Virus genome (UHGV): UHGV-0104572
DNA length: 11,433 nucleotides
Strand: one strand, 5' to 3'
DNA from: a virus
In this document: piece after piece, positions 1 through 11,433 of the stretch
How positions within the stretch are numbered: position 1 is the first letter of the stretch
Layout of the letters: every line of letters begins with the position of its first letter
Program-made: the position numbers and the translations under genes
The notes under the pieces: generated by a model
What the model was told of the DNA's origin: nothing
Seen by the model: only the letters and a program-made list of their open reading frames with translations
Database searches by the model: none

Positions 1-49
1 CTTCTATTGCCAAGCATATAAATTACACTAGCGCTATAAGAGTGTGTTT

Positions 50-2068
50 TTACATTACTGTAATAATAAAATCCAAATCAACATTGGCACCTGTATTATT
101 AAATGTCTTAACCGTAATTGAATAGTCTGAATCCCTTGAGAAACTTGAATATCTACCAGATCCTCCAAACAATGTAATATTTGGAACGAGTGTTGAAACG
201 TTAAATGTAAAATCTATCTTATATGTTCCTGATGACAGTCTAGATACATTTGATATGTTCTGAGCTAATGAATAAGCACCTGTAGATGAAATATTTGCTC
301 TTGCAGATACCAACCCTTGGCTATTTCTCTGAACTTTTTCCAATCCAGAATATGGTGATTTCATTGAATTTTGGTTGCCAAAGTCTGTAAAAACAAGATG
401 GCTAACACCAAAAGATGAAGGGACGACAAATTGCACTTCTTTAAATGCAGATTCAGCAGAAGCACCAGTGTTAAGAAAACCATTTCCCATCATATTCAAA
501 TAACATTGAACACCAGAACTGAGATCTGATTGATTTGACTGTACTATAACTCTAGATGCGCTAACGGAATCTAAATTATAGTTAAATATTGAATTATTTA
601 TGTTAATAATTTGATTTAAGTTTCTGTTTATGTAAAAACTCACATCAGAACCAGTATTTGATTCGAAATAGCAATTATCAATTGTTGCTGCGACACGACC
701 TGCACCACCAATCAACGCAAACTGTACGCACGAATTAAATGCAATTGGGGTCCCGTTGGAATATGATTTCCCTCCATTTGCTTCAAACGTACAAGTGTCA
801 ATTTTCCAAGCGTGTGCGTGTTGGTTTTCGATACAAAATTCAGCATTGTACTGAAAATCACAGCGTGAAAGTCTTATTGAGTTTGGTCCTGACACTTCAC
901 CAAGTCTTCCTTGTATTGCTGTTTTGTTATAAGTAAATCTACAATTGTTAAACTCAAGATATAATGAATCTTTCAGTTTACACCCAATCTCAAAGCCATC
1001 TATCAGAACATTCCTCATTGAAAGCCTGATGCATTTGTTTATATTTAATCCAAATCCTGACCAGTCAGATCTATTGGCACTTGAATCTACAGATCTGATA
1101 GTGAGGTTTTCTATGGGGAATGATGAAAATACTGAAAGAGAGCCATCAAGATAAATCCCGAAATTATTCTGCGAAGTTTCTGAAGCTAGTATATTTACTA
1201 TTGATAACTTTTCGTCAACACCTCTTATATAAGCTACTTTTCCACCTTCTCTCTGGTGTATTGGTATTGATACTGGTGATTTTAAATTTATAATATTGCC
1301 TGGTAAAACGACCCCAAGCCCAAGAACTCCGGCGGCTGAAATGGCCTTCCTTAGATTTGGTGATAAGTCCAAGTTATCATCAGGATTTCCATGCATACCA
1401 TACATTTCACCTGTGATTTCTTTGATGTCTCTTCTAACCCAACAACCGTTTGATGATGGATGTTCATCTCCAACTCCGTTTACATAGTCTGATACATATG
1501 CATCTCCAATATATGGAACTGATGGTGATATTATACACCCTCCGTCATGCTTCGACCTTATTATGCTGTCATTAAACTCAAAAATACCACCACCACCACT
1601 TCCATCTCGATACCATGACTTTAGTAAAACCTTATCTCCATTATTAGATTCCATTCCATAAAAATCAGATACAGCACCCAACTCACCAACTAAATTAAAA
1701 CCACCTTTACTAGATAATTCCTCTCTTAATTGATCAGGGTCATACTTCAGCACATTCGGAAAATAGAACTGCTTAGCACCATATGCATCATAAACAGCCA
1801 TAGAATGGCCTTGCACGGTAACGAATTTGGCAATCTGTCCGTTATATACCGGATATCCAGCAGCGTTAATGATGATTGGTTGCGAAACAGGAACGTGAGA
1901 TCCGTCTTCGTTCTCCACATAAACCTGAATCTGGTTTTCAGGATTTACCGGGTCAGTGTCAATTTTACCGATATAAATTTTGCCATTGGCTACAGCTTTA
2001 AAAGAACGAGCCATAGTGAAGAGTTGCGAAGGCATGCTCACTACAACATTAGCTGTAATGTCTGTCAT
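50..2068 (-). CDS. Tailspike protein: P22/HK620-type N-terminal head-binding domain, divergent C-terminal receptor-binding domain
   Basis: 672-aa ORF. The first ~115 aa ([11 protein letters not shown]...[11 protein letters not shown]...NVLKYDPDQ) match the conserved P22 gp9 / HK620 tailspike head-binding domain as I recall it. The rest is G/N/S-rich with NxS/T repeats, typical of a beta-helix, but does not match the P22 or HK620 receptor domains I remember. GGAG lies 8 nt upstream of the ATG at 2068. Confidence 0.85.
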
Positions 2069-2126
2069 TTAATTTGCTCCAGATACAAGGAATCGCCGCA
2101 GCATGGCTACGGTGAATTTTGGGCAT

Positions 2127-2150
2127 AAAAAAACCCAGCCGAAGCTGGGT
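2127..2150 (-). terminator. Rho-independent terminator between ant and tailspike
   Basis: Plus strand has an A-run (2127-2133) followed by cccagc-cgaa-gctggg (2134-2149). On the minus-strand RNA this is a GC-rich hairpin followed by a 7-U run, 19 nt after the ant stop. Confidence 0.6.
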
Positions 2151-2168
2151 CGTTGCGTTGGTTATCTG

Positions 2169-3092
2169 TCAGTAGTTATGTACTGAAGGAGGTAATTCTT
2201 TATTCTTAAGTCTCATCCATGCGGAAAGATTCGTTGGTCCGTCTGGCTCATTAATATCAACATCTCGTGTGTGGTTTATTAAAACGTCTCTCGCCATTCC
2301 GATAACATACGAGAACTTATGACCGTAGTCGTAGCATCTGCCGGAATAGTTCGATTGAATTTGTTTTAGCGCCGGATACAGTTCGCGGAATAATGCCTGC
2401 GAACGGTTGGCATAATCCCATAACCATACAAGGCTGTTTGCTTCTTTTGCAGAAAGCTCGTTGGTTTTCTTCTCTTGTTTGCCAATGAACTCACCTTCAA
2501 GTGGAACTCGAGCTGCAAGTGATAGTGCTTCGGTAAACTGCTCCTCACTGATTTCTTTGTACGAACATCCAAAATGGGATTTTAGTGACGACCACATGGT
2601 GATCATCGCCTTAGCCTGTTTTTCTTTTGGCAGAGACTGACCGCGACTCATGACGAGTTGTTTAATGGCTTCCTGCTGTTCAGTGGTGATTTTACCCGGC
2701 AACGCTTTTTTAGCTTTGCGTGGGTTAACTACATGGCCTTTAGTCCAGTACTCGTATAGCACATCGTCACACTCTTCTTGATACTGGATTACATTGTCGC
2801 GGATTTCAGGGCGGACTTTGTTAGGGCTGATGGTTTGCAACCAGCCATTCAGTTTACGTAAAGCAAGGCAAATCATGGTCTGCACACCGCCAACTGAAGG
2901 TATTGCGATTTCCACAATTCCTTTAGCAAATCTTTGTTTTAACTTTGTAAACTGTGAAGCCCAATCCATACCCATTCCCTCAACGATAGGTTTCATTGGG
3001 GTGTACGGCTCACCGTTGTGATTGACAACATAAAGCTCTGCGCCGTGGAATGGTACATTGATAGTAGATACTGCTGTTGCTATACTTTTCAT
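2169..3092 (-). CDS. ant: Antirepressor Ant (P22 immI-type)
   Basis: 307-aa ORF directly downstream of arc on the same strand, the same order as P22 arc-ant-gene 9. The N-terminus (SIA..A..T..VPF.G.E...) resembles what I recall of P22 Ant and AntA-type antirepressor domains. AGGAA lies 8 nt before the ATG. Confidence 0.7.
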
Positions 3093-3161
3093 GTCGTTAA
3101 TTCCTATGCGTGGTTTTACGATATCGAAGCCCTGACTGTTCCCGCAGTTGGGGCTTCAACT

Positions 3162-3323
3162 TTACGCGCCAATGCGTCCTTCCTTCTTAAAACTTTCCAT
3201 TACTCTCTGATAAATCTCAGAGTTAACAGACCGACCATTCTCTTCCGCCACCTTGCGTACCAAATCCAATACTTCTTTAGGCCACCGCAAATTGAACTGC
3301 GGCATTTTGCTCATTCCTTTCAT
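3162..3323 (-). CDS. arc: Arc repressor (ribbon-helix-helix)
   Basis: Translation from the internal Met gives MKGMSKMPQFNLRWPKEVLDLVRKVAEENGRSVNSEIYQRVMESFKKEGRIGA, 53 aa, essentially identical to P22 Arc with one K/R difference by my recall. The longer 74-aa ORF in the track is an upstream extension running through the operator region. Confidence 0.9.
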   Translation of the reverse strand: MKGMSKMPQFNLRWPKEVLDLVRKVAEENGRSVNSEIYQRVMESFKKEGRIGA

Positions 3324-3339
3324 ATTCACCTCACAATAT

Positions 3340-3356
3340 GGGTCCACGGTGGACCT
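3340..3356. promoter_or_regulatory. Omnt operator (Mnt binding site)
   Basis: Palindrome gGGTCCACGGTGGACCt, matching the 17-bp P22 mnt operator AGGTCCACGGTGGACCT except at the first base. It sits at the predicted Pant start site. Confidence 0.8.
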
Positions 3357-3390
3357 GTTGAGAATGTAGTAGAGTGCTTCTATCATGTCA
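3357..3390. promoter_or_regulatory. Divergent Pant / Pmnt promoter region
   Basis: Minus strand (Pant): -35 TTGACA (plus 3385-3390), 17-bp spacer, -10 TACATT (plus 3362-3367), start site inside Omnt. Plus strand (Pmnt candidate): -35 TTGAGA (3357-3362) and -10 TATCAT (3381-3386), 18-bp spacer. Pmnt placement is less certain. Confidence 0.65.
3366..3386. promoter_or_regulatory. Oarc operator (Arc binding site)
   Basis: Reverse complement reads ATGATAGAAGCACTCTACTAc, matching the P22 arc operator ATGATAGAAGCACTCTACTAT with one end mismatch. It lies between the -35 and -10 of Pant. Confidence 0.75.
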
Positions 3391-3413
3391 ATACACTAAC
3401 TTGGAGTGATGGC

Positions 3414-3668
3414 ATGGCTAGAGATGATCCGCACTTTAACTTCCGCATGCCTTTGGAAGTAAGAGAAAAATTAAAATACAGAGCAGAGTCAAATGGTAGA
3501 TCAATGAACTCAGAATTGTTGCAAATCGTCCAAGATGCTCTATCGAGACCATCTCCTGTAAAAGGTTATCGCAATGAAGCTGAACGATTAGCCGAGATGC
3601 AGGCTGAACAGTTCAAGTCTGTGGTATTTGAGACACTTAAAAACATGTATGGCAAGGATGCAAAATGA
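3414..3668 (+). CDS. mnt: Mnt repressor (maintenance of lysogeny; represses Pant)
   Basis: MARDDPHFNFRMPLEVREKLKYRAESNGRSMNSELLQIVQDALS..., 84 aa, closely matches P22 Mnt as recalled. GGAG lies 7 nt upstream of the ATG. The 216-aa ORF in the track is an unsupported N-terminal extension. Confidence 0.9.
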   Translation: MARDDPHFNFRMPLEVREKLKYRAESNGRSMNSELLQIVQDALSRPSPVKGYRNEAERLAEMQAEQFKSVVFETLKNMYGKDAK

Positions 3669-4246
3669 TCGATTACAACCCAGCAAAAAAAGAAATCATC
3701 GCAGCTAAAAAGTGCCTAGAGCAGATGAAATCATCTACAAACCATGATGATTTTGAAATGCACTGGCGAGAATGTCTTGGGCATATAGAAAAGTCTTTCA
3801 GTAAGTTGCTCTGTGCAACAAAGCCGGTTAGTGGAAAATTTAGCAGCCACTTCAACCAAAAGTTCATGCTTAGAAAAACAGACAAAACACTTGCTTACCT
3901 TCACCAAGCAAGAAATGCTGATCATCATTCCACTATGGAAATCTCAAAACTTGAACCTCCTTATACTACTCTTGGGGCATTTCCGGGAGCAAGAAGCCAT
4001 TATATTAAAGAGTTAATCATTGATTCAACAGGGAAAATAGCAAAATACGAAGGCGACCCTATGATAGTTGAGTTTCATCCAGCAACAACTATGCCTATAA
4101 CCGTAAGAAACCAAGGCAAAGATTATCCACCTCCAACAGAACATCTTGGCGAAAAGCTTGTTGATATACATCCATCTGTTCTTGCCTATCTCGGTATACA
4201 ATTTTATGAAAAATGGATAGATGAGTCGTGTGCAACGTTTAGATAG
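3665..4246 (+). CDS. Hypothetical protein (193 aa), translationally coupled to mnt
   Basis: The ATG overlaps the mnt stop (ATGA). It is a long clean ORF with no transmembrane segment and no motif I recognise. It occupies the mnt-to-sieA interval of a P22-like immI region. Confidence 0.6.
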   Translation: MIDYNPAKKEIIAAKKCLEQMKSSTNHDDFEMHWRECLGHIEKSFSKLLCATKPVSGKFSSHFNQKFMLRKTDKTLAYLHQARNADHHSTMEISKLEPPYTTLGAFPGARSHYIKELIIDSTGKIAKYEGDPMIVEFHPATTMPITVRNQGKDYPPPTEHLGEKLVDIHPSVLAYLGIQFYEKWIDESCATFR

Positions 4247-4463
4247 TTATTTTTGATAATTTCAAGTATTTCCTCTTGACTTTGATTTACCCAAACGTGA
4301 TCACACTCATGAAACCAGATTATGCTTCCTGTTTCGCCTTGTGCAATATAGGTGATCATGTTTTCATTAACAATTATTACTGAGTTATCATGTGCGCAAT
4401 TTAGTTTTATCAATTCGCATATCCTATCGTGACAAAGTAACTAGAAAAACTAAAGAGGTTGGT

Positions 4464-4958
4464 GTGTCTGATTCTATGAGTTACGCTGTGCTAGTTGCCG
4501 CAACTCTATTTATGGGGATAGGGTTGCAGATTGCGTGGTTCTTTTTTTCTAGTTTTATTAAACGCAAAAGAATTGAATCAAGGATATCTGAGATTTCTAT
4601 TGCTATAGGGAAAAATGCTGAAAATCCAGAGAATGAGGCCTGCGCACTGAATTACCTTAAAGAAAAGTTTTCCCCTGAAAAATTTGAAAATAGAATTACT
4701 GATGCTCTTGGATTGGTAATATCAGTAATTCATATGCCACTAAGTTTGCTGATAACAGTGTGGTACTTCGCCATGATCGCCGGAAGAATATTTGGTTTCA
4801 TGAATATAGAGCCTGTAGTTCTTTGGGTTCCAATGATACTGCAACTGTTGTTAAGCGTTGCTATCTTTATTTTTTCTGTTTTTATAAAAATTGTCTTTGG
4901 AAGATACCCCGGAGAAGCTAAGGGATTTAATAAAGAATTCATAAAAACTATAAAATAA
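4464..4958 (+). CDS. Inner-membrane protein, SieA-like superinfection exclusion candidate (by position)
   Basis: Four hydrophobic helices ([21 protein letters not shown]; [21 protein letters not shown]; two more near the C-terminus). Start is either GTG 4464 (GAGG 5 nt upstream) or ATG 4476. Synteny mnt > orf > membrane protein, convergent with the gp16-like gene, matches the P22 sieA position. I cannot recall the SieA sequence to confirm. Confidence 0.55.
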
Positions 4959-4980
4959 ATGCCGTCCTTGGCTTACAGTG

Positions 4981-6198
4981 CTACTGCCGGGTCGCTTCGT
5001 TAGCTAAGAGCGGGCGCACGGCAGTAGCAGCCTGATTTAGCGCTCTTTCATAAGCTGGCGTTCCAGCTTTAGTGTTTGCCAGACGTAAGAGCGCATTCCT
5101 TGCTGCTTTGGACTCATACAAACGCATCATTGCACCAAAACCAGCCTCAAGCCCCATTGATACTCCAAGAGTCGCAGTTGCGCCAATCGTCCTTATCCTG
5201 TTGGCTTGTGATTGCCCCGTCTGAGTTACTACATTTGCGGTGTCTGACCTTGCTGTTTGCTGTAGAACTTCATGAAGAGCATCGAGCTCTTTCATGTGCT
5301 TTCCAGAAAAAATAGTGTTGTAAATTTCACCGCCTGACTGAGATTTAAGCTTATTAACTTCAGTGATGAACTTGGCTGGAGAGTCACCGGCCTTTTCCGC
5401 TATTTTGCTGACGTAAGCTGCACGCATAGCATCTTTCCCTTTATCATCCAATGCGCTCCAGATTCGTTTCACGTCAGATGGTTTTCTGCTTAATACAACG
5501 GTATTTATAAGTTCAGGACTGGCTTCACTGCTTGCCTTGTTGAGCTTGTTAGCAATGTTTTTATTAAGCACCTTATTATAAACGTTTGCATAATCTGAAT
5601 TTGCTTTAAGGTATTTTGCTGCGTCTGATGCACCGAGGTTTTTAGCAACTGCGTTACGAAGGTCTTTTGACATTGCATTCTCTACCATATTGGTAGCTGC
5701 TTTTGCCTGGTTGGGGAAGACCATAGCATCTCCCTGAACATTAGATCTAAATGCTGTTCTGTGCTGACGCAAGAGATCAAACGTAACATCCAAATCAGTT
5801 GCAGGGTTTGCTAATTCTTCGCGTAGGTTACGCAAGGATGTAAGCAGGCTTTGATTGGCAGACGTCCCAAGCCGTTCCTGTCTTGCGATCGCTGTATTCA
5901 GAGCATTCATAGTGTTTGTGGTATCAACTGCGGCATTCCCCATTTTATTGGTGACGTCATTGATAACAGCGCCAGCGGCATCCTTCCGTCCCCTTAACGT
6001 GGTGGTCAGAGATTTCACCACATCATCCGGGTTGTACTCACCAAAACGGTCAAAATAATTACTTACCAACTTACTACGCGTTGCATATTGCTCCGCTCGC
6101 TTTGAGCCTGTCCCGAGCAAAGCCCCCTCGGCATTCGGGATGGCTGCATTTTGCGGTAAGCACGAACTCAGCCAGAACGACAAACAAAAGGCTATCAA
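4981..6198 (-). pseudogene. DNA ejection protein gp16-like, N-terminally truncated remnant
   Basis: 405-aa Ala/Asn/Lys-rich ORF on the same strand as the tailspike, immediately distal to the sieA-like gene, which is the position of gene 16 in P22. The first ~20 codons are antisense to the Q fragment, so the homologous part probably starts near 6130. Identification is by synteny and composition only. Confidence 0.4.
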
Positions 6199-6475
6199 CT
6201 ATCTGATGCAATTTGCACACAAGGTATCGGGGAAATACCGTGGTGTGGCAAAGCTCGAAGGAAATACTAAGGCAAAGGTACTGCAAGTGCTCGCAATATT
6301 CGCTTATGAGGATTATTGCCGTAGTGCCGCGACGCCGGGTGCAAGATGCAGAGATTGCCACGGTACAGGCCGTGCGGTTGATATAGCCAAAACGGAGCAG
6401 TGGGGGAGAGTTGTTGAGAAAGAGTGCGGAAGATGCAAAGGTGTCGGCTATTCAAGAATGCCAGCAATCAGCTAA
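6131..6475 (+). pseudogene. Q: Antiterminator Q (lambda-type), internal fragment
   Basis: [51 protein letters not shown]...CRDCHGTGRAVDIAKTEQWGRVVEKECGRCKGVGYSRMPA matches the central part of lambda Q as recalled. The N-terminal ~50 aa and the C-terminal part are missing, and the strand is inverted relative to what a collinear prophage would have. Confidence 0.8.
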
Positions 6476-6477
6476 CT

Positions 6478-6638
6478 TAACGACGCCCATGTTTCACTCC
6501 TACTTTGGCTAGTCTGTAAACACCAACAAGGCGCTCTGCGAACGCCCTGTTATTTGCTGCGGCTACCACTAATCCCTCAGGTGAATCAGGGTGTCGAATC
6601 TCTTCTTTTTCCTGGTATTTCTTACGACGTTTTGTCAT
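6478..6638 (-). CDS. Short ORF (53 aa) downstream of cII, probably the 5' remnant of a deleted gene
   Basis: AGGAG lies 5 nt before the ATG at 6638 (MTKRRKKYQEKEEIRHPDSPEGLVVAAANNRAFAERLVGVYRLAKVGVKHGRR). Its stop coincides with the end of Q homology, suggesting truncation at a junction. It is absent from the ORF track because it is under 60 aa. Confidence 0.3.
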
Positions 6639-6670
6639 AATTACTCCTGTAGATTGATCCAGTAATGACC

Positions 6671-6967
6671 TCAGAATTGCATATCAATTTGCTTAAAATC
6701 CTCGGTGGCGGCCGGGGATTTTTTCTTTGTGATTCCATCCAATGCATACTTAAAAGCCCTGCTAATCGGACTGATGTCTGATGCCATTCCGAAAGCACAC
6801 AAGACCGAAGCAATAAACCTCCAGTCCGTTCTGCTTATCTTCGATTCATGACAGCCAATCATCTTTGCCAGACCGCGCTGGGTAAGCGTTGACAGGTTGA
6901 TGAGTAAATCAGTTTCAGCGCGATCAATTTCTCGCTGTGTTGGCTTGCTATAACTTGCTTGTGTCAT
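6671..6967 (-). CDS. cII: CII-like transcriptional activator
   Basis: 98 aa. The helix-turn-helix segment LAKMIGCHESKISR parallels lambda CII AEAVGVDKSQISR, and the C-terminus KKKSPAATEDFKQIDMQF parallels KKRPAATERSEQIQMEF. It sits downstream of cro on the same strand. Confidence 0.8.
   Translation of the reverse strand: MTQASYSKPTQREIDRAETDLLINLSTLTQRGLAKMIGCHESKISRTDWRFIASVLCAFGMASDISPISRAFKYALDGITKKKSPAATEDFKQIDMQF
6945..6958 (+). promoter_or_regulatory. CII-binding direct repeat TTGC-N6-TTGC (PRE -35 region)
   Basis: TTGCtataacTTGC overlaps the 5' end of cII and points toward cro and cI on the plus strand, as PRE does in lambda. Confidence 0.55.
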
Positions 6968-7051
6968 TTGTTAATTTTCCAATAGTGAATAGTTAGTTGA
7001 AAGGTATGCGTGGAAACGCATATGGCCTTAGTTGGTCAGATATCTTGGGGC

Positions 7052-7097
7052 TCGCTTTGTCAGCGACGTAGGACGAATGTCCATTGTGAAAAGAGCG
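7052..7097 (-). promoter_or_regulatory. nutR: boxA-like CGCTCTTTT plus boxB hairpin with GACAA loop
   Basis: Minus strand has CGCTCTTTT (plus 7089-7097; consensus boxA is CGCTCTTTA) and UCGCU-GACAA-AGCGA (plus 7052-7066), between cro and cII. The loop is the P22-type GACAA rather than the lambda GAAAA. Confidence 0.6.
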
Positions 7098-7104
7098 GTG
7101 TTAC

Positions 7105-7305
7105 TTATGCAGTTGTTTTTTTGTTACTTGGGAAGGGCTTTATTTCTTCCGCATAAACGCTTCCATCAGCGTTTATAGTTAAAAAAATCTTTCGGCCTGC
7201 ATGAATGGCCTTGTTAATCGCGCTTTGATATACGCCGAGATCTTTAGCCGTCTTGGTTTGCCCAAAGCGTATTGCATAATCTTTCAGGGTTATGCGTTGT
7301 TCCAT
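7105..7305 (-). CDS. cro: Cro repressor
   Basis: [66 protein letters not shown], 66 aa, is lambda Cro with about two conservative substitutions. TAAGGAGG precedes the start. Confidence 0.95.
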
Positions 7306-7329
7306 ACAACCTCCTTAGTACAGGCAACC

Positions 7330-7399
7330 ATTATCACCGCTAGAGGTAAAATAGTCAACACGCACGGTGTTAGAAGTTTATCCCTTGCGGTGATAGATT
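7330..7399. promoter_or_regulatory. OR1-OR2-OR3 operators with divergent PR and PRM promoters
   Basis: OR1 7332-7348 is TACCTCTaGCGGTGATA on the minus strand, one G>A change from lambda. OR2 7356-7372 and OR3 7379-7395 match lambda exactly. PR on the minus strand: -10 GATAAT (plus 7330-7335), -35 TTGACT (plus 7353-7358). PRM on the plus strand: -10 TAGATT (7394-7399); the cI ATG is at the expected leaderless start. Confidence 0.9.
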
Positions 7400-7402
7400 T
7401 AA

Positions 7403-8119
<717 letters not shown>

Positions 8120-8150
8120 TTGTTTTATTTTTCACGTAATAGGATGATTT

Positions 8151-8492
8151 ATGACACAATTTCAACTTGCATTAATCGCTAGAGAAGTTGATGGAGAAGT
8201 CATCCATCTTCGCACCAAAGACGGATACATCAATGCCACCGCGATGTGCAAGTCTGCGGGGAAGCTACTTGCTGACTATACACGACTAAAAACAACACAA
8301 GATTTTTTTGATGAATTATCACGCGATATGGGGATTCCCATATCGGAGTTAATTCAATCATTTAAAGGCGGAAGAGCAGAGAATCAAGGGACTTGGGTTC
8401 ATCCAGACATCGCAATTAATTTAGCTCAGTGGCTATCTCCAAAATTTGCAGTGCAAGTATCGAGATGGGTGCGTGAGTGGATGTCAGGTTAA
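8151..8492 (+). CDS. KilA-N domain protein in the rexAB slot
   Basis: 113 aa; AGGA lies 6 nt before the ATG. The segment GYINATAMCKSAGK...GTWVHPDIAINLAQWLSPKFAVQVSRWV matches my recollection of the KilA-N signature (GT[WY]VHP..A...A.W.SP.F...V). It starts 31 nt after the cI stop, where lambda carries rexA. Confidence 0.65.
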   Translation: MTQFQLALIAREVDGEVIHLRTKDGYINATAMCKSAGKLLADYTRLKTTQDFFDELSRDMGIPISELIQSFKGGRAENQGTWVHPDIAINLAQWLSPKFAVQVSRWVREWMSG

Positions 8493-8531
8493 AGAGCGCC
8501 TGCCGAACTCCCTATCCACCTTAAGCGGTAT

Positions 8532-8910
8532 ATGACAAACCGAGGCAGAGTTCCTCATACGCACTTTTCTATGCTTAATGAACTGACGTTTAACTTGGTT
8601 GCGCCACTTGAACAGGCCGGATATACGCTGCCAGAAAAAATGGTCCCTGATATTTCAGAGGGTAGGGTTTTCTCGCAATGGCTCCGTGACAACCGGGGGG
8701 TTGAGCCGAAGACATTCCCAACATATAACCATGAGTACCCAGATGGCCGGACATTCCCGGTACGTCTATACCCAAACGAATATTGCAGATTTCAAACAAT
8801 ACTTCAACGAAGTGTGGCTGCCTCAGTACGCTCCTAAATATTTTGCTGAACGAGACCAAAGGGCATTGACGTTGATTGAGAAAATCATGCTACCTGACCT
8901 TGATTCCTAA
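8532..8910 (+). pseudogene. Unknown ORF with a frame break (frame 0 for 8532-~8780, frame +1 onward to 8910)
   Basis: Two overlapping ORFs (8532-8837 and 8599-8910) each look protein-like only in complementary halves: ...RTFPVRLYPNEY in one, ADFKQYFNEVWLPQYAPKYFAERDQRALTLIEKIMLPDLDS in the other. The break is near 8778-8786, not at a homopolymer. The first half is in the same frame as the KilA-N ORF, separated by a single TAA and 13 open codons. Confidence 0.5.
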
Positions 8911-8918
8911 ATGTTATT

Positions 8919-8944
8919 CCCGGCCACAGAGCCGGGTTTTCTTT
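8919..8944 (+). terminator. t_imm-like rho-independent terminator
   Basis: cccggc-cacaga-gccggg followed by TTTTCTTT, 9 nt after the stop at 8910. Sequence from here to OL matches the lambda rexB-to-OL interval as recalled. Confidence 0.7.
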
Positions 8945-9096
8945 GCCTCACGATCCCCCTCACCCAAGAACACATAACCAATTGTATCTATTTGAAAATA
9001 AATAGATACAACTCACTAAACATAGCAGTTCAGATCTCTCACCTACCAAACAATGCACCCCTGCAAAAAATAAATTCATATAAAAAACATACAGAT

Positions 9097-9167
9097 AACC
9101 ATCTGCGGTGATGAATTATCTCTAGCGGTGTTGACATAAATACCACTGGCGGTGATACTAAACACAT
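9097..9167 (+). promoter_or_regulatory. OL3-OL2-OL1 operators and PL promoter
   Basis: OL3 9097-9113, OL2 9117-9133 (tatctctAgcggtgttg, one G>A versus lambda), OL1 9141-9157 (exact). PL -35 TTGACA 9131-9136 and -10 GATACT 9154-9159, reading rightward. Confidence 0.9.
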
Positions 9168-9227
9168 CAGCAGGACGCACTACTCACCAGGGCGGTGAAT
9201 ATACAACGATTCAAATATGAATCTACG

Positions 9228-9242
9228 GCGCTGACAAAGCGC
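9228..9242 (+). promoter_or_regulatory. nutL boxB (P22-type)
   Basis: GCGCUGACAAAGCGC is a 5-bp stem with a GACAA pentaloop, identical to the P22 nutL boxB as I recall it. It lies ~65 nt downstream of the PL start. I did not find a boxA upstream. Confidence 0.7.
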
Positions 9243-9370
9243 AATAACCAAAGTGAACTTTGGGGTGAATGCAGAAGCTAACCTTCTCGGCGGAGGCGCT
9301 TTGCAATGATTACGCTACCGGAGTTAGTCGCCCGGCTGTATTCACCGCCAAAGTTCACCAGGAGGTCTAT

Positions 9371-9538
9371 ATGACACGCAGAACTCAGTTCAAAGGCAAT
9401 TCACGTTCTCGTCGTCGTGAGCGTTTAAAGGCAAAGGCATTAGCTAACGGCGTACTGGCCCGCGAAGAAGCAATAAGTTCAGAAGTATTACACCGCCCTG
9501 CGCCATCATCAATGTTGCGGCGATCGGCATCACCTTAA
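9371..9538 (+). CDS. N-like antiterminator, C-terminally truncated (55 aa)
   Basis: AGGAGG lies 6 nt before the ATG at 9371. The arginine-rich motif GNSRSRRRERLKAKA resembles the P22 gp24 motif GNAKTRRHERRRKLAIE. Full N proteins are ~100 aa; the last ~15-30 codons here are recT-derived DNA read out of frame. Confidence 0.6.
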   Translation: MTRRTQFKGNSRSRRRERLKAKALANGVLAREEAISSEVLHRPAPSSMLRRSASP

Positions 9539-10236
9539 ACCCAGCCAGCAAACTTGCTTATCTAGTTCCGCGCGACGGCATGGTTTGCCTTGATATCAGT
9601 TATATGGGATTGCTCCATATTGCAATGGAGTCTGGTGTTATCTCATGGGGTCAGGCAAAACTTGTTCATGCTAACGATACCTATGAGTCAAACGGGCTTG
9701 ATAAAGCACCAACCCATAAATACAACGCCTTCGGTGATCGTGGTGATATCGTTGGCGTTTACTGCACAGTTAAGACGCCAGCAGGTGATTATCTAACGGA
9801 AGAGATGAGTCTGGCTGAAATTGAGGCTGTAAGGAAAACAAGCAAGGCGGCATTCAGCGATAAAGGACCATGGGTAAATCACTGGAATGAGATGGCGCGA
9901 AAGACGGTCGTAAAGCGTGCAAGCAAGTATTGGCCTAAGGCATCACGTCTTGATAGTGCTATTCACGTACTAAACGAAGAAGAAGGTGTATGGACTGAAC
10001 CAGTTATGCCGTACAAATCAGAGGAAGATATCCGCGAAGATGAACGGAAACGCCAGCAGGAAATAACGGATAAAGCACAACTTCTTTGTGATGAAATGGC
10101 TCAGGCAGAAAACATGGATGATTTGAAGCGATATTTTGCAGAAGCATATCGCCTGACATCTGGAATGAAATTGCAGCATAACGTACAAGCCATTTACATA
10201 GAATGCAAAGCGAAACTGGAGGTTGCCAGTGAGTAA
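9448..10236 (+). pseudogene. recT: RecT-family recombinase, 5'-truncated remnant
   Basis: The frame is open from 9448. CAIINVAAIGITLNPASKLAYLVPRDG aligns with E. coli RecT SAIVQCSQLGLEPGSALGHAYLLPFG, and KGPWVNHWNEMARKTVVKRASKYWPKA with NGPWVTHWEEMAKKTAIRRLFKYLPVS. The N-terminal part is absent and there is no start codon or RBS for the homologous region. Confidence 0.65.
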
Positions 10237-10711
10237 ACTATATGAAATAGCCAATGAATACGCAAAATTGATGGATTCAGATTTAGAGCCAGAGATGATT
10301 GCTGACACAATAGAAGGCATGGAAGGAGAATTTACCGATAAAATAGAGCAACTTCTTTCCGTCATTAAAAATGAATCTGGTTATGCTGAACGCCTCAAGG
10401 AAGAGGCAAAGTCACTGAATGAGCGAGCCGCAGTAATTCAAAATAAGATTGACAGCATCATATCATATATAGCGTCATCGCTTGAAATGGTAGGCAAGAA
10501 AAAGATTAGAGCAGGTATTCACCAGGTAACAATCCGCAAACCGTCAGAAATTGTAGAAATAATCGACTCAAGCGCCCTTCCTCCTGAATACGTTGAGTTT
10601 GAAACAACAATTAAAGCCGACAAACTGGCAATCAAACACCAACTAAAAGCAGGAATAAATATCCCCGGCGCTCAACTCAAAGTTGGGAAACCTTCACTTC
10701 TTATCAAATAA
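10229..10711 (+). CDS. Siphovirus Gp157-like coiled-coil protein
   Basis: GGAGG lies 7 nt before GTG 10229, overlapping the recT stop. The ~160-aa protein has a charged coiled-coil N-terminal half and a C-terminal ...PPEYVEF...KAGINIPGAQL segment, resembling the Gp157 family often found next to recT/erf. Family assignment is from memory. Confidence 0.5.
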   Translation: MSKLYEIANEYAKLMDSDLEPEMIADTIEGMEGEFTDKIEQLLSVIKNESGYAERLKEEAKSLNERAAVIQNKIDSIISYIASSLEMVGKKKIRAGIHQVTIRKPSEIVEIIDSSALPPEYVEFETTIKADKLAIKHQLKAGINIPGAQLKVGKPSLLIK

Positions 10712-10774
10712 CGGTATCGCCTATGAAAAAGACTCCATGGGAGAAATGGGAAGTCGATTTCTTGCGCGAAGTAG

Positions 10775-11383
10775 CGGCGACAAGGCCATATAACAACAAA
10801 CCCTGTCGCTGCCACTCGCGCAGCAAAATCAGAGGTAAGGAGATCAAGACTTACGGCTGACGAATACCTGAAAATTTATCAAGCAGCAGAATCATCACCA
10901 TGTTGGCTCAGACTTGCAATGGAACTGGCTGTTGTTACCGGGCAGCGAGTTGGTGATTTATGCGAAATGAAGTGGTCTGATATCGTAGATGGATATCTTT
11001 ATGTCGAGCAAAGCAAAACAGGCGTAAAAATTGCCATCCCAACAACATTGCATGTTGATGCTCTCGGGATATCAATGAAGGAAACACTTGATAAATGCAA
11101 AGAGATTCTTGGCGGAGAAACCATAATTGCATCTACTCGTCGTGAACCGCTTTCATCCGGCACAGTATCAAGGTATTTTATGCGCGCACGAAAAGCATCA
11201 GGTCTTTCCTTCGAAGGGGATCCGCCTACCTTTCACGAGTTGCGCAGTTTGTCTGCAAGACTCTATGAGAAGCAGATAAGCGATAAGTTTGCTCAACATC
11301 TTCTCGGGCATAAGTCGGACACCATGGCATCACAGTATCGTGATGACAGAGGCAGGGAGTGGGACAAAATTGAAATCAAATAA
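10775..11383 (+). pseudogene. int: Integrase (lambda Int-type) remnant, C-terminal catalytic domain only
   Basis: From ~10784 the frame reads GHITTNPVAATRAAKSEVRRSRLTADEYLKIYQAAESSPCWLRLAMELAVVTGQRVGDL...HLLGHKSDTMASQYRDDRGREWDKIEIK, about 98% identical to lambda Int from residue ~168 to the end, including the catalytic Tyr in SQYRDD. An in-frame TAG at 10772 and unrelated upstream sequence replace the arm-binding and core-binding domains. Confidence 0.9.
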
Positions 11384-11410
11384 TGATTTTATTTTGACTG
11401 ATAGTGACCT
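11380..11410 (+). other. att site P' arm: Int arm-type binding sites P'3, P'2, P'1
   Basis: ATAATGATTT, ATTTTGACTG and ATAGTGACCT are reverse complements of the lambda P' arm-type sites (consensus C/AAGTCACTAT), overlapping and just after the int stop. The core would lie beyond the window end. Confidence 0.75.
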
Positions 11411-11433
11411 GTTCGTTGCAACAAATTGATAAG

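Follow-up and report, generated by a model that had tools for sequence, protein, structure and literature searches.

The element described here resembles cryptic, defective lambdoid prophages of E. coli such as DLP12, Rac, Qin, and KplE1/CPS-53 and fits the general picture of prophage decay (PMC7744054): it is likewise locked at its attachment site with a damaged integrase and without xis, a large internal deletion has taken its replication, lysis, and head genes, and regulatory and accessory genes are left at its ends, with IS elements taking part in the decay. Unlike those prophages, it has a virion arm of P22 type, with tailspike and immI, and not of lambda type, and graded precursors and derivatives are still present in the population that carries the remnant. 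The cryptic prophages of K-12 are widely shared across E. coli, whereas this remnant is limited to one recent clone.

On the P22-like side, the locus keeps the order and orientation known from the P22 immI region (gene 16 - sieA - mnt - arc - sar - ant - gene 9), with a close match of Arc, SieA (151/164 aa, 92%), and the control region and a full-length sar. It departs from P22 in carrying orf193 in place of ORF59a between mnt and sieA, in an Ant whose central part is just ≈60% identical, in an unrelated tailspike receptor-binding domain, in a truncated gene 16, and in a derived T>C change in the −10 hexamer of Pant. On the other side, cI, cro, and OR1-3 have lambda specificity, and cII, gp53, nutL, and the beginning of N are HK97-type, but a dead bstA-type gene occupies the place where rexAB (lambda) or gp48-49 (HK97) follow cI, and N and O are cut after codons 43 and 8, respectively. 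As with BTP1 BstA (PMC8585504), this gene lies directly downstream of the prophage repressor, and its intact allele combines an N-terminal KilA-N domain with a BstA C-terminal domain; unlike BTP1 bstA, the copy here is a pseudogene. The intact homologue, at 253 aa, is also shorter than the ≈300-aa family profiles.

A defective prophage at the lambda attachment site

The window, that is, the whole 11,433-bp stretch that we analyzed, is likely nearly all of an ≈11.9-kb dead lambda/P22-type prophage that sits at lambda attB in one E. coli clone. The initial annotation had read it as a defective prophage remnant, and this reading holds: an identical arrangement is found in independent assemblies, inserted at lambda attB in the order ybhC / remnant / ybhB-bioA, where ybhC-ybhJ-ybhI flanks one end and ybhB-bioABFCD-uvrB the other. 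The source scaffold runs on past the window end as ...GATAAGCAATGC-TTTTTTATA..., with the attL core TTAGTATAAAAAAGC 24 nt beyond that end and ybhC after it; the P arm of attR is ≈270 to 420 nt left of position 1. By sequence comparison, the virion and immI arm is P22-like, and the immunity and integration modules are of lambda/HK97 type. On its own, the element can neither excise nor replicate.

Table 1. Features of the window, with strand and state; "intact" denotes a gene as long as its reference and free of internal stops.
Feature	Position	Strand	State and evidence
Tailspike (P22 gp9 type)	50..2068	-	672 aa, intact; Pfam Head_binding 1-113
ant (antirepressor)	2169..3092	-	307 aa, intact; P22_AR_N and P22_AR_C complete; phrog_245
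sar antisense RNA gene, negative regulator of ant	3094..3161	+	Rfam RF00262
arc	3162..3323	-	53 aa, intact; 52/53 aa identical to P22 Arc
immI control region (Pant, Pmnt, Omnt, Oarc)	3324..3416	.	96% identical to P22
mnt	3417..3668	+	83 aa, intact
orf193, moron	3665..4246	+	intact; phrog_23516 over 1-193/193
sieA (superinfection exclusion)	4464..4958	+	164 aa, intact; phrog_7745 1-164/164
gp16', dead ejection-protein fragment	4981..6134	-	C-terminal ≈384/612 codons; phrog_770 positions 256-663
Q' (lambda-type antiterminator)	6135..6467	+	lambda Q codons ≈49-160; inverted vs cro and cII
O', start of replication gene O	6466..6490	-	first ≈8 codons; at inversion junction
HK97 gp53-like gene	6477..6638	-	53 aa, intact; phrog_1331 1-53/53
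cII	6671..6967	-	98 aa, intact; phrog_191 full length; 97/98 aa identical to HK97
cro	7105..7305	-	66 aa, intact; 64/66 aa identical to lambda Cro
OR1-OR2-OR3, PR, PRM	7306..7405	.	comparison with lambda
cI (lambda-immunity repressor)	7406..8119	+	237 aa, intact
bstA-type abortive-infection pseudogene (KilA-N + BstA_C)	8151..8910	+	two lesions
OL1-3, pL, HK97-type nutL	9090..9260	+	OL1, pL −35, pL −10 as in lambda
N' (antiterminator N)	9371..9499	+	first 43 codons; phrog_271; fused out of frame to recT'
recT', dead	9500..10236	+	last ≈245/303 codons; Pfam RecT model positions 60-186 only
gp157-family gene	10229..10711	+	160 aa, intact; phrog_253 6-167/169
int' (lambda/HK97 integrase)	10795..11383	+	C-terminal 196/356 codons
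attL P' arm start	11384..11433	.	

Gene content and predicted residual function

Comparison with reference genes upheld most of the initial gene calls. The tailspike, ant, arc, mnt, orf193, cII, cro, and cI are intact as proposed, as is the "membrane protein," which is SieA by its phrog_7745 match and its identity to the P22 protein (the longest sieA ORF begins at 4392). The proposed operators and promoters are likewise all present (OR1-3, PR, PRM, OL1-3, pL, Pant, Pmnt, Omnt, and Oarc, with nutL in addition). Truncation of gp16, Q, N, recT, and int was confirmed, with O also cut, and the replication, lysis, and head genes are missing as stated, together with the nin genes. To these calls we add the sar RNA, the gp53-like gene, and the gp157-family gene, all intact, as well as the inversion of Q' relative to cro and cII and the O' fragment (HK97 homology begins at ≈6460, with the start codon of HK97 O at 6490).

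In the P22-like arm, 662 of the 672 tailspike residues are identical to the 673-aa tailspike of an apparently complete P22-like prophage in E. coli S10. The protein joins a conserved head-binding domain to a rare, low-GC receptor-binding domain that S10 alone carries among 5,426 complete genomes; the exact tailspike protein occurs in 175 blocks of a public collection and the exact Ant protein in 361. The sar match scores 81.8 bits, where the gathering score is 43, and spans model positions 1-68 of 68. A promoter scan recovers both Pant (TTGACA-17-TACATT) and Pmnt. Mnt is identical to P22 Mnt at 63/82 residues and to that of E. coli strain 81 at 83/83, and the orf193 product, which has an invariant R83-x4-H88 motif, may be HEPN-like. 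The dead gp16' fragment, which matches a full 612-aa gene at 100% identity in sister genomes, meets Q' at a 2-nt microhomology; Q' itself matches Pfam Antiterm and phrog_127 (positions 49-114) and corresponds to a longer inverted block, O-P'-Q(1-157), in sister genomes.

In the immunity arm, CI is identical to lambda CI at 233/237 residues and to HK97 CI at 235/237, and the gp53-like protein to its HK97 counterpart at 52/53. OR2 and OR3 are those of lambda, OR1 carries one change common to HK97, and the same OR allele is found in eight apparently complete prophages with identical cI; OL2 and OL3 each differ from lambda by one change. Beyond pL, N' compares with a full N of 111 aa in strain 81, recT' is identical to full-length RecT at 241/244 residues (its 218-aa ORF occurs in 422 blocks), the gp157-family protein matches copies in complete prophages at 154-155/160 residues, and int' matches HK97 Int at 194/195, with a 4-nt microhomology at its junction.

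One call did not survive. The KilA-N ORF (8151-8492), taken to be an intact cargo gene, covers just the first 113 codons of a bstA-type gene that encodes 253 aa when intact. Compared with the intact KilA-N + BstA_C homologue of E. coli ML35, the copy here has a nonsense change, GAA>TAA at 8490 (E114*), and a 2-bp frameshifting deletion after 8782, and it aligns to phrog_6287 as three reading-frame pieces (positions 6-121, 164-253, and 245-301 of 304). The intact homologue matches the PADLOC BstA model (E = 2.5e-20), and the remnant is predicted to yield only a 113-aa KilA-N stub.

The repressor and the exclusion gene probably still work; this is plausible because the CI protein and OR allele match those of apparently complete prophages and SieA is so close to P22 SieA. 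CI made from PRM would bind OR and OL, repress PR and pL, and give immunity to phages of lambda immunity, SieA in the inner membrane would block DNA delivery by P22-like phages, and Mnt, Arc, and sar RNA would hold ant silent. These predicted activities would be by-products of what remains.

One clone with graded stages of decay

All carriers that we found belong to one clone. Between carriers, the ybhC-side flanks compared differ by 0-1 SNP per 8.8 kb, the bio-side flanks by 0-2 SNPs per 9.95 kb, and the remnant itself by 0-4 SNPs. The initial annotation had proposed conservation across strains of the host species as a check on its reading; the carriers found are confined to this clone, and neither the remnant nor its junctions occur in any of 5,426 complete RefSeq E. 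coli genomes.

Within the clone, the structures are graded. Most contigs read, in a sample biased by taking one place per set of neighboring proteins and the 24 blocks with the longest contigs, hold a stage-1 remnant of ≈16 kb with full gp16, an Rz::gp20 fusion, R', and the inverted O-P'-Q; the variant frequencies and nonsynonymous-to-synonymous counts from this sample are not population estimates. The window equals stage 1 minus positions 1346-5934 of the stage-1 sequence L011, a deletion of 4,589 bp, and is thus a late, minority derivative of a commoner, larger remnant via a further 4.6-kb deletion. At least eight further independent deletions or IS5 events have occurred in the same clone. 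In GCA_900450495.1, IS5 stands in place of window 38-4440, with loss of the tailspike, ant, arc, mnt, and orf193; in GCA_048380035.1, IS5 lies in ant at window 2926; and in two sister genomes, cII is deleted and cro partly or mostly deleted or altered. The coding sequences of cI and sieA show no disruption in ≈21 clone genomes sampled (the indels seen in GCA_045581885.1 cI resemble sequencing errors, as ybhC is split there too), and int', recT', N', and the dead bstA are kept in every variant, as cI is.

These structures suggest a history of several illegitimate, microhomology-mediated deletions and one inversion; all junctions have microhomologies of 1-4 nt. The deletions would have taken xis with the 5' half of int, the N-to-recT interval, and the whole stretch that runs from O up to the ejection genes, with bstA already carrying its two inactivating lesions. 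The last step would be the loss of the 4,589 bp between Q codon 49 and gp16 codon ≈208. The surviving genes would then sit on two arms that the deletions have yet to reach, in a clone apparently too young for point decay.

Selection and the retained genes

We find no evidence for selection as the cause of gene retention. Everything missing falls in three contiguous blocks of the prophage map, so the functional-class pattern rests on about three events and not on many gene fates, and intact ORFs are expected because the remnant is young, its carriers being one near-identical clone. The dN/dS comparison with relatives suggested at the outset does not discriminate, with values of 0.02-0.30 for intact genes and 0.02-0.18 for dead fragments. 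SNPs are denser in the remnant than in its flanks (20 versus 4, binomial P = 0.013). The remnant is ordinary and still shrinking.

Selection may have acted mainly against lytic leftovers, such that residual expression from PR and Pant is costly, silencing and central deletions are favored, and the arms are harmless; this reading is tentative. Among its costly products would be Cro, the Rz::gp20-gp16 membrane proteins, and Ant, through its action on repressors that other resident prophages make. Of 19 within-clone SNPs, 4 fall in core promoter hexamers, against ≈0.1 expected by chance, although the count is post hoc. The derived changes are mostly weakening: the PR −35 is altered in two sister genomes at 7355 and 7358 (TTGACT>TTGGCT and >CTGACT), and the Pant −10 change TATATT>TACATT at 3366, derived within the clone as is that at 3357, is carried by the window. 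Neutral drift alone fails to predict these promoter SNPs, which therefore suggest some selection on expression of the remnant, and their clustering hints that it runs mostly towards silencing PR and Pant. Such selection would also fit the independent central deletions and IS events, which number at least eight against 19 SNP events in a clone with almost undiverged flanks, and the published finding that incomplete prophages preferentially lose lytic-function genes (PMC7744054). However, the pL −10 change (GATACT>GATAAT) is an up-mutation, cI should already repress PR, the clustering of the deletions could instead come from a mechanical hot spot, and the statistics suffer from small counts, post hoc testing, and biased sampling.

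Domestication, in which purifying selection for immunity through cI and for exclusion through sieA and the cargo set the survivors and the cargo helps the host, appears unlikely. The undisrupted cI and sieA are as it would predict; the exact CI protein occurs in 2600 blocks of the public collection, apparently complete prophages among them, so homo-immune phages are abundant and immunity could pay; P22 SieA by itself suffices for exclusion (PMC10883804); and the PR −35 down-mutations and the cro deletions, of which there are two independent cases each, would stabilize a cI-on state. Yet int', recT', N', and gp16', which are useless, persist equally well, ORF integrity in so young a clone is uninformative, low dN/dS is shared by dead and intact genes, and orf193 has two nonsynonymous SNPs and one synonymous SNP within the clone. 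The initial annotation had inferred decay under selection for immunity and exclusion, but ant, cro, cII, and other supposedly selected genes are lost in sister genomes, the tailspike-to-orf193 block among them. Of the two cargo loci it took as host-beneficial, one is the twice-broken bstA exclusion gene. In comparable E. coli remnants, cI is frameshifted and sieA IS-split (strain 81) or cI is absent (FDN-9 and O15_8X). What stands of the domesticated-remnant proposal is a defective prophage with functional-looking lambda-type immunity and SieA; its selective retention is unsupported.

An assembly chimera of different prophages, which the mosaic of P22-like, lambda-like, and HK97-like modules, the inverted Q fragment, and coverage of at most 53% of the window by any complete E. 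coli genome might suggest, is extremely improbable and was rejected, as independent assemblies from different assemblers share the arrangement, the 1-4-nt microhomologies are too short for a k-mer mis-join, sister genomes hold precursor structures that account for each junction, and each end runs on into its own side of lambda attB. All 11,433 bp are present at 100% identity in ENA ERZ28598109 scaffold_31, and Logan ERR1190761 holds 9,473 bp of the window (1961-11433), also at 100%.

Gene content and chromosomal site of the remnant

We built a gene map of the window from an ORF listing and profile searches. It reads as a lambdoid prophage map in reverse, with the genes in canonical order; the tailspike/virion and immI arm is P22-like, and the immunity and integration modules are lambda/HK97-like. 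Measured against full-length references, tailspike, ant, arc, mnt, orf193, sieA, cII, cro, and cI are intact, as the initial annotation had stated, whereas the "KilA-N ORF" that it placed in the same list is not. The truncations it described were borne out by profile matches and codon spans, gp16', Q', N', recT', and int' all being shortened (a prime marks a truncated gene), and its full-length "membrane protein" proved to be SieA (phrog_7745 1-164/164, E = 1e-108). Three points had gone unmentioned: Q' lies in inverted orientation, O retains eight codons, and the gp53-like gene, gp157, and the sar RNA are intact.

Features of the window and promoter SNPs within the clone
Feature	Position	Strand	State or change
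tailspike	50-2068	-	full length, no internal stop
ant	2169-3092	-	full length, no internal stop
sar RNA	3094-3161	+	intact
arc	3162-3323	-	full length, no internal stop
Pant/Pmnt control region	between arc and mnt
Pant start site (+1) SNP	3357		edge of Pmnt -35 hexamer
Pant -10 SNP	3366		TATATT>TACATT, derived in window's sub-clade
mnt	3417-3668	+	full length, no internal stop
orf193	3665-4246	+	full length, no internal stop
sieA	4464-4958	+	full length, no internal stop
gp16'	4981-6134	-	matches profile positions 256-663
Q' (lambda-type, inverted fragment)	6135-6467	+	codons ~49-160
O'	after Q'		eight codons surviving
HK97 gp53-like gene	6477-6638	-	intact
cII	6671-6967	-	full length, no internal stop
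cro	7105-7305	-	full length, no internal stop
OR	between cro and cI
PR -35 SNPs	7355, 7358		TTGACT>TTGGCT and >CTGACT, two independent derived singletons; down-mutations
cI	7406-8119	+	full length, no internal stop
bstA-type gene	8151-8910	+	three reading-frame pieces
OL, pL, nutL	between bstA-type gene and N'
pL -10 SNP	9158		GATACT>GATAAT
N'	9371-9499		43 codons
recT'	9500-10236		matches Pfam positions 60-186
gp157	10229-10711		intact
int'	10795-11383		last 196/356 codons
lambda P' arm	right end of window		start only

By ORF listing and profile searches, the window lacks xis, P, nin, and all lysis and head genes. The excision, replication, lysis, and virion-assembly modules are missing or broken (int', N', recT', O', Q', gp16'), as in a defective lambdoid prophage. 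Because xis is absent and only half of int is left, the remnant cannot excise; it cannot replicate either. An antisense ORF of 69 aa between orf193 and sieA (4204-4413, minus strand) matches no family and is unlikely to be a gene.

All 11,433 bp are 100% identical to ENA ERZ28598109 scaffold_31, and a Logan contig of ERR1190761 equals window positions 1961-11433 at 100% identity. Carriers and their context were located by exact-protein look-ups with junction-specific ORFs; an exact search with the gp16'/Q' junction gave 0 matches in viral_contigs and 0 in genome_contigs. To the right of the window lie the attL core TTAGTATAAAAAAGC and then ybhC-ybhJ-ybhI, and to the left a short integrase-fragment spacer and a lambda-like P arm lead into ybhB-bioABFCD-uvrB, placing an att core or arm on both sides of the remnant. 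Since both flanks are the sides of lambda attB, the element is an ~11.9-kb remnant at that site. An assembly chimera is excluded: independent assemblies agree, and microhomology at every junction is only 1-4 nt.

An apparent conflict over the left chromosome boundary was settled when the top E. coli matches proved to carry P22-like attB prophages with the same spacer. This spacer holds an ~80-nt 3' fragment of an IntS/Sf6-type integrase gene (214-296 in the compared locus L031, roughly 130-210 nt to the left of window position 1). It separates the tailspike from the lambda-type P arm of attR and is a scar of the module exchange that supplied the tailspike. In E. coli MS 115-1 the same spacer is found at attB, and the matching sequence in strain S10 adjoins intS at argW.

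One young clone and the history of its remnant

Neither the remnant nor its junctions turned up when the entire window and two junction probes were searched against 5,426 complete RefSeq E. coli genomes; the tailspike receptor-binding domain occurs in one of the 5,426, S10, in an apparently complete prophage at argW. Among public carriers, the recT' ORF occurs in 422 blocks and the tailspike in 175; recT' was used for counting in place of the N'-fusion ORF, which gene callers rarely call (1 contig). The flanks of all carriers found are near-identical, differing by 0-1 SNP over 8.8 kb next to ybhC and by 0-2 over 9.95 kb next to bio, and the carriers therefore constitute one young clone. Domestication would be marked by orthologous remnants across divergent host strains, and the carriers found are a single clone. 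In a clone this young, ORF intactness is uninformative about selection.

Most contigs read carry a larger remnant (~16 kb; stage 1) that matches the window at 100% identity on either side, and the window type, a minority form, is stage 1 minus 4,589 bp (1346-5934 of L011, a stage-1 locus). In stage 1, gp16 is complete (612 aa); next come Rz fused in frame to gp20 (Rz::gp20), an R' fragment, and finally an inverted block O-P'-Q(1-157), which adjoins O'(1-8), gp53, cII, and cro. It follows that the ancestor was a P22-like phage carrying the int/att and the immunity of lambda; complete prophages built this way are also known at lambda attB, as in E. coli VTB96929v and MS 115-1. Between that ancestor and the window lie no fewer than seven rearrangements, plus two point lesions in the bstA-type gene. 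The Rz-gp20 fusion, made by the head-gene deletion, is a chimeric ORF of 525 aa upstream of intact gp16 (L011 3673-5250; 2648-4225 in a second locus, L025) that joins Rz, with its Phage_lysis domain, to the C-terminal part of the ejection protein gp20; if expressed, the chimera could be membrane-active.

Structural change far outpaces point change in the clone and strikes supposedly selected genes too. Variants include an 836-bp P'/Q' deletion, a truncated IS5 joined to Q, a gp20'/Q155 deletion, a gp16'/IS fragment/cro' arrangement that has lost cII and gp53, an IS5 in ant, frameshifts in P' and O, and a 64-bp deletion between orf193 and sieA (4284-4346, inside the antisense ORF, in one sister genome, L053). 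In GCA_900450495.1, a P'/cro' junction is accompanied by an IS5 replacing window positions 38-4440, and tailspike, ant, arc, mnt, and orf193 are gone. Hundreds of public assemblies of one clone hold graded versions of the same remnant, a series usable for comparing deletion with point-mutation rates and for asking whether promoter silencing is selected in early prophage decay.

Immunity and exclusion genes and the case for selective retention

The features of a lambda-type immunity switch are present: cI (233/237 aa identical to lambda) with HTH and S24 autopeptidase domains, Cro (64/66 aa), and tripartite OR and OL. OR2, OR3, OL1, PR, and the -35 and -10 hexamers of pL are identical to those of lambda; OR1, OL2, and OL3 differ by one change each; and the immI control region shares 96% identity with that of P22. 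These comparisons and a promoter scan agree with the initial annotation that operators and promoters had been kept. Eight apparently complete prophages that encode an identical cI share the OR allele, including its unusual PRM -35 (TAGAAG); the allele is therefore a natural, working one. In those eight (L038-L047, locus coordinates ~7720-9100), the slot downstream of cI, the rexAB position, carries different cargo each time, examples being a 301-aa BstA_C protein, HicA-type toxin genes, a P63C protein, a CbiA/ParA-like ATPase, DUF1828, and DUF2335; this site is a hot spot of moron exchange.

SieA shares 151 of 164 aa (92%) with its P22 counterpart, falls in the ~162-164-aa size range of P22-type SieA with homology along its full length, and sits between gene 16 and mnt as in P22. 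P22 SieA blocks DNA delivery by P22-like phages (PMC10883804), and that of the remnant would be expected to do likewise. Judging from homology, cI made from PRM would repress PR and pL and confer immunity to lambda-immunity phages, ant would be held off by Mnt, Arc, and sar, and the tailspike, absent Q and gp23, would lack a route to expression.

The family of orf193, which occupies the place of ORF59a in P22, is very rare, with only 7 homologues among 5.8 billion proteins. R83-x4-H88 is invariant in 8/8 sequences (motif QARNADHH), a second motif reads PPTEHLGEK, and structure prediction gives a four-helix bundle carrying a beta insert (pLDDT 80). HEPN proteins are recognized by an Rx4-6H motif on a four-helix fold; profile searches with orf193 gave zero matches, and a fold search returned only non-specific helical-bundle and HEPN matches. 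From motif and model, orf193 may be a HEPN-type defence moron.

The "KilA-N ORF" (8151-8492), previously taken as intact and as one of two host-beneficial cargo loci, aligns with just positions 6-121 of the BstA profile (304 positions), and the following two frames match positions 164-253 and 245-301. The prophage-encoded bstA locus (Owen et al.) specifies an abortive-infection protein (PMC8585504). Its architecture, KilA-N plus a BstA C-terminal domain in a single protein of ~250-300 aa, is seen in the intact 253-aa allele of E. coli ML35 (KilA-N, 8e-27; PADLOC BstA, E = 2.5e-20) and is broken in the window copy, which begins 31 nt past the cI stop codon, directly downstream of the repressor as expected for bstA. 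Aligned to the ML35 gene, the window copy carries a G>T nonsense change at 8490 (GAA>TAA, codon 114), so that a stop follows codon 113, and a 2-bp deletion after 8782 that shifts the frame. With two inactivating lesions, one of the two "cargo loci" is therefore a dead exclusion gene (hereafter bstA*). Both lesions are common to prophages of the unrelated strains 1008S19 and 81 and are therefore older than this remnant.

Dead fragments also provide an internal control for retention. Genes kept by selection should persist in independent lineages while neutral DNA is lost, and int', recT', N', and bstA* are kept in every clone variant exactly as cI is, while sister genomes have lost tailspike-ant-arc-mnt-orf193, ant alone, or cro with cII. 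We also compared dN/dS against relatives, obtaining 0.02-0.30 where genes are intact and 0.02-0.18 in dead fragments, and did not accept it as a test, since the dead fragments score just as low; low dN/dS reflects the genes' past inside phages, not inside the remnant. ORF integrity and dN/dS against relatives thus cannot demonstrate domestication of a young remnant, a caution for which truncated fragments of the same element, with the same values, serve as the control. Within the clone, the remnant holds 20 SNPs versus 4 in the flanks (binomial P = 0.013); the intact genes have 6 nonsynonymous and 1 synonymous, small counts from a biased sample in which nonsynonymous variants are inflated by a look-up that de-duplicates by protein content. 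SNPs at 6139-6163 (contig end of L052) and 5601-5602 (deletion edge in L053) were discarded as alignment or assembly edge effects.

All of the lost functions fall into three contiguous blocks, so the "functional" pattern can be explained by only about three events. The same central-deletion geometry recurs in other E. coli P22-like remnants, where cI is frameshifted and sieA IS-split (strain 81) or cI is absent (FDN-9, O15_8X). These remnants of unrelated strains (L001, strain 81, argW; L006, FDN-9, sbcB-dacD; L007, O15_8X, argW; L017/L021/L023, argW-dsdX) keep the tailspike-immI arm and have a large central deletion ending in or near gene 16; in L017, the deletion extended into the chromosome, as gp16' adjoins a truncated dsdX. 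At three further loci (L018, L020, L022; locus coordinates ~100-7900), a block of reverse transcriptase (RVT_1), PRTase-CE protein, and resolvase genes lies beside a P22-like remnant and looks like an inserted retron-type or DRT-type defence island.

Defective lambdoid prophages that retain repressor, exclusion, and tail genes are textbook material, and the remnant is a further case of this well-known kind, the cryptic lambdoid prophage. Of the initial interpretation, a remnant with plausibly active immunity and exclusion genes stands; domestication by selection, with beneficial cargo, is unsupported and in part contradicted. Incomplete prophages preferentially lose replication, packaging, and lysis genes and are enriched in tail-fibre, integrase, and transposase genes (PMC7744054), a pattern that the remnant fits without special explanation.

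Promoter changes and central deletions within the clone

The coding sequences of cI and sieA are untouched in about 21 clone genomes. Indels in cI of GCA_045581885.1 were rejected as cI decay and discounted as probable sequencing error because they coincide with other homopolymer-type errors, with ybhC also split and indels in the flanks. Core promoter hexamers hold 4 of the 19 credible within-clone SNP events, against ~0.1 expected by chance in a post hoc test on a small sample. This pattern is unrelated to the cargo genes and distinct from the evidence on which the initial annotation drew.

Together with the recurrent central deletions and two cro deletions, the promoter SNPs fit selection against residual lytic-side expression; they could equally fit selection stabilising the cI-on state. 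Neutral drift does not predict the clustering in promoter hexamers. Our tentative reading, which we regard as possible rather than probable, is that the remnant has been caught in adaptive silencing within a very recent clone, with selection on promoter activity and residual lytic-side genes, not on "useful" genes, driving early domestication. Behind it stand the two PR -35 down-mutations, the stepwise Pant -10/+1 changes, the pL -10 change, the independence of the two cro deletions, and the central deletions described below. If adaptive silencing is true, the series would be a natural time series of early steps in prophage domestication. The clone-wide deletions and promoter mutations are the one thread worth following.

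The clone has at least eight independent central deletions, several with end-points only a few nucleotides from Q codon 49. In separate sister genomes, the shared point lies at window position 6133-6137 (Q codon ~49), or ~1345 in L011, ~712 in L010, and ~170-200 in L009, and a third deletion has its end-point 37 nt away. No long inverted repeat that would explain the cluster was found in the stage-1 structure; the microhomologies are AT for the window type (4,589 bp) and TTCG for the 836-bp deletion of L010.

Follow-up and report, generated by a model that had tools for sequence, protein, structure and literature searches.

The stretch of DNA analyzed here (the window, 11,433 nucleotides) is almost all of a roughly 11.9-kb E. 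coli prophage remnant at the lambda attachment site, with a tailspike gene at the attR end. L014, a scaffold from a metagenome, contains the full 11,433 bases of the window at 100% identity. Within this scaffold the element occupies positions 598-12500, with ybhC on one side and ybhB-bioABFCD-uvrB on the other, and a copy of the lambda att core (GCTTTTTTATACTAA) flanks it on each side. A location at argW, as in strains S10 and 81, was assumed at first, and was ruled out by an exact-protein look-up that placed the remnant at the lambda attachment site. The same tailspike is found at a different site, argW/intS, in the intact prophages of S10. The remnant reads, in order, integrase fragment, Gp157, RecT fragment, KilA-N, lambda-type cI, cro, cII, Q fragment, gp16 fragment, sieA, a 193-aa ORF, mnt, arc, ant, and tailspike, and thus combines a lambda-type integrase fragment and lambda cI/cro/cII immunity with P22-type virion and immI genes. 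The features surrounding the tailspike gene are as follows.

10919-11383, plus strand: integrase, catalytic C-terminal part only, 154 aa, truncated
9580-10236, plus strand: RecT, beginning at profile position 60, truncated
6140-6475, plus strand, opposite the late genes: 111-aa ORF with an antitermination-Q domain (PF03589, first half only)
4981..6134, minus strand: gp16 ejection protein, C-terminal fragment, with the deletion junction at 6129-6134; full-length in L013 and L015
3665-4246, plus strand: 193-aa ORF between mnt and sieA, no Pfam or PADLOC match
3162..3668: the immI regulators arc (minus strand, PF03869) and mnt (plus strand, 3420-3668, PF11423)
2169..3092, minus strand: antirepressor Ant (PF10547, PF10548), the upstream neighbor of the tailspike as in P22 immI
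2132..2151, minus strand: terminator-like hairpin GACCCAGC-TTCG-GCTGGGTT followed by T7, from a pattern scan, between the ant stop and the tailspike ATG

The first-pass annotation of this DNA had described a gutted prophage, and this description is accurate. Integrase, RecT, Q, and gp16 are present as fragments of their genes. Because the recombination and integration genes are truncated, the remnant should be unable to excise by itself. A less deleted relative at the same locus, L013, carries a 275-aa gene on the strand of the Q-domain ORF, opposite the late genes, and an inversion therefore seems to have preceded the deletions. All the related prophages examined (L002-L004, L013-L015, and strain 81) have the 193-aa ORF in the same position, and its location beside sieA suggests a role in superinfection exclusion or defense. 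PADLOC returned no match for SieA or for the tailspike either.

The gene order around the tailspike, gp16 - sieA - mnt/arc/ant (immI) - terminator - tailspike adjoining the attachment site, is that found at the end of the virion gene block in the P22 family. S10 and L002-L004 have the same order, and there the virion genes are complete. The tailspike gene itself is intact, as had been claimed, and can be divided into the following elements.

50..2068, minus strand: tailspike gene (gene 9 / gp14 equivalent), 672 aa plus stop, ATG start, intact (ORF list, Pfam)
1730..2068, minus strand: head-binding (particle-docking) domain, residues 1-113 (PF09008; identity to HK620, Sf6, and P22)
1694..1729, minus strand: hinge and recombination junction, residues 114-125 (BLASTP against HK620, megablast edges, G+C step)
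1364..1693, minus strand: tentative neck-like sub-module, residues about 126-235 (motif WY..GGGxFxF), poorly modeled
1322..1363, minus strand: predicted alpha-helix, residues 236-249, that caps the beta-helix at its N-terminal end (model helix H121-134)
398..1321, minus strand: right-handed parallel beta-helix, residues about 250-557, the predicted polysaccharide-binding/cleaving body
782..784, minus strand: candidate catalytic Glu429 (domain E314) in the CTFEANGGK rung, invariant in 18 relatives
662..664, minus strand: candidate catalytic Glu469 (domain E354) in the CYFESN rung, invariant, one rung after Glu429
53..397, minus strand: C-terminal beta-sandwich, residues about 558-672 (model strands, pLDDT about 90)

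Residues 1-113 match the whole profile of the Head_binding family PF09008 with an E value of 1.2e-66 in Pfam. The closest named relative of this adaptor is the HK620 tailspike gp9, an E. coli O18A1-specific endo-N-acetylglucosaminidase, which is identical at 115 of 129 aligned positions by BLASTP and differs at only four positions inside residues 1-113 (about 96% identity). HK620 gp9 also shares its position downstream of an immI remnant and a terminator, tANT, which lies at the same relative place as the hairpin in the window, as well as the overall plan of adaptor, beta-helix, and C-terminal domain. Over the first 118 or so residues, Sf6 is 87-89% identical (89% for the gp14 structure, residues 1-118) and P22 is 74.4% identical, and E. 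coli P22-like phages in our phage collection reach at most 96.6% over the first 118. Sf6 gp14 is likewise the best match of the tailspike in the PDB, followed by P22 constructs. The adaptor had been called nearly identical to those of P22 and HK620. This description holds for HK620 and the Sf6 type but is overstated for P22, which at the adaptor is the most distant of the phages that were named.

The likeness to HK620 gp9 ends abruptly at DPDQ|LREEL, at about residue 114, and beyond this hinge BLASTP finds no significant match to HK620 gp9 (E ≥ 0.47). Matches in the PDB, including the P22, Sf6, and HK620 tailspikes, stop at tailspike residues 118-126, with the exception of WceF (6tgf), whose match reaches residue 181. 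The receptor part is thus unlike the P22 and HK620 receptor domains, as had been recognized, and the Sf6 receptor is unrelated as well. Sf6 gp14 and P22 gp9 have beta-helix receptors of the same fold class, but their receptor domains are unrelated to this one in sequence, and a different specificity is therefore expected.

The same boundary can be seen at the level of DNA. Parts of the window are matched by 3133 of 5426 complete E. coli genomes in megablast, and among the best matches listed the alignments begin at window positions 1712-1752, the domain junction. When window positions 1-1730 were searched by sensitive blastn, a single genome of the 5426 matched, that of strain S10. The G+C content is 41.7% in the adaptor but only 35.6% in the remainder of the tailspike gene (43.6% in the rest of the window), and GC3 drops likewise from 38% to 24%. 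Furthermore, the allele in the window, at the lambda site, can be compared with the argW allele found in L002 and L004. In the adaptor 18 of 115 codons differ, 16 of them synonymously, whereas in the receptor part 16 of 557 codons differ. The receptor module is therefore younger than the adaptor in these backbones. This is the pattern that a recent exchange of cassettes at the hinge would give, and the receptor cassette evidently passed from one backbone to another not long ago.

Shuffling of adaptors and receptor domains is textbook behavior for P22-like phages. The domain swap proposed in the first-pass annotation is borne out by the abrupt end of similarity, by the drop in G+C content, and by relatives of the receptor module on four other adaptor types, as described below. 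That the swap changed specificity, and that the swapped domain is an enzyme, we infer.

Residues 116-672 match no family in the local Pfam and none in NCBIfam, which gave no match for the tailspike as a whole, and return only weak tail-protein PHROGs. In precomputed matches to PF27114 (Phage_tail_beta), which carry no score, the tailspike is marked 'weak' and its relative P0006 is unmarked. An AlphaFold2 model of the receptor domain, built with 12 sequences in the alignment, has a pLDDT of 77 overall and of 80-95 from about residue 215 of the full-length protein onward. The model shows an alpha-helical cap, a long series of short strands, and a C-terminal beta-sandwich, the last of which is kept in all relatives. 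In P22-family tailspikes the receptor domain folds as a right-handed parallel beta-helix and leads into a C-terminal domain, and both are present in the prediction. Structural neighbors of the model include the RbmB lyase, CBA120 TSP2, Det7, Klebsiella and Acinetobacter depolymerases, AlgE4, and polygalacturonases. These neighbors, none of which is more than 16% identical to the receptor domain among the solved structures matched by fold, span lyases, epimerases, adhesins, and hydrolases. The beta-helix fold is a firm prediction of the model, while the fold comparison does not decide between a hydrolase and a lyase.

In an alignment of 18 relatives, extending down to 24% identity, Glu429 and Glu469 are the only invariant acidic residues. 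Both are located in a ladder of repeated motifs, RCDFQYN / CTFEANGGK / CYFESNTG / SIFNYN, where they share the same outward-facing position on consecutive rungs, and the Cys, Phe, and Asn positions of the ladder are the usual inward stacks. Glu429 and Glu469 are therefore our candidate catalytic pair, as judged from their conservation and placement. Invariant glutamates in a repeated structural motif could have a structural role instead.

The roughly 110 residues directly past the hinge are different in character. Their pLDDT is 35-57, and this stretch is the sole part of the domain covered by many of the weaker matches to cluster representatives. It is also shared with several phage tail-fiber families in the PHROG and phage matches. 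The stretch aligns to residues 158-220 of Pantoea stewartii WceF, although with an E value of 0.3 when tested alone and in a low-confidence part of the model. In WceF these residues form a neck domain, a Greek-key insert that is present in CBA120 tailspikes too (PMC7949094). We tentatively read the first 110 or so residues after the hinge, which recur in many otherwise unrelated tailspikes, as a probable neck module. WceF differs from the tailspike in being a secreted bacterial enzyme that acts on stewartan, and its beta-helix is only about 10% identical, but it has an alpha-helical cap analogous to the one predicted here.

We then considered how widely the receptor module is distributed. When 1.84 billion cluster representatives were searched exhaustively with HMMER, 367 matched at E ≤ 1e-3, and only 16 of these had E ≤ 1e-30. 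A word-indexed search yielded a single 99% cluster, whose 71 member sequences are from E. coli, together with ten relatives that are 48-63% identical. These relatives (P0002-P0011), from metagenomic or SRA-assembled phages, resemble the tailspike over the full-length receptor domain, including the ladder motifs and the C-terminal domain, but carry adaptors of other types. Four such types are represented:

P0006: divergent P22-like podovirus, divergent head-binding domain
P0002: Kagunavirus-like siphovirus, Kagunavirus-like N-terminus
P0003: T7-like podovirus, T7 tail-fiber N-terminus plus Tail_spike_N
P0007: T1-like siphovirus context

Horizontal exchange of receptor domains across phage genera has been described for E. 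coli tailspikes (PMC10408124), and the distribution of this module over adaptors is, so far as sequence can tell, that same cross-genus exchange.

The module is rare. No relative of the receptor domain turned up when bacteria were scanned with one genome for each species, and all E. coli phage matches cover only 15-16% of the domain. IMG/VR holds two loci, a metagenome contig nearly identical to window positions 50-6134 and a second locus that differs from the window at the same places as S10. Among deposited phage genomes, the closest match is to a Hafnia phage, Pocitis76 (OL512804.1), whose tailspike is 33% identical across 81% of the domain (E 7e-56). A close match to a characterized tailspike, which would contradict the first-pass description of an unrecognized receptor-binding domain, was looked for. 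No characterized tailspike matches the receptor domain at high identity, the highest values being the 33% of Pocitis76 and the at most 16% of solved structures. Tailspikes have been assigned to the same subtype at ≥30% identity over ≥60% coverage (PMC10408124). At this threshold there is no match to a receptor-binding protein of established serogroup, and among deposited phage proteins Pocitis76 alone passes. Pocitis76 thus shares the receptor subtype but has another host genus and another adaptor, and because no specificity is on record for that phage it transfers no function. Taken together, the gene is a genuine P22-family (Lederbergvirus-type) tailspike in which an HK620/Sf6-type adaptor is joined to a rare, uncharacterized beta-helix receptor domain.

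S10, the only complete E. coli genome with the module, carries it in an intact P22-like prophage adjoining tRNA-Arg and intS, and the module is found in P22-like prophages at tRNA-Arg/intS in other assemblies as well. The O-antigen cluster of S10 contains rfbBDAC and a wzy named 'O105 family O-antigen polymerase' by PGAP (L005 46246-47274). NCBIfam has no HMM match for this Wzy, so that the O105 label is the PGAP product name alone. In Lederbergvirus prophages the tailspike usually matches the O-serogroup of the host, with a strong correlation (PMC10408124), and the O105 O-antigen is therefore a weak candidate for the target of the receptor module. With one genome and one product name behind it, we put this assignment forward only tentatively. 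The O105-family wzy of S10 is present in 11 of 5426 complete genomes, and the module is about as rare as the O105 serogroup, which is weakly consistent with an O105 target. The ten other genomes with this wzy are without the receptor module, which is compatible with sporadic carriage of the prophage but lends no support. The literature searched describes no O105 tailspike and gives no serotype for the accessions of the lineage that carries the window. Hafnia appears twice in these comparisons: outside E. coli, the O105-family Wzy has its nearest relative there (46% identity), and the nearest phage receptor domain (33%) belongs to a Hafnia phage. It is possible that this parallel is a sign of an O-antigen type common to both genera. 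The module may represent an uncharacterized depolymerase specificity, for O105 or a structurally related Hafnia-type O-antigen, that circulates as a cassette in at least five phage architectures, although we would lean against this full statement as it stands.

By analogy with characterized tailspikes, the receptor module most likely depolymerizes O-antigen. A capsule or an exopolysaccharide (K-antigen, colanic acid, or the like) would be another conceivable target, since P22-family adaptors are also found on tailspikes annotated as colanidase or colanic-acid degrading, and the structural neighbors of the model include many Klebsiella and Acinetobacter phage capsule depolymerases together with the exopolysaccharide enzymes RbmB and WceF, the latter matching in sequence past the head domain. 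However, the characterized temperate E. coli and Shigella comparators in the P22 family, HK620 and Sf6, use O-antigen, and the correlation of prophage tailspike with host O-serogroup in Lederbergvirus is strong (PMC10408124). A module found in one of 5426 genomes also suits a rare O-type better than a common exopolysaccharide such as colanic acid, and the two Hafnia matches, to a phage tailspike and to a Wzy, favor O-antigen. We therefore consider a capsule or exopolysaccharide target unlikely. The chemistry of the reaction raises a related question, as the beta-helix might belong to a polysaccharide lyase or to a non-cleaving binder rather than to a glycoside hydrolase. The lyases and adhesins among the structural neighbors would accommodate either, but the hydrolase tailspikes CBA120 TSP2, Det7, HK620, and Sf6 score about equally in the fold comparison. 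Moreover, what is kept down to 24% identity is the pair of glutamates, and no Lys/Arg/His/Tyr base or Ca-site pattern is evident. Polysaccharide lyases require uronic-acid substrates, and to our knowledge uronic acid is not indicated for the candidate target, which we count against a lyase. A lyase or a mere binder is, on balance, improbable.

The remnant is one of several stages of decay at the same locus. In the less deleted L013 and L015, gp16 is complete and a lysis-gp20 fusion is present, and the window corresponds to L013 minus about 4.6 kb, with a 6-bp overlap (microhomology) at the junction 6129-6134. In the more deleted L018 and L020 the cII region is joined straight to a 567-aa tailspike without the head-binding domain, and in L019 (CP055918.1) an IS element takes the place of mnt-arc-ant and the 5' end of the tailspike gene. 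Between these stages the DNA is 100% identical. The intact tailspike of the window is therefore one stage of recent, stepwise erosion and is not evidence of retained function.

The tailspike of the remnant is also poorly placed for expression. A strong terminator-like hairpin lies directly upstream, the late promoter region is gone, and only the Q fragment is left, on the opposite strand. In P22, Mnt and Arc repress Pant, and both are intact in the remnant. Because the gene sits behind the terminator, the late promoter and a complete Q are missing, and Mnt and Arc are intact, the tailspike is probably not transcribed and would almost certainly be a silent passenger rather than a working gene.

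These observations bear on whether the host might retain the tailspike for its usefulness, either as a WceF-like enzyme of glycan remodeling or as a defense that destroys phage receptors. WceF is an example of bacteria domesticating such proteins, the exact tailspike protein is recorded at the same locus on at least 93 E. coli contigs (175 index blocks), and a second, independently gutted prophage, in strain 81 at argW, has kept a tailspike of its own. Nevertheless, the truncated copies in sister strains, produced by deletion or IS insertion, lack the head-binding domain at this very locus, and the identity of the remnants means that their decay is too recent for intactness to show selection; we rejected selection as an explanation of the intact gene for these reasons. 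The barriers to expression listed above argue in the same direction. The alleles differ by 7 non-synonymous and 9 synonymous changes, numbers too small to speak for constraint, and because the tailspike is furthest from the deleted center its survival is expected by position. Nothing suggests that the host maintains the tailspike of the remnant, and we regard its retention for use as very improbable.

We consider it highly likely that the gene is a modular P22-family tailspike with a rare receptor subtype, carried as a silent passenger in a prophage remnant. In such a tailspike, residues 1-113 would dock the spike on the tail hub as a conserved adaptor, and a short hinge would lead into a probable neck module, the right-handed beta-helix, and the C-terminal beta-sandwich. 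By analogy with P22, Sf6, and HK620, the protein would form a trimer that binds a polysaccharide of the host surface, most likely O-antigen, with the O-antigen of O105 or a related one as the candidate. The polysaccharide would probably be cut by endoglycosidase action involving the outward-facing Glu429 and Glu469 on adjacent rungs. The rare receptor subtype was probably brought in through recombination at the hinge, and the remnant copy could pass to an incoming P22-like phage through the homologous flank formed by ant and the head-binding domain. The first-pass annotation had proposed that the intact gene may be a source of a new specificity. This is reasonable where it refers to recombination in the conserved ant/head-binding flank, but the intactness of the gene carries no functional weight.

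Receptor domains of tailspikes decide which serotypes can be infected, and they are used as typing reagents, as anti-virulence enzymes, and as parts for engineered phages and tailocins. Once determined, the target of this module would add one more specificity to this toolbox, possibly that of O105, for which the literature searched contains no phage enzyme. If the specificity is indeed of the O105 type, the remnant copy would provide, ready to hand, an O105-specific enzyme or typing reagent. Conceptually the tailspike is nothing new, being a modular P22-family protein of a well-known kind, and the succession of deletion stages at the lambda attachment site neatly shows how a prophage erodes step by step, but goes no further than that.

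Finally, the second gutted P22-like prophage mentioned above (E. coli strain 81, NZ_CP088131.1, positions 1000-20200 of L008) is located at argW-dsdC. It has intS, an acyltransferase, a tailspike whose receptor domain is a different one, a sieA interrupted by ISSen4, a fragment of gp16, and a cI with a frameshift. The gp16 fragment extends 144 nt further than that of the window, and the deletion is therefore a separate event that reached nearly the same end point.

Follow-up and report, generated by a model that had tools for sequence, protein, structure and literature searches.

The gene orf193, which begins on the stop codon of the mnt repressor gene in a P22-like prophage remnant of E. coli, likely encodes a member of the HEPN superfamily, although this assignment, which derives from an invariant Rx4H motif in a modelled four-helix bundle, is not proven. 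The function tentatively proposed for it by analogy with HepS and Tha, that of a stand-alone, lysogen-expressed HEPN-type abortive-infection RNase, is plausible at somewhat less than an even chance. The membrane protein encoded immediately downstream is, judged by homology, SieA type A, which is already known and adds nothing new. The window, by which is meant the whole stretch of DNA that was analysed, comprises 11,433 nucleotides of the virus genome UHGV-0104572, and the features that bear on these findings are as follows.

50-2068, minus strand: tailspike gene
2169-3092, minus strand: ant
3094-3161, plus strand: sar antisense RNA of the immI region (Rfam RF00262, 81.8 bits, E=4.5e-17)
3162-3323, minus strand: arc repressor gene, 53 aa, whose translation matches Arc
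3338-3391: divergent promoters Pmnt (plus strand) and Pant (minus strand) with the Mnt and Arc operators
3414-3668, plus strand: mnt repressor gene, 84 aa, TGA stop at 3666-3668
3628-4466, plus strand: mobile cassette that comprises the 3' end of mnt (~13 codons), orf193, the spacer, and the GTG of the next gene with its ribosome-binding site (RBS)
3654-3658, plus strand: Shine-Dalgarno sequence AAGGA for orf193, within the end of mnt and 6 nt 5' of the ATG at 3665
3665-4246, plus strand: orf193, 193 aa, ATG at 3665-3667 and TAG at 4244-4246, predicted HEPN-like RNase
3911-3928, plus strand: codons for R83-N-A-D-H-H88, the Rx4H motif
3932-4144, plus strand: codons of the beta-rich insert (residues ~90-160), which ends in a conserved PPxxHLG (P157, H160)
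4204-4413, minus strand: antisense ORF of 69 codons with a TTG start, probably not a gene
4247-4463, plus strand: AT-rich spacer, 217 bp, 32.7% GC, which travels with orf193
4464-4958, plus strand: sieA type A, 164 aa, GTG at 4464 with AAGAGG at 4453-4458
4981-6134, minus strand: 3' portion of gene 16, for an ejection protein, cut short by a deletion

The interval between mnt and gene 16, which the earlier note described as a site of cargo in P22-like phages, is indeed the known variable "ant moron" or immI region of these phages (PMC2629481). The presence of the sar RNA indicates that the immI region is complete, and the arc product is named "Arc family DNA-binding protein" in identical E. 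coli prophages. The gene 16 piece matches phrog_770 ("DNA transfer protein") at profile positions 256-663 only, and its homology to intact prophages stops at 6134.

The product of orf193 corresponds to the RefSeq hypothetical protein WP_000568382.1, which was not found mentioned in a literature search, and the gene has a low GC content of 38.7%. In searches of Pfam, PHROGs, PADLOC and NCBIfam, the sole family match is phrog_23516, which carries no function. The possibility that orf193 is a well-characterised housekeeping phage protein, which the earlier note had allowed for, is not borne out, as the family is unannotated in Pfam, NCBIfam and PADLOC and none of their models matches the protein. 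An exhaustive HMM profile search against 1.84 billion representatives clustered at 50% identity places at least 1,772 of them in the family at E<=1e-3, of which 1,296 remain at E<=1e-10, which indicates that orf193 is more than a chance ORF. The relatives are nearly all 170-220 aa in length and align from end to end; the named sources include Acinetobacter, Pseudomonas, Teredinibacter, Hydrogenophaga and a Chloroflexota MAG, and all of the proteins are labelled hypothetical. A tiny family had been suggested by the 7 clusters returned by a word-indexed protein search, and this suggestion was overturned by the exhaustive profile search. With tblastn, orf193 gives no match in the INPHARED phage collection and matches two Acinetobacter plasmids among plasmids, and a profile search of genome contigs with a narrow family alignment yields one locus. 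Among the 6-8 longer homologues, the search for informative domain fusions returned only a weak DUF6941 match.

Residues W34, Y78, R83, H88 and P157 are invariant in the family alignment (132 sequences with a mean column identity of 26%), and R70, D73 and H160 are nearly so (H160 is present in 126/132). The R83-x4-H88 pair is kept in all 132 aligned members, and the pattern R-[N/D/H/G]-x-x-x-H is found in 150/150 of the top representatives. The AlphaFold model of orf193, computed with the family alignment as input (pLDDT 94.9, pTM 0.86), has as its core a four-helix up-down bundle that consists of helices 5-23, 27-55, 60-88 (with a kink at residue 73) and 170-192. The modelled strands span residues 94-154 and form a beta insert of ~75 residues between core helix 3 and helix 4. 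The Rx4H motif closes the third core helix: it takes up the final turn of helix 74-88, at the C-terminus, and the insert follows directly. The earlier note had recognised no features in orf193; an invariant Rx4H in a predicted four-helix bundle is such a feature.

[quoted passage not shown] Three characters of HEPN domains, namely a four-helix bundle core, an Rx4-6H motif with a polar residue after the arginine, and the position of this motif at the end of helix 3, are found in the orf193 sequence and its predicted structure. Comparison of the 132 members and their consensus with Pfam, NCBIfam and PADLOC returned only noise for HEPN families, and two family members give weak RTasHEPN matches with E-values of about 0.002. 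A profile search of the PDB with the family retrieved nothing meaningful and no HEPN chain, and a Foldseek search of the PDB with the orf193 model retrieved nothing significant, the best E-value being 1 and the hits being generic four-helix bundles. A large insert at this place, between the third and fourth helices, is uncommon among HEPN domains and counts against the assignment.

An invariant Rx4H in a four-helix bundle points to a HEPN-type RNase and to abortive infection rather than entry exclusion. The proposal of an exclusion module in the earlier note stands in one part, as the downstream gene encodes the exclusion protein SieA, and needs revision in the other, as orf193 fits a candidate solo HEPN protein of abortive infection better than an exclusion factor. 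Alternatively, orf193 may be a non-nuclease helical bundle in which the conserved arginine and histidine serve another role, for example the binding of a ligand or of a protein from phage or host, and which may act as an exclusion or anti-defence factor; this explanation is considered unlikely.

The genomic settings of the relatives bear on the function of orf193. Of 5,426 complete E. coli genomes, 21 contain a close copy (at least 99% identity), as do 15 IMG/VR contigs, and all of these copies reside in P22-like prophages and start on the mnt stop codon. Diverged relatives (30-48% identity) are found in other temperate phages that contain no mnt, arc or sieA. One such relative is located at a prophage end with an adjoining tailspike gene, and one lies within a siphovirus tail region; a Pseudomonas relative adjoins genes for an endolysin and a spanin, and others lie in opposite orientation between a holin-endolysin-Rz cassette and HNH-TerS-TerL. 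Additionally, relatives occur next to Fic on small mobilisable Acinetobacter plasmids, and a Teredinibacter relative adjoins a KAP NTPase. One relative stands alone among housekeeping genes, which counts against the defence reading. An all-against-all comparison of the neighbouring ORFs at eight loci revealed no conserved neighbour, and neither an Mnt, Arc or ribbon-helix-helix (RHH) gene nor a conserved neighbour is present in eight diverse loci and 13 diverged viral contigs. Such a distribution fits an accessory gene that is carried by mobile elements and is sufficient by itself.

The same HEPN-type features could also belong to a HEPN-like RNase that does not act in defence, either as a selfish stabilising factor or a stress-response factor of mobile elements, with which the relatives beside Fic on small mobilisable plasmids and the relative among housekeeping genes are consistent, or as a regulator of the prophage RNAs, such as the ant mRNA and the sar RNA, with which the placement of orf193 in the operon that controls ant is consistent. 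However, many phages with relatives contain no immI region, so that a role specific to immI cannot be the function of the family, and relatives recur in lysogen-expressed accessory slots that are oriented opposite to the late genes, a placement characteristic of prophage defence genes (PMC13043305, PMC9122126). A non-defence RNase is therefore regarded as improbable, and a defence RNase that acts by abortive infection is the preferred reading of orf193.

A promoter scan places Pmnt (TTGAGA-17-TATCAT) at 3358-3386 on the plus strand and Pant (TTGACA-17-TACATT) at 3391-3363 on the minus strand, and the Mnt operator core, GGTCCACGGTGGACC, is located between Pant and Pmnt. Both promoters and the operators lie in a region that has 97% identity to its annotated P22 counterpart. 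Mnt matches the Pfam families Arc (2.8e-27) and Repressor_Mnt (3.4e-11), which correspond to an RHH N-domain and the Mnt C-terminal domain, and is 79% identical to P22 Mnt. On the strength of these matches and of the operator, Mnt in this prophage is an orthodox operator-binding repressor, in agreement with the earlier note, which had called it authentic.

The ATG of orf193 (3665-3667) overlaps the TGA of mnt (3666-3668) to give ATGA, as the earlier note had observed, with AAGGA, a good RBS, 6 nt upstream; all of the coordinates that the note gave are correct. All 21 complete E. coli genomes and all 15 IMG/VR contigs that contain orf193 preserve the overlap, and the mnt genes that take part in it represent at least three alleles, one of which is only 33% identical to the mnt present here. 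A sequence scan found no promoter or terminator between mnt and orf193, which, together with the similarity of Pmnt and the operators to those of P22, makes the co-expression of orf193 with mnt in the lysogen, and its translation from the Pmnt transcript as claimed previously, a sound inference. In P22, the same slot is occupied by orf59a, which is also on the mnt transcript and is unrelated to orf193.

The cassette at ~3628-4466 is shared, with at least 99% identity, by E. coli prophages that differ on both sides of it. Homology to P22 stops at 3595 and resumes at 4446, which indicates that the cassette replaces orf59a, the mnt terminator and the PsieA segment of P22. The left joint is located ~40 nt 5' of the mnt stop codon, and because it falls within mnt, the terminal ~13 codons of this gene move together with the RBS and orf193; it is this unit that is joined to the different mnt alleles. 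On the right, the joint coincides exactly with the GTG at 4464, and the RBS and GTG start are common to three downstream genes, which encode SieA-A, a protein with one transmembrane segment and a protein with a signal peptide. The slot of a different E. coli prophage holds a gene for a Panacea-domain protein and a partner on the other strand. The exchange joints thus lie exactly at gene boundaries, in the last codons of mnt and at the RBS and GTG of the next gene, and the locus shows P22-like prophages swapping protective cargo.

A joint inside the 3' end of mnt argues for a recombination seam rather than a toxin-antitoxin pairing, and the coupling of orf193 to mnt is, as read from the compared prophages, a product of the recombination cassette. 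A type II toxin-antitoxin system in which the RHH protein Mnt neutralises orf193 in addition to repressing Pant, a likeness that the earlier note had raised, is accordingly very improbable: the upstream RHH gene shares its final 4 bp with orf193, an overlap of the kind seen in many toxin-antitoxin operons, Mnt gives a weak match to a FitA-like RHH antitoxin profile, and HEPN toxins are common in such systems (PMC3710099), but the solitary relatives in the eight diverse loci and 13 diverged viral contigs argue against a pairing with an Mnt antitoxin, as do the attachment of orf193 to mnt alleles that are only 33% identical to each other, the orthodox nature of Mnt with its operator in place, and the unrelated orf59a in the position of orf193 in P22.

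The earlier description of a 217-bp AT-rich gap followed by a membrane protein gene is accurate. No intrinsic terminator was found in the spacer (4247-4463) or after orf193, no Rfam family matches the spacer, and its predicted RNA fold is no more stable than that of shuffled sequence (z = -0.07). The PsieA promoter segment of P22 is not conserved here, and the orf193-linked spacer stands in its stead. As neither an intrinsic terminator nor a stable structure is found 3' of orf193, read-through from Pmnt into sieA is possible, although this is only inferred. The antisense ORF at 4204-4413 has no family match in Pfam, PHROGs, PADLOC or NCBIfam, and PGAP makes no call for it. Its only copies are at least 94% identical and all lie in the same cassette; on account of these near-identical copies, this 69-codon ORF was rejected as a supported gene.

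The protein encoded at 4464-4958 matches phrog_7745 ("SieA-like") with an E-value of 1.2e-108 and is identical to P22 SieA at 151 of 164 residues (92%) over the full length. It contains the motif FxRYPxEAxxFNK, which characterises SieA type A (PMC10883804). As expected for SieA type A, which is a polytopic inner-membrane protein, the gene lies in a P22-like prophage with gene 16 on one side and gene 9 on the other. The earlier note had placed a membrane protein in the position of sieA, which is correct in position and understated in identity, and its suggested comparison with the P22 sieA locus has given both this degree of identity and the resumption of P22 homology at 4446. A match to a lysis or structural protein instead of SieA, which it had considered, is not seen, the match being to phrog_7745. 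The hydropathy scan reveals three hydrophobic regions, in line with the three predicted transmembrane segments of P22 SieA (PMC10883804), rather than the four transmembrane segments previously assigned. Both the phrog_7745 profile and P22 SieA align from the GTG at 4464, which gives 164 aa, whereas the mechanical ORF list and PGAP start the gene at the GTG at 4392 (188 aa).

In the mechanism proposed for the preferred reading, orf193 would form the second cistron of the Pmnt transcript and be produced in the lysogen through translational coupling to mnt, and its RNase chemistry would be carried out by R83 and H88 in a dimer. The protein would be kept latent until some component of the superinfecting phage, for which the beta insert is a possible sensor, triggers the RNase, and the triggered enzyme would then cleave tRNA or another RNA, by which the infection would be aborted. 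SieA would act separately from orf193 by blocking DNA delivery by P22-like phages, and the interval between mnt and gene 16 would thus stack two independent protective functions. A broader proposal, which is somewhat unlikely, is that the orf193 family constitutes a new and widespread group of single-protein HEPN sensor-effectors, in which the insert after the catalytic histidine is a phage-sensing element that unlocks the RNase, and in which wiring to Mnt makes the amount of RNase follow the immI switch.

If orf193 is an active solo HEPN defence protein, a function would be provided for the at least 1,772 "hypothetical" clusters, which are absent from Pfam, NCBIfam and PADLOC and are distributed over prophages, plasmids and genomic islands of many bacteria. 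The beta insert after the catalytic motif would represent a third architecture beside those of HepS and Tha, a class of single-protein HEPN abortive-infection systems that is very recent, and the family would offer a new case for how solo HEPN enzymes stay silent and are then triggered. Prophage defence by solo HEPN proteins is an already established concept, and the HEPN assignment of orf193 is not yet secure.

A comparison with P22 reveals that the locus shares with the ant moron or immI region of that phage the genes ant, sar and arc, the divergent promoters, mnt, a variable gene on the mnt transcript and sieA, whereas the orf193 cassette occupies the place of orf59a and the mnt terminator (PMC2629481). 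The two SieA proteins are orthologues of the same length with the same motif, and both genes adjoin gene 16 (PMC10883804); the difference is that the PsieA promoter segment is replaced here by the orf193-linked spacer.

Among defence proteins, HepS (STM14_3211) of the Salmonella prophage Gifsy-1 is a solo HEPN protein of ~200 aa whose gene occupies an accessory slot and is expressed constitutively in the lysogen; the protein requires its Rx4-6H motif and is non-toxic until it binds a siphovirus J protein, after which it acts as an anticodon nuclease (PMC13043305). HepS and orf193 are alike in that each is a single prophage gene in an accessory slot, has no partner gene and encodes an Rx4-6H motif. 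However, HepS is triggered through its N- and C-terminal tails and has its motif at R100-H105 (PMC13043305), with no beta insert in the published description, whereas orf193 carries R83-H88 and an insert of ~75 residues. The LT2 Gifsy-1 record contains no protein with R100-x4-H105. Tha, from Staphylococcus aureus prophages, is a HEPN-domain defence protein for which the activator is a structural protein of the infecting phage (PMC11087260). By this description it resembles the predicted orf193 product as a prophage-encoded HEPN-domain protein, and differs from it in originating from Gram-positive hosts.

A further group of HEPN proteins is represented by the HepT/MntA (HEPN/MNT) type VII toxin-antitoxin systems, for example SO_3166 (5yep) and 7ae2, in which "MNT" denotes a minimal nucleotidyltransferase that is unrelated to the P22 Mnt repressor. 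To our knowledge, HepT proteins are ~130-140 aa in length and are always paired with a nucleotidyltransferase antitoxin, whereas orf193 has no nucleotidyltransferase partner and carries a large insert.

The recombination joint downstream of orf193 falls exactly at the start codon (GTG) of the next gene, so that genes are exchanged at this joint as well as at the orf193 slot, giving two swap points. An identical RBS and GTG start codon is found in front of three unrelated genes downstream of orf193, which encode SieA type A, a single-transmembrane-segment protein of approximately 106 aa, and a signal-peptide protein. The mnt-sieA slot is a general cargo hotspot. The features of this region and of comparison loci outside the window are as follows:

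4453-4466, common RBS and GTG (~4826-4840 in locus L017; ~5154-5168 in locus L018)
4204-4413 (-), antisense ORF of 69 codons, TTG start, AGGA upstream
2784-3651 of locus L019, contents of the mnt-sieA slot in E. coli VTB96816v (NZ_CP178650.1)

The antisense ORF overlaps the end of orf193 and takes up the greater part of the spacer. All copies of it are nearly identical, and it is therefore without evolutionary support as a gene. In the P22-like prophage of E. coli VTB96816v, the slot holds a Panacea-domain protein and a 139-aa hypothetical protein on the opposite strand, and a second Arc-family gene is also present in this prophage.

The tailspikes (50-2068 in the window) diverge strongly between prophages with an identical mnt-orf193-sieA block (L035 to L021, IMG/VR contigs), and conservation in such prophages is limited to the first ~120-130 residues, a pattern that fits an exchange of the receptor-binding domain. 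The tailspike of locus L023 matches that of the window at 99.9%. In the otherwise near-identical prophage of E. coli Combat2C1, an additional gene is inserted between the tailspike gene and ant:

1323-1781 of locus L003 (E. coli Combat2C1), HNH endonuclease gene

The remainder of the window contains the following features:

4981-6475, gene 16/Q-fragment junction region
within 6671-11383, cII, cro, S24-type cI repressor, KilA-N protein and N-like peptide
within 6671-11383, truncated RecT, Gp157-family protein and truncated integrase
3340-3358, Mnt operator core GGTCCACGGTGGACC

Gene 16 is cut at ~6134, leaving only its C-terminal 384 codons, and abuts a fragment of the antitermination gene Q that lies on the strand opposite to that expected. 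The same junction is found in E. coli strain 81 (CP088131). The window thus represents the remnant of a prophage from which the structural and late region is entirely missing. It must have undergone several further deletions; the immunity and protective genes are kept despite the deletions.

The Mnt operator core of the window is a perfect palindrome, whereas that of P22, GGTCCACCGTGGACC, contains one mismatch.

Follow-up and report, generated by a model that had tools for sequence, protein, structure and literature searches.

The question raised by this locus is how a remnant of a P22 gp16-type gene came to abut, head to head, an inverted fragment of a lambda Q-like antiterminator gene. The locus lies within an 11,433-nucleotide stretch of the UHGV virus genome UHGV-0104572, which was analysed at its full length and is referred to here as the window. 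The original prediction described the region as two 5′-truncated genes brought together by at least one deletion plus an inversion, with the removal of head, lysis and replication genes. The breakpoint mapping against an intact prophage that it proposed was carried out with L001, an intact P22-like prophage of E. coli 18KM2445, as the ruler, supplemented with the native O and P genes of mEp506 and E. coli CP53 (99–100% identical).

From the list of open reading frames and database matches, the window was found to be a lambdoid prophage read in reverse map orientation, in which a lambda-type immunity region (cI/cro/cII) is combined with a P22-like tail and ejection module. Reading from its left end, it contains a P22-type tailspike gene (50–2068, minus strand), ant (2169–3092, minus), arc and mnt (3162–3668, both strands), a sieA-like gene (4392–4958, plus), the gp16-type remnant, here gp16′ (4981–6134, minus), and the piece of Q, here Q′ (6133–6467, plus). 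The order following gp16′ is the usual sieA-mnt-arc-ant-tailspike. To the right of Q′ are a small ORF resembling gp53 of HK97 (6477–6638, minus), which belongs between cII and O, and cII itself (6671–6967, minus), both in normal prophage orientation and the latter anchoring the right flank. These are followed by cro (7105–7305, minus), a lambda-type cI (7406–8119, plus), a KilA-N gene (8151–8492, plus), a 5′-truncated recT (9580–10236, plus) and the last 154 codons of a lambda-type int (10919–11383, plus). The Pfam families Antiterm, CII (Phage_CII, E 2e-33), RecT and Phage_integrase were all recognized, while gp16′, sieA and gp53 had no match in the local Pfam library. The recT remnant covers only profile positions 60–186 of 198, and its intact relatives, such as that on L027, are 303 aa in length. 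The plus strand at 6695–6722, antisense to the 3′ end of cII, also carries a terminator-like stem-loop, located where lambda has the terminator of oop RNA.

The chromosomal setting of the window was provided by L034, a 244-kb ENA metagenome scaffold reached through an exact look-up of the 379-aa gp16′ product, which contains the whole window at 100% identity. On this scaffold the lambda att core GCTTTTTTATACTAA occurs on both sides of the prophage, 11.9 kb apart, with ybhJ-ybhC flanking one side and ybhB-bioA-bioB the other. As these chromosomal flanks are 99.7–99.8% identical to many E. coli genomes, the host is E. coli, and the element enclosing the window is a defective lambdoid prophage of 11.9 kb at the lambda attachment site. 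It has both marks of a cryptic lambdoid prophage, namely att cores at a known phage site and essential genes that are lost or truncated: int has been reduced to the 154-aa C-terminal ORF and O to 25 nt, and P, nin, the lysis genes and the head genes are absent. In the collection searched, the 154-aa int ORF beside ybhC appears in 773 blocks, and at other loci quite different prophage debris lies upstream of it, including IS-rich, ipaH-bearing (Shigella-like) DNA on L021, L022 and L025; the ORF may be an ancient relic common to many loci and not a product of this prophage's own decay. On L034, the stretch from 14121 to 14538, immediately to the left of the window, separates the tailspike stop codon from the left att core and contains the C-terminal end of a second tyrosine integrase (...HAQYLDKRREMMQWWADWLDEKVE*), which suggests another illegitimate join at the prophage end.

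Alignment to L001 established the head-to-head arrangement of the gp16-like remnant and the inverted Q fragment, with small corrections to the coordinates. Window positions 4953–6134 align on the minus strand to gp16 of L001 (612 aa, annotated "DNA transfer protein"), with the homology ending at the second base of codon 229. What remains of this P22 gp16-type DNA-ejection gene is therefore a 3′ portion consisting of two bases of codon 229, codons 230–612 and the stop codon. It shares 96–100% DNA identity with intact 612-aa gp16 genes and is colinear with the full-length gene of contig L008 at 99.93%. The program-made ORF of 405 aa (4981–6198) takes its TTG start and first 21 codons (6135–6198, minus strand) from antisense Q and not from gp16, just as the original prediction had supposed when it attributed the start of this ORF to the reverse strand of Q. 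Gene callers begin gp16′ at the TTG at 6120, giving a 379-aa product for which PF26808 (Phage_P22_gp16) is recorded; this form occurs in 32 blocks of the collection, while an exact-product look-up placed none of the 405-, 362- or 320-aa forms of the remnant on record. Base-level alignment to native gp16 and native Q puts the gp16|Q junction at 6133/6134, where a 2-bp "AT" is common to both sides, and the two BLAST segments of the window against L008 overlap exactly at 6133–6134. Compared with the P22 gp16 ejection protein, gp16′ retains the C-terminal 383 codons, which run colinear with those of the intact 612-aa genes of E. coli P22-like prophages at identities of up to 100%, but the 229 N-terminal codons, the upstream genes 20, 7 and 14 and all of the head genes are missing. 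A functional P22 gp16 would be a full-length protein of ~609–612 aa encoded after genes 7 and 20, and gp16′ shares its homology but not this length.

The Q fragment occupies 6133–6467 on the plus strand and aligns to Q of L001 with 99.7% identity (E 1e-172), extending from the third base of codon 46 to the first base of codon 158. Codons 47–157 of 207 are complete, the zinc-finger region included. The strand and the fragmentary nature of Q were thus correctly called in the original prediction, which had placed the homology at about 6131 (near residue 50) to 6465; its description of both genes as 5′-truncated is right for gp16, but Q is truncated at both ends, lacking codons 1–46 and 158–207. 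At the DNA level, the fragment is 96–98% identical to the Q genes of Sf101, HK97 and mEp235. It lies within a 111-aa ORF (6140–6475, plus) composed of Q residues 49–157 followed by Ile-Ser-stop contributed by the adjoining O sequence; this ORF matches PF03589 (Antiterm) with an E-value of 6e-28, and the exact product is also called in L004 and L005. In L001 a distance of 16 kb separates Q from gp16 and the two genes share a strand; the Q piece is therefore both inverted and displaced, as had been proposed. Only one site within the fragment varies among the copies described below, window position 6309, which is A (Glu) in the window, L004, L005, L007 and L015 and C (Ala, as in lambda Q) in L006, L008 and L026; a test for selection on Q′ has no power because there is this single SNP.

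When measured against the lambda Q antiterminator (PF03589), the likeness is restricted to residues 47–157, in which the DNA is 96–99% identical to that of HK97, Sf101, mEp235 and many prophage Q genes and the CxxC...CxxC zinc-finger region is retained. The fragment differs in lacking residues 1–46 and 158–207, in being inverted, and in being followed by neither pR′ nor a lysis cassette and preceded by no promoter-like site. While the family profile is matched, a full-length protein of ~207 aa with an intact C-terminal part is not encoded, and the position is not that of a functional Q, which precedes the late promoter and the lysis genes on the strand of the late operon; the fragment is inverted between gp16′ and O′ in a window containing no lysis genes. 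Q′ is a fragment and not a functional member of the Q family.

At its right end, Q′ abuts a sequence that had been missed in the original prediction. This is the first 25 nt (8 codons) of the replication initiator gene O, at 6466–6490 on the minus strand (here O′), and it is followed by gp53, cII and cro; window positions 6460–6998 align to the start of O, gp53 and cII of L001 on the opposite strand to Q. The Q|O′ junction is at 6466/6467, where a 2-bp "AA" is common to Q codon 157/158 and O nt 24–25 within an imperfect 8/10 match (ATGCCnGnAA). The microhomology that the original prediction had asked to be looked for is therefore present at both junctions, 2 bp in each case (AT at 6133–6134 and AA at 6466–6467). 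An identical Q|O′ junction is found in L004–L008, L015, L026 and L034, and this junction together with all of the sequence to its right is ≥99.9% identical in eight other contigs from different sources.

Before a history can be read from these junctions, it must be asked whether the gp16|Q junction is genuine or an assembly chimera, in which the gp16 arm and the Q/immunity arm of different molecules were joined by an assembler. The junction itself is carried by the window and by L034, and L034, the best independent witness, is a metagenome scaffold which may be the window's own source and could derive from the same assembly. Exact scans of GTDB representative genomes detected neither the left (gp16|Q) nor the right (Q|O′) junction, the left junction had no match in IMG/VR, and megablast against 5,426 complete E. 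coli RefSeq genomes located neither junction in any of them. Among those complete genomes, the 100% matches to gp16 are intact P22-like prophages at argW and the best match to the flank is an intact lambdoid prophage at att-lambda. A literature search on this prophage element returned general background only. Set against the missing matches to the junction is the fact that the arms have only 2 bp in common, far less than any k-mer able to mislead a de Bruijn assembler, so that a k-mer assembler would have no reason to misjoin them. In addition, five less decayed copies, some of them Mb-sized contigs of isolate assemblies, have the two arms on one contig with order and orientation unchanged; on L034 the pair sits between the correct chromosomal flanks and the two att cores; and the gene neighborhood is common to four contigs, three more contigs having the same neighborhood as L034 according to neighborhood records. 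We therefore consider a chimera very improbable.

The less decayed copies also allow the two junctions of the Q piece to be placed in order. Six further contigs carrying Q|O′ were recovered through exact matches to the 111-aa Q′ ORF and to the right junction: L004 (ENA metagenome), L005 (Logan SRR19561260), L006 (OCAN01002443.1), L007 and L008 (both IMG/VR) and L026 (ENA). A less decayed form of the prophage is represented by L008, L015, L007, L006 and L026. In the orientation of the window, its left part comprises a full gp16, a 525-aa fusion of Rz and gp20 (the head genes being gone) and the endolysin gene R from codon 58 (minus strand). This is followed by a plus-strand block from which nin has been lost and which contains O from nt 24, P/DnaB codons 1–340 and a stretch of Q that begins 10 nt ahead of the gene's start and ends at codon 157. 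On the minus strand beyond it come O nt 25–1, gp53, cII and cro. O has been split cleanly, the remainder of the gene (nt 24 onward) being found inverted at position 8648 of L008rc, the reverse complement of L008; its two pieces overlap by 2 nt, which are also the microhomology to R and Q. Approximately 1.06 kb is missing between Q codon 158 and R codon 57, corresponding to Q codons 158–207, the holin and endolysin codons 1–57. The 525-aa ORF was created by the head-gene deletion, which fused the N-terminus of the Rz spanin in frame to the C-terminal part of the ejection protein gp20 (L008rc ~7946–7955; L006 60–1637).

Compared with L008, the window consists of two blocks, 50–6134 at 99.93% and 6133–9707 at 99.92% identity, between which L008 has an extra 4,512 bp; the same extra DNA is present in L006, L007, L015 and L026. 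The window form is the less decayed form minus one deletion of 4,512 bp, whose ends lie in gp16 codon 229 and Q codon 46 and overlap by 2 bp (AT). The direction of this change is unambiguous, as the extra DNA restores the continuity of gp16, Q and O to the base. It follows that 6466/6467 is the old inversion junction and 6133/6134 a later, plain deletion, and that the head-to-head appearance arose when this deletion set the 5′-truncated gp16 against the remains of an already flipped segment. The account of at least one deletion plus an inversion is documented by these copies and was correct but incomplete, in that the inversion junction is Q codon 157|O nt 25 and not gp16|Q. Nothing speaks for the gp16-like ORF or the Q-like segment being of native length, the homologs of gp16 being 612 aa and the Q piece a true fragment, and the structure recurs in other assemblies. 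Within the 5.3 kb that the copies have in common there are just six variable sites, by which the window groups with L004, L005, L007 and L015, and it has no private change in common with L005. The short repeats of O (the ori iteron region, L008rc 9011–9028) vary in copy number, with 77 bp more in L015 and L007 and 66 bp more in L011 and L018 than in L008.

These intermediates bear directly on two other ways in which an inverted piece of Q might have arisen. Short microhomology at both junctions (AT and AA) together with a small inverted insert is what replication template switching classically leaves behind when it produces, in one step, a deletion and an inverted templated insertion. However, some copies have the right junction without the left one and carry the full inverted O-P-Q(1–157) block as well as the reciprocal junction between the truncated R and O; the two junctions consequently arose at different times, and a one-step origin, being contradicted by the intermediates, was rejected and is given scarcely any weight. 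Lambdoid and P1/Mu-type prophages carry invertase switches, and the segment, being inverted, might alternatively be a programmed invertible segment of the Hin/Gin/Cin/Pin type caught in one orientation. The gene lists contain no invertase or resolvase within the element, there are no inverted-repeat crossover sites at the ends of the block, both ends lie within coding sequences that were destroyed by the inversion, one junction is accompanied by a loss of 1.06 kb, and every copy with the Q piece (L004–L008, L015, L026 and L034) has it in a single orientation. The crossover repeats, the adjacent serine invertase and the occurrence of both orientations that define such segments were accordingly all missing among the assembled copies, and a programmed switch is the least credible explanation considered here. 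Inversion mediated by inverted repeats or an invertase was likewise discarded, as only short chance repeats were found; one repeat pair near both block ends (L008 3182–3194 and 5520–5532) spans a junction that was absent before the event.

The inversion of the O-to-Q block, accompanied by a loss at one of its junctions, was most probably illegitimate. It would have proceeded either through the illegitimate rejoining of broken DNA ends or through template switching. The inverted block originally had O nt 24 at one end and Q codon 157 at the other, with P/DnaB and nin between them. O was broken cleanly between nt 23 and 25, with 2 bp of microhomology at each of the two inversion junctions and ~1.06 kb lost at one of them; the other inversion junction (R codon 58|O) was in DNA since lost from the window. 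The later 4,512-bp deletion probably likewise took place by illegitimate, short-homology recombination. In all, at least five events are required: the inversion with its 1.06-kb loss, the nin deletion, the head-gene deletion, the shortening of int and recT and, last, the deletion of 4.5 kb. Short-homology illegitimate recombination is familiar in E. coli from the formation of lambda bio and gal transducing phages and from alternative end joining. The events described here resemble it in their 2–8 bp of microhomology, in the lack of a site-specific recombinase signature and in consisting of deletions and an inversion beside the lambda att site, and differ in being deduced from natural variants rather than selected in the laboratory. 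Taking the evidence together, it is highly probable that the junction is a scar without function, carried by a defective lambdoid prophage and left by an earlier inversion and a later 4,512-bp deletion.

Further derivatives of the prophage have other deletions or joins. L005 is the less decayed form minus 836 bp, from P codon 115 to Q codon 47 (microhomology TTCG), and in L004 a 3′-truncated IS5 is joined to Q codon 38. L011 (equal to L024) and L018 have lost the 1,232 bp between P codon 340 and cro codon 43 (microhomology TTA) and have IS5 in place of the tail genes. In these two isolate assemblies IS5 replaces the tailspike-to-sieA part (L011 2564–3700 and L018 3934–5061); its boundary in L011 (window ~4441) is 5 bp from window position 4446, the limit of homology to the argW remnants L032 and L033.

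The endpoints of several of these events fall close together. The right ends of the deletions in the window, L005 and L004 lie within 30 bp of each other in Q (codons 38–47), those of the window and L005 being 0–5 bp apart, and the deletion of L011 starts 0–4 bp from the older junction between P codon 340 and the sequence upstream of Q. The breakpoint at gp16 codon 229 occurs, at the same 2–8 bases, with three unrelated partners: antisense Q (window and L034), truncated ninG (L033, L035, L037 and L072, at the 8-bp GGATGCCG) and truncated dsdX (L032 and L036, at GGAT). The ninG and dsdX cases come from a P22-like remnant at argW, the arm of which shares only 99.0% identity with that of the window. 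In L033, L035 and L037, a retron-like cluster (RVT_1 reverse transcriptase, PRTase-CE and resolvase) was also noted at positions 100–4000, beside the P22-like remnant with the same gp16 truncation point. The recurrent endpoints are at window 6134, at ~7987–8001 of L032/L033, and at 6085, 10446 and 10570–10602 of L008rc. For ten endpoints in 14 kb, the rough expectation that any two fall within 4 bp of each other is ~0.03. This clustering would not be expected from purely random illegitimate recombination and hints at a hot spot or at selection beyond the events reconstructed above.

Either the boundaries may mark breakage hot spots (gp16 codon 229, Q codons 38–47 and P codon 340), or selection may have kept Q(49–157) and/or the gp16′-sieA-tailspike arm while neighboring toxic genes were removed. 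Besides the shared endpoints, such a reading draws on the occurrence of the 379-aa form in 32 blocks when the 320-, 362- and 405-aa forms of the same gp16 allele are not on record. The gp16 cases were, however, ascertained through the exact 379-aa product, which admits only junctions within ~72 nt, an ascertainment bias; L032 and L033 are possibly not independent, and some of the events may be sequential rather than independent. Folding of the DNA in 80-nt windows at the three recurrent sites was no better than that of shuffled sequences (z −0.5, −1.4, +1.9 and +0.5), and a hairpin or cruciform cause was rejected on this ground. The lack of a predicted promoter for Q′ and its single SNP, which gives no power to a selection test, also count against such a reading. 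On balance, we regard non-neutral pieces or boundaries as unlikely, and the same judgment applies to the clustering as a real hot-spot or selection effect. To our knowledge, the re-use of endpoints has no citable description as a property of short-homology illegitimate recombination.

With regard to function, promoter prediction found no sigma-70-like promoter upstream of Q′ on the plus strand, the only promoter-like site nearby being pR on the other strand, and expression of Q′ was for this reason not supported. Neither fragment would be expected to work. Q′ is missing its first 46 and last 50 residues, has neither a promoter-like site nor downstream lysis genes, and has nothing to antiterminate; gp16′ is missing 229 N-terminal residues and all of its partner virion genes. 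There is no evidence of function for the scar.

In comparison with cryptic E. coli prophages of the DLP12, Rac, Qin and e14 type, the prophage enclosing the window is alike in having its morphogenesis, lysis and replication genes deleted, in retaining genes of the immunity region, in its truncated integrase and in its incapacity for excision or replication. It differs from them in its location at the lambda att site, in the combination of lambda-type immunity with a P22-like ejection and tailspike module, in the illegitimate inversion of the O-to-Q block, and in the preservation of several successive stages of decay in public assemblies. The junction is a product of ordinary prophage decay and not a new system.

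The scar alone matters little, being one more case of an integrated phage whittled down by deletions and rearrangements. The value of the element is modest and is that of a worked example of staged decay: as five or more stages survive in public data, each junction can be assigned to an event and given a relative order. Should hot spots or selection prove to lie behind the shared boundaries, prophage decay would follow preferred break points and not random ones, and if the clustering of endpoints is non-random, these prophages would offer naturally occurring material for the study of illegitimate-recombination hot spots in E. coli.

What the first reader, a model, noticed from the sequence alone, without database searches (positions are those of the whole stretch)
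8151..8910. KilA-N cassette occupies the rexAB moron slot between cI and t_imm
Lambda carries the rexA/rexB exclusion genes between the cI stop and the t_imm terminator. Here the flanks are lambda-like (cI up to 8119, t_imm and OL from ~8915), but the intervening ~800 bp is replaced by a KilA-N domain ORF and a second ORF. Being on the PRM/PRE transcript, they would be expressed with the repressor in a lysogen. KilA-N N-terminal domains are a feature of BstA-type abortive infection proteins, which are encoded immediately downstream of the repressor in some P22-like prophages. I do not recognise the downstream part, so this is the strongest candidate in the window for an undescribed exclusion function.
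Basis: partly seen in the sequence, partly recalled or inferred. Interest (0 to 1): 0.8.

Follow-up and report, generated by a model that had tools for sequence, protein, structure and literature searches.

The report
Broken BstA defence gene beside cI
The DNA between the prophage repressor gene and its terminator is one gene of the already described BstA anti-phage family, and in this window it is disabled by a premature stop codon and a 2-base deletion, so it is not a new exclusion system.

Summary
The flanks are as described. Homology to lambda stops at the cI stop codon (8119/8120) and resumes at 8919, one base past the position of the rexB end. So 8121-8918 replaces rexAB. ORF 8151-8492 is a genuine KilA-N domain (Pfam E=1.7e-27).

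The "second ORF" is not a separate unknown gene. Phage PhiR5_2 and many E. coli prophages carry one intact 253-aa gene here at 99.4% DNA identity. The window copy differs by GAA->TAA at codon 114 (8490) and a 2-bp deletion at 8782/8784.

The intact protein is a BstA-family member:
- PHROG 6287 "BstA abortive infection", E=1.8e-82 over its full length.
- PADLOC BstA, E=2.5e-20.
- Pfam BstA_C on homologues.
- hhalign against BstA-BTP1, 97.9% probability.

BstA and its shared position with RexAB were described by Owen et al. 2021. The copy is most likely dead as a defence gene, possibly still making a 113-aa KilA-N fragment.

Two points are unexplained. The identical dead allele sits on at least 1000 public contigs in several prophage backbones. 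The same stop codon also occurs on a second haplotype.

Interest is low.

The parts
7406..8119 (+). Lambda-type cI repressor (237 aa). It is the upstream gene whose PRM/PRE transcript would read into the cassette.
   Evidence: ORF list. 96.3% DNA identity to lambda cro-cI, ending at the cI stop. Annotated LexA family protein / cI in the matching records.
8121..8918 (+). The cassette that replaces lambda rexA-rexB: a 30-nt leader, the broken bstA-family gene, and 8 nt before the terminator.
   Evidence: Lambda homology breaks at 8120 and resumes at 8919. Cassette homology to alleles behind other repressors starts at about 8120-8125 and ends at about 8947.
8141..8144 (+). AGGA Shine-Dalgarno-like motif, 6 nt upstream of the ATG at 8151.
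   Evidence: Read directly from the sequence.
8151..8492 (+). N-terminal segment of the pseudogene: codons 1-113 (KilA-N domain) ending at the premature TAA. It could still be translated as a 113-aa fragment.
   Evidence: Pfam KilA-N E=1.7e-27. PHROG 6287 positions 6-121, E=4.3e-28. The identical 113-aa product is called in public assemblies.
8490..8492 (+). Lesion 1: TAA in place of GAA (E114*). It falls in the inter-domain linker.
   Evidence: Alignment to PhiR5_2 and D5. In the AF2 model, pLDDT dips at residues about 111-120.
8493..8783 (+). Codons 115-211 of the ancestral gene (linker plus the first part of BstA_C). They remain in the original frame but lie downstream of the stop.
   Evidence: In-frame translation is identical to the intact protein. 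PHROG 6287 positions 164-253, E=6.6e-30.
8782..8784 (+). Lesion 2: site of the 2-bp deletion (TC/CT missing from ...GAATATCTTGCAG...), which gives a frameshift after Y211.
   Evidence: Alignments.
8785..8910 (+). The last 41 codons (A213-S253) plus the native TAA stop. They are now out of frame with the rest and lie in the frame of ORF 8599-8910.
   Evidence: Translation comparison. PHROG 6287 positions 245-301, E=4.4e-9. This part contains the family-invariant residues F215, F219, W223, Y231 and F232.
8919..8946 (+). t_imm-type intrinsic terminator (CCCGGC-CACAGA-GCCGGG followed by TTTTCTTTGC).
   Evidence: Terminator scan. 95-97% match to annotated 'immunity region | terminator' features of HK542 and HK544. 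93% identity over 29 bp to the terminator after bstA of BTP1.

Best explanation
Window 8151-8910 is a single bstA-family gene. It belongs to the 253-aa subfamily, with an N-terminal KilA-N/APSES DNA-binding domain and a C-terminal BstA_C domain. It sits in the cI-to-t_imm accessory-gene slot of a lambda-immunity prophage, where lambda carries rexAB.

In intact relatives the gene is presumably made together with cI from PRM in the lysogen. By homology to BstA of BTP1 it would act as an abortive-infection protein that blocks replication of superinfecting phage DNA. The cognate prophage would escape through a short DNA element (aba) at the 5' end of the locus.

In this window the gene is a pseudogene. 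A nonsense mutation (E114*, 8490) cuts it at the inter-domain linker. A 2-bp deletion (8782/8784) then puts the last 41 codons out of frame. At most a 113-aa KilA-N fragment is made, and the defence function is most likely lost.

Shown: gene identity, both lesions, the family assignment and the slot. Inferred: co-transcription with cI, the Abi mechanism (taken from Owen et al. 2021 for ~300-aa homologues sharing only 22-29% identity with this subfamily, in the C-terminal domain) and loss of function.
For: - One intact 762-bp ORF at 99.4% identity in phage PhiR5_2, in E. coli D5 and in about 15 further complete E. coli genomes. The window differs from D5 by 5 positions.
- KilA-N E=1.7e-27.
- PHROG 6287 'BstA abortive infection system, replication inhibitor' E=1.8e-82 over residues 1-252.
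- PADLOC BstA E=2.5e-20.
- BLASTP to BstA-BTP1 C-terminal domain: 29% identity, E=5e-15.
- hhalign of a 42-sequence profile against BstA-BTP1: probability 97.9%, E=5.9e-13, 187 columns.
- Homologues carry precomputed Pfam PF26567 (named BstA_C) together with KilA-N.
- The + frame is under purifying selection: D5 and DY612 differ at 29 nucleotides but only 1 amino acid.
- The lesions are real, not sequencing errors. The same 861 bp is 100% identical in 8 of 8 independent assemblies, 2 complete E. coli genomes and most of 8 IMG/VR contigs.
- The slot: lambda homology breaks exactly at the cI stop and the rexB end. The same cI protein is followed by a BstA-Ec-type gene in E. coli O178:H19.
- Literature: BstA lies downstream of cI, is highly expressed in lysogens, has two domains, and shares synteny with rexAB.
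Against: - No member of this 253-aa subfamily has been shown here to confer defence. Identity to the tested BstA proteins is only 22-29% and is detected by BLASTP only in the C-terminal domain.
- The PADLOC model aligns to the C-terminal domain only.
- No BTP1-like aba signature (terminal direct repeats) is visible around the start codon.
- The dead allele is very common (at least 1000 contigs, 1970 index blocks) and occurs in complete-looking prophages. The same stop codon occurs on a second haplotype. Both would also fit a retained function for the KilA-N fragment.
Confidence: 0.88

Rival explanations
1. It is a functional split system. The 113-aa KilA-N protein, perhaps with a separately translated C-terminal piece, still acts. 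It could be a DNA-binding regulator, or a decoy or dominant-negative that neutralises cognate BstA made by rival prophages. Selection rather than hitch-hiking would then maintain the truncated allele.
For: - The identical dead allele is listed in 1970 index blocks and on at least 1000 contigs, comparable with single intact alleles at 924 and 670 contigs.
- It lies in at least three prophage or integration contexts, including complete-looking prophages.
- E114* falls exactly in the inter-domain linker.
- E114* recurs on a second haplotype without the 2-bp deletion.
- Owen et al. report natural homologues that have only the N-terminal or only the C-terminal domain.
Against: - The C-terminal domain is broken a second time. 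It loses 41 residues that include 5 family-invariant positions.
- No Shine-Dalgarno motif precedes the internal ATGs at 8532 or 8571, and no + strand promoter-like site was found inside the gene.
- The allele differs from the intact one at only 5 positions, so the truncation is recent and no post-truncation selection can be measured.
- Contig counts are inflated by clonal isolates. In complete E. coli genomes only 3 of about 18 lambda-cI-linked copies are broken. In IMG/VR the ratio is 8 broken to 31 with the intact junction.
- Many other, different truncations of the same gene exist (69-239 aa; stop at codon 177 in L040), as expected for random decay.
Confidence: 0.08
2. It is an undescribed exclusion system of two genes, a KilA-N protein plus an unknown partner.
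For: The local Pfam copy gives no hit for either downstream ORF. The slot is a known hotspot for exclusion genes.
Against: - The downstream ORFs are the two frame-shifted halves of the BstA_C domain of the same gene.
- Intact relatives have one ORF.
Confidence: 0.01
3. The stop codon and frameshift are sequencing or assembly errors, or are bypassed by programmed recoding, so a full-length BstA is made.
For: There are only two lesions in an otherwise 99.4% identical gene.
Against: - Both lesions are present and completely linked in 16 of 16 independent loci from NCBI genomes, ENA metagenome assemblies and IMG/VR.
- Neither lesion lies in a homopolymer.
- Intact alleles lack any recoding signal.
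- Two separate recoding events would be needed.
Confidence: 0.02

Closest known systems
BstA of Salmonella prophage BTP1, and BstA-Ec / BstA-Kp (Owen et al. 2021, Cell Host Microbe, PMC8585504)
   Same: - Two-domain architecture: a KilA-N(-like) N-terminal domain and a BstA_C C-terminal domain.
- Position immediately downstream of the prophage cI-type repressor.
- Followed by the same t_imm-type hairpin (93% over 29 bp).
- Homology supported by PHROG 6287, PADLOC BstA and hhalign at 97.9%.
- The same lambda-type cI protein precedes a BstA-Ec-type gene in another E. coli strain.
   Different: - Shorter: 253 aa against 298-307 aa.
- The N-terminal domain is a canonical Pfam KilA-N, whereas in BTP1 a KilA-N-like domain was found only by remote homology.
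- Only 22-29% identity, detected by BLASTP in the C-terminal domain only.
- No recognisable aba-type terminal direct repeats.
- The window copy is a pseudogene.
Lambda rexA/rexB exclusion genes
   Same: Same genomic slot, between the cI stop and t_imm. Same presumed expression from PRM/PRE in the lysogen. Same general role as prophage-encoded abortive infection genes.
   Different: No sequence similarity. RexAB is two proteins, described in the literature as a sensor plus a membrane ion channel. BstA is one soluble DNA-associated protein.
Other phage KilA-N proteins (PHROG 129 'transcriptional regulator', P1 KilA, Bro/Ant-type antirepressors) and eukaryotic APSES domains (Mbp1, Bqt4)
   Different: Those proteins carry other C-terminal domains. 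The window fragment is a truncation product, not a native single-domain protein.

Membership tests
BstA abortive-infection family | N-terminal KilA-N(-like) DNA-binding domain | tested here: met
BstA abortive-infection family | C-terminal BstA_C domain homologous to that of BstA-BTP1 | tested here: met
   Tested at the sequence level. PADLOC BstA E=2.5e-20 at profile 149-271. BLASTP to BTP1 E=5e-15. hhalign 97.9%. PF26567 BstA_C precomputed on homologues and on the 55-aa remnant. Window pieces hit PHROG 6287 at positions 164-253 and 245-301.
BstA abortive-infection family | A single uninterrupted ORF encoding both domains | tested here: not met
   The window has TAA at codon 114 (8490-8492) and a 2-bp deletion at 8782/8784. 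The feature is met in relatives PhiR5_2, D5, DY612 and 29 IMG/VR contigs.
BstA abortive-infection family | Located directly downstream of the prophage repressor, presumably sharing its promoter, and followed by a Rho-independent terminator | tested here: met
   31-nt spacer after the cI stop. No terminator-like site before 8919. Hairpin plus T-run at 8919-8946. Sharing of the promoter is inferred, not measured.
BstA abortive-infection family | Cognate aba self-immunity DNA element overlapping the 5' end of the locus (in BTP1: 63 bp with terminal CCCGCC direct repeats) | tested here: inconclusive
   No direct repeat of 6 nt or more was found in 8090-8260, only short inverted repeats such as TCAACTT/AAGTTGA at 8162-8191. 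aba elements are specific to each homologue and have no known consensus, so absence of the BTP1 motif proves nothing. The cassette's left boundary about 26-31 nt upstream of the ATG parallels BTP1's 29 nt.
BstA abortive-infection family | Confers population-level phage resistance by blocking phage DNA replication | not testable with these tools
   Needs plaque and replication assays with the intact and the window alleles.
Lambda RexAB | Homologues of rexA and rexB between cI and t_imm | tested here: not met
   BLASTN window against lambda 34500-38800 gives no match for lambda 35825-37226. Family scans of the window ORFs (Pfam; PADLOC; PHROGs) return no Rex family.

The most novel reading that the evidence does not exclude
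The truncated allele is not junk but an anti-defence allele. It has shed the costly abortive-infection effector domain. It keeps the KilA-N fragment and/or the 5' aba-like DNA, which would neutralise the cognate intact BstA of rival prophages. A phage carrying this immunity module could then superinfect BstA-protected lysogens. This reading would explain three things: why the identical dead allele has spread across several prophage backbones, why it is as common as the intact alleles, and why the same linker stop codon appears on two haplotypes.
Probability: 0.06. Interest if true: 0.55.

Novelty: already known. Interest (0 to 1): 0.15.

Why it matters
The finding mainly serves as a correction. 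A candidate "new exclusion system" turns out to be a decayed copy of BstA, a family described in 2021 whose shared position with lambda rexAB was already noted by its discoverers.

Three smaller points have some value:
- The 253-aa canonical-KilA-N subfamily is widespread, with 2748 database hits at E<=0.001; the 120 best listed are 56-99% identical and come from alpha-, beta- and gammaproteobacteria. The PADLOC BstA model aligns only to its C-terminal domain, so it may be under-called by defence-finding pipelines, and it does not appear to have been tested experimentally.
- One and the same lambda-type cI can be followed by rexAB, a BstA-Ec-type gene or this subfamily. This illustrates cassette exchange at a fixed joint.
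- Frequent, independent inactivation of this gene fits the idea that abortive-infection genes are costly and often lost.

Tried and rejected
- The local Pfam and NCBIfam copies gave nothing for the C-terminal part. The BstA_C model (PF26567) is newer than the local Pfam copy and appears only as a precomputed hit.
- A search for BTP1-style aba direct repeats around the start codon found none.
- An exact-match scan of GTDB species-representative genomes for the deletion junction found nothing. The host species of the window is therefore inferred only from context: E. coli-type ybhC/att-lambda neighbours in L008, L010 and L013.
- The Rfam scan found no RNA family in 8100-8950.
- Minus-strand ORFs in the region (8230-8361, 8555-8692, 8590-8859) were not scanned. 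The synonymous-biased variation fits the + frame.
- Sequencing error and recoding were considered and rejected.
- Decay of this particular remnant prophage as the cause of the lesions was rejected. The same two lesions occur in complete-looking prophages at another integration site.

Full report
**Observation**

The window carries a lambda-like immunity region on the + strand:
- cro at 7105-7305 (-).
- cI at 7406-8119 (+).
- A hairpin plus T-run at 8919-8946.
- A PL-like promoter at 9131-9159.

BLASTN against lambda 34500-38800 shows 96.3% identity over window 7091-8120. That match ends exactly at the cI stop. Homology resumes at 8919-9198 (91.8%), and its first base corresponds to the base just beyond the end of rexB. 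So 798 bp (8121-8918) stand where lambda has the 1402 bp of rexA and rexB.

ORF 8151-8492 is a true KilA-N domain: Pfam PF04383, E=1.7e-27, 95.8 bits against a cut-off of 23.8.

**What the "second ORF" is**

ORF 8532-8837 lies in the same reading frame as 8151-8492. The two are separated only by TAA at 8490-8492. ORF 8599-8910 is in another frame.

Megablast found the same segment at 99.4% identity in Escherichia phage PhiR5_2 and in about 15 complete E. coli genomes such as strain D5. In all of them a single 762-bp gene (253 aa, "KilA-N domain-containing protein") follows cI.

The alignment shows that the window differs from these by two lesions:
- G->T at 8490, changing GAA to TAA (E114*).
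- A 2-bp deletion between 8782 and 8784, a frameshift after Y211.

Translating the window in the ancestral frame reproduces the intact protein up to Y211. The last 41 residues are read in the frame of ORF 8599-8910. The three window ORFs map colinearly on one profile, PHROG 6287, at positions 6-121, 164-253 and 245-301. The locus is therefore one gene, broken twice.

**Family assignment**

The intact protein matches BstA by several independent methods:
- PHROG 6287 "BstA abortive infection system, replication inhibitor", E=1.8e-82 over residues 1-252.
- The PADLOC BstA model, E=2.5e-20, over the C-terminal domain.
- BLASTP to BstA of BTP1: 29% identity, E=5e-15 over residues 133-251. To a BstA-Ec-type protein: 22% identity, E=3e-5.
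- hhalign of a 42-sequence profile against BstA-BTP1: probability 97.9%, E=5.9e-13, 187 aligned columns spanning part of the N-terminal domain and the whole C-terminal domain.

All 120 best database homologues carry a precomputed Pfam PF26567 hit, and all but one (a 153-aa partial protein) also carry KilA-N. The gene tables name PF26567 BstA_C. That model is absent from the local Pfam copy, which explains the empty Pfam result for the C-terminal pieces.

Variation between intact alleles is almost entirely synonymous: 29 nucleotide differences against 1 amino-acid difference between D5 and DY612. The + frame is thus a real gene under purifying selection.

**What is known about the family**

Owen et al. 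2021 (PMC8585504) described BstA as follows:
- It is a prophage protein encoded directly downstream of the cI-type repressor and highly expressed in lysogens.
- It has two domains, a KilA-N-like N-terminal domain and a separate C-terminal domain.
- It colocalises with infecting phage DNA, blocks phage DNA replication and gives abortive infection.
- The encoding prophage escapes through aba, a 63-bp DNA element covering 29 bp upstream and the first 34 bp of bstA. aba has terminal CCCGCC direct repeats, is specific to each BstA variant, and works only at high copy number.
- The Discussion explicitly notes that BstA occupies the same cI-N slot as lambda rexAB.

In this data set the same lambda-type cI protein (WP_001274755) is followed by different cargo in different genomes. 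It precedes a BstA-Ec-type gene in E. coli O178:H19 2012C-4431 and the 253-aa type in strain D5. The closely related cI of lambda itself precedes rexAB. The terminator hairpin after BTP1's bstA is 93% identical over 29 bp to window 8919-8947. This points to cassette exchange between conserved joints.

**Are the lesions real, and how common are they?**

The 861-bp segment is 100% identical, with both lesions, in:
- Two complete E. coli genomes, EC2641 and 1008S19.
- All eight places returned for the 113-aa product, from NCBI assemblies and ENA metagenome scaffolds.

All eight IMG/VR contigs carrying the deletion junction have both lesions, and the seven of them that include cI have one 99.9-100% identical to the window's.

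The 31 IMG/VR contigs with the intact junction break down as follows:
- 29 have a complete ORF.
- One has a different stop, at codon 177.
- One is cut at a contig end.

So sequencing error is excluded. In the 17 loci where both lesion sites were checked directly, the two lesions always occur together.

The dead allele did not arise through the decay of this particular remnant. It also sits in complete-looking prophages next to dsdC that have replication, lysis and packaging genes. It occurs in a third context as well, L012. A roughly 3-kb immunity module (window about 6458-9499) is at least 99.6% identical among these contexts.

The truncated product is listed in 1970 index blocks and on at least 1000 contigs. 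The two commonest intact alleles are on 924 and 670 contigs. These counts are not corrected for clonal redundancy. In complete E. coli genomes only 3 of about 18 lambda-cI-linked copies are broken.

**Unexplained details**

The same G->T change also occurs on a second haplotype, with GGC-TAA instead of GGT-TAA. That haplotype differs from D5 at 19 nucleotides, has no 2-bp deletion, and lies downstream of a different XRE/S24 repressor. It is found in E. coli H5/H6 and in a 49.8-kb IMG/VR contig. The neighbouring site 8489 is polymorphic, so one crossover cannot explain the pattern. Two mutational events are needed either way.

Other members of the 90% cluster are truncated at many different places (69-239 aa). 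These include frameshifts in the G-run at 8693-8700, and strain 81 and L027 carry additional lesions in the same run. This looks like recurrent loss of a costly gene. It also leaves a small chance that a KilA-N-only product is useful.

**Mechanism proposed**

For the intact allele, by inference from homology and position:
1. The gene is transcribed with cI from PRM/PRE through a 31-nt spacer, with AGGA 6 nt before the ATG and no terminator before 8919.
2. The protein binds replicating foreign phage DNA through the KilA-N/APSES domain.
3. The BstA_C domain blocks replication, which aborts the infection.
4. The resident prophage is spared by a cognate 5' DNA element.

No BTP1-like repeat signature is visible at 8090-8260. 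This is uninformative, because aba elements are variant-specific.

For the window allele:
- Translation stops after the KilA-N domain.
- The internal ATGs at 8532 and 8571 have no Shine-Dalgarno motif.
- The C-terminal domain lacks residues 213-253, including the invariant F215, F219, W223, Y231 and F232.

Defence function is therefore most likely lost (confidence about 0.85-0.9).

The surrounding element cannot replicate in any case. It lacks O/P, lysis and head genes, and it has truncated N, Q, recT, gp16 and int. An aba element, which works only on a high-copy replicating element, would have no role here.

**Verdict**

- The feature belongs to a known family in its known position and is a pseudogene here.
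- Interest is low at 0.15.
- The only reading with some novelty is that the truncated allele is maintained as an anti-BstA decoy. I rate this at about 6% probability.

Noticed in passing
window 1-11433 (compare L008, L010, L013, L020, L024): The whole window is a remnant of about 11.4 kb from a P22-like/lambdoid hybrid prophage. In the matching assemblies the truncated lambda-type integrase is followed by ybhC-like pectinesterase, aconitase and ybhI/H/D-like genes, which is the att-lambda site. The remnant has no O/P, lysis or head genes, while cI, cro and cII remain intact.
   Followed up: partly
window 6129-6134: Compared with otherwise 99.9% identical remnants (L008, L013, L020, L024), the window lacks about 4.6 kb at this junction. 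The missing segment holds the gp16 N-terminus, gp20, DnaB fragments and part of Q. A 6-bp overlap at the junction suggests a microhomology deletion.
   Followed up: partly
window 6140-6475 (+): A 111-aa fragment of antiterminator Q (Pfam Antiterm E=6e-28) lies on the + strand. That is inverted relative to the direction of the cro-cII-late operon, which points to a rearrangement.
   Followed up: no
window 9269-9538 and 9580-10236: A truncated N gene is fused at 9499/9501 to a truncated recT (218 aa, RecT profile positions 60-186). The N fragment is the first 55 aa of a 127-aa N of the type I recall from Stx phage 933W (from memory, not tested), with its real start at 9371. About 2 kb are deleted relative to L009.
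   Followed up: partly
window 10919-11383 (+): Only the C-terminal 154 aa of a lambda-type integrase remain (Phage_integrase E=1.4e-34).
   Followed up: no
window 3094-3161 (+): sar antisense RNA of the P22 immI region (Rfam RF00262, 81.8 bits against a gathering score of 43), between ant (2169-3092, -) and arc (3162-3386, -).
   Followed up: no
window 3665-4246 (+) and 4204-4413 (-): A 193-aa ORF and a 69-aa ORF lie between mnt and the sieA-like gene (4392-4958). The 193-aa ORF has no Pfam hit; the 69-aa ORF was not scanned. The 193-aa ORF is conserved in L008, L013 and E. coli strain 81 as a hypothetical protein. It may be another accessory gene of unknown function.
   Followed up: no
L016 5054-5815 (E. 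coli H5) and L059 4129-4890 (IMG/VR): A second haplotype of the same gene carries the same E114* stop (GGC-TAA) but no 2-bp deletion. It lies downstream of a different XRE/S24 repressor. This is either recurrence of the mutation or an unusual recombination history.
   Followed up: partly
cluster members P0122-P0135; L040; L017 (strain 81); L027: There are many different truncations of this gene across Enterobacteriaceae: products of 69, 81, 93, 101, 124, 144, 175, 176 and 239 aa, and a stop at codon 177. They include indels in the G-run at window 8693-8700. This suggests frequent independent inactivation.
   Followed up: partly
L006 2836-4541 (E. coli O178:H19 2012C-4431), L004 5307-6813 (strain D5), L019 (lambda): The same lambda-type cI protein (WP_001274755) is followed by a 301-aa BstA-Ec-type gene in one strain and by the 253-aa KilA-N/BstA_C gene in another, while lambda's own closely related cI is followed by rexAB. 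In each case the cargo ends at the same conserved t_imm hairpin.
   Followed up: yes
Homologous-protein output: The 253-aa KilA-N + BstA_C subfamily is unusually conserved. The listed homologues are 55-75% identical across Vibrio, Shewanella, Pseudomonas, Neisseria, Paraburkholderia, Rhizobium and Lysobacter, with 2748 hits at E<=0.001. The PADLOC BstA model aligns only to the C-terminal domain, so this subfamily may be under-called by defence finders.
   Followed up: partly

What the first reader, a model, noticed from the sequence alone, without database searches (positions are those of the whole stretch)
8490..8790. KilA-N ORF and downstream ORF look like one decayed ~250-aa gene (single in-frame TAA plus a +1 frame break)
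The KilA-N ORF (8151-8492) and the next ORF (8532-) are in the same frame, separated by one TAA (8490-8492) and 13 stop-free codons. Protein-like sequence then continues in the +1 frame from about 8778-8786 to 8910. This could be a recently inactivated two-domain protein, a sequencing or assembly error in an intact gene, or a genuine split into two genes. The break is not at a homopolymer, which argues against programmed frameshifting.
Basis: seen in the sequence. Interest (0 to 1): 0.6.

Follow-up and report, generated by a model that had tools for sequence, protein, structure and literature searches.

The report
Dead BstA phage-defence gene in prophage
The two adjacent open reading frames are the wreck of a single 253-residue prophage anti-phage defence gene (BstA family), killed by one premature stop codon and one 2-base deletion; the damage is real and common in gut bacteria, so this is an ordinary pseudogene.

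Summary
Window 8151-8910 is one gene broken twice. G->T at 8490 turns Glu114 (GAA) into TAA. A 2-bp deletion between 8782 and 8785 shifts the frame after Tyr211.

Undoing both changes restores a 253-aa ORF that differs from the intact E. coli D5 / phage PhiR5_2 protein only at H218Y. The intact protein has an N-terminal KilA-N domain and a C-terminal BstA_C domain. It sits directly downstream of the lambda-type cI repressor and ends at an intrinsic terminator. That is the published architecture of BstA, a prophage abortive-infection protein.

The lesions are not sequencing errors. The identical 760-bp double-lesion allele occurs in all 10 loci retrieved by its exact 113-aa product, in 2 complete E. 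coli genomes (a third carries both lesions plus more) and in 9 IMG/VR contigs. The exact 113-aa product is indexed in 1,970 blocks of public assemblies.

Intact alleles are under strong purifying selection (dN/dS 0.04), and about 2,700 homologues are almost all single ~250-aa proteins. The window itself is a heavily deleted cryptic prophage.

One oddity remains: the same Glu114->TAA change occurs on other allelic backgrounds. Recombination, recurrent mutation and selection for a KilA-N-only product cannot be told apart. Verdict: a real but ordinary pseudogene of a known family.

The parts
7406..8119 (+). Lambda-type cI repressor gene (237 aa, HTH_3 + Peptidase_S24), intact. The broken gene lies immediately downstream and is co-oriented, so it is presumably co-transcribed from the repressor promoters.
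   Evidence: ORF list. Annotated as LexA family/cI in identical loci. Pfam labels.
8122..8184 (+). Leader and first 34 nt of the gene (-29..+34), the position where the anti-BstA (aba) self-immunity DNA element lies in phage BTP1. It includes the Shine-Dalgarno AGGA at 8141-8144. The window lineage carries a derived G>A at 8159 here. Whether this stretch acts as an aba element is not shown.
   Evidence: aba position from PMC8585504. The leader is conserved behind unrelated repressors. No terminal direct repeat like the BTP1 CCCGCC was found.
8151..8489 (+). Codons 1-113 of the ancestral gene: a complete KilA-N (APSES-like) DNA-binding domain. This is the only part still translatable as in the ancestor; RefSeq annotates it as WP_227164514.1.
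8490..8492 (+). Lesion 1: premature TAA. Ancestral GAA (Glu114), G>T at 8490. It falls in the inter-domain linker.
   Evidence: Alignments A1 and A3. In the AF2 model the linker is coil at 113-121, the lowest-pLDDT internal block.
8493..8783 (+). Codons 115-211 of the ancestral gene, still in the original frame: linker and first two thirds of the BstA_C domain. It contains the ATG at 8532 that ORF finders use as a start.
   Evidence: PADLOC BstA HMM covers residues 120-237 of the intact protein.
8782..8785 (+). Lesion 2: site of a 2-bp deletion (ancestral GAATATCTTGCAG, now GAATATTGCAG). The frame shifts after Tyr211. The old frame then reads 17 unrelated residues (CRFQTILQRSVAASVRS) to a stop at 8835-8837.
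   Evidence: Alignments. Translations.
8785..8910 (+). Codons 213-253 plus the native stop (8908-8910), now in the +1 frame. This is the C-terminal helices of BstA_C with invariant or near-invariant residues D214, F215, H218 (here Tyr, C>T at 8800), F219, W223, Y231, F232.
   Evidence: Precomputed PF26567 BstA_C hit on this ORF in identical loci.
8919..8946 (+). Intrinsic terminator (CCCGGC-CACAGA-GCCGGG followed by a T-run) that closes the cI-bstA transcription unit. It is shared at 95-98% identity with the immunity-region terminator of HK and Stx lambdoid phages.
   Evidence: Terminator scan. Matches annotated 'immunity region | terminator'.
9131..9159 (+). PL-type early-left promoter (TTGACA-17-GATACT) with lambda OL-like operator sequence. 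It marks the far edge of the cI-PL cassette slot.
   Evidence: Promoter scan. Sequence.

Best explanation
Window 8151-8910 is a pseudogene of a BstA-family prophage defence gene.

**The ancestral gene.** It encodes one 253-aa protein with an N-terminal KilA-N/APSES-type DNA-binding domain (residues ~8-112), a short linker, and a C-terminal BstA_C domain (~122-252). It occupies the variable cassette slot between the cI repressor gene and PL of a lambdoid prophage, where lambda carries rexAB. It has its own Shine-Dalgarno sequence and ends at an intrinsic terminator.

**Inferred function.** By inference from the characterised BstA of Salmonella phage BTP1, it is expressed in the lysogen together with cI. 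It then aborts infection by other phages by blocking their DNA replication. A DNA element at the start of the gene (aba) spares the prophage's own replication.

**What happened in this allele.** Two mutations destroy the protein. G>T at 8490 makes Glu114 a TAA stop in the inter-domain linker. A 2-bp deletion at 8782-8785 shifts the frame after Tyr211, removing the conserved C-terminal helices. A third change, H218Y, hits a near-invariant residue. Only a 113-aa KilA-N-only polypeptide can still be made, so the defence function is presumably lost.

**Where the allele lives.** It is inherited and widespread. It occurs in loci whose early regions look complete and in decayed prophage remnants; the window is one of the latter.

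**Shown:** the lesions, their reality, the ancestral ORF, the domain architecture, family homology, purifying selection on intact alleles, and the cassette context.
**Inferred:** co-transcription with cI, the abortive-infection activity of this untested subfamily, and loss of function.
For: **The lesions and the ancestral ORF**
- The window differs from the intact 762-nt gene of E. coli D5 by G>T at 8490, a 2-bp deletion, and two SNPs. Phage PhiR5_2 encodes the identical 253-aa protein.
- In-silico repair gives a 253-aa ORF.

**The lesions are real**
- The identical 760-bp allele is in EC2641 and 1008S19. Strain 81 carries both lesions plus further ones.
- It is in 10 of 10 loci retrieved by the exact 113-aa product and in 9 IMG/VR contigs.
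- The product is seen on >=1000 contigs and in 1970 index blocks.

**Family**
- PHROG 6287 'BstA abortive infection system', E=1.8e-82, full length.
- PADLOC BstA, E=2.5e-20.
- BLASTP to BstA-BTP1 C-domain, 29% identity, E=5e-15.
- Pfam KilA-N, E=1.7e-27. PF26567 BstA_C is precomputed on homologues.

**Architecture and context**
- The gene lies directly after cI, is co-oriented with it, and is followed by a terminator. This is as described for bstA (PMC8585504).
- Among homologues, 2748 hits were found and nearly all of the top 120 are single ~250-aa two-domain proteins.

**Selection and structure**
- Intact alleles have dN/dS 0.038.
- The AF2 model (pLDDT 90.6) puts residue 114 in the linker and residues 209-252 in helices of the C-domain.
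- The lost segment holds invariant residues F215, F219, W223, Y231, F232.

**Continuing decay and cryptic context**
- Daughter alleles carry extra indels in the C-part: strain 81 and L055.
- The surrounding element has truncated N, RecT, integrase, Q and gp16 genes.
Against: - No member of this short (253-257 aa) subfamily has been tested experimentally, as far as the searched literature shows. BLASTP identity to BstA-BTP1 is only 29% and limited to the C-domain.
- The local Pfam copy did not report BstA_C on the intact protein. That label comes from precomputed annotations.
- An aba element cannot be recognised by sequence, and no BTP1-like terminal direct repeat is present.
- Loss of function is inferred, not measured. 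The 113-aa KilA-N fragment keeps its ribosome-binding site and could retain some activity.
- The dead allele is about as common as its intact sister allele. The same stop occurs on other backgrounds. This leaves room for the truncation being more than neutral decay.
Confidence: 0.9

Rival explanations
1. Functional truncation. The stop at the domain boundary is retained or selected because the free-standing 113-aa KilA-N domain has a useful activity of its own, for example DNA binding, regulation, or interference with intact BstA proteins. Only the C-terminal part is junk. This rival is compatible with the C-part being a pseudogene. It disputes only 'complete loss of function'.
For: - The stop falls exactly in the linker and leaves a complete KilA-N domain with its ribosome-binding site.
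- The same GAA>TAA occurs on other allelic backgrounds: H6/L031 and L025 with GGC-TAA and an intact C-part, and a Klebsiella protein pair. The gene offers 109 possible nonsense substitutions.
- The truncated product is at least as abundant in public data as its intact sister.
- All extra lesions seen in daughter alleles lie downstream of the stop.
- Owen et al. noted a few natural homologues with only the N-terminal domain.
Against: - Other null alleles truncate inside the KilA-N domain: stops after residues 69, 81 and 93. Inactivation is therefore not confined to the domain boundary.
- Alleles are visibly mosaic, so one TAA patch could have spread by recombination without selection.
- There are too few post-truncation mutations to test constraint on the N-part: one synonymous change against four events downstream.
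- The sampled protein cluster is biased towards lengths of ~113-176 aa.
- No experimental evidence exists.
Confidence: 0.13
2. Sequencing or assembly artefact in an otherwise intact gene.
For: None beyond the a priori possibility. The lesions are small: one substitution and one 2-bp indel.
Against: - The same two lesions, with identical flanking sequence, occur in independent complete genomes from different countries and sources.
- They also occur in ENA gut metagenome scaffolds and NCBI assemblies and in IMG/VR contigs.
- Neither lesion is at a homopolymer.
- They are in complete linkage with two further derived SNPs.
Confidence: 0.01
3. Programmed recoding. Stop-codon readthrough at 8490 plus ribosomal frameshifting near 8783 yields the full-length protein from the interrupted sequence.
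For: The three segments are collinear and together encode the whole protein.
Against: - It would need two separate recoding events.
- TAA-A is an efficient terminator context, and there is no slippery heptamer or homopolymer at GAATATTGCAG.
- Close and distant relatives have an uninterrupted ORF.
- Daughter alleles add further frame-breaking indels.
- No Rfam or structured RNA element is present.
Confidence: 0.01
4. Two genuinely separate genes: a KilA-N gene and an independent downstream gene starting at 8532.
For: - ORF finders and RefSeq call the first ORF as a normal gene. In strain 81, which has an extra 1-bp deletion, RefSeq also calls a downstream ORF.
- There is an ATG at 8532 with a weak SD-like TAAGCGG upstream.
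Against: - The ATG at 8532 is simply Met127 of the ancestral protein.
- The second ORF ends in 17 out-of-frame residues and lacks the conserved C-terminal 42 residues.
- It has no Pfam hit.
- The homologous single-ORF state is the rule across ~2,700 homologues.
Confidence: 0.02

Closest known systems
BstA of Salmonella phage BTP1 (st313-td; Owen et al. 2021, PMC8585504) and its tested homologues BstA-Ec and BstA-Kp
   Same: - Two-domain build: KilA-N(-like) N-domain plus BstA_C C-domain.
- Position directly downstream of, and co-oriented with, the prophage repressor, with its own SD and a Rho-independent terminator in the cI-N mosaic slot.
- HMM-level homology over the full length, and BLASTP homology of the C-domain.
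   Different: - The ancestral protein here is shorter (253 vs 307 aa) and only ~29% identical in the C-domain.
- Its N-domain is a canonical Pfam KilA-N. In BTP1 the domain was found only by remote homology.
- This subfamily is untested experimentally.
- No BTP1-like aba sequence or CCCGCC repeat is present.
- The window copy is broken by a stop and a frameshift.
Intact allele WP_000191544.1 (E. coli D5 and others) = hypothetical protein XSB41358.1 of Escherichia phage PhiR5_2
   Same: - Same gene at the same place behind the same lambda-type cI.
- 99.4% DNA identity over 861 nt.
   Different: - The intact allele has GAA at codon 114, the extra TC, His218, and G at the position equivalent to 8159.
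- It encodes the full 253-aa protein.
Lambda rexAB (abortive-infection cassette between cI and PL)
   Same: - Same genomic slot, with the same logic: a lysogen-expressed exclusion function transcribed with the repressor and closed by the immunity-region terminator.
- The terminator here matches that of HK and Stx lambdoid phages.
   Different: No sequence or domain similarity. RexAB is a two-protein membrane-acting system, while BstA is a single DNA-associated protein (PMC8585504).
Stand-alone KilA-N / APSES DNA-binding domains (e.g. yeast Mbp1 DNA-binding domain, Bqt4)
   Different: Here the stand-alone state arose by truncation of a two-domain protein. No function for the fragment is known.

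Membership tests
BstA prophage abortive-infection proteins | N-terminal KilA-N(-like) DNA-binding domain | tested here: met
BstA prophage abortive-infection proteins | C-terminal BstA_C domain homologous to residues ~156-307 of BstA-BTP1 | tested here: met
- PADLOC BstA HMM E=2.5e-20, residues 120-237.
- PHROG 6287 E=7.3e-50 for the C-part alone.
- BLASTP to BTP1 E=5e-15.
- Precomputed PF26567 on homologues.

In the window the domain survives only as two out-of-register pieces.
BstA prophage abortive-infection proteins | Both domains in one uninterrupted polypeptide | tested here: not met
   TAA at 8490-8492 and a 2-bp deletion at 8782-8785. The feature is met in the sister allele and in nearly all homologues. 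The window copy is therefore a pseudogene of the family, not a working member.
BstA prophage abortive-infection proteins | Located immediately downstream of and co-oriented with the prophage repressor gene, with own SD and Rho-independent terminator | tested here: met
   cI at 7406-8119, gene start 8151, SD AGGA at 8141-8144, terminator at 8919-8946. The gene lies downstream of a co-oriented ORF of at least seven different (repressor-sized) kinds in related loci; two are annotated as repressors.
BstA prophage abortive-infection proteins | Cognate anti-BstA (aba) DNA element overlapping the gene start | tested here: inconclusive
   aba sequences are variant-specific, so they cannot be recognised by similarity. 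The -60..+36 leader travels with the gene behind unrelated repressors, which is consistent with a cis element. No BTP1-like terminal direct repeat was found.
BstA prophage abortive-infection proteins | Blocks replication of infecting phages with an abortive-infection phenotype | not testable with these tools
   Needs plaque, replication and survival assays with the intact and broken alleles.
Programmed recoding sites (readthrough / ribosomal frameshift) | Slippery or recoding signal conserved among relatives that share the interrupted arrangement | tested here: not met
   No slippery motif at 8778-8788. Relatives outside the double-lesion lineage lack the frame break, and most also lack the stop. 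No RNA family hit.

The most novel reading that the evidence does not exclude
The Glu114->TAA truncation may be adaptive rather than neutral decay. It leaves a free 113-aa KilA-N domain expressed with the repressor. That fragment would keep DNA (possibly aba-type) binding and would act, for example, as a dominant-negative or decoy against intact cognate BstA proteins of competing prophages, or as a regulator. This would explain two things. First, the same stop is found on several allelic backgrounds, by recurrent mutation or by recombinational spread. Second, the truncated allele is as common as its intact sister, including in loci whose early regions look complete.
Probability: 0.1. Interest if true: 0.6.

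Novelty: new member of a known kind. Interest (0 to 1): 0.3.

Why it matters
In practice this corrects annotation. RefSeq lists the 113-aa fragment (WP_227164514.1) as an ordinary KilA-N protein and leaves the rest unannotated. In fact the locus is a dead BstA-family defence gene, so defence-system inventories should not count it, or should count it as lost.

Biologically it documents how often this abortive-infection gene is knocked out in Enterobacteriaceae prophages. In unbiased samples about a quarter to a third of close alleles are null: 5 of 22 complete E. coli genomes and 11 of 34 IMG/VR contigs. This is relevant to the cost-benefit balance of prophage-borne defence with cognate self-immunity.

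If the recurrent stop at the domain boundary turned out to be selected, it would point to a function for the free KilA-N domain. It would also give a handle on the still unknown BstA-aba mechanism.

Tried and rejected
- **Sequencing error:** rejected, because the identical allele is in many independent assemblies.
- **Programmed frameshift or readthrough:** rejected.
- **Antisense gene:** the 89-aa ORF at 8590-8859 on the minus strand has no Pfam hit and lies wholly inside the conserved sense-strand coding sequence.
- **Identity with the tested BstA-Ec of E. coli NCTC10963:** not supported. This subfamily aligns with BstA-BTP1 only over the C-domain (29% identity), whereas BstA-Ec is reported as 41.7% identical to BstA-BTP1.
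- **Order of the two lesions:** could not be established. Pattern scans for each lesion returned the same loci, with no intermediate haplotype.
- **Independent recurrence of the TAA:** could not be proven. The haplotype table shows mosaic alleles, so recombination is an equally parsimonious route.
- **Literature:** searches for later mechanistic work or for reports of truncated BstA alleles found nothing relevant.
- **Structure prediction:** It was rerun on the 86%-identical cluster representative P0017.

Full report
**1. Observation**

- An ATG ORF runs 8151-8492 and ends in TAA at 8490-8492.
- The next 13 codons (8493-8531, RAPAELPIHLKRY) are stop-free and in the same frame as the ATG at 8532.
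- That frame runs on to a stop at 8835-8837.
- A +1-frame ORF ends at 8910.
- The frame break lies in GAATATTGCAG (8778-8788), which is not a homopolymer.

**2. What the sequence was**

Megablast against complete E. coli genomes and phage records found near-identical loci. In these, a single 762-nt gene (253 aa) occupies the same place directly behind the same lambda-type cI. Examples are E. coli D5 (WP_000191544.1) and phage PhiR5_2.

The alignment shows that the window differs from that gene by four changes:
- G>T at 8490, turning GAA (Glu114) into TAA.
- Loss of two bases, GAATA[TC]TTGCAG, between 8782 and 8785.
- A synonymous G>A at 8159.
- C>T at 8800, giving H218Y.

All four are derived, because the more distant alleles DY612, H6 and L026 agree with D5 at these positions. 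Reverting the stop and re-inserting TC restores a 253-aa ORF. After the deletion the old frame reads 17 unrelated residues. The authentic last 41 codons and the native stop are in the +1 frame at 8785-8910.

**3. The lesions are real and inherited**

- The identical 760-bp double-lesion allele is present in two complete E. coli genomes: EC2641 (tableware, China) and 1008S19 (river water, Japan). Strain 81 (human stool, China) carries both lesions and has added a 1-bp deletion, a CC>TA change and a 3-bp deletion in the terminator.
- Looking up the exact 113-aa product returned 10 of 10 loci with the same allele, from NCBI genomes and ENA gut metagenomes. The index lists the product in 1970 blocks. 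The cluster table shows it on at least 1000 contigs, against 924 for the intact D5 protein.
- An unbiased motif scan of IMG/VR gave 34 loci of this subfamily: 22 intact, 9 with the window allele, 1 with the stop only, 1 with a different stop at codon 177, and 1 cut by the contig end.
- Scans for each lesion separately return the same loci. The two lesions are therefore in complete linkage and their order cannot be told.

A sequencing or assembly artefact is excluded.

**4. Family**

*Sequence evidence*
- The intact protein matches PHROG 6287, 'BstA abortive infection system, replication inhibitor', over its full length (E=1.8e-82).
- It matches the PADLOC BstA model over residues 120-237 (E=2.5e-20).
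- It matches Pfam KilA-N over residues 13-112.
- BLASTP against BstA of Salmonella phage BTP1 aligns the C-terminal halves at 29% identity (E=5e-15), running through the very segment that the window has lost.
- A search of 5.8 billion proteins found 2748 homologues. Nearly all of the best 120, from many proteobacterial genera, are single ~250-aa proteins carrying PF04383 plus PF26567 (BstA_C).

*Structure evidence*
- An AlphaFold model of the 86%-identical cluster representative is confident (pLDDT 90.6).
- It shows a KilA-N domain at 8-112, a coil linker at 113-121 (the least confident internal stretch), and a C-domain at 122-252 whose last third is three helices at 209-252.

*Where the lesions fall*
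- The stop lies in the linker.
- The frameshift removes helices containing invariant F215, F219, W223, Y231 and F232 and near-invariant D214 and H218.

**5. Context and likely mechanism**

The gene lies 31 nt after cI (7406-8119), is co-oriented with it, and has an AGGA Shine-Dalgarno at 8141-8144. It is followed by a strong intrinsic terminator (8919-8946) that is shared with the immunity regions of HK and Stx phages. Next comes a PL-type promoter at 9131-9159.

This is the architecture Owen et al. (2021, PMC8585504) describe for bstA.
- bstA is a gene downstream of the prophage repressor and is highly expressed in lysogens.
- Its protein localises to replicating foreign phage DNA, blocks replication and causes abortive infection.
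- A 63-bp DNA element (aba), spanning 29 bp upstream and the first 34 bp of the gene, gives the prophage self-immunity.
- aba is specific to each BstA variant.

By inference the ancestral gene here worked the same way. That is not shown for this short subfamily, which is not the tested BstA-Ec.

Intact alleles of the subfamily are under strong purifying selection: dN/dS is 0.038 overall, 0.023 in the N-domain and 0.049 in the C-part. The full-length protein is therefore the functional state.

In the window allele only the 113-aa KilA-N fragment can be made as in the ancestor. The defence function is presumably gone.

**6. The surrounding element**

The window is a cryptic, heavily deleted P22-like/lambdoid prophage.

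| Feature | Coordinates | State |
|---|---|---|
| Tailspike | 50-2068, minus strand | apparently full length |
| Ant | 2169-3092, minus strand | apparently full length |
| gp16 | 4981-6198 | truncated |
| Q | 6140-6475 | inverted fragment |
| cII, cro, cI | 6671-8119 | intact |
| N | 9269-9538 | fragment, joined near 9499-9501 to an internal RecT fragment |
| RecT | 9580-10236 | internal fragment |
| Integrase | 10919-11383 | truncated |

It matches remnants whose neighbours are a pectinesterase gene and, on the other side, an aminotransferase and a PBP-family gene. From memory these are ybhC, bioA and ybhB, that is, the lambda attachment site.

The same dead allele also sits in loci with complete-looking early regions, including full N, replication, nin and Q genes, at another chromosomal site (L011, L013, L016, L017). 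The lesions therefore predate, or are independent of, the decay of this particular remnant.

**7. An unexplained detail**

GAA>TAA at codon 114 is not confined to the window lineage.
- E. coli H5/H6 and IMG/VR contig L031 carry GGC-TAA. They sit behind a different repressor, annotated as an XRE family transcriptional regulator, and their nearest allele is intact. Their C-part is intact and shows mostly synonymous differences from D5.
- Metagenome contig L025 carries GGC-TAA on a mosaic background.
- A Klebsiella pair of 113-aa products lies on a third protein background.

The gene offers 109 different single-step nonsense substitutions, so coincidence is unlikely.

However, the haplotype table shows clear mosaicism. 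H6, for example, looks like an h19-type backbone with a foreign patch at 340-414. Spread of one TAA patch by recombination is therefore as parsimonious as recurrent mutation.

Other null alleles exist as well: stops after residues 69, 81, 93, 175 and 176, and several frameshifts. The general picture is frequent inactivation of this gene.

Whether the boundary stop is favoured because it leaves a free KilA-N domain cannot be decided. Within the window clade there is one synonymous change upstream of the stop against four events downstream, which is too few to test.

**8. Verdict**

The feature is a real, inherited pseudogene of a known defence family in its known genomic slot. It is interesting mainly as an annotation correction and as an example of how commonly this abortive-infection gene is lost. 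The recurrent stop at the domain boundary is the only element with potential for something new.

Noticed in passing
window 8490; loci L009 (H6) 2893-2898, L025, L031; proteins P0004/P0033: The identical Glu114 GAA>TAA nonsense change occurs on other allelic backgrounds of the same gene. Those alleles read GGC-TAA, lack the 2-bp deletion and keep an intact C-part. Some sit behind a different repressor. A Klebsiella protein pair shows the same truncation. Recurrent mutation and recombinational spread could not be separated.
   Followed up: partly
window 8092-8150; L009, L026, L033, L036, L050 upstream of the gene: The ~55-60 bp upstream of the gene travels with it even behind unrelated repressor genes. 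This stretch includes a relic of the 3' end of lambda-type cI (coding ...QWPEETFG*). In the other loci the relic is non-coding. It marks the cassette's left boundary and overlaps the zone where BTP1's aba self-immunity element lies.
   Followed up: partly
window 8151-8492 and identical RefSeq loci: RefSeq/PGAP annotates the 113-aa fragment as an ordinary protein (WP_227164514.1, 'KilA-N domain-containing protein'). It leaves the rest unannotated instead of flagging a pseudogene. It also calls no BstA name for the intact 253-aa protein.
   Followed up: yes
window 9269-9538 and 9580-10236 (junction near 9499-9501): The antiterminator N gene is cut after about 43 codons and joined to an internal fragment of recT (Pfam RecT model positions 60-186). 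In complete relatives about 2 kb separates these points. The prophage cannot run its early-left operon.
   Followed up: partly
window 4981-6475: A truncated gp16-type DNA-transfer gene (minus strand) abuts an inverted fragment of the Q antiterminator gene (6140-6475, plus strand), next to cII. Sister remnants (L010, L015, L018) still hold ~4.6 kb of rearranged DnaB/replication fragments between these points. The window therefore carries an extra internal deletion.
   Followed up: partly
window 9228-9242: Hairpin GCGCT-GACAA-AGCGC between PL and the N fragment. From memory it resembles the P22-type nutL boxB. The N fragment has an arginine-rich motif (RSRRRERLKAKA). Not tested.
   Followed up: no
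window 8800: The window lineage also carries H218Y at a histidine conserved in at least 90% of homologues. This may be relaxed constraint after inactivation, or an earlier hit on the C-domain.
   Followed up: partly
L004 (E. coli STEC383) 1468-2241 and about 117 complete E. coli genomes: A second allele group of the same subfamily (257 aa, ~77% DNA identity) is common in E. coli. In STEC383 it sits next to hokD rather than directly behind a cI-type repressor.
   Followed up: no

Follow-up and report, generated by a model that had tools for sequence, protein, structure and literature searches.

How did an N-like reading frame come to stop after 55 codons, with its last codons lying in recT DNA that is read in the wrong frame? 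We examined this question in the UHGV virus genome UHGV-0104572, an 11,433-nt stretch of DNA that we call the window and to which all coordinates refer. An initial annotation, drawn up from the nucleotide sequence, had proposed that a deletion joined early N to mid recT. Our analysis shows that the junction exists in the DNA itself and has been passed down vertically as a scar; it was not created by assembly, and it does not belong to an N that is natively short. We interpret it as the fixed scar of a microhomology-mediated deletion in a cryptic lambdoid prophage, which occupies the lambda att site in one E. coli clone, and we put the probability of this reading at roughly 0.93. The relevant features are as follows.

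9097-9159, plus strand: OL3-OL2-OL1 and PL, lambda type (alignment to lambda; promoter scan 10/12)
9228-9242, plus strand: boxB of nutL, H-19B/P22 type, GCGCTGACAAAGCGC; hairpin predicted, same as in H-19B
9360-9365, plus strand: Shine-Dalgarno sequence AGGAGG of N, 5 nt upstream of ATG 9371
9371-9499, plus strand: N-derived part of the truncated N ORF (N'), codons 1-43 of a 127-codon H-19B-type N, with the Arg-rich motif at residues 12-18
9500-9501, no strand: deletion breakpoint, 2-bp microhomology AC (GC in the window itself)
9502-9538, plus strand: alien tail of N', recT DNA out of frame, ~11-12 codons, ending in TAA 9536-9538
9502-10236, plus strand: truncated recT (recT'), codons 57-300 of a 303-codon RecT, native start absent
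10229-10711, plus strand: gp157 (Gp157 family), intact, following recT as in HK140
10782-10788, no strand: second deletion junction, 7-bp overlap, joining DNA downstream of gp157 to about int codon 157
10919-11383, plus strand: truncated int (int'), C-terminal 154 codons of a lambda-type integrase, ~156 codons lost

The junction between N and recT

The N' ORF starts at ATG 9371, runs for 55 codons to TAA 9536-9538 and encodes MTRRTQFKGNSRSRRRERLKAKALANGVLAREEAISSEVLHRPAPSSMLRRSASP. Residues 1-43 were identical to those of the 127-aa N protein of phage H-19B, including the Arg-rich motif 12-RSRRRER-18. The initial annotation had described this ORF correctly as N-like, with a strong ribosome-binding site (AGGAGG, 9360-9365), an Arg-rich motif and 55 codons. 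It had also taken N to be P22 gp24-like, which did not hold: the allele is that of H-19B and the Stx phages, even though the boxB does not differ from that of P22.

We compared positions 9100-10300 with 50,697 phage records by megablast. Homology changed abruptly at 9499/9501. The left half (9165-9499) was ~98% identical to H-19B, BP-4795 and many Stx phages (E values of 1e-162 to 1e-165), and the slightly longer stretch 9162-9499 matched the nutL-N region of H-19B/Stx-type phages at 98-99.5%, the upper figure being for E. coli strain 81 and the lower for H-19B. The right half (9501-10300) was 97-98% identical to recT and the gene after it in HK140, mEpX1, Gally, Kapi1 and others (E value of 0), and ~98% identity to the recT-gp157 region of HK140-type phages extended over 9501-10788. 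None of the 50,697 records spanned both halves.

At the junction, N codon 43 is followed by recT codon 57 with a frame offset of one base. N codons begin at positions 2 mod 3 and recT codons at positions 1 mod 3, confirming that N' ends in recT DNA translated in a different frame. Stops at 9418 and 9445 interrupt the recT frame, which, as had been noted, is open from 9448. Its protein was identical to HK140 RecT 57-300 at 240 of 244 positions (98%), the alignment beginning at A57, which corresponds to window position 9502. Homology to recT was traced upstream of 9580 and reached 9500-9502 in both DNA and protein. Alignment to full-length N and RecT thus placed the breakpoint at N codon 43 and recT codon 57. 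Of the earlier proposal that a deletion joined early N to mid recT, the deletion stands, whereas "mid recT" does not, as the cut at codon 56/57 of 303 falls within the first fifth of the gene.

The breakpoint was located by comparison with the closest alleles on either side. The N allele of E. coli strain 81 and phage PhiR5_2 reads ...CACCGCCCT[AC]TCTAAG, and the recT allele of the WCHEC040047 prophage and vB_EcoP-683R2 reads ...GCACAGA[AC]GCCATCATC. Their cores are CCCT[AC]TCT and CAGA[AC]GCC, respectively, and the junction is CCCTACGCC; in eleven relatives it reads ...CACCGCCCTACGCCATCATC. As the closest N and recT alleles share AC at 9500-9501, the crossover occurred inside a 2-bp microhomology, with no filler. 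The A-to-G change at 9500, carried by the window and two of its relatives (L004 and L011), is later than the junction and changes N' residue 44 from T to A.

Intact relatives carry a full N (127 aa) and a full RecT (303 aa) with early-left genes between them. In these phages, 2.1 kb (HK140), 2.6 kb (vB_EcoP-683R2) or 2.9 kb (WCHEC040047 prophage, at the same att site) separate N nucleotide 130 from recT nucleotide 168; the lost length of ~2-3 kb is therefore bracketed by three relatives and not by the exact ancestor. The stretch between the breakpoints varies by phage and holds the rest of N, sieB, ral, cIII, kil and small ORFs, as well as the ORF directly upstream of recT. The proposal that the rest of N and everything between the two genes had been removed agrees with this comparison.

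Carriers of the junction and decay of the surrounding prophage

The same junction was present in at least 13 further assemblies or loci, comprising isolate genomes, gut-metagenome scaffolds (80-340 kb) and one Logan contig (L004 to L014) and two IMG/VR contigs (L015 and L016) that hold the same prophage remnant. Among the carriers were two chromosome-size contigs (5.2 and 5.3 Mb) and E. coli SCD1, in which the two fragments are annotated as RecT and "phage antitermination protein N". One locus, L011, was 100% identical to the whole window. Exact-protein look-ups placed the 218-aa RecT' on 266 contigs and the majority N' variant, which has T44, on 199. The exact junction 30-mer, including the derived G at 9500, had no match in IMG/VR, GTDB representative genomes or JGI metagenomes; with R at 9500, the 30-mer matched two IMG/VR contigs and had no match in GTDB representative genomes.

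Ten loci reach past the remnant, and all ten have ybhC after the truncated int, as on the gal side of the lambda att site (the sequences of L004 and L013 stop short of this point, and that of L014 stops within int'). The host gene order ybhC-ybhJ-ybhI-ybhH was found in nine of the ten and continued to ybhD-pgl in eight. Relative to L011, eight loci showed at most 2 differing positions in 8.8 kb of host flank, and the same eight had 1-3 substitutions in 4.1 kb of the remnant, with four additional single-base gaps in L009. The attL core lies ~25 nt past the right end of the window, and lambda P-arm/sib-like sequence lies to its left. A host other than E. coli was considered and rejected, the host flank being 99.9% identical to E. 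coli. The shared site and near-identical flanks indicate that the carriers are one clone in which the scar has been inherited vertically. A native 55-aa N with the same C-terminus was sought in independent phages, and every carrier turned out to be the same remnant.

The window comprises essentially the whole remnant. On the minus strand it carries, in order, the tailspike gene, ant, arc, a truncated gp16, cII and cro; on the plus strand it carries mnt, sieA, an inverted lambda-Q fragment, a lambda-type cI, a KilA-N/BstA-like gene, PL-nutL-N', recT', gp157 and the truncated int. The cI gene is full length. The element is a cryptic lambdoid mosaic, with lambda immunity and integration site, an H-19B nutL-N region, HK140 recT-gp157 and P22-type late genes. 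The P22-type immI region (ant, arc and mnt), sieA and the 672-aa tailspike gene appeared intact in this otherwise gutted prophage. A sar antisense RNA was identified at 3094-3161, between ant and arc (Rfam RF00262, 81.8 bits); this match in the immI region was the only one in Rfam, and nothing was found at the N-recT junction.

The N-recT junction is one of several lesions. The deletion between gp157 and int, whose junction lies at 10782-10788, removed ~3.9 kb including xis compared with the intact prophage L018 and was common to all relatives; no xis was called in the remnant. In 4981-6475, a P22 gp16 truncated at its 5' end adjoins the lambda-type Q fragment, whose position on the strand opposite to cro and cII implies an inversion. 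The window also lacks 4.6 kb that is kept in L005-type relatives, with a junction at 6129-6134 and a 6-bp overlap. Three relatives (L007, L008 and L010) carry differing, independent deletions in the gp16-Q area. As the N-recT and int junctions occur in all relatives while the deletions in the left half vary, the shared junctions are older, and decay is continuing within one clone. The overlaps at all three junctions that we examined measured 2-7 bp.

The gene downstream of cI, at the position of rexAB, is a bstA-like (KilA-N/BstA-like) pseudogene (8151-8912). Compared with the intact 253-aa gene of PhiR5_2 (L021, 6413-7174), it is interrupted by a nonsense change (G to T, 8490) and has lost 2 bp at 8782. 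The resulting pseudogene calls (113 aa and 55 aa) recurred in nearly all clonal relatives; the 113-aa call was present in E. coli strain 81 too, where a call of 112 aa comes after it.

A related remnant is present in E. coli strain 81 itself (L003, NZ_CP088131.1), with immI, gp16, cI, KilA-N and N 98-99% identical to those of the window. It is located elsewhere (argW/intS) and has its own gp16-cI deletion, an ISSen4 insertion and a longer N. Being differently deleted at another site, it indicates that the same modules are decaying independently elsewhere.

The cryptic lambdoid prophages Rac, DLP12 and Qin of E. coli K-12 have likewise lost early-left and integration/replication genes by deletion. 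The remnant resembles them in being chromosome-anchored, in having several truncated genes (N, recT, int, gp16, Q and the bstA-like gene) and in having kept its immunity; it differs in its lambda att site by ybhC and in combining lambda immunity with a P22-type immI and tailspike. We found no earlier account of this remnant, and it does not occur in the 5,426 complete RefSeq E. coli genomes. Scars of this type are common in cryptic lambdoid prophages, and although this one appears not to have been described before, nothing about its kind is unfamiliar. Colinear flanks, an abrupt change of homology, extra genes between the breakpoints in relatives, a single chromosomal site and other lesions in the same element were all found at this locus, as is characteristic of a deletion scar.

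The early left promoter and the two truncated products

The initial annotation had held that PL, OL and nutL are intact, and this was borne out. PL consists of TTGACA (9131-9136) and GATACT (9154-9159) with 17-nt spacing; PL and OL1 match lambda exactly, and OL2 and OL3 have one mismatch each. Downstream of PL, the N' transcript carries its cognate nut site, with a boxB 15-mer that is the P22 boxB of PDB 1A4T (PMC11480772) and is predicted to form a hairpin. The lambda-type OL/PL gives way to the H-19B-type leader at a conserved CATCAGCAGGACGCACT. This combination also occurs in the viable phages PhiR5_2 and mEp234, so the boundary reflects natural mosaicism rather than damage. In two relatives (L005 and L014), a C-to-A change at 9158 turns the PL -10 element from GATACT into GATAAT, nearer to consensus.

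The leader was predicted to be strongly structured (z score of -5.6 for 9166-9375). Between boxB and the N start, a long and very stable predicted stem (9243-9370) would sequester sequence as far as the Shine-Dalgarno region and is reminiscent of the RNase III-sensitive N leader of lambda. No intrinsic terminator was predicted between PL and ybhC. Without a functional N, Rho-dependent termination is to be expected in the untranslated recT' stretch.

We next considered what N' may still do. In H-19B N, the Arg-rich motif comprises residues 12-18, and mutation of R3, S11, R15 or R18 abolishes function (PMC3526286); all four residues are present in N', and the nutL leader and boxB are the same as in H-19B. 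The C-terminal domain of H-19B N (~88-127) binds RNA polymerase and is the site of the suppressor L108F, and deletions within 88-127 abolish antitermination at a distance from nut (PMC3526286, PMC4499122). N' lacks this domain: its homology to N stops at codon 43-44 of 127, and residues 44-127 (84 residues) are replaced by ~12 unrelated ones. Judged from this comparison, N' is probably unable to make RNA polymerase processively termination-resistant. The NusA-binding region of lambda N comprises residues 34-47, and its counterpart may be cut or partly kept in N'(1-43). In Pfam, N' scored 24.8 bits with N_peptide (PF25694, lambda-N family), under the gathering score of 27.9, and a PDB sequence search with N' gave no match. 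Two "members" of the N' protein clusters, of 829 and 367 aa, were unrelated proteins that we set aside as clustering noise.

In several other E. coli assemblies, the same N allele is truncated or frameshifted after residues 25-45 (proteins P0004, P0007, P0008, P0010 and P0012). Damage to N appears to be common among resident lambdoid prophages; contig ends or sequencing errors may account for some of these examples.

The alternative that fares best, though we consider it very unlikely, is that N' has been retained as a functional mini-N, which would act locally at nutL or serve in trans as a nut-RNA decoy against incoming H-19B/Stx/P22-type phages, a crude means of exclusion or regulation. The integrity of PL, OL, boxB, the structured leader, the Shine-Dalgarno sequence and the Arg-rich motif, with every residue known to be essential in H-19B N (R3, S11, R15 and R18; PMC3526286), is compatible with this idea, yet intactness upstream of the junction is expected anyway in so young a clone. 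H-19B N that has been deprived of its C-terminal domain can still impede Rho in the vicinity of nut (PMC3526286), which makes a local effect of N' at nutL conceivable. However, the published C-terminal deletions removed at most ~40 residues (PMC3526286), and the constructs thus kept far more of the protein than N', which misses 84. Moreover, the intact cI and operators would keep PL off, so that no N' would be made in the resting lysogen, and infection by a heteroimmune phage would leave PL repressed. Of the few SNPs in the remnant, one changes N' residue 44, and the truncation of the same N allele at differing points in many other E. coli assemblies is what decay predicts.

A related form of this alternative, in which the PL-nutL-RBS-Arg-rich cassette has been kept for a useful N' made under SOS conditions, either as a boxB decoy or as a local anti-Rho factor, seems to us just as improbable. 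If the decoy version were true, N' would disturb the N-dependent expression of co-resident or incoming H-19B/Stx/P22-type phages; if the anti-Rho version were true, PL transcripts would pass through recT'-gp157-int' into host ybhC. HK022 Nun, which serves in exclusion, is like N' a small, prophage-encoded protein whose Arg-rich motif at the N terminus binds boxB RNA (PMC4124055). Nun, however, is made in the lysogen and stalls RNA polymerase through a C-terminal region dedicated to this task, whereas N' ends in a random out-of-frame tail and lies behind a repressed PL; the likeness is conceptual only.

Returning to the deletion scar, its other product is also incomplete. The first start in the recT frame is ATG 9580, equivalent to M83, which would give a 218-aa protein; ATG, GTG and TTG are absent between 9448 and 9580, and no good Shine-Dalgarno sequence was found before ATG 9580. 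At its other end, recT' stops three codons early (10234-10236), where CAA (Q301) has become TAA compared with L018 and HK140, a change that is synonymous in the overlapping gp157 frame. Compared with the 303-aa RecT (RecT/Redbeta) of HK140, mEpX1, Gally and Kapi1, recT' is followed by the same Gp157-family gene but has lost codons 1-56, together with the native start and the partner ORF that lies upstream. A programmed -1 frameshift fusing N' to RecT' was considered and rejected, as the only slippery heptamer, T TTA AAG (9424-9430), precedes the recT-frame stop at 9445.

The structural consequences were assessed by alignment to the RecT of a Listeria phage (LiRecT, 7UB2), in which V98 (beta1) aligns with HK140 RecT V78. 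The N-lobe of LiRecT (residues 34-109) consists of an alphaA-alphaC bundle and a beta1-beta2 hairpin; this lobe provides the upper hydrophobic interface between subunits and holds the annealed duplex in a clamp (PMC9772228). With codons 1-56 deleted, the N-lobe of RecT' is incomplete: the deletion takes most of the three-helix bundle, and a start at M83 would also cost beta1. On this alignment, RecT' is very probably inactive as an annealase. The earlier view that both proteins are probably non-functional thus held for processive antitermination and annealing, whereas for N' a residual local RNA binding is possible (PMC3526286).

Could the 218-aa RecT' from ATG 9580 nevertheless form a still active recombination module together with Gp157? 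The ORF is open, it matches the Pfam RecT profile (PF03837; 103.2 bits, cut-off 24; profile positions 36-186 of 198), gp157 downstream is intact, and the protein is identical on 266 contigs. This identity, however, reflects clonality and not constraint, and the lack of both a Shine-Dalgarno sequence and the alphaA-alphaC bundle with beta1, i.e. the N-lobe and upper subunit interface of the filaments (PMC9772228), leaves the idea with a very slim chance. Slimmer still is the chance that the junction is an assembly or chimera artefact in which two phage-like repeats were wrongly joined: lambdoid modules do repeat within genomes and are prone to misassembly, and none of the 5,426 complete RefSeq E. 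coli genomes carries the junction, but it is identical in the 13 or more other, independently assembled records, with the same flanks in ten loci, and the majority N' is recorded on 199 contigs.

Origin and meaning of the deletion

For the deletion scar, we propose the following course of events. Illegitimate recombination of the RecA-independent type, at the 2-bp microhomology, would have taken out ~2-3 kb, comprising the last two thirds of N, the intervening early-left genes and the first 166-168 nt of recT. Judging from the relatives, the early-left genes lost probably included cIII, kil, sieB/ral and small ORFs. PL would stay repressed in the resting lysogen; after cI derepression, the transcript would carry nutL and a well-initiated 55-aa N'. 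This product would keep the boxB-binding Arg-rich motif but lose the RNA-polymerase-binding domain, and processive antitermination would be gone. With its own start and ribosome-binding site removed, recT' would yield at best the 218-aa product from ATG 9580.

An element that cannot excise, with int truncated and no xis called, is dangerous to its host when PL fires, and the simultaneous loss of kil and of a functional N would relieve this danger, in keeping with what is known of lambda. The loss of kil and of a functional N would make derepression of this non-excising prophage less harmful, which is a plausible reason why the deletion persisted. Neutral decay fits its persistence equally well. 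Over 4.1 kb of remnant sequence there are only 0-3 SNPs, so the clone is too young for selection to be told apart from drift.

Both ORFs should be annotated as pseudogene fragments of one deletion event, whereas some records now call them "antitermination protein N" and "RecT". The locus is a case of ordinary prophage decay; it raises no new biological question and matters little beyond annotation. Within that scope, it offers a tidy, datable example of stepwise prophage decay in one E. coli clone, usable as a lineage marker or a teaching case.

Follow-up and report, generated by a model that had tools for sequence, protein, structure and literature searches.

The window, by which we mean the whole 11,433-nucleotide stretch of DNA analyzed here, represents an entire prophage remnant of 11.9 kb. 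Its setting was seen in L017, a scaffold from an ENA metagenome assembly (ERZ28598109) that is 100% identical to all 11,433 nucleotides of the window. There, ybhC lies on the int side of the remnant and ybhB-bioA on the other, a position that corresponds to the classical lambda attB locus between gal and bio.

Reading from the ybhB-bioA side, the element carries a P22-type tailspike gene (672 amino acids, with a head-binding domain; 50-2068, minus strand), ant (2169-3092, minus strand), arc (3162-3386, minus strand), mnt (3414-3668, plus strand), a gene for a 193-amino-acid protein with no assigned function (PHROG 23516; 3665-4246, plus strand), and sieA (4392-4958, plus strand). This attR-proximal end, from 50 to 4958, looks fully intact. 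The tailspike protein occurs in 175 blocks of the assembly collection, and its gene adjoined ybhB-bioA in all five loci that we examined. Next come a C-terminal fragment of gp16, the P22 DNA-transfer gene (4981-6198, minus strand), a fragment of a Q-type antiterminator gene (Pfam PF03589; 6140-6475, plus strand), cII (6671-6967, minus strand), cro (7105-7305, minus strand), and a lambda-type cI gene encoding 237 amino acids (7406-8119, plus strand). These are followed, all on the plus strand, by a BstA-like gene split into three open reading frames (ORFs) (8151-8910), N (9269-9538), a 5′-truncated recT (9580-10236), an intact Gp157-family gene (10223-10711), and the region of the int deletion junction (10723-11383). 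The window contains no replication, lysis, head, or packaging genes.

The immunity region (6671-8119) is nearly that of wild-type lambda, with DNA that is 96.3% identical and only four residues of cI and two of Cro that differ, while the cII gene is of a type other than lambda's. Judged from these sequences, the remnant may still give its host lambda immunity. More broadly, the retained cI/cro immunity region, sieA, and the P22-type immI genes may affect the phage sensitivity of strains that carry the element.

The int remnant and its upstream neighbors

We aligned the right-hand end of the window to lambda base by base. Homology to lambda int begins at window position 10782, which corresponds to lambda 28413 and to the second position of int codon 157, and G158 is the first Int-identical residue. 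From there the match runs free of gaps to the int stop codon (11381-11383) and onward via the P′ arm to position 11433, with 6 mismatches in 645 nucleotides between 10782 and the window end (99.1% identity). The original prediction had placed the start of homology near 10784, at about residue 168, and the identity at about 98%; the alignment corrects all three values. The window thus retains a startless 3′ remnant of a lambda-type int (codons 157 to 356 plus the stop codon; 10782-11383, plus strand), itself 99.1% identical to lambda 28413-27812.

A megablast search of 10200-11433 against phage records agreed with this limit, giving matches only from query position 583 (window position 10782) to the end. 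The matches were to the int genes of lambda (int/attP, J02459.1 27724-28882), 434, HK97, 2B8, and others, and identity over the 3′ 602 nucleotides of int and the P′ arm was 99.0 to 99.5%. The match statistics (a blastn E value of 0 and a tblastn E value of 2e-132 for Int residues 157 to 356) are far beyond chance. The closest sequence was the intact int allele of L021, a prophage of E. coli WCHEC040047 (NZ_CP043295.1 953107-968252), which differs from the window at 1 of 652 nucleotides, so no decay of the remnant is detectable since the deletion. Relative to lambda Int, the retained part carries the changes H164P, A245T, and I248V. All three are present in the intact L021 Int and are therefore allelic differences rather than products of decay.

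Translated in the int frame, the sequence across the junction reads K*RRQ-GHITTNPVAATRAAKSEV. The stop is the TAG codon of the original prediction (10772-10774, plus strand) and lies three codons 5′ of the junction. Between this TAG and the ATG at 10919, which encodes Met203, the int frame has no ATG, GTG, or TTG. The longest int-frame ORF therefore runs from Met203 to Lys356 (154 amino acids; 10919-11383, plus strand) and is probably not expressed. It matches Pfam PF00589 from profile position 28 of 172 onward, and the E value of the PF00589 match was 1.4e-34.

The N-terminal domain of lambda Int (residues 1 to 55) binds arm sites, and the core-binding (CB) plus catalytic domains (residues 75 to 356) bind and cleave core sites, with Tyr342 as the nucleophile (PMC4880445, PMC1807965). 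We compared the remnant with this scheme for a functional heterobivalent tyrosine integrase of the lambda type. At the DNA level, R212, K235, H308, R311, H333, and the nucleophile Y342 are all encoded in the int frame. The arm-binding domain (residues 1 to 55, Pfam Arm-DNA-bind_1) is missing, since homology starts at codon 157, and the core-binding domain (within residues 75 to 175) is encoded only from residue 158. Structural comparison gave the same limits. Lambda Int PDB chains align to the int-frame translation at residues 158 to 356, and the 1p7d chains, from a CB plus catalytic construct (residues 75 to 356), align only from chain position 85, equivalent to Int residue 158. The crystallized catalytic domain of 1AE9 comprises residues 177 to 355, and its chain aligns to the int-frame translation there. 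Because there is no start codon before Met203, however, the 154-amino-acid ORF lacks the first 26 residues (177 to 202) of this domain.

Searches for the missing parts gave chance matches only. The best tblastn match of Int residues 1 to 157 in the six frames of the window had an E value of 1.6, and the best matches in a search of all window frames for Int 1 to 157 and Xis had E values of 0.28 or worse. Both sequences were also absent from the six frames of the 22-kb L017 locus in a tblastn search. Compared with lambda int, then, the window lacks codons 1 to 156, the start codon, and xis, and nearly all of the core-binding domain is gone. The absence of the arm-binding and core-binding domains had been correctly predicted. 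The description of int as cut down to its catalytic domain holds in that roughly this half of the DNA is kept, but what is kept reads as a pseudogene, in which a TAG interrupts the frame and an ORF starts only at Met203.

We found no Shine-Dalgarno-like sequence before the ATG at 10919, and a promoter scan found no promoter-like site within 10467-11342. Across 10200-11433, promoters and terminators were predicted at the level expected from shuffled sequence. The natural lambda pI promoter, which we take to lie in xis, is deleted here. The int remnant is thus predicted to be silent. After inactivation of cI, read-through from pL would cover it, and a low level of the Met203 fragment is then possible.

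Upstream of the remnant lies the Gp157-family gene (10223-10711, plus strand), which encodes 162 amino acids and matches the full profile of Pfam PF05565 (E = 3.8e-36). Among the early-left (pL) operon genes preceding the deletion, it is the last that is undamaged, and it is annotated alike in the relatives L001, L002, and L021. The sequence that follows it, originally described as unrelated, turned out to be the 5′ end of a conserved phage gene for a 104-amino-acid protein found in the same three relatives. Twenty codons of this early-operon gene remain (10723-10783, plus strand), identical to L001 and L002 through 10783; the full gene occupies 9067-9381 in L021. The 104-amino-acid protein matches PHROG 11492 and part of PHROG 323, has no assigned function, and gave no Pfam match above the curated cutoff.

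A chimeric ORF of 45 codons spans the junction (10723-10860, plus strand). It consists of the 20 codons of the 104-amino-acid gene (MKKTPWEKWEVDFLREVAAT) followed by 25 codons of int DNA read out of frame, and it has no Pfam or PHROG match. The predicted ORF was thus real, with the given sequence and in a frame other than that of int, but it starts at 10723 rather than 10733. We also considered a fusion of this ORF to Int by read-through or frameshifting and rejected it: the frames differ, and there was neither support for a programmed shift nor a conservation signal.

The deletion junction and its parents

We located the junction by three-way alignments, using L001 and L021 on the left and lambda and L021 on the right. 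It lies within 10782-10788. The AA at 10782-10783 is common to both parent sequences and sits inside an imperfect 7-bp match, AA(T/G)GCCA. In L001 and L002 the Gp157-family gene is followed by the 104-amino-acid hypothetical gene. In a megablast search of complete E. coli genomes with the whole window as the query, prophages matched through 10788 and then diverged.

L021 supplied both parents in a single element. It occupies the same chromosomal site, with int adjoining ybhC, and its gene order is cII, cro, cI, N, kil, RecT, Gp157, the 104-amino-acid gene, about a dozen small genes (including DUF5405, DUF2737, DUF7446, Ea22-like, and DUF551), an excisionase gene, and a gene for a 356-amino-acid integrase. 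The window shares with it the order from cII-cro-cI to RecT-Gp157-104-amino-acid gene, at 96 to 98% identity, and aligns to L021 7845-9132 and 12995-13646. What the window lacks is exactly L021 9128-12996, a stretch of 3,869 bp that holds the dozen or so genes, xis, and the 5′ part of int. Unlike the window, L021 has these 3,869 bp, an intact recT, and an intact 345-amino-acid gene and retains replication genes.

The anatomy of the region, its two parent sequences, the junction between them and its recurrence in several assemblies, the absence of Int 1 to 157 and Xis, and the intact att cores are matters of direct observation; how the deletion arose, the silence of the int remnant, and its failure to excise are inferred. 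We are very confident that one deletion of about 3.9 kb, joined at a microhomology, left this scar in a decayed prophage at lambda attB that has lost autonomous excision. Because both parents share AA within the imperfect 7-bp match, the junction fits an illegitimate, microhomology-joined deletion; an exact microhomology of 2 bp is weak evidence for any particular mechanism.

The course of events suggested by this comparison is as follows. A lambdoid, P22-like prophage would have integrated at E. coli lambda attB, between ybhC and ybhB-bioA. One illegitimate deletion would then have joined codon 21 of the 104-amino-acid early-operon gene to int codon 157, so that roughly a dozen accessory genes and xis were lost, along with the int sequence for the arm-binding domain and almost the entire core-binding domain. 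Left behind would be a promoterless, startless 3′ int pseudogene beside an intact attL (B-O-P′). Deprived of Int and Xis, the prophage would have been fixed in place, or "grounded." Later decay would have truncated recT, split the BstA-like gene, and removed the replication, lysis, and head genes, leaving the 11.9-kb remnant.

An int pseudogene in a cryptic prophage is an already known kind of feature and a case of ordinary prophage decay. Loss of the recombinase gene is a known route to fixed or cryptic prophages (PMC6379469), and defective prophages with a disrupted integrase are amply documented (PMC2669165). As in the window, recombinase loss fixes the prophage in the grounded E. coli prophages (PMC6379469), and the O157 Sakai prophages Sp3, Sp11, and Sp12 are defective, with a disrupted int (PMC2669165). 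Deletions, IS insertions, and inversions follow in these grounded and defective prophages, and immunity or exclusion genes are often retained. The element studied here differs from them in lying at lambda attB and in that the disabling event is resolved to the base, with both parents in cis. It serves as a tidy illustration of prophage fixation traced at base resolution.

Attachment sites and excision

The P′ arm (11380-11433) is 100% identical to lambda 27815-27762, in agreement with the predicted retention of P′1 to P′3. The arm-type Int sites P′3, P′2, and P′1 lie within 11380-11411 (lambda 27815-27784), with P′3 overlapping the int stop codon; their exact limits we take from what is known of lambda attP. 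The remaining arm sequence on the core side (11412-11433; lambda 27783-27762) contains most of the H′ IHF site. In L017, the 15-bp core of attL, GCTTTTTTATACTAA, lies 24 to 38 nucleotides past the right end of the window (L017 598-612) and is followed by the left arm of attB and ybhC. The int end of the element is therefore a lambda attL (B-O-P′) that has P′1 to P′3, H′, the core, and the B arm, the last two being outside the window, in L017. The catalytic residues, P′ arm, core, and chromosomal attB (ybhC | ybhB) are all the same as those of lambda.

The core of attR, also perfect, lies 418 to 432 nucleotides past the left end of the window in L017, beside ybhB/bioA. A search for the att core had been proposed for the original prediction, and these two perfect cores answer it. 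The P arm of attR (L017 12290-12504) is 87% identical to that of lambda, with the P1 and P2 arm sites kept. Its differences from lambda cluster in lambda 27645-27712, which we take to be the location of the Xis, Fis, and IHF H2 sites. Despite the variant P arm at the attR of L017, the intact relative L021 encodes an Xis with only one residue changed from that of lambda.

The element is thus a defective prophage: attL and attR delimit it at a known attB, it has neither a functional int nor xis, and the genes for lytic growth (replication, lysis, head, and packaging) are lost. We looked for an intact int that could act from nearby, a possibility that had been raised against the original prediction, and found neither a full-length int nor xis within the element or 10 kb on either side of it. 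Given this gene content, it is very probable, taking the two statements jointly, that int here is a pseudogene rather than a gene for a shortened integrase protein and that the element is incapable of excising itself. The expectation that the element would be unable to excise is thereby upheld for autonomous excision, to the extent that the absence of int and xis predicts it. For annotation, the appropriate label is int pseudogene, within a cryptic prophage at lambda attB, rather than short integrase.

A remnant that is inert alone might nonetheless be mobilizable, if Int and Xis from a superinfecting or coresident phage were to excise it or recombine it in trans. Because both att cores are intact, a helper supplying lambda-type Int and Xis could excise the element in trans, and the identity of P′1 to P′3 to lambda and the preservation of P1 and P2 at attR also favor this. 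Helpers should be common, because we found lambda-type int DNA, and with it probably an occupied lambda attB, in 2,057 of 5,426 complete E. coli genomes (38%), at 80% or more of full length in 2,012. Set against this, the P arm is only 87% identical to that of lambda, and binding of a helper's Xis is uncertain because the differences fall where the Xis, Fis, and H2 sites lie. The site is moreover occupied, so that a helper of the same specificity would have to be a tandem lysogen or a transient infection. In favor of mobilization, defective O157 prophages can still be excised and interact with one another (PMC2669165). On balance, we give mobilization in trans a little less than an even chance.

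Other int truncations and the occurrence of the junction

We then looked at other truncated copies of int at this site, which are common. The exact 154-amino-acid ORF was present in 773 blocks of the assembly collection, always adjoining ybhC. In the ten loci examined, the upstream int breakpoints were independent and fell at codons 44, 110, 157, 170, 176, and 185. The other remnants among L006 to L015 share with the window the 154-amino-acid ORF adjoining ybhC, the P′ arm, and the core but differ from it in having independent breakpoints (codons 44, 110, 170, 176, and 185). Several of these truncated copies directly adjoin IS elements, rather than ending at a clean deletion, in IS-rich loci that also have genes resembling ipaH-type effectors (LRR_TTSS/NEL). 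L012 has lambda homology over the whole of int, at 91.6% identity with gaps, and its int is called as two ORFs. In L008, only about 5.4 kb of remnant is left from attR to attL.

A look-up by the exact 154-amino-acid sequence can return only truncations that lie upstream of Met203, and in the complete genomes the remaining int copies include 5′-truncated, 3′-truncated, and att-only remnants. We therefore gave no meaning to an apparent clustering of breakpoints near the CB/catalytic boundary, in view of this look-up bias and of the remnants that lack the 3′ end. Allowing for the bias, the spread of the breakpoints is what random decay predicts.

These data also bear on a possible co-option of the Met203-Lys356 fragment, which, if expressed, might for instance poison the tetramers of an incoming lambda-type Int or act on core sites. 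Co-option would explain why the 3′ end of int is kept beside attL in many genomes, the identical ORF recurring with at least six upstream breakpoints and with all six catalytic residues encoded. That recurrence, however, is subject to the ascertainment bias of the exact look-up, and complete genomes hold the opposite kind of remnant, in which the 5′ end is kept and the 3′ end lost (H155 and H157), as well as an att-only remnant (H160). The fragment has neither a Shine-Dalgarno sequence nor a promoter-like site and is devoid of residues 177 to 202 of the crystallized catalytic domain. The near-identity of the remnant to intact alleles (1 difference in 652 nucleotides from L021) is accounted for by the deletion being recent. 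We consider expression and co-option of the fragment highly improbable. We find it just as hard to credit that the fragment, or the int 3′ end together with the attL DNA, is under selection, either as a dominant-negative subunit that hinders incoming lambda-type phages from integrating or excising or as a protected landing pad for such phages; if it were, the recurrent independent truncations at attL would represent domestication and not random decay.

To return to the single deletion that we favor, its junction was searched for as a 27-mer. IMG/VR gave two exact matches, one in an isolate genome (L004) and one in a metagenome (L005), and exact-protein look-ups with the 154-amino-acid ORF and the tailspike gave three more carriers: L009 (NCBI GCA_900450495.1), L011 (ENA metagenome assembly ERZ27307284), and L017. 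The junction has thus been inherited across assemblies, and its flanks are continuous and colinear, extending more than 4 kb in one direction and into ybhC in the other. The 27-mer had no match in GTDB species-representative genomes or JGI metagenome contigs, and the junction was present in 0 of the 5,426 complete E. coli genomes. This scarcity in large collections implies that the carrier lineage is uncommon. A sequencing error or an assembly chimera concealing an intact int, a concern raised with the original prediction and one that the abrupt breakpoint and the absence from complete genomes might encourage, is practically excluded, because five independently made assemblies from NCBI, IMG/VR, and ENA carry the same junction with these same colinear flanks.

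We also rejected an engineered origin of the DE3 type. In DE3, int is interrupted at its BamHI site. In the window, this site (GGATCC near 11218) is intact and the breakpoint lies elsewhere.

The int/xis deletion was present in all family members whose int end could be examined, and some of the other deletions are member specific, a pattern consistent with loss of excision first and erosion afterward. L004, L009, and L011, which share the int junction, keep the 4.6 kb that the window has lost at 6129-6134. This second deletion measures 4,586 bp by comparison with L004, L011, and L016, has a 6-bp overlap at its junction, and joins the C-terminal gp16 fragment to the Q-type antiterminator fragment. 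The Q fragment, together with the neighboring DnaB-like gene in L011, lies on the strand opposite cro and cII, which implies an earlier inversion.

Elsewhere in the element, the 218-amino-acid ORF of recT matches only positions 60 to 186 of the Pfam RecT profile, and the gene in relatives encodes 303 amino acids. The truncated recT is joined to the N region near 9499-9501, an arrangement shared by all family members examined, and kil and the other genes found between N and recT in L001 and L021 are missing from the window. The BstA-like abortive-infection gene is located between cI and N, where lambda has rexAB. Its pieces comprise a 113-amino-acid ORF with a KilA-N domain and two ORFs that match PHROG 6287. 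The counterpart in L021, matched by position only, is a single 345-amino-acid gene (3148-4185), and the copy in the window is probably a frameshifted pseudogene.
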